From NCBI GenBank assembly GCA_013331805.1, contig DUFS01000003.1, forward strand, positions 1 through 19,667: DNA of 19,667 nucleotides, in the 5' to 3' direction. The stretch is from Candidatus Micrarchaeota archaeon. GTDB lineage: Archaea > Micrarchaeota > Micrarchaeia > Anstonellales > Anstonellaceae. Made by a program: the position numbers and the translations under genes. The first letter of the stretch is position 1; each line of letters starts with the position of its first letter. A model generated the notes under the pieces. The model searched no databases, was not told where the DNA came from, and worked only from the letters and a program-made list of their open reading frames with translations. Positions 1 through 19,667 of this stretch are shown piece by piece.

Positions 1-72
1 GGAGGGGCCGCGGGGCTTGTCCACTATCACAAAGGAGCAATTAAAAAGTTGTTCGAGGGTCTGTTCAGGCAT
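1..72 (-). CDS. cbf5: H/ACA RNA-guided pseudouridine synthase Cbf5 / TruB family, N-terminal fragment (runs off window edge)
   Basis: Not in the ORF track; translated by hand from ATG at 72: MPEQTLEQLFNCSFVIVDKPRGPS. The VIVDKPxGPS segment is TruB/Cbf5 motif I. GAGGT SD-like site just upstream. cmk-eL14-cbf5 is the usual archaeal gene order. Confidence 0.85.
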   Translation of the reverse strand, partial: MPEQTLEQLFNCSFVIVDKPRGPS

Positions 73-161
73 TTTGGACCTCTGCAAGGATGGAAACTGC
101 AGACGTGTTGATTTGGCGGAAAGGATTAAAACCAATAGCCCGAAGAACTGGCAGACATATG

Positions 162-172
162 TATTTATATAC
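162..172. promoter_or_regulatory. TATA box in the divergent cbf5/aminotransferase intergenic region
   Basis: TTTATATA at 164-171 lies ~23 nt before ATG 194, the geometry of a leaderless archaeal transcript. It reads TATATAAATA on the minus strand, so it could also serve cbf5. Confidence 0.55.
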
Positions 173-193
173 AAAATACAACATAAAGAATTT

Positions 194-1252
194 ATGGCTG
201 TGATGAAAAAACGCTTACCCATAATCCATGCAGACAGGGATGAAAACAATTTTCCCCTGCCAAAAAAAGTCGTTGGCGTTATTGGCAGGATGGATCAGAA
301 TACTATTGGATTTTACAGGAAAAATGACCCACTTGTTGGGCGTATTGCTGCAGAACACAAGATTACAGAGGATAGGGTTTTTCTTGGACAGGGAGCTGAA
401 GGAGTCATAAACCAGGTGTTTGACTCGATAATGAAAACAAACCCTAACGTTTTACTTCCATCTCTTGGATATTCGCTTTATTTTGACATTGCACGCGCGA
501 GGGGCGCGAATATTGACACCTTCAGGTTTGTAGAAGGCGCTAACTCCTACTACTATGACGTGAGAGATGTCGTTTCCAGATTGAGCCAGAAGCCGGGATT
601 GCTTGTTTTGATTGACCCTGAAAGCCCTCTTGGTTTTTCTATAAAAAAGAAAGATTTGGATGCTATACTGGAAAAGACAGAAGGCAACACCGTAGTGATT
701 TTGGACCAGGCGCATGAGGGAGTAAGAACGGGAGAAGTGAAGAGCATCAAAGAACTTGTCGGAAATTATCCGAATCTCATCGTGGTGAGGAGCTTTTCAA
801 AACTATACGGGCTTGCGAGCCTGAGGATAGGATATGCGGTATGCGGAGAGAAAGCTGGAAGAAACTTAACGCTTCCGTCGAATCGGCTGGGCTTCCCGGG
901 CATTACACAGGACATGGCAATCGCCGCCTTGGATTCTAAAGATGAATACGGGAAAATAGCCCGACAAGCCAGAAAACAGAAGAGGAAGTTCAATGAAGCT
1001 GTCGGCAAAATGAGGAATTACGGGGTGCATGAAACAGATCATCTTTCATGCATGGTAAAGGTGCCTGAAAACTACAATAAAACTCTCATCAAGCTTGCAG
1101 AAGCGCGAAACATCAGAATTAGAAACCTGGTAGATTATCATCCTGAACTTAACTGGTTGTACAGGGTGACAATAGGACCGGAGGAGCAGACTGTCAGGCT
1201 TATCGAGTTATTCCAGGCCGTTGATTCTAGCATGGCTAAGAGACTCAAATGA
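194..1252 (+). CDS. Class I/II PLP-dependent aminotransferase, histidinol-phosphate aminotransferase/CobD-like fold, divergent
   Basis: RSFSKLYGLASLRIGY (PLP lysine motif), GQGAEG, C-terminal YRVTIG. Start moved from 17 to ATG 194 (or 203) because 17-72 overlaps cbf5 and a TATA box precedes 194. Confidence 0.85.
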   Translation: MAVMKKRLPIIHADRDENNFPLPKKVVGVIGRMDQNTIGFYRKNDPLVGRIAAEHKITEDRVFLGQGAEGVINQVFDSIMKTNPNVLLPSLGYSLYFDIARARGANIDTFRFVEGANSYYYDVRDVVSRLSQKPGLLVLIDPESPLGFSIKKKDLDAILEKTEGNTVVILDQAHEGVRTGEVKSIKELVGNYPNLIVVRSFSKLYGLASLRIGYAVCGEKAGRNLTLPSNRLGFPGITQDMAIAALDSKDEYGKIARQARKQKRKFNEAVGKMRNYGVHETDHLSCMVKVPENYNKTLIKLAEARNIRIRNLVDYHPELNWLYRVTIGPEEQTVRLIELFQAVDSSMAKRLK

Positions 1253-1268
1253 CCCTGGAAACAAGCAG

Positions 1269-1292
1269 AAAAACGCGGGAAAAATGGAAAAA
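1269..1292 (-). terminator. Oligo-T terminator candidate after eL14
   Basis: Three T5 tracts on the minus strand (A5 at 1269-73, 1280-84, 1288-92) right after the eL14 stop, between convergent genes. Confidence 0.5.
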
Positions 1293-1481
1293 TCAGGCAG
1301 AAACGGTCGTGCCGGTCGGCTCCAGGTGAAGGACGCTGCATTTCCTTTCGGGCTTCTTCTTGCGCGCTGGCGAGCGGACCATTACGAAATTCCTGTCGAT
1401 TATTTTGGTCACGACCACCTTTTCGCCGGCGTCGCGCCCCTTTGTCTTTATGCAAACCCTTCCAACCGAAATCGCTGCCAT
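1293..1481 (-). CDS. rpl14e: 50S ribosomal protein eL14 (short, 62 aa)
   Basis: MAAISVGRVCIKTKGRDAGEKVVVTKIID..HLEPT, a KOW-type eL14 pattern; position after cmk. Confidence 0.92.
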   Translation of the reverse strand: MAAISVGRVCIKTKGRDAGEKVVVTKIIDRNFVMVRSPARKKKPERKCSVLHLEPTGTTVSA

Positions 1482-1499
1482 GTGTACCACCAATGAAAA

Positions 1500-2174
1500 T
1501 TACTTCCTTTTTTTCTTCCTTGCCGGATTGATTTTTTTCTTCGCAGATTTTTTTGCCTTATTTGTTTTCGCCTTGGCTTTCTTTCCCTTTGTTGCCGGGG
1601 CTTTCGCATGCCACCTGCGGAGAGTGTCCACGCCCATGCGCTCGCATATGACCGAGTGGCCCACCTTTGCCGCTGCGGCCTCGATTATTATGTCCGCGGC
1701 CTCTTCAGGCTTGAATTTTTCGGAGTTAATCACGATATCGAAGTCCGAATGGTCGTAAATGTCAATCCTGTAAACGTCCAGGTATCTTGTCCGGTTGGAT
1801 GCGTCCCTCTCGGCGAGGTGCGCAAGCGCCTGCTCGCGCGTCATGCCGTCCCTTGCCGCGACGCGGGCTGCGCGGGCGTGCTGCGAGGCGGATATCCAGA
1901 CGCGCAAATCCGCATTGAGGACCATCCAAGGCGCAAGCCAGGTTGTGACCACGCAGGGCCCCTTTTCCACCTCGGCAATAAGCGCGGCGTCAAAATTCTT
2001 GTCTATGTTGTGCTCCTTCTCAGCCTTCCTGTGGAACTCCATCAGGTCCATCCTTCGCTCCTCTGCCAGGGTCTTGAACGTCGGATCGACCAGCCTCAAC
2101 CGGAGCTTTTCCGCTACGATTTCGCCGACGGTGTTCTTACCGCTTCCTGACAGCCCTGCGATTGTGATTATCAT
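1500..2174 (-). CDS. cmk: Archaeal cytidylate kinase with long basic C-terminal tail
   Basis: ITIAGLSGSGKNT P-loop, R..R...RDG, RY..Y.ID..D.S.FD.VINS; position between eL34 and eL14. Confidence 0.92.
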   Translation of the reverse strand: MIITIAGLSGSGKNTVGEIVAEKLRLRLVDPTFKTLAEERRMDLMEFHRKAEKEHNIDKNFDAALIAEVEKGPCVVTTWLAPWMVLNADLRVWISASQHARAARVAARDGMTREQALAHLAERDASNRTRYLDVYRIDIYDHSDFDIVINSEKFKPEEAADIIIEAAAAKVGHSVICERMGVDTLRRWHAKAPATKGKKAKAKTNKAKKSAKKKINPARKKKRK

Positions 2175-2198
2175 TTCAATTCCACCTGTGCCTTAATC

Positions 2199-2525
2199 TT
2201 ACTTTGAGGCAAGGTACCGCTTAACGTACGGGAGCATTTTGAGGTTGACCTCCTCAAGCGGCATTGCGCCTTCCTTTACCCTTGTGGCGATCACTATGAC
2301 GCGCGAGGCGGCGGCGGAGCTTAAGCTGCCGCCGAATTTGCGGTTGGGCCTGCGCGCCCCCTTGTGCAGGCTGCGTTCTGAGCTCACGCCCTGCAGCCTT
2401 GCGCCCGACAGGCCGCAGGCGTGAACGTTGCCTTTCCTGATCCGCCTGTAGTGCACCGTTGCCCCTTTCGGAGTGCGCTTGTAGATGCGGCGCACGGAGT
2501 TGGAACGGTTCCTTGGAAGAGTCAT
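2199..2525 (-). CDS. rpl34e: 50S ribosomal protein eL34
   Basis: RS.S.RRIYKRTP.G..VHY, LQGV, RPNRKFGG.L; conserved position. Confidence 0.92.
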   Translation of the reverse strand: MTLPRNRSNSVRRIYKRTPKGATVHYRRIRKGNVHACGLSGARLQGVSSERSLHKGARRPNRKFGGSLSSAAASRVIVIATRVKEGAMPLEEVNLKMLPYVKRYLASK

Positions 2526-2572
2526 CTTAACACCTCATAGCTCAACAGGTTGCCCATGCTCATTTTTTCATT

Positions 2573-2598
2573 GCAGTGGAATTTCCATATTCCACTGC
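2573..2598. repeat. Perfect 10-bp inverted repeat (hairpin) between DUF106 and eL34
   Basis: GCAGTGGAAT (2573-2582) / ATTCCACTGC (2589-2598), 6-nt loop. Confidence 0.8.
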
Positions 2599-2607
2599 GG
2601 ACAAAAT

Positions 2608-3687
2608 TTATCGAAATTTTGTCCATATGCGGCCCAATGCCGACCTTGTCACGCTGTAGGCAATCCCTGACACAAACGCAAAAAATATGAACACTCCGTT
2701 CGAGCCGATTATGCGGCGGATGTTTAATAAAGGTAGCGGGAATGGCAGGTCGACGTGAAAGAAGGTTCCTGAGTTGAATGTTGCCTCGAGAATTGCGCCT
2801 TGGGGGGCATTGTTTACCCACACCACTGCCTCATCGCCAAACAATGTTCCGTGCTTTGCAAGGTGATAGGTCTGGTTGCCGATTGCCATGGTTTTTTGCG
2901 AGCTTTCGGAAAGAATGAAGCCGGATATTTCGGATATCTCCTTGTCAGCAATTTCTACCTTGTTTTCCCTGAAGGACCTCACAATTTCGTTGAGGTTGGA
3001 TTGCGAGGAGAAAACACGCTGCATTGGCCTTGCGAAAACAGCCACTGCCTGCCCGCCAGAGTATTCCGTTTTGTCAGTGGTCACGTTGAGCGAATAGGGC
3101 TTCTTGCCTGAAAAGGAGTCGAGAAAGCCGGTGACCGAGACTGACTGGAGCCAGACGTCCTCGGGCTTGCCCCATTGGTAATAGATTGCCGCGTCCTGCC
3201 TTGCCAGATGATAGCCCTCGCTGGAATTCAGATTCACGCTTGCTACCCATGCGCCCTTCACTCCATCAGGCGGAAGCGGGTAGCAGCCTGAGAAAATGCC
3301 GTCCCCGGGCAATGCATCGCAATGCGAAGCAAGCCCGTCGTCATATAACCCCACGCGCACGTCGTCTTCCATGCCTGGCTCGAACGCAGGGAAAAGCAGG
3401 GCGACTGTCGGGTAGTACAAGAGCAGGAAGATCGCAGTCATCTGGAGCTGCATTCCCACAAGCTCGAATGTGAGTTTGTTGTACCTTTCGGTTTGCTCCT
3501 TGTACTCAGGGTCGCGGCCGGATTTGGCGGCATCAAGCATTTTTTTCTGCACTTCGGTCATTTCCTTCTGCAGAGCCTTCATGCGGCCTTTGCCGCCTAT
3601 GTTGTTCTGGATGAAATTGACAATCACCGCGTAGATTGCCGCAACGGCAAGGACGAATAGCCAGAAGTTCTGAAGGTCAAAAAGCAA
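2608..3687 (-). CDS. DUF106 / EMC3-TMCO1-Get1 (Oxa1 superfamily) membrane protein with large extracytoplasmic insertion
   Basis: TM1, cytosolic coiled coil (RMKALQKEMTEVQKKM), TM2, long loop, then LPFPLP..G...FIFFAF TM3; canonical slot between adk and eL34. Likely start TTG 3687 (GGTGTTTTGC-TTG mirrors adk's GGTGTTTTGA-ATG); GTG 3696 is the alternative. Confidence 0.85.
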   Translation of the reverse strand: MLFDLQNFWLFVLAVAAIYAVIVNFIQNNIGGKGRMKALQKEMTEVQKKMLDAAKSGRDPEYKEQTERYNKLTFELVGMQLQMTAIFLLLYYPTVALLFPAFEPGMEDDVRVGLYDDGLASHCDALPGDGIFSGCYPLPPDGVKGAWVASVNLNSSEGYHLARQDAAIYYQWGKPEDVWLQSVSVTGFLDSFSGKKPYSLNVTTDKTEYSGGQAVAVFARPMQRVFSSQSNLNEIVRSFRENKVEIADKEISEISGFILSESSQKTMAIGNQTYHLAKHGTLFGDEAVVWVNNAPQGAILEATFNSGTFFHVDLPFPLPLLNIRRIIGSNGVFIFFAFVSGIAYSVTRSALGRIWTKFR

Positions 3688-3712
3688 GCAAAACACCGCT
3701 GCACAATTGCAG

Positions 3713-4255
3713 CTATTCCAAAAGCCGGAGCAGCGCCTCCTGCGCCTCTTTCAGCTTCCCATTCCTGTTCGAGATAATGAGCGCAGGCGCTCCTGTGAGG
3801 CAGGAATAGGCTGCAAGGAAAGAGCGGTTCATGCTGTCGTGCTCCAAGAGCGAATCGGCGCTCTCGGCATCGCGCACGCGGGTGGTGTCCGACTTGCGCC
3901 TGCCGATTATCTCGTCGATGGGTGCGGTGATAAGAACTAGATAGTCAACCTTGAGGGAAGAAAGCAAGGAGTAGGGGAGGCCGGGAAGGTAGCCTTTTGG
4001 CGTGGAAATCGAGCAGTGCGTGTCAAGTATGACTTTCCCCTTCATTTCTGATAGCGCCATGCCCACTGCAGACTGGACTTTTTTCTGCGTTTCAGGAGGC
4101 AGCTTGCGAAGCTCGTCCCTGTGCTTGACGCCGAATTCCTTCGAGGCGATTTCAAACATCAGGTCTCCGTAGTTCACCATCTTGTAGGTGGATTTTGAGG
4201 CAGCCGCAAGCACAGTTGACTTGCCTGCGCCAGGCAACCCCATAACTATGATCAT
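3713..4255 (-). CDS. adk: Archaeal-type adenylate kinase
   Basis: GLPGAGKST P-loop, NYGDLM, DTH, PKGYLPGLP; directly after secY. Confidence 0.95.
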   Translation of the reverse strand: MIIVMGLPGAGKSTVLAAASKSTYKMVNYGDLMFEIASKEFGVKHRDELRKLPPETQKKVQSAVGMALSEMKGKVILDTHCSISTPKGYLPGLPYSLLSSLKVDYLVLITAPIDEIIGRRKSDTTRVRDAESADSLLEHDSMNRSFLAAYSCLTGAPALIISNRNGKLKEAQEALLRLLE

Positions 4256-4270
4256 TCAAAACACCTTTTC

Positions 4271-5794
4271 CTATTTTGTCCCCAAAAGCCCGCCCAATGC
4301 GGAGTAGGACTCGAACAGGCGCTGGTTCTCCAAGTCCTGGTACATCCTGTAGAGTATTCCGACTGTGAGCAATATGCCTGTTCCGGTCCCAAGCGCGCCT
4401 GACATGTCGGCAAGCGCGGCAAGAAGGCCGACAAAAGCGCTGCCGATCACAGTGATGTAGGGAATGTAATCATTAAGCTTTTTTTCAACCACGCGCGGGT
4501 CGCGACGAAAGCCAGGTATCTGCAGGCCTGACTTGTCCAGCTGCTCAGCCACTTCCTTGGCGCCCATGCCGGTTGTCTCAACCCAGAACTGGCCAAAGAC
4601 AATACACAGGCCCATCATGAAAATAATGTAAACTATTACGTGGAAGTATTCGGGTATCCCGAAAACCGGGGTGGTGCCGGTGATAAGCTGCCCGAAATAA
4701 GCGCCATAGTTGCCCTGAAGCGGCCGGTAAATCGGGGAGATCATGTAGAAAAGGCCGTCACGTATCTGCCTGCTTCCGTCCACAAATGCGATCGACTGCA
4801 CCAGGTCAATGCCGCCCTTGCATTTGTTGAGTTCGGCGCTTGCAAGGTCGAATTCCCCTGTGATGCAGAAATGCTTGTCCTGCAATCCGACTGCGAAAAA
4901 CTGCAAATTCAGGAGAAGCGCCGAAGCGAGTATGACCGGTATGTTGGATACATAGAGGAGCTTGATTGGGAAACGGCTGCCAAAGCCGCGGGCCCTGTCG
5001 AATGCGAGCGGGATTTCCACCTTTATGCCCTCAGCATATGAGACCACCAGGAAGACCGCTGCAGTGAAGAAAAGGGGCAGCATTGCAAGAAGCGCGTTTG
5101 GCAGAGCCTCTGCGCTGCCTGAGGAAAGGGCTTCTATCACGCCGGCAGGGCCGGTAAAAAGAGCTAAAGCTCCGCCGACTATTGCCATTGACACGCCGGC
5201 TGCGATGAAAAGCGAAATTCCGCTCCCGATACCGTGCTTGGAAACCACTTCATCAAGGTAGAGAAGGATGAGCGAGCCCAGCGCCACCTGGAAAATCACA
5301 AGAAGGGTGGTGACGGGCGCATTCAGGGCCTGCGTGCCATCGGCGTTGAGCGAGTAGCCTTCCCCAAGCGTGGGAAAAAGGGGAACCAGCGCAACGCGCG
5401 CGAAAATCACGAAAACCGCTGCCTCGAAAAAGCAGAGGAGAACCGCAAGAATTTTCTGCGCCCCCTGGAACGTGCGCTTCTCCTCAGGGTTGCTCATGTC
5501 TATGTTGAGTATTTTTGCGCCAGTGAATAGCTGCAGGAAAATGCTGGCAAGCACAATGGGGCCGATTCCGACCGTGATGAGCGAGCCTATGCGGCTGGCC
5601 GTGACCACCTGCAGGAAGTCCGCGCCTGCCGTGTTGGGCTGAACGCCGACTGCCACCACGTTGTACATGGTGAAGAATATTACAAGAGCGATCCCTGTCC
5701 ACATCAGCTTTTCCATGATGGGCGGGGGGCGCTGCGGGGAGCCCACCTCGGGTATGAGGTGAAGCACGGGTTTGAGGAAATCAAGCGAGCCCAT
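4271..5794 (-). CDS. secY: Preprotein translocase subunit SecY
   Basis: GIGPIVLAS, DEVVSK.GIGSGISLFIAAGVS, FPIKLLYVSNIP, IPGFRRD, GTGTGILL; about 10 hydrophobic segments. ATG 5794 preferred. Confidence 0.97.
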   Translation of the reverse strand: MGSLDFLKPVLHLIPEVGSPQRPPPIMEKLMWTGIALVIFFTMYNVVAVGVQPNTAGADFLQVVTASRIGSLITVGIGPIVLASIFLQLFTGAKILNIDMSNPEEKRTFQGAQKILAVLLCFFEAAVFVIFARVALVPLFPTLGEGYSLNADGTQALNAPVTTLLVIFQVALGSLILLYLDEVVSKHGIGSGISLFIAAGVSMAIVGGALALFTGPAGVIEALSSGSAEALPNALLAMLPLFFTAAVFLVVSYAEGIKVEIPLAFDRARGFGSRFPIKLLYVSNIPVILASALLLNLQFFAVGLQDKHFCITGEFDLASAELNKCKGGIDLVQSIAFVDGSRQIRDGLFYMISPIYRPLQGNYGAYFGQLITGTTPVFGIPEYFHVIVYIIFMMGLCIVFGQFWVETTGMGAKEVAEQLDKSGLQIPGFRRDPRVVEKKLNDYIPYITVIGSAFVGLLAALADMSGALGTGTGILLTVGILYRMYQDLENQRLFESYSALGGLLGTK

Positions 5795-5845
5795 TTGAAT
5801 CAACTAGATTGCACAGATAAACTTTCAGAGGTTATAGGGCTCATG

Positions 5846-5856
5846 TTTATATTTAA
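5846..5856 (-). promoter_or_regulatory. Internal TATA-like promoter for secY
   Basis: TTAAATATAAA on the minus strand ~52 nt upstream of the secY ATG, in an AT-rich spacer. Confidence 0.5.
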
Positions 5857-5875
5857 TTAGGTCTTTGGAAGGCAG

Positions 5876-5890
5876 GAAAAAAGAAAAGGC
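5876..5890 (-). terminator. Oligo-T terminator candidate after the inserted gene
   Basis: CCTTTTCTTTTTTC on the minus strand just after the TAG at 5894. Confidence 0.45.
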
Positions 5891-5893
5891 GCG

Positions 5894-6817
5894 CTAGTTC
5901 TTGCTGAATTGCTGGTCGTCATTCGGTTCACTTGGAGGCTGCTGCTTAATCTTTGGTGCAGCCGGTTCCTTTGCAGCAAACGTTTCCAGCAATCTTTTGG
6001 ATATTGCGCCTACACCCATTGCCACTGCCCCTACAATCACCCAGGTCTGGGCAACCGGCCATGCCTTTGCCATGGACTCGAAAAGCCCGTTTTGGCCAAG
6101 CTGCGAAAGCCACTTGTCAAGAAACGCGGAAACTGCAACCGTTATTGCCGTGAATTTGGCTGTCTTTACAATGAAATCTATTGCGGCGTTCGCCAAGTCG
6201 CTGGAACCCATATTGGCTTTCTCATTCATCTTTCTTTCCAGCTTTGCCATTTCGTTCAATGCATTGTAGATGACCATAAACAATAGCGGAGCCCATGGAT
6301 TTTGGGATAAGAAGTGCCCGGCATCGCCAATGAGATTCAGGGGGCCTTTCAGCGCCTCTTTGGCAAAATTGAAGCCGTTTTCAATGGTCTCCCAGCACTG
6401 CGCAAGGAAGCCTCTGGGCCTGCTGTCGAACTGTTTTTGGAGGTTTCCCGCATCCTTGGCGGCCTGCTCCACAGCGGGTTTCATGCCCAGGGCAGTCTGC
6501 CTTGCGGTTTCGACTGCTTCTTGAAGAGAGGAATCGTTGAGATTTTTCAAAGAGGAATCCTTGAGTGCTGAAAATTCTTTCAGATTAGCTAAATATTGAT
6601 TTGCGAGGCTTTCAGCATGCGCCTTGGCATTCTGGATTTTCTCAGGAGTTACTTCCTTGTCTGCAATGAATGCGTTTTGCCTGTCTATGGCGGGCTTGAG
6701 GTTCATGAAAAATTTCACTGCCACCGCTGTGCCTGCCAGCACTTTGGCGCTGGTCTTAATCAGCTTGGGGGCTTTTTTCAGCTCGCTTGGGATGTATGGA
6801 ACAGTCTTTTGTGCGAT
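5894..6817 (-). CDS. Hypothetical membrane protein (N-terminal hydrophobic segment, coiled coil, 2-3 C-terminal TM/amphipathic helices)
   Basis: Frame is open from 6835 to 5894. First standard start is GTG 6742 (282 aa), but SD AGGTGA plus a TATA box point to ATC at 6817 (307 aa). No family motif recognised. Confidence 0.75.
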   Translation of the reverse strand: MAQKTVPYIPSELKKAPKLIKTSAKVLAGTAVAVKFFMNLKPAIDRQNAFIADKEVTPEKIQNAKAHAESLANQYLANLKEFSALKDSSLKNLNDSSLQEAVETARQTALGMKPAVEQAAKDAGNLQKQFDSRPRGFLAQCWETIENGFNFAKEALKGPLNLIGDAGHFLSQNPWAPLLFMVIYNALNEMAKLERKMNEKANMGSSDLANAAIDFIVKTAKFTAITVAVSAFLDKWLSQLGQNGLFESMAKAWPVAQTWVIVGAVAMGVGAISKRLLETFAAKEPAAPKIKQQPPSEPNDDQQFSKN

Positions 6818-6820
6818 AGA

Positions 6821-6858
6821 ATCACCTGTGTTATTTTATGTAAGAATAAGTATTTAAA
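6821..6858 (-). promoter_or_regulatory. TATA box and SD for the inserted gene
   Basis: TTTAAATA (6858-6851) and AGGTGAT (6827-6821) on the minus strand. Confidence 0.65.
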
Positions 6859-6919
6859 GCTTGCCATTCGACGTAAAGAAAGCTTAAGGGCCGACTTCTT
6901 GCCTGAGACAAAAGCAGGC

Positions 6920-7360
6920 TTACTTTTCCTCTTCAGCTTTGGGCGCTGGCCCTGCGAACCTTTCAACCGAGCCGCCGGCAGCCTTGATTTTCCCCTCTGC
7001 GCCTTCGGAGAAAGCCATCGCCTTCACTGCAACGGGCTTACTGATTGAGCCGGTCCCCAGCACCTTGCCCTGGAACTCGAAATAGTCCCTGCCCTCTTTT
7101 TTCTCAAGCTTCCCGGAAAGCGCAAGCTGCCCGATTTCGTAGATGTTTATTGTCTTCATCCTGCGCTTCTTCACCGAGGCAAAGCCGTGCACCCCGAAAA
7201 AGTCAGGCTCGTAAGTCGTTATGTAGGTGAAGCGGTGCTTGTGCATGCCCGCCCTTCCCCAGCCGCCCTTGTTCCCCTTTCCTCGGCGGTTCTTTGTGTT
7301 GCCCTTGCCGTGGTTGCGGGTCCCTTGGAACTTCCTGCTGCGTTTTCTTTCCCTTGCCAT
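6920..7360 (-). CDS. rpl15: 50S ribosomal protein uL15
   Basis: KSRKFQGTRNHGKG..RRGKGNKGGWGRAGMHKH, KVLGTG, KIKAAGG. Confidence 0.96.
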   Translation of the reverse strand: MARERKRSRKFQGTRNHGKGNTKNRRGKGNKGGWGRAGMHKHRFTYITTYEPDFFGVHGFASVKKRRMKTINIYEIGQLALSGKLEKKEGRDYFEFQGKVLGTGSISKPVAVKAMAFSEGAEGKIKAAGGSVERFAGPAPKAEEEK

Positions 7361-7371
7361 ATGAACACCAT

Positions 7372-7812
7372 TCAAGCCATGCTTGAAATCAATTCATTGA
7401 TATTCGGATTCTTGCCCACAGGGCCGAATGGGACGTGCGCCTTCCTTTTCCCAAAACCCCCTCGCGGAGGCGAAAGGAAAAACACCGGCGAAACGCCCAG
7501 CTCCTCAAGCTTTTTGGGGGAAGATTCCGCTTCCGAGGCGATTTTTTCTATCTCCTCGGGCTTTTTTACGTCTGTTAGCTTTTTTCCGTCAATTGCCCTG
7601 CCCCTTTTTGAAAGCAAAAGGGCGATTGACTCCTTGTTCGCCTCGCCGAAGGAGACCACGTCCTTGCAGGCCTGGATCATTCCCTTGGCAGTTGCGCCCT
7701 CGGGAAGCAGCGTGCAGGCGTAAAGCCTGTCCAGCTTAAGGTCGATTAGCGTATTTTTCACGCTGGGGGAGACGGAAAACTTCCCCTTCAGCCTGATCAC
7801 GGCGATTTTCAT
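7372..7812 (-). CDS. rpl30: 50S ribosomal protein uL30 (archaeal long form)
   Basis: IAVIRLKG, TL..LKL, F.LSPPRGGF, INELI..M. Confidence 0.94.
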   Translation of the reverse strand: MKIAVIRLKGKFSVSPSVKNTLIDLKLDRLYACTLLPEGATAKGMIQACKDVVSFGEANKESIALLLSKRGRAIDGKKLTDVKKPEEIEKIASEAESSPKKLEELGVSPVFFLSPPRGGFGKRKAHVPFGPVGKNPNINELISSMA

Positions 7813-8501
7813 GAGGACACCTTTTCTCCGGACTTCAATTTCACCTGGGACTCTATGATAGGCTCCCAGCCGTCCTTGATGCGCATGCTGTTCAGCCGCT
7901 CTATGGCGTCGACAACGGCCATTGAAGTGTTGTAAATGTTCCTGGTGTGGCCGCGGGAAAAGCTCCAGACGTCCTTCACGCCAGCGAATGCCAGCACCTT
8001 TTTCACCACGTCGTTTGCCACCAGACCGATTCCCAGGGGCGCGGGCTTGAGGGTCACTTCAACGCTTCCTGCCTTGCCCACCACCTTTATGGGAATGGTG
8101 TGCTTGAACTTGCCGGTTTTTCCAAGGGGGACCGAGATTATGTTCCTCTTCGCGTTCTTGATCGCGGACTCGATGGCGGGCTTGACCTCCTCGCTTTTCC
8201 CTGCGCCGACCCCCACGTGGCCGTTCCTGTCGCCCACCAGCACGATTGCGCGGAACTGCGCCTTCCTGCCGTTGTCGGTCATTCGCTGGGTGGAGGAAAC
8301 TTCAAGCGTCTGCTCCTCGAGGTTGGGGTAAAGGTGGTCGACGATCTCGTGTTCGAGTATTTTCTTGCCCATGAAGAAAATTTCCTCAACCGAAGTCACA
8401 GAGCCTGACTTTACCTGCCTCCCTATGTCGGTTTTGGGAATCCACTCTGGCTTGGGCTCGTCCGATTGCCTTCTCCTCCCCCGCTGTTCGAATCTTGCCA
8501 T
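7809..8501 (-). CDS. rps5: 30S ribosomal protein uS5
   Basis: WIPKT.IGR.V, QRMTDNGR..FRAIV.VGD.NG.VG.G, PAP.G.GLVA, AGVKDVWS. Confidence 0.97.
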   Translation of the reverse strand: MARFEQRGRRRQSDEPKPEWIPKTDIGRQVKSGSVTSVEEIFFMGKKILEHEIVDHLYPNLEEQTLEVSSTQRMTDNGRKAQFRAIVLVGDRNGHVGVGAGKSEEVKPAIESAIKNAKRNIISVPLGKTGKFKHTIPIKVVGKAGSVEVTLKPAPLGIGLVANDVVKKVLAFAGVKDVWSFSRGHTRNIYNTSMAVVDAIERLNSMRIKDGWEPIIESQVKLKSGEKVSS

Positions 8502-8515
8502 TTTTTCACCATCAT

Positions 8516-9100
8516 CTAAATGTTCTTTATCCTGCCCTTTGCGGTATTGAACGCGTCCACGATGTTCTCAGGGTTGAAATTCTCCTTTACGTAAGCGGAG
8601 AATATCCTGCCATATGCCTTCTCGTCCTTGGACTTCAGCTGCTTGGCGTAGGCGGCGATCGCGGCGCCCGTTATCCTGTCCTCGGATATCATCTCCGTTG
8701 TGTAATTGGTCTTCAGGCCTGAATCGATTGCGCCGCGCAGCGCGGCGAACATGAGCGATCCTTTGGACGGGGTGTGCATGCCTATGTCCAGGTTGAATTC
8801 CTTGACGCCCTTCTTGGACGCCGCTTTTCCGGCCAAGAAGCCGCAGAGGTAGGCGGTTGGCGAGTTGCAACGGGGCGACCAGCCGTATTCCTTAAGCTGC
8901 ATCGAGCGCGCTTCTGCAAGAACCTTGTCGCCCTTTGCCGAGAACTCCACGAACTGCGCCAGCACCCCCTTGGAGGACTTGCGCACCACCAGCCGCGGCA
9001 CCATGCCCTTGACAAGGGCCAGGCGCTTGGCGTAGTTTGTAAGGTTGCTCCTCCTTCTGCGGAATCCCACCTTGTATGCCGGCCCTGTGGCTTTGCTCAC
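8516..9100 (-). CDS. rpl18: 50S ribosomal protein uL18
   Basis: GPAYKV.FRRRR...TNY.KRLAL, RLVVRKS, N.PTAYL.G, LDIG. Start GTG 9100 (or 9109). Confidence 0.96.
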   Translation of the reverse strand: MSKATGPAYKVGFRRRRSNLTNYAKRLALVKGMVPRLVVRKSSKGVLAQFVEFSAKGDKVLAEARSMQLKEYGWSPRCNSPTAYLCGFLAGKAASKKGVKEFNLDIGMHTPSKGSLMFAALRGAIDSGLKTNYTTEMISEDRITGAAIAAYAKQLKSKDEKAYGRIFSAYVKENFNPENIVDAFNTAKGRIKNI

Positions 9101-9186
9101 ATCAATCACATCACAAATTCTTCATTCACTTCACTCGCTTTCTTACGCCAATCATATCCCCGCTGTCCGTTCGCATCAATCACATC
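9100..9186. repeat. 13-bp direct repeat flanking a 61-bp spacer between eL19 and uL18
   Basis: CATCAATCACATC at 9100-9112 and 9174-9186. Confidence 0.8.
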
Positions 9187-9187
9187 T

Positions 9188-9649
9188 CTATTGCTGCTTC
9201 TTTTCCACCATCATCTTGTTGTCGCGAAGATAGGTGTCCATTACCTTGACACCCTTGAACGCGTTGCCCTTGATCATCCTGTAAATCTTCCTGACAGCGT
9301 CCTGCCTGATCATTTTGGCGTCGACCAGCATGAACAGGTATTTCCTCTGGGCCCTGACCCTGGACATCCAGGTTGGCTTCTGCCCCACCCTGGTCCCGAA
9401 CGTCCCCTTCCTGCTGCCCCTGCCAAAGCGCCTGCCTTTTTTCATCTGGGCGCTTTTCACCCTTCCGCGCAGGCGCGAAACTCCGCGCGGCTGGATTGCG
9501 CGTATCGCGCCGTCCTTGATGAGCCCGCGGACATCCTCGCGTGTCAGCGCCTCGGATATTTTGGATGCGTCTTCCGGGCGGAATCTTATTTTCGACTCCC
9601 CGACATGGAGCACCTCTGATGCGATGCGCCTTACTGTGTTCATTGCCAT
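9188..9649 (-). CDS. rpl19e: 50S ribosomal protein eL19
   Basis: RRIASEVL.VG..KI, TREDVR.LI.DG.I, G.GSRKG, W..RVRAQR, Y..IKGNAF. Confidence 0.96.
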   Translation of the reverse strand: MAMNTVRRIASEVLHVGESKIRFRPEDASKISEALTREDVRGLIKDGAIRAIQPRGVSRLRGRVKSAQMKKGRRFGRGSRKGTFGTRVGQKPTWMSRVRAQRKYLFMLVDAKMIRQDAVRKIYRMIKGNAFKGVKVMDTYLRDNKMMVEKKQQ

Positions 9650-9660
9650 AAATACCACGT

Positions 9661-10179
9661 TTAATTTTGCGATTTGGGAACCGTGTCAGGCTTCCCGTTT
9701 TTCCCTTCTTCCTTCGCTATGGTTTTCCCTTCCTTTTTTTCCTCAGGCGCCTGTTCCGGCTTTTTTTCCGCCTTAGCCTCCTTTTTTTCCTCAGGCTTTG
9801 CGGCCTTTTTCCTCACTTGCTTCACAGGATATTTCTTCTCCTTGTTGAGGACAGGAAGCTTCATGGACTCTGCCATTTTGATGAGCTCCAGGCGCTTCTT
9901 CCTTCCCACGCCAGAGGCTATTCGGACTGCGACGCCCTTGAGATTGGTTAGCTCGGACAATGAGTGAACCAGCGCCTCGGGCATGCCGATCGGGTGGAAA
10001 TGCCTGATTTCCGACGGCTGGCCGTAGCCTATGGATGGCGATGCGCCCATGTAGGCGATCTTGAGGCGCTTCTTGTTGTCGATCCCGCGCTGCCGCCTCC
10101 ACGCCTTCTTTATCCTGCTGCGGCTGGACCTGCCAAAGTTCGGGCGCAGGAATTTCGGATGCTTCCTTTTCACTGCCAT
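9661..10179 (-). CDS. rpl32e: 50S ribosomal protein eL32 with charged C-terminal tail
   Basis: KHPKFLR, WRR.RGIDNK.R, P.IGYG, HP.G, IASGVG.KKR. Confidence 0.96.
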   Translation of the reverse strand: MAVKRKHPKFLRPNFGRSSRSRIKKAWRRQRGIDNKKRLKIAYMGASPSIGYGQPSEIRHFHPIGMPEALVHSLSELTNLKGVAVRIASGVGRKKRLELIKMAESMKLPVLNKEKKYPVKQVRKKAAKPEEKKEAKAEKKPEQAPEEKKEGKTIAKEEGKNGKPDTVPKSQN

Positions 10180-10198
10180 GCTCATCAACTTTTCCCTT

Positions 10199-10684
10199 TC
10201 ACGATTCTATTTCGTAGAACCCGTCCTGGAACACGCGCGAATCGCGGTTGCGGATCTTGGTTGCCGACTTGAGGTTGGCAAAAGTCTGCCCAACGTCGTC
10301 CTTGGAGATTCCGGATATGGAAAGCTCCTGGCCCTTGGACTCGACTTTTGTCTGCCCCCTTATCGATGATTTCCTGGGCTGCTTTTCCCCCATGAAGTTC
10401 TTTATCAGTATTTCCTTCCCCTTGACCTCGACCGAAATCGGGAAGTGGGAAAACAGTATTTTGAGCTTTTTTGAGTAGCCCTGCGTCACCCCGAGCGCCA
10501 TGTTGCGGACGTGCGATTCGATGGTGGTTGCCATTTCCTTGCTGCCTGTGACCTCAAGCTCTCCGCCCTTCATCTCCATCTTCACGTCCGGGCGGGAAAA
10601 GGACATGGAAATCGCCCCCTTGGGCCCGCTGATGGTGACCTTGTGGCCGTCCAGCGATGCTTTCACTCCTTCTGGCAATTTCAT
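10199..10684 (-). CDS. rpl6: 50S ribosomal protein uL6
   Basis: Real start ATG 10684 (MKLPEGV); GPKG, NM..GVT.GY, SHFPI, NFMGEK.PR, RD.RVFQDG.Y. The upstream part of the track ORF overlaps uS8. Confidence 0.95.
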   Translation of the reverse strand: MKLPEGVKASLDGHKVTISGPKGAISMSFSRPDVKMEMKGGELEVTGSKEMATTIESHVRNMALGVTQGYSKKLKILFSHFPISVEVKGKEILIKNFMGEKQPRKSSIRGQTKVESKGQELSISGISKDDVGQTFANLKSATKIRNRDSRVFQDGFYEIES

Positions 10685-10692
10685 TTTCCCAC

Positions 10693-11079
10693 CTAGTAAA
10701 CGTAAGCTATGAGCCTTCCGCCCAAGCCCTTTTCCTTCGCTTCGTCGTTCGTCATCAATCCGTCGGGCGTGGAGACCACGAACATTCCGAAGCCCACCCC
10801 TGGCAGGTACTTGCTCTCCCACTCGTTCCATTCGCTCCTCTTCACTGCAAAGCGGGGCTTGACTGCCGAGCACTGGTTGACCCTGCCCAGGAGCTTTATC
10901 TTGAAGTATCCGTTCTTCCCGTCGTCCACGAACTCGAAGTCCCCGATGAAGCCCTTGCGCTGCAGTATCTTGAGAGTCTCGCGCACCAGCTTGGAAGGCT
11001 TTACCTCGCACGCCGGCTTGCAGAACATCTCGTGTGTCTTGATGGCGTTGAGCGCATCAGCCAATGGGTCGTTTGCCAT
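10693..11079 (-). CDS. rps8: 30S ribosomal protein uS8
   Basis: DPLADAL..IK, P.SKL, G.IG.FE.VDDG..G, VKPRF, STP.GLMT, GG.L.AYVY. Confidence 0.97.
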   Translation of the reverse strand: MANDPLADALNAIKTHEMFCKPACEVKPSKLVRETLKILQRKGFIGDFEFVDDGKNGYFKIKLLGRVNQCSAVKPRFAVKRSEWNEWESKYLPGVGFGMFVVSTPDGLMTNDEAKEKGLGGRLIAYVY

Positions 11080-11097
11080 AATCATCCCTCAGGATCG

Positions 11098-11280
11098 TCA
11101 GTATTTCCTGAAACCTATCTCCTCCGCGACCTCGCGGAAGCACCTTCTGCATATCTTCATCCCGTATGAGCGAATGAGCGCGCGCGCCGAGCCGCAGAAG
11201 CGGCATTTCCTCATTCCCTTGCCCTGGAACTTGTGCTCGATCGGCATCCCTTTCTGTTTTTTCTTCTCTTTTTCAGCCAT
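11098..11280 (-). CDS. rps14: 30S ribosomal protein uS14
   Basis: [25 protein letters not shown] (Zn finger intact). Confidence 0.96.
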
Positions 11281-11298
11281 GCAAAACCCCTTCAATGA

Positions 11299-11808
11299 TT
11301 ATTCCACTTTCACCTGGAGAACATTTTTCGCGAACTCAATCCCGTCGTCCTTGGTCAGCCTGTGGTGGTGGCCGACTTTGGCCTTGCCCCTCCTTCTCTT
11401 GCCCACGCGGAAGCCGCGCCTGCGAAGCGTGATGCACACGTCGAATCCCAGCATGCCTATCTGCGGGTCGTACTTCGCGCCCGGGAACTCGATGTATTCT
11501 GGAACTCCGAACGAGAAGTTGCCCTCCTTGTCAAATGAGCGGCTGGGAAGCGAAAAGCCCTTGACCTTGAGCGCCTTTTTCACGAATTCAATAGCGGACG
11601 GCCCGCGCAAGGTCGCCTTGGTGCCGATGATGTCCCCTTTCTTTATCCTGAACACCGGGTTCCTCACCTTGGCATGCGTGGGAACAGCCTTGGCGCCGGA
11701 CAGCCGCTCGAGAAGGGACTTGGCGTTCTCCAGCTCCTGGCCTGCCTTGCCCACGCCGATGTTCAGCGTGACCTTGTCCACCACAGCTTCCCTCATCTTG
11801 TTTTCCAT
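11299..11808 (-). CDS. rpl5: 50S ribosomal protein uL5
   Basis: KVTLNIGVG, F.IKKGD.IG.K.TLRG, FD..GNFSFG, YDP.IG..G.DV. Confidence 0.97.
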   Translation of the reverse strand: MENKMREAVVDKVTLNIGVGKAGQELENAKSLLERLSGAKAVPTHAKVRNPVFRIKKGDIIGTKATLRGPSAIEFVKKALKVKGFSLPSRSFDKEGNFSFGVPEYIEFPGAKYDPQIGMLGFDVCITLRRRGFRVGKRRRGKAKVGHHHRLTKDDGIEFAKNVLQVKVE

Positions 11809-11834
11809 TTTTTCCACCGTTCAACCGGAAATCT

Positions 11835-12536
11835 TCATGAATAATTGGAGTCCACCGCGAACAGGTACTTTGCCACGGTCACGAACTCGCCTGCAAGGCC
11901 CTTGAGGAGCGCCTCGGGCTCGTGAGACCCTGGCCTCTCGATCATTTTCTCGAGCCTGGCAATGTCGCCCCTGTGCTTGCCCTCGGTCACCAGGCACTGC
12001 GCGCCCGGCTCGAGCTTGATGTGCGAAAGCAGCTTGAAATCCGGCACGGAAAGCACGCAGGTGTCCCCTGTGCTTATGTGCTTGTCGCCAAGGTAATTCC
12101 TCCCGTCGTGGAAGGTGAGCGAGATTTTTCCGCCCCTGATCGTCTGCTTGCCCACCACCTTGAGGTATTTCGAGCCTGCAGCCTCTGCGCTGATCACTTT
12201 GGGCACCATGTCAGGGCCCTTGAGAGATATCCTGTAGCTCTTTTTCTCCAAAGGCAATGAGAGGACGTCCATCAGGCCGATCGGAAACTTCACGTCCTTG
12301 ATATTCCTGCCGTCCACCAGGAAGCCGCCGCTGTTGAGGATTTTCTTCGCCTCATGCAGGTTGCGCGAAAGCTTAAGGACGTCGCGTATGAGCACGCCTG
12401 TTGATATGCTGTCCTTCTTCTTGTGGGGCCCCGGCGCTGAAGCAAGCAGCCACTTGACTTTCTTGCGCTGGATTACGCCCAGCCTCTTGTCAGCCCGCAT
12501 CCGGACCATGTGCCTTGAACCGCCTTTTTTCGACAT
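11835..12536 (-). CDS. rps4e: 30S ribosomal protein eS4
   Basis: PGPH, IRDVL, VDGR...D.KFPIGLMDV, HDGRN, G.H.G. Confidence 0.96.
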   Translation of the reverse strand: MSKKGGSRHMVRMRADKRLGVIQRKKVKWLLASAPGPHKKKDSISTGVLIRDVLKLSRNLHEAKKILNSGGFLVDGRNIKDVKFPIGLMDVLSLPLEKKSYRISLKGPDMVPKVISAEAAGSKYLKVVGKQTIRGGKISLTFHDGRNYLGDKHISTGDTCVLSVPDFKLLSHIKLEPGAQCLVTEGKHRGDIARLEKMIERPGSHEPEALLKGLAGEFVTVAKYLFAVDSNYS

Positions 12537-12541
12537 AAAAA

Positions 12542-12925
12542 TCATCCCTGAATGTTCGCTTTTGCCTTACCAGATCTCTTTATCATTTCAAGCCTGTCCT
12601 TGGTGAACTCGCCTTCCATTATGAGCAGGTTTGACGGGTCGATCGGCATGAGCTTTTCCACTCCCTTTGCAGTGCGCTGCGAAACGCCCTCCACGTATGC
12701 CTTGAGGTTGGAAAGGTCGACTTCGATCACCTTGCCAACGTGCCCCTTCCTGCCCCCTCGCATGACCTTCACCTTGTCGCCCTTGTGCAGCGGCGCGTTC
12801 CTTTTCCTGGTGGAAAGCTTGGCGCGAAGCTCCTTGGAAAGGTGCGAGCTTGCCATTTTCCTCCGCAGATGAAGCGGCGCATCGTACCTGAATTTCCTCT
12901 GCTTCCTTGCCTGTATCGAGTCCAT
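12542..12925 (-). CDS. rpl24: 50S ribosomal protein uL24
   Basis: S.Q.RKQRK..Y.APLH.R, LSKELR, KGDKVKVMRG, PIDPSNL. Confidence 0.96.
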   Translation of the reverse strand: MDSIQARKQRKFRYDAPLHLRRKMASSHLSKELRAKLSTRKRNAPLHKGDKVKVMRGGRKGHVGKVIEVDLSNLKAYVEGVSQRTAKGVEKLMPIDPSNLLIMEGEFTKDRLEMIKRSGKAKANIQG

Positions 12926-12935
12926 GAACACCACA

Positions 12936-13334
12936 TCACACTACTGCCGAGGCGATCGCAGCCACCTTGGGGAACCTGGTGGCAACCTCGCGGGCTATCA
13001 CTCCTTTTATCTCGGTCCCCACGGGCAGGCCCTGGTCGTCAATCAAGACGCAGGCGTTGTCCTCGAAGGAGACCCGGGTGCCGTTGGGGCGCCTGAAGGT
13101 CTGCTTCTGCCTTACTATGAGCGCTTTCAGCACCTTCCCCTTCTGGGCGACCGTGCCTTTCTTTACCGCCACTGTCACCAAGTCGCCAATGCCGACCTTT
13201 GGGTACATGGCGCGCTTTGCCTTTGCTCCTGCTACGCCGATGATTGCCACTATCTTTGCCCCGGAGTTGTCGTTGCAGACCATCCTCGATCCGGTCTGCA
13301 GGCCCTTTGTTATGCGTCCGCCCAATCCTTTCAT
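12936..13334 (-). CDS. rpl14: 50S ribosomal protein uL14
   Basis: DNSGAK, GD.V.V.VKKG, VRQK..FRR.NG..V.FEDNA, GTEIKG.IARE. Confidence 0.97.
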   Translation of the reverse strand: MKGLGGRITKGLQTGSRMVCNDNSGAKIVAIIGVAGAKAKRAMYPKVGIGDLVTVAVKKGTVAQKGKVLKALIVRQKQTFRRPNGTRVSFEDNACVLIDDQGLPVGTEIKGVIAREVATRFPKVAAIASAVV

Positions 13335-13364
13335 TTCATCAAAACCTCATCTCAAATTTCAATT

Positions 13365-13736
13365 TCAATCGCGCTTCACTTCGGCTTTTTTCAGCCTTTC
13401 GGCTTCCTCTTCAAGCGCGCGGCCGCCCTTCCTGTCAAGGACCACCTTGCCCGCAGCCTGCTTGATTATCCTTGTGACTATCCAGGCTTTTGTCTTGGAA
13501 ATCTTCCTGCACTCGGCAACTTCCACCTCGTCCCCGAGCTTTGCCCCGATTGATTCCGGATTGTGGACAGGAAGCCGCGACTTGCTCCTAGCGAACCTCT
13601 TGTATTTGGGGAAGCTCTCCAGCGTGTCGTACTCCACTATTACCGTTTTTTTGGAGCGGTCGCTGACCACCACGCCTGTGCGCACATGGCCCCGCGCAAC
13701 GATCGGGCCTTTCCTGTTTGAATTTTCCATCGACAT
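13365..13736 (-). CDS. rps17: 30S ribosomal protein uS17
   Basis: RG....GVVVS....KTV.VE, KY.R..R.KS...HNP, GD.V.VAECR.ISKTK. Confidence 0.95.
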   Translation of the reverse strand: MSMENSNRKGPIVARGHVRTGVVVSDRSKKTVIVEYDTLESFPKYKRFARSKSRLPVHNPESIGAKLGDEVEVAECRKISKTKAWIVTRIIKQAAGKVVLDRKGGRALEEEAERLKKAEVKRD

Positions 13737-14011
13737 TACCTCTTCATTTTCTTCAGCCTGTCGAAAGGCCTAAACGCAATCGATTCCCCGTCCAGCTCAG
13801 TTTTTTCCCCGCCAGGAAGGACGAATTCAAACACGCAGCCTTTTTTCGGGATGCGCCTTTCCGCGCCGTCCTTGCCCAATATCACCAGCGTGTTCTTGGT
13901 CTCGTCCACCACCCTGCCTTCTATCCCCTCGTAGGGAACGGAGAGGCTCCTTGCCACCCGCACCTCAAGGCCGATGAGCTCATGGATGCGCAGGTTCTGC
14001 GGCGTTATCAC
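13736..14011 (-). CDS. rnp1: Ribonuclease P protein component 1 (Rpp29/Pop4)
   Basis: ITPQNL..HELIGL.V.V, GIEG.VVDETKNTL, IPK...VFEF, G..I..RP.DR. Start GTG 14011 after GGTGG SD. Confidence 0.93.
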   Translation of the reverse strand: MITPQNLRIHELIGLEVRVARSLSVPYEGIEGRVVDETKNTLVILGKDGAERRIPKKGCVFEFVLPGGEKTELDGESIAFRPFDRLKKMKR

Positions 14012-14027
14012 GAAAGCCACCGATCCT

Positions 14028-14345
14028 TTATTGCAGGCCTTCCAGGACGGTGATTGCCGACTCCGGGAAACCGAACTGCACCAGGAACTTCTTGATGTTC
14101 CTGCGCTGGTCCCCCTGCAGCACAATTATGCCGTCCTTTGCCGTCCCGCCGCACGCGAGCTTCTGCTTGAGTTCACGGCCGGTTTCCATGAGCTTGGACT
14201 TGTCAATCCCCTCGACTATGGTGACCAGCTTGCGGAACTTCTTCTTCGTCGCGTATGCGCGGATCCTCTGCGTCTCCTCCTTTTCGAGAATGTCGCAGGA
14301 GCAAATCTCCCTTATCAGGCCGCATTTCGGACAGATATCAACCAA
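14028..14345 (-). CDS. sui1: Translation initiation factor aIF1 (SUI1 family)
   Basis: ICPKCGL..EIC.C, K.VTIVEG, LK.KLACGGT.K, LQGD; TTG start after GGAGG. Confidence 0.95.
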   Translation of the reverse strand: MVDICPKCGLIREICSCDILEKEETQRIRAYATKKKFRKLVTIVEGIDKSKLMETGRELKQKLACGGTAKDGIIVLQGDQRRNIKKFLVQFGFPESAITVLEGLQ

Positions 14346-14385
14346 CTGCGTTCTCCTCCGGCCATATGGCCATTTATTATCCTAT

Positions 14386-14634
14386 TCATTTTTTGGGCTC
14401 TTGATCGGCGGGTTTTTTCTTCCCCCTCTCTATGCCCAGCTTCCTTTCGTGCATTATCGTCATTATCCTCGCAACCGTCTTGCGAAGCTCGCGCAGCTTT
14501 CCCGGATTGGAGGTCCTGCCCCCCGAGGCCAGAAGGCCGCGCTCGGAATTCAGCTCCTTTTGGTATTCAAAGAGCTTGGCCGAAAGTTCGCTTTCGGAAA
14601 GCTCCCTTGCCTTGCTGCTTTTCATTATTGCCAT
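14386..14634 (-). CDS. rpl29: 50S ribosomal protein uL29
   Basis: RELS..EL..KL, EL..ER, GG..NPGK.RELRKTVARI.T. Confidence 0.96.
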   Translation of the reverse strand: MAIMKSSKARELSESELSAKLFEYQKELNSERGLLASGGRTSNPGKLRELRKTVARIMTIMHERKLGIERGKKKPADQEPKK

Positions 14635-14644
14635 TTTGATTACC

Positions 14645-15373
14645 TTACCTTCGCCTCTGCGGCGGGCGGCGCTTGTTCAGCGGCCTGGGCTGCACCTTGG
14701 GCGCGATCTCCATCGGCGTTGAAGCCGTAACGTCCTCCGCGGCTGCGATGACTTTCGGAATCTCGATTTTCGCGCCTGCCACCTTGTCAGGGAACACCGT
14801 GCCCGGGAGCACTATCCTCACCAGCACGCCGATTGCGCCTGACTTGGGGTATGCTGTGACATGCGCGACCGCCACCTGCCTTGCAGGCTCGCCGGCCTTT
14901 GGAATATAACCCGACATCACGCGGAACCGCTTGCTCCTGCCGCCTTTGGCTGCGATTTTCCCTGACGCCACTATTTCCGCGCCAAGCGCGCCTGCGCGTA
15001 TCGCGTCGCGGAGCGAGGCGTGGAGAATTGCGCGGATTTTCTTGCCCATCTCTATGTAGCGGCAGATCTTTTTTGCCACAAGCCGAGGCTCGAGGTTGAG
15101 GTTGGTGGACTCCACCACTGAAATCTGCGGGTTGTCGATCTTGAATTCGTTCTTGATCGCGTCCGTGAGGTCCTGAATGCTCTTGCCCCTTTTGCCGATG
15201 ACGCGCCCGGGATTTGTCACCTCGACCGCGATGCGGGTCACCATGGGCGTCCGCTGTATGGCCACGCGCGAGAATCCCGCGCGGTCCAGCTCGCGCTCCA
15301 GGAACTTGGAAACCCGGTAGCGCGTGATCGCGTCCTCGATGAACTTTTCCTCGACTTTGGTTTTGTCACCCAT
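14645..15373 (-). CDS. rps3: 30S ribosomal protein uS3
   Basis: KFI, EL.RAGFS, PG.VIGKRG..I (KH domain), AGA.GAEI..SGK, G.IGV.VRI. Confidence 0.96.
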   Translation of the reverse strand: MGDKTKVEEKFIEDAITRYRVSKFLERELDRAGFSRVAIQRTPMVTRIAVEVTNPGRVIGKRGKSIQDLTDAIKNEFKIDNPQISVVESTNLNLEPRLVAKKICRYIEMGKKIRAILHASLRDAIRAGALGAEIVASGKIAAKGGRSKRFRVMSGYIPKAGEPARQVAVAHVTAYPKSGAIGVLVRIVLPGTVFPDKVAGAKIEIPKVIAAAEDVTASTPMEIAPKVQPRPLNKRRPPQRRR

Positions 15374-15391
15374 GTTTTCAACCTGTTATCC

Positions 15392-16033
15392 TCATGACTT
15401 TGCCGGAACTATGCCCGGTGATGCGGATGAGGCTTTTTTCTCTTCTGCTTTTTTTGCCTCCGCAGCCACGGCAGTCTTCGCTTCATTCGTTTTCGCAGCG
15501 TCAGCTTTTTTCTCTTCCGCTTTTTTTGGAGCATCAACTTTTTTCGCATCAGGCGCTTTTCTTGTCTTTGGGCCGTCTTTCGCCTCTGCCTTCACTTGCT
15601 TTTCCCCGAGGACAACTTCGATGAACGCCATTTCGTAATTGTGCCTTATCCGCCTCCCCTTGGGGGACATCCTCGGGTAGGTGTCGGTCTTGTTTGCGAT
15701 TATGTGGACAATGGAGGTCTCGCCAAGGCCAAGCCGGATTGCGTTTGCTGAAGCGCTTTTCAGCACTTCCAGCACGAATTTCACAGACTTTACCGGAAAG
15801 CCCCCGATTTTGCCGCCCAGCTCCCTCCTGTGCCCCTTGCCCGTGCTGTGGCGCGCGTACCAGATCGCCTTTTTCTTTATGGCTGCAAGCTCCAGGAATT
15901 CTATCGCGTCCTCGGTCGGGCGGCTCCTCACGTTCCTGCACACGTTGCAAAGGTCCTTGTAGGATGCGTTTACTCCCGTAACCCTTGCGCGCGCAGTGCG
16001 CATGCCTCCCTTGCCCTGGTATGCGTATGCCAT
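15392..16033 (-). CDS. rpl22: 50S ribosomal protein uL22 with Lys/Ala/Glu-rich C-terminal tail
   Basis: A.AR.....SYK...VC..VR, GHRR, G.FP.K, L.SA.ANA, P...GR, IEVVL. Confidence 0.94.
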   Translation of the reverse strand: MAYAYQGKGGMRTARARVTGVNASYKDLCNVCRNVRSRPTEDAIEFLELAAIKKKAIWYARHSTGKGHRRELGGKIGGFPVKSVKFVLEVLKSASANAIRLGLGETSIVHIIANKTDTYPRMSPKGRRIRHNYEMAFIEVVLGEKQVKAEAKDGPKTRKAPDAKKVDAPKKAEEKKADAAKTNEAKTAVAAEAKKAEEKKASSASPGIVPAKS

Positions 16034-16042
16034 GAATCTCAC

Positions 16043-16444
16043 TTACTTGAGCGGGATGAACTTGGACCCGCGCGTTGCGCCCACTCCTGGCCCGGAATGC
16101 AGCACCCTTCCTGTCGTGTGCGAAAAGTCCCCGAGCCGATACCCGAGCTTGTCAACCGTGATGACTACGCTCTTCCATTCCTTGCCGTTGTGAACCGCGA
16201 ATGTCATGCCGAGCCAGGCAGGGATTATCACAGCCTCGCGCATGTGCGTGCGGATGACTTTCCCTGGATTGGTCGACTTTAGCTTAGATGCCTTTTTTAT
16301 GAGCTTGCGAAGCTGGCCCGCCTTTGTCGTGGCCCGACGAAGAGCACGCCTTGCCCTTGAGGTCAGTAGGGGCATGAACTCCTCGATTGTTAGCCCCTCG
16401 AGCTCCTCCTTCACTTTTCCGCGGTACTTGTCAACTTTTGGCAT
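16043..16444 (-). CDS. rps19: 30S ribosomal protein uS19
   Basis: YRG...EEL, SRARR.L, IRTH.R..IIP, VHNGKE, G..LGDF, HSGPGVGATRGSKFIPLK. Confidence 0.97.
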   Translation of the reverse strand: MPKVDKYRGKVKEELEGLTIEEFMPLLTSRARRALRRATTKAGQLRKLIKKASKLKSTNPGKVIRTHMREAVIIPAWLGMTFAVHNGKEWKSVVITVDKLGYRLGDFSHTTGRVLHSGPGVGATRGSKFIPLK

Positions 16445-16462
16445 AAGCAAAACCCCTGGTCA

Positions 16463-17224
16463 TCACTTGTTCGCGCTTGCGAGCTTCTGCTCCTCCACGT
16501 GCGCCTTCTTGCGCCCTGTGCTCCTTGCGGCAATGTGGCCGACCTTCCTTCCAGGGGGCGCGTTCCTGGAGGTGGCGCTGCCCCTGCCCTTGTGGTGCTG
16601 CTTGCCGCCGAACGGGTGGGTGTAAGCCGACATGTGAACCCCGCGGTTCACAGGCCACTTTCGGTTCTGCGCGTGCTTCTTGTAGAAGTTGTTGCCTGCC
16701 TTGAGGAGCGGCTTTTCCAGCCTGCCCCCTCCGCAGACCACCCCGATCTGGGCGCGGCACGTGCCTTGGAGTATCAGCGTGTGCTTGGACGGAAGTTTCA
16801 CATAAACAGAATCCTTTTCCCTTGAGACAATCGTCGCGTACGAGCCCGGCGCGCGCACCAATTTGCCGCCGTCACCGGGCGCCATCTCTATATTATATAT
16901 CATGGAGCCTTCCGGTATTTTCGAAAGCGGAAGGCAACTCCCGAGCCCGAGCCTGGCGCTTGAGCCGCTCATGATTTCCTGGCCCTTTGCCATCCCCTCA
17001 GGGGCAAGAAGGTGCATGCGGCTCCCGTCCTCGAAAATGATGTCCATCAGAAGGGCGCCCCTGGCAGGGTCGTCCACGAATCGCAGCACTTCCCCGCGGA
17101 CTGCGCCTGACTTCTCGCCATCGTCGAACTTGCGGAAGGCAAGCTCTGACTTGTAGCGGTGCGAGGGAGCCTTGTAGGCCACCGATCCCTTTCCGCGCCT
17201 TTGCTGCCGCAGTAGTTTTCCCAT
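16463..17224 (-). CDS. rpl2: 50S ribosomal protein uL2
   Basis: MGK.L.QQRRGKG, DP.R.A, PGDGGKLVR, GGGR.EKP.LKAG, WP..RGV.M, HPFGG, PPGRKVG.IAAR.TG. Confidence 0.98.
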   Translation of the reverse strand: MGKLLRQQRRGKGSVAYKAPSHRYKSELAFRKFDDGEKSGAVRGEVLRFVDDPARGALLMDIIFEDGSRMHLLAPEGMAKGQEIMSGSSARLGLGSCLPLSKIPEGSMIYNIEMAPGDGGKLVRAPGSYATIVSREKDSVYVKLPSKHTLILQGTCRAQIGVVCGGGRLEKPLLKAGNNFYKKHAQNRKWPVNRGVHMSAYTHPFGGKQHHKGRGSATSRNAPPGRKVGHIAARSTGRKKAHVEEQKLASANK

Positions 17225-17233
17225 TTTTGCACC

Positions 17234-17485
17234 TTATACAATCTTGAGCTTTGCCGCAACGTCGTCGGCCTTGAAGCCTTCCTTTAGGCGGACGTACGCC
17301 CGCTTTTTTCCCGAGGGCGTGATGAGCGTGTTTACTTCGGCGACCTTGACCTCGAAGAGCTCCTCCACGTCCTTTTTTATCATGGGTTTTGTCGACTTGG
17401 TCTCGACCACGAATGTGAGGGTGTTCTGGAACTCGATCAGGCCAATCGCCTTTTCGTTCGTCACAGGGTAAAGTATTGAAGTCAT
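17234..17485 (-). CDS. rpl23: 50S ribosomal protein uL23
   Basis: P..EKA...IE.QNTL.F.V, K..IK..VE.LF.VKV..VNT, G.K.AYVRL. Confidence 0.96.
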   Translation of the reverse strand: MTSILYPVTNEKAIGLIEFQNTLTFVVETKSTKPMIKKDVEELFEVKVAEVNTLITPSGKKRAYVRLKEGFKADDVAAKLKIV

Positions 17486-17496
17486 GGAAATCACAT

Positions 17497-18276
17497 TCAC
17501 AATTTCGCTATTTCCGCAAGCGCGGCTTCCGTGTAGATTGCGAGCCTGCCCGCCTTTGCGCCGGGCGCCAGAAGCTCGGCAGAAAGGTCGCTTACCCTGA
17601 CCGCGTCCACGCCGGGTATGTTCCTTGCTGACCTCAAAAGGGGCGCGTCCTTGGATACTGCGATTATAGCGGACTTGGGATAGACCTTGCCCCCCTTTCT
17701 TGAGCCCACGCCGCTTCTCTTCTTTCCGTTCTCCGCCCTTTGCAGGTCCTTTCTTATTAGCAGGGAAAGGGCCTTGTAAACATCCTTGGTCTTTGCAACC
17801 GACTCGAATGAATTGTCCACAACTATCGGGAGCGCGATCTCCACCTTGTGGCCGCGGGCGGCAACCACTTCCTTGTGCCCAGTCGCAGCAATTGCGGATA
17901 TCAGGGCAACATGGTATTCCTTCCTGTTGAGCTTTTCGAATATGATTTTGTTCACGTGAGGCGGGTGCGCCCTCCTTCCCTTTACTGCGGAGGGGATCCT
18001 TTTCACCTTGCCCAGCCTTCCCTTGGGAAGCACCTCGCGCGGGCGGATGGCTGTGCCCTTGTTCTTGCCTGAGCCAAAGTCTTCCTTTCTTCCCCTGTAT
18101 CGGGCAGACGTTTCCATGCCAGCGCGCGGGTCGTTGCCCTTGGGCTGATAATGTCTGGTCTGGTCTGAAATGGAAGCCCTTGAAATGAGGTCGAGCCTGA
18201 CCTCTGCTGAAAACTGAAGCGGCAGCTCCACCTGGCGGAGCGCCTTGCCTTCAATCGAATATATGTTTGCCTTCAT
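17497..18276 (-). CDS. rpl4: 50S ribosomal protein uL4
   Basis: LP..F...VR.DLI.RA, QP.G.D..AG..TSA, GRRAHPP, N.KE, RNIPGVD, LAPG...GRL. Confidence 0.97.
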   Translation of the reverse strand: MKANIYSIEGKALRQVELPLQFSAEVRLDLISRASISDQTRHYQPKGNDPRAGMETSARYRGRKEDFGSGKNKGTAIRPREVLPKGRLGKVKRIPSAVKGRRAHPPHVNKIIFEKLNRKEYHVALISAIAATGHKEVVAARGHKVEIALPIVVDNSFESVAKTKDVYKALSLLIRKDLQRAENGKKRSGVGSRKGGKVYPKSAIIAVSKDAPLLRSARNIPGVDAVRVSDLSAELLAPGAKAGRLAIYTEAALAEIAKL

Positions 18277-18281
18277 GAGCA

Positions 18282-19229
18282 TCACTGCTTGGACTCCAAT
18301 GAAACGTATTTCAGGTCAGGGACCTTGACTGCCGCATGGGATTTCCTCACCGCGCGCCGCAGCCGTATCAGCCTTTTTGCCGGGCCGCCTAGCGAGCCTT
18401 TGATCAGAAGGAAATCGTTCTTGACATCCCCGTAGTGCGTGAAGCCCCCTTTGGGATTTATTTCCTCGGGCTGCCCCATTTTCAAAATCCTCTTGTTGAT
18501 TTCGGTCCTCTTGTGGTAGCCCATCTGCCCGGGCATGGGCACTGTGTACTGCACGTAACCCGGGTGCCAGGCGCCCAATGAGCCGATGTGCCTTCTTTTC
18601 CCGGTTGCCTTGCGCCTCTGCATCGAGGTCCCGAACCGCTTTACCGTCCCCTGCCAGCCCTTGCCGGTCGTTATCGAAATGGCGTCCAGGAACTCGCCTG
18701 GCTTGAAAACATCTGTTACCTTTATCTCCTTGCCGACAAGCGAGAGCGCATAATCGAGCTTTTCCTCTGTGTCCTTGCCGCCCACTGCAATCTCCATCCT
18801 CTCAGGCGTTTTTTTCCCGAATCCTGTGAGGGCGGGTTGGGCAAAACACAGGGCAAAAACATCATCAACGTCAGAAGCAGAGAATTTCCGGTCGGACTTT
18901 TTTTTCATTCCGATTTTCTTCAGGACTTTTTCATCGCCGCAGAGCATGTCAGAAACGACTTTTCCCGCCTTGTACCCGCGGACCCCGTACACGGCCAGGG
19001 GCGGGCATTCCAGCACCGTTGCCGAGGCGAATACCTCGTTTCCCTTTGAAGGCGACTCGGTGTCGTCTATGTACGTGAGGTGGGTCATGCCTGCCTTGTA
19101 GCCGGCAAACCCGCACAGCTTTTTTTCCGCAAAAGCCTGCCAATGCCTCACAGTGGGCATCTGCGATTCCGCCCTTTTCCTGGGCCGGAATGCGACCGAA
19201 CCCTGCTTGTGGCCTGAGCGCTTTCCCAT
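18282..19229 (-). CDS. rpl3: 50S ribosomal protein uL3
   Basis: GS..FRPRKRA, GYKAGMTH, GKGWQG.VKRFG, R..G.LG.WHP, GQMGYHKRTE.NKRI, GGF.HYG. ATG 19229. Confidence 0.98.
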   Translation of the reverse strand: MGKRSGHKQGSVAFRPRKRAESQMPTVRHWQAFAEKKLCGFAGYKAGMTHLTYIDDTESPSKGNEVFASATVLECPPLAVYGVRGYKAGKVVSDMLCGDEKVLKKIGMKKKSDRKFSASDVDDVFALCFAQPALTGFGKKTPERMEIAVGGKDTEEKLDYALSLVGKEIKVTDVFKPGEFLDAISITTGKGWQGTVKRFGTSMQRRKATGKRRHIGSLGAWHPGYVQYTVPMPGQMGYHKRTEINKRILKMGQPEEINPKGGFTHYGDVKNDFLLIKGSLGGPAKRLIRLRRAVRKSHAAVKVPDLKYVSLESKQ

Positions 19230-19247
19230 TAGAATCCCTAACAATTA

Positions 19248-19418
19248 AGCTTTGGCATCACGGTCACATGGTGCGGCAGGACGCCCGCCGCACAGAGGCG
19301 CACAACCAAAGGTTGCACGCCGCACCTTGTGAGTGCAAAGCTGATTCACCGCGCTTCTTCCCTGTCAAAATCCAAATGCAGGGGTGTCGGTGAGTGTCAT
19401 CTTACTATCAAAGTAAGA
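19248..19418 (-). ncRNA. Candidate structured cis-regulatory 5' leader RNA of the uL3 operon
   Basis: Several helices between the TATA box and the uL3 ATG. Two hairpins are fully paired only on the minus (mRNA) strand, through G-U wobbles. Confidence 0.7.
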
Positions 19419-19443
19419 AGTTCGTCTATATATGAGACAAGTA

Positions 19444-19451
19444 TTTATAAA
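19444..19451 (-). promoter_or_regulatory. TATA box of the ribosomal superoperon
   Basis: TTTATAAA(TACTT) predicts a start near 19420, immediately before the first leader hairpin. The octamer is palindromic, so direction is inferred from context. Confidence 0.7.
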
Positions 19452-19667
19452 GATTGACCCCCTTGCGTGGTAAGCGCTTAAAATTCTTCTGGCAGCGACG
19501 TGAATCAGCCGCCCGAAAAGCGAGATACCGGCAGTTTTCGCAAAAAAAACCTTTTCGAAAAAGAACGCTCTCCGTCGAGCAAAAAATGCATTTTTGCCAA
19601 AAAATAATGGAAAGACATGGGATTATCGTCTGAAGACACGTCGTGGAAAGTCGTTTTTACGCCGAAA

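Follow-up and report, generated by a model that had tools for sequence, protein, structure and literature searches.

A conserved structured leader upstream of uL3 as a putative ribosomal-protein leader RNA family in one order of Candidatus Micrarchaeota

Introduction

What does the structured stretch upstream of the uL3 gene in a Candidatus Micrarchaeota genome represent: a leader RNA through which a ribosomal-protein cluster may control its own expression, or a fold peculiar to one sequence? Few archaeal ribosomal-protein leaders have been described so far. The locus lies in a window of 19,667 nt (the whole stretch of DNA analyzed, which equals one entire contig of a 1.19-Mb, 83-contig assembly that is 91.5% complete), whose minus strand carries a cluster of ~30 genes running from uL3 to SecY and Cmk, with the structured leader at its head. 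A first-pass annotation of this DNA had described a TATA box, two hairpins (i and ii), and a three-way junction holding two GC-rich hairpins, and had proposed a lineage-specific leader RNA that binds a product of the operon such as uL4 or uL3.

Results

The leader heads a large ribosomal-protein cluster

Downstream of the leader lies an archaeal S10-spc cluster in which 26 of 30 genes in a row encode ribosomal proteins. After uL3 the order is uL4, uL23, uL2, uS19, uL22, uS3, uL29, aIF1/SUI1, Rpp29, uS17, uL14, and uL24, followed by eS4, uL5, uS14, uS8, uL6, eL32, eL19, uL18, uS5, uL30, and uL15, and then by an open reading frame without a Pfam match, SecY, adenylate kinase, an EMC3/TMCO1-like gene, eL34, and cytidylate kinase. 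The genes matching SUI1 and RNase_P-MRP_p29 (the RNase P subunit Rpp29) thus sit inside the uL3 cluster. Both the uL3/uL4 and the uL4/uL23 reading frames overlap by 4 nt. The frame between uL15 and SecY (window 5894-6742, minus strand) encodes 282 amino acids and matched nothing in Pfam at E up to 1e-5, with the rest of the ribosomal cluster fully assigned. A 362-amino-acid protein encoded after adenylate kinase (2608-3696, minus strand) gave a weak EMC3/TMCO1-like match (28.6 bits versus a cut-off of 27.1) and may be an archaeal YidC/Oxa1-like insertase next to SecY.

The TATA box (Table 1) and the CTTGTCTCA that follows it are kept in relatives of the genus. As archaeal TATA boxes are centered near −26/−27 relative to the transcription start, this spacing would place the 5' end of the mRNA 3 to 9 nt upstream of P1, the first hairpin of the leader. 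The sequence words of the leader were next to absent from three metatranscriptome runs. The entire stretch from the TATA box to P1 (TTTATAAAUACUUGUCUCAUAUAUAG...; window 19420-19451, minus strand) is kept across the genus and occupies the same place in L002-L019. Within it, the only CTTGTCTC behind a TATA box in the 1.19-Mb genome is that of the leader, and a CTTG 3 bases after a TATA-like box is found at several other places of the genome; the stretch may be a locus-specific promoter or an initially transcribed element. At the other end of the leader, the place of the Shine-Dalgarno-like AGGGAU is taken in relatives by GGU, GGUGA, or GGGG, and no run of at least five T separates the leader element from uL3.

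Table 1. Features of the leader and its surroundings in the window.
Feature	Position	Strand	Remarks
uL4 gene	17497-18285	minus	4-nt overlap with uL3
uL3 gene	18282-19229	minus	first in cluster; Pfam Ribosomal_L3, 3.1e-70; ATG at 19229
Shine-Dalgarno-like AGGGAU	19234-19239	minus	4 nt before ATG, 8 nt after 3' end of P3
Conserved core (covariance-model match)	19339-19427	minus	73.1 bits, E = 1.6e-13; whole window, filters off
P3	19248-19342	minus	closing helix AGCUUUG/CAAAGCU at 19336-19342 / 19248-19254, directly after GAAUC
P3 inner helix UCACA/UGUGA	19328-19332 / 19264-19268	minus	in expanded tip
GC-rich hairpins in P3 tip	19297-19321 (11 bp); 19271-19293 (10 bp)	minus	form three-way junction
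P2	19342-19399	minus	basal helix, internal loop, P2b helix, upper helix
P2 basal helix UGA/UCA	19397-19399 / 19342-19344	minus	3 bp
P2 internal loop	long strand CAC 19394-19396; short strand A 19345	minus	3x1
P2 helix UCACCG/CGGUGA (P2b)	19388-19393 / 19346-19351	minus	covarying
P2 upper helix CCCUG/CAGGG with AAGAAGCG loop	19379-19383 / 19360-19364	minus	subclade-specific
P1 hairpin UCUUAC/GUAAGA	19413-19418 / 19400-19405	minus	base conserved, tip variable
Predicted transcription start zone	19420-19427	minus	from the TATA-to-start spacing rule
TATA box TTTATAAA	19444-19451	minus	33 nt before P1

The leader is predicted to fold stably

Folding positions 19225-19430 of the minus strand with ViennaRNA gave a minimum free energy (MFE) of −76.8 kcal/mol (z = −4.17), with 0 of 200 shuffles equally stable. 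P1, P2, and both GC-rich hairpins are present in this MFE structure, and the centroid contains the three-way junction. For the 198-nt leader we obtained an MFE of −75.9 with the junction included, and the full pairing scheme of the first-pass annotation scored −62.2. The elements listed in that annotation (TATA box, hairpins i and ii, closing helices, and GC-rich hairpins) all lie on the minus strand where it had placed them, and the sequence also bears out its count of 18 nt between the structure and the uL3 ATG. As the plus strand folds nearly as well (z = −3.84), thermodynamics alone cannot choose between the strands, and the choice falls to wobble pairs and covariation. Exactly three of the pairs in the two GC-rich hairpins are wobbles: the 11-bp hairpin has a U.G and a G.U and the 10-bp one a G.U, and they turn into A.C/C.A on the plus strand; a pair-by-pair check agreed with the earlier statement that the three non-Watson-Crick positions are wobble pairs on the uL3 strand.

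The conserved element is the 5' half of the leader

We compared the DNA upstream of uL3 at loci from 30 related genomes and found that the conserved element is the 5' half of the leader, comprising P1 and P2. A block of the form (TATA)...CUUCUUAC-loop-GUAAGAU-GACACUC-NNNN...NNNN-GAAUCA-(helix) recurs in nearly every member of the genus and reaches into several further families of the order. A covariance model seeded with 23 leaders matched 32 of the 37 loci searched, including L005 and L013, which lay outside the first seed and were later recovered by the model. Five loci gave no match: the contig of L020 ends inside uL3, L028 has 171 nt upstream, and L025, L027, and L030 showed nothing upstream of uL3 even with filters off. 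In the window itself the runner-up to the core match scored only 7.4 bits. The model matches, together with three metagenome relatives and one more genome, amount to 36 distinct cores (16 loci, L064-L079, duplicate loci already in the set), each located ahead of uL3 and on its strand. Every matching genome, that of the window included, holds a single match.

The helices of this core covary. Across the 36 sequences, standard pairs occupy 98.3% of 536 pair cells compared to 31.4-54.7% after a 1-3-column shift of the 3' partners, and the covariation score is 0.388 versus 0.136 ± 0.012 in shuffles, none of 500 of which reached 0.388, although both statistics overstate independence since the sequences are related and the alignment is fitted to the model. 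Changes on both sides are seen in 9 of 15 pairs: three of six in P1 (96.7% of cells paired) and five of six in P2b (99.1% paired). One P2 pair, for example, reads AU in 14 sequences, CG in 10, and GC in 10, and another CG in 16, GC in 8, UA in 6, and AU in 5; in three sequences the pair next to the internal loop is U-A in place of C-G, and the outermost U-A of the basal helix is replaced by C-G in one sequence and by U.G in three. Despite the kinship of the sequences, the pattern in P2 is hard to explain except by RNA pairing. The conserved helices further contain 21 G.U/U.G cells, which pair on the uL3 strand only and would be mismatched on the opposite one. Long insertions are confined to the helix tips, namely those of P1 (L005, L019), P2 (L013), and P3 (the window), a pattern that constraint on the helices themselves would produce.

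Beyond the core, P3 is a feature of position without sequence conservation, as indicated by the enrichment of helices directly after GAAUC: a helix of at least 7 bp starting 0-3 nt after this word was present in 14 of 30 leaders versus 5.1 ± 2.1 in shuffled tails (0 of 300), where the shuffles were mononucleotide and the leaders are related. At a threshold of at least 5 bp the same test was uninformative (24 of 30 leaders versus 20.2 expected, with L012, L060, and L085 mis-anchored), and thresholds of 6 and 7 bp were used instead. Between GAAUC and the start codon, the leaders have 29 to 206 nt; the same three loci are mis-anchored in these distances, as they are in the tally of reading-frame lengths discussed below. 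In L021 and L052, a second GAUGAU downstream of GAAUCAUC could pair with the AUCAUC of the P2 basal helix, which hints at alternative pairings in their genus.

The three-way junction is a species-specific expansion

The three-way junction is an expansion of the P3 tip in the species of the window and lies outside the conserved core. The first-pass annotation had built its case on it, and here that case does not hold, since the junction is missing from all 35 other distinct leaders. Of the covariation that it had expected in relatives, we found that of hairpins i and ii (P1 and P2), together with the CAC/A internal loop of P2, and not that of the junction; the invariant loop had been overlooked, and P2 extends hairpin ii by the 3-bp basal helix. 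The nearest relative (79% uL3 identity) carries a single hairpin of 6-7 bp at the place of the junction, and P3 is a short helix in three metagenome relatives with a shared 24-nt core word. A fourth such match (L086) is identical to the window, and as this is the only other copy of the junction, it offers no covariation to judge. A second genomic copy of the GC-rich hairpins was not found by blastn-short (best other match, 16 nt), so the junction is not a repeat. As its three G.U pairs suit the transcribed strand, the junction probably folds in the RNA. Even with the 80-nt insertion, the base of P3 stays 18 nt from the ATG.

An invariant internal loop resembles rRNA C-loops in sequence

Between the basal and the covarying helices of P2 lies a 3x1 internal loop, GA-CAC-U / A-A-UC, with ten near-invariant nucleotides. 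Over 36 sequences, the long strand has G in 36 and A in 36, then C in 35, A in 36, and C in 36 within the loop, and U in 36; the short strand has A in 36, the loop A in 36, and U and C in 36 each. All 36 sequences thus read ACACU*AAU except one, which reads AAACU*AAU. This matches the C-loop sequence pattern N-C-A-(C/A)-U * A-(0-2 nt)-N that we took from the available portions of PMC4551918 and PMC2441787, and, judged by its letters, the leader loop ACACU*A(A)U fits the signature of the C-loop three-dimensional motif.

For the comparison with rRNA, the 23S residue ranges 1424-1440, 2716-2764, and 957-1009 of H. marismortui are those that we take to be H50, H96, and H38, respectively. C-loops are reported at these ranges in the accessible part of PMC2952876, which also describes the C-loop as a site of RNA-protein binding in which an adenine is exposed. 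The consulted sections of PMC4551918 define the C-loop group IL_73276.5 by seven core positions plus a short-strand bulge of 0-2 nt and list ACAAU*AU, GCAAU*AC, and ACACU*AU among the natural variants of 16S h15 accepted by JAR3D, and the H50 C-loop of H. marismortui reads G-CAC-U / A-G-C (PMC2441787, in the part available). Like these rRNA C-loops (h15, H38, H50, and H96; RNA 3D Motif Atlas IL_73276.5), the leader has an asymmetric loop with a C-A-C/A long strand of 3 nt between N-N and U-A closing pairs and 0-2 extra nucleotides on the short strand. This comparison concerns the sequence pattern and not three-dimensional geometry, which in a C-loop comprises crossing non-Watson-Crick pairs of both cytosines with the flanking pairs and an increased helical twist; no single rRNA site equals the leader.

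As the assembly of the window is without an LSU rRNA, we used the LSU rRNAs of relatives. Their C-loops read GAG-CAC-UGA / UCA-AA-CUC in H38, GG-CAA-UG / CA-G-CU in H50, and GC-CUC-UGG / CUA-C-GC in H96, and h15 of the window genome's own SSU reads UUA-CAA-U...(G)A-UAA. The leader thus has the flanking pairs of h15 (A-U, U-A) and the loop of H38 (CAC). GACAC was not found in the LSU rRNAs of the relatives G016 and G030, and no CAC/A loop is common to the LSUs of G016, G030, and G019. A descriptor scan for a 3x1 CAC/A loop with 3+5 flanking pairs found nothing in G016, and only non-homologous chance matches in G030, G019, and the SSU. The first-pass annotation had suggested comparing the junction with the uL3, uL4, and uL24 sites of 23S rRNA; in the SSU of the window genome and the LSUs of relatives, we found no rRNA mimic specific to uL3 or uL4. 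The occurrence of GUGACACU in the SSU gene of the window genome was discarded as a source of mimicry, since it sits in a 154-nt insertion in the 790-loop region and not in conserved rRNA.

The rRNA genes are unusual in themselves. The SSU match in the window genome (L062, G000 C10:1759-4064) spans 2306 nt against a 1478-position model and contains at least one insertion, the 154-nt one in the 790-loop region, and a second partial match (model positions 829-1467) adjoins it at G000 C10:197-1384; introns or a rearranged or duplicated gene may account for this region. In G019, the LSU rRNA gene (L082, C2:337984-342040) measures 4057 nt versus ~2930 nt in G016 and G030 and carries large insertions.

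Two known RNA motifs were considered for the loop and rejected. A kink-turn consensus consists of a 3-nt bulge followed by tandem sheared G.A/A.G pairs, and a kink-turn or L7Ae site is excluded here because the two positions after the CAC bulge are Watson-Crick pairs, U-A and C-G, the latter changing to U-A in three sequences. For a box C/D small RNA, the consensus is RUGAUGA for the C box and CUGA for the D box; the nearest string, AAGAUGA, becomes GAGACGA in L022 and has no CUGA partner.

The leader family is confined to one order among the genomes searched

In the order, matches were found in 32 of 151 sampled genomes, a count made with strict filters that skip weak members such as L022 and L023, which the locus search had found. 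By family, they fall in 26 of 41 genomes of f1, 2 of 3 of f7, 2 of 2 of f10, and 1 of 2 of f12, and sister families with the same gene order had none (0 of 74 in f8 and 0 of 19 in f9). Sampling of the class gave matches in 8 of 151 genomes, all belonging to the same order, and 0 of 116 genomes in families f13-f35. As genomes were sampled, absence here means not found among those searched. The core word pattern occurred on 16 contigs of species-representative genomes, 15 labeled Candidatus Micrarchaeota, Micrarchaeia, or Anstonellaceae and one labeled "uncultured archaeon". Hence, among the genomes searched, the leader family is confined to one order of Candidatus Micrarchaeota, within the DPANN archaea.

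Rfam 15, which should include the published ribosomal leader models, gave no match in the window at gathering scores, and over 19100-19667 at E up to 10 it returned only noise (a 17.3-bit sucC match on the opposite strand and a 13.7-bit STnc210 match). With this result and the strong covariation, the first-pass view of a lineage-specific structured RNA on the uL3 strand was sustained. We likewise found no report of the leader in the main texts of the literature on archaeal ribosomal leaders, DPANN cis-regulatory RNA, and archaeal rpl3 autoregulation. The best reading is that it forms a new family within a known class, the ribosomal-protein leaders.

Among known members of this class, the E. 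coli S10 operon leader is bound by L4 and represses the whole operon, partly by transcription attenuation. Like the Micrarchaeota leader, it heads the homologous gene cluster, but the bacterial cluster starts with S10, and we found no likeness in sequence or structure and no match to the Rfam S10-leader model. At the Methanococcus L1 mRNA site, a ribosomal protein binds by imitation of rRNA. Clear imitation of this kind is also reported for the archaeal S15 and eL15 leaders in the available text of Eckert and Weinberg (2020; PMC7247131); these leaders and the L1 site belong to other genes and have other structures, whereas the rRNA likeness of the Micrarchaeota leader is one of motif type only. 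The nearest counterpart in the same text is an archaeal motif upstream of rplC-rplD-rplW-rplB in Archaeoglobi, with L4 guessed as its ligand, and this motif matches our leader in genomic position and presumed role. It comes, however, from a different phylum, and its covariation is rated borderline where that of our leader is strong, a comparison made by description. The available text covers four archaeal candidates in all, and the words DPANN, Micrarchaeota, and Woesearchaeota are absent from it.

Discussion

With moderate confidence, we propose that one order of Candidatus Micrarchaeota has a new ribosomal-protein leader RNA family, to which this leader belongs, with putative feedback by a protein encoded in the cluster. 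The proposal builds on the position, strand, structure, covariation, loop invariance, single copy, and taxonomic range described above, from which we infer the transcription start, protein binding, ligand identity, and repression. In the mechanism that we envisage, the mRNA for uL3-uL4-uL23-uL2 and the following genes would start a few nucleotides upstream of P1 and fold into adjacent P1, P2, and P3. A ribosomal protein of the cluster, when in excess over rRNA, would bind the invariant loop with its flanking pairs, and the bound P1-P2-P3 block, ~8-35 nt upstream of the Shine-Dalgarno sequence, would hinder 30S loading or destabilize the mRNA. The synthesis of uL3 would be lowered and the effect might spread downstream via the overlapping reading frames. 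As the distance from GAAUC to the start codon is so variable, simple steric occlusion cannot account for all members.

Other readings have to be weighed against this proposal. The structure might act by itself, either as a stability element at the 5' terminus or as a substrate of endonucleolytic leader processing that frees the ribosome-binding site. The closeness of P1 to the presumed 5' end (~3-9 nt) and the variable distance to the start codon speak for this, and so does Methanolobus psychrophilus, where ribosomal-protein operons have long structured 5' untranslated regions and rpsO became more stable and better translated after processing 20-30 nt ahead of its start codon (PMC5499594, in the part available). 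Yet stability or processing alone fails to explain ten invariant nucleotides around a 3x1 loop amid freely covarying neighbors, and we consider this reading rather unlikely, noting that it is compatible with feedback and that the two are not exclusive. That the loop is bound instead by a factor other than a ribosomal protein (aIF1/SUI1, Rpp29, or L7Ae) or by a small molecule seems to us improbable: SUI1 and RNase_P-MRP_p29 do share the cluster of the leader, but the features of a K-turn that L7Ae would call for are absent, a conserved core made of one small internal loop leaves little for a metabolite pocket, and the lack of an Rfam match argues against a riboswitch. Smaller still is the chance that function and ligand binding center on the three-way junction and its pair of GC-rich hairpins. 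These hairpins are highly stable, their three G.U pairs fit the uL3 strand only, and the junction is the centroid fold, but it occurs in none of the other leaders, neither in the nearest relative nor in the three metagenome relatives, and its place is the P3 tip, whose length is free to vary.

It is similarly improbable, to a very high degree, that the conserved block is no leader RNA structure at all and reflects an upstream reading frame beginning at the AUG in GAUGACAC, a DNA operator, or an independent small RNA or repeat. All but one of the 36 sequences have AUG or GUG at the position equivalent to window 19397-19399 (minus strand), and conservation within the genus extends to the interval between the TATA box and P1. 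However, of the frame only the first three codons, M-T-L, are kept, and these coincide with the invariant loop nucleotides; frame lengths range from 8 codons to read-through into uL3, and in one member the triplet is ACG, compensated by a change in the opposing strand of the helix. We therefore rejected an upstream reading frame, given its variable lengths and conservation limited to M-T-L. The compensatory changes and G.U pairs speak for RNA, and the single copy in the genome and the lack of a T run before uL3 argue against the remaining variants. The kept AUG or GUG in GAUGACAC may be a by-product of the invariant loop; alternatively, the AUG may act as a decoy start. A further pairing, of the 5' flank with the last 24 nt before the ATG (P0, an anti-Shine-Dalgarno pairing), was rejected for want of a signal across leaders: own pairs reached −4.8 versus −4.46 kcal/mol for swapped ones, with 152 of 1000 permutations equal and some P1 starts mis-set.

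If the leader acts through feedback by a cluster-encoded ribosomal protein, as we favor, the candidate ligands are uL3, uL4, uL23, and eS4, given as candidates only because none of the organisms' rRNA C-loops equals the leader. By analogy, uL4 is a candidate through the bacterial precedent and the Archaeoglobi motif, and uL3 is one as the product of the first gene of the cluster. The ribosomal site of uL3 is in domain VI, where H96 lies, and uL23 is near H50. The literature on proteins that touch rRNA C-loops offered indirect statements only, such as that uL3 links domains I, II, and VI. For the small subunit, bS16 holds h15, and eS4 and eS24 seem to fill corresponding roles in the eukaryotic 40S, according to the portion of PMC6007441 at hand. 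More tentatively, and with the doubt due to a likeness of sequence pattern, a lone rRNA-type C-loop between two helices at the mRNA 5' end might by itself form the recognition site of a single cluster-encoded protein that contacts a C-loop in the ribosome, with eS4 at SSU h15 (whose flanking pairs it has in common), uL3 at H96, and uL23 at H50 as candidates.

For the reading of single sequences, our results mean that the most striking hairpins of one sequence need not be its conserved part. If the idea of a C-loop operator is true, such an operator would control some 30 genes, SecY included, in a reduced DPANN genome, and it would be without precedent both as a ribosomal-protein feedback element in DPANN archaea and as one based on a C-loop. 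With its clean covariation, its very small invariant core, and its place at the head of the largest ribosomal-protein cluster, the leader offers a compact test of whether a lone C-loop suffices as a protein operator, and of how ribosomal protein and rRNA are balanced in genome-reduced, host-dependent archaea.
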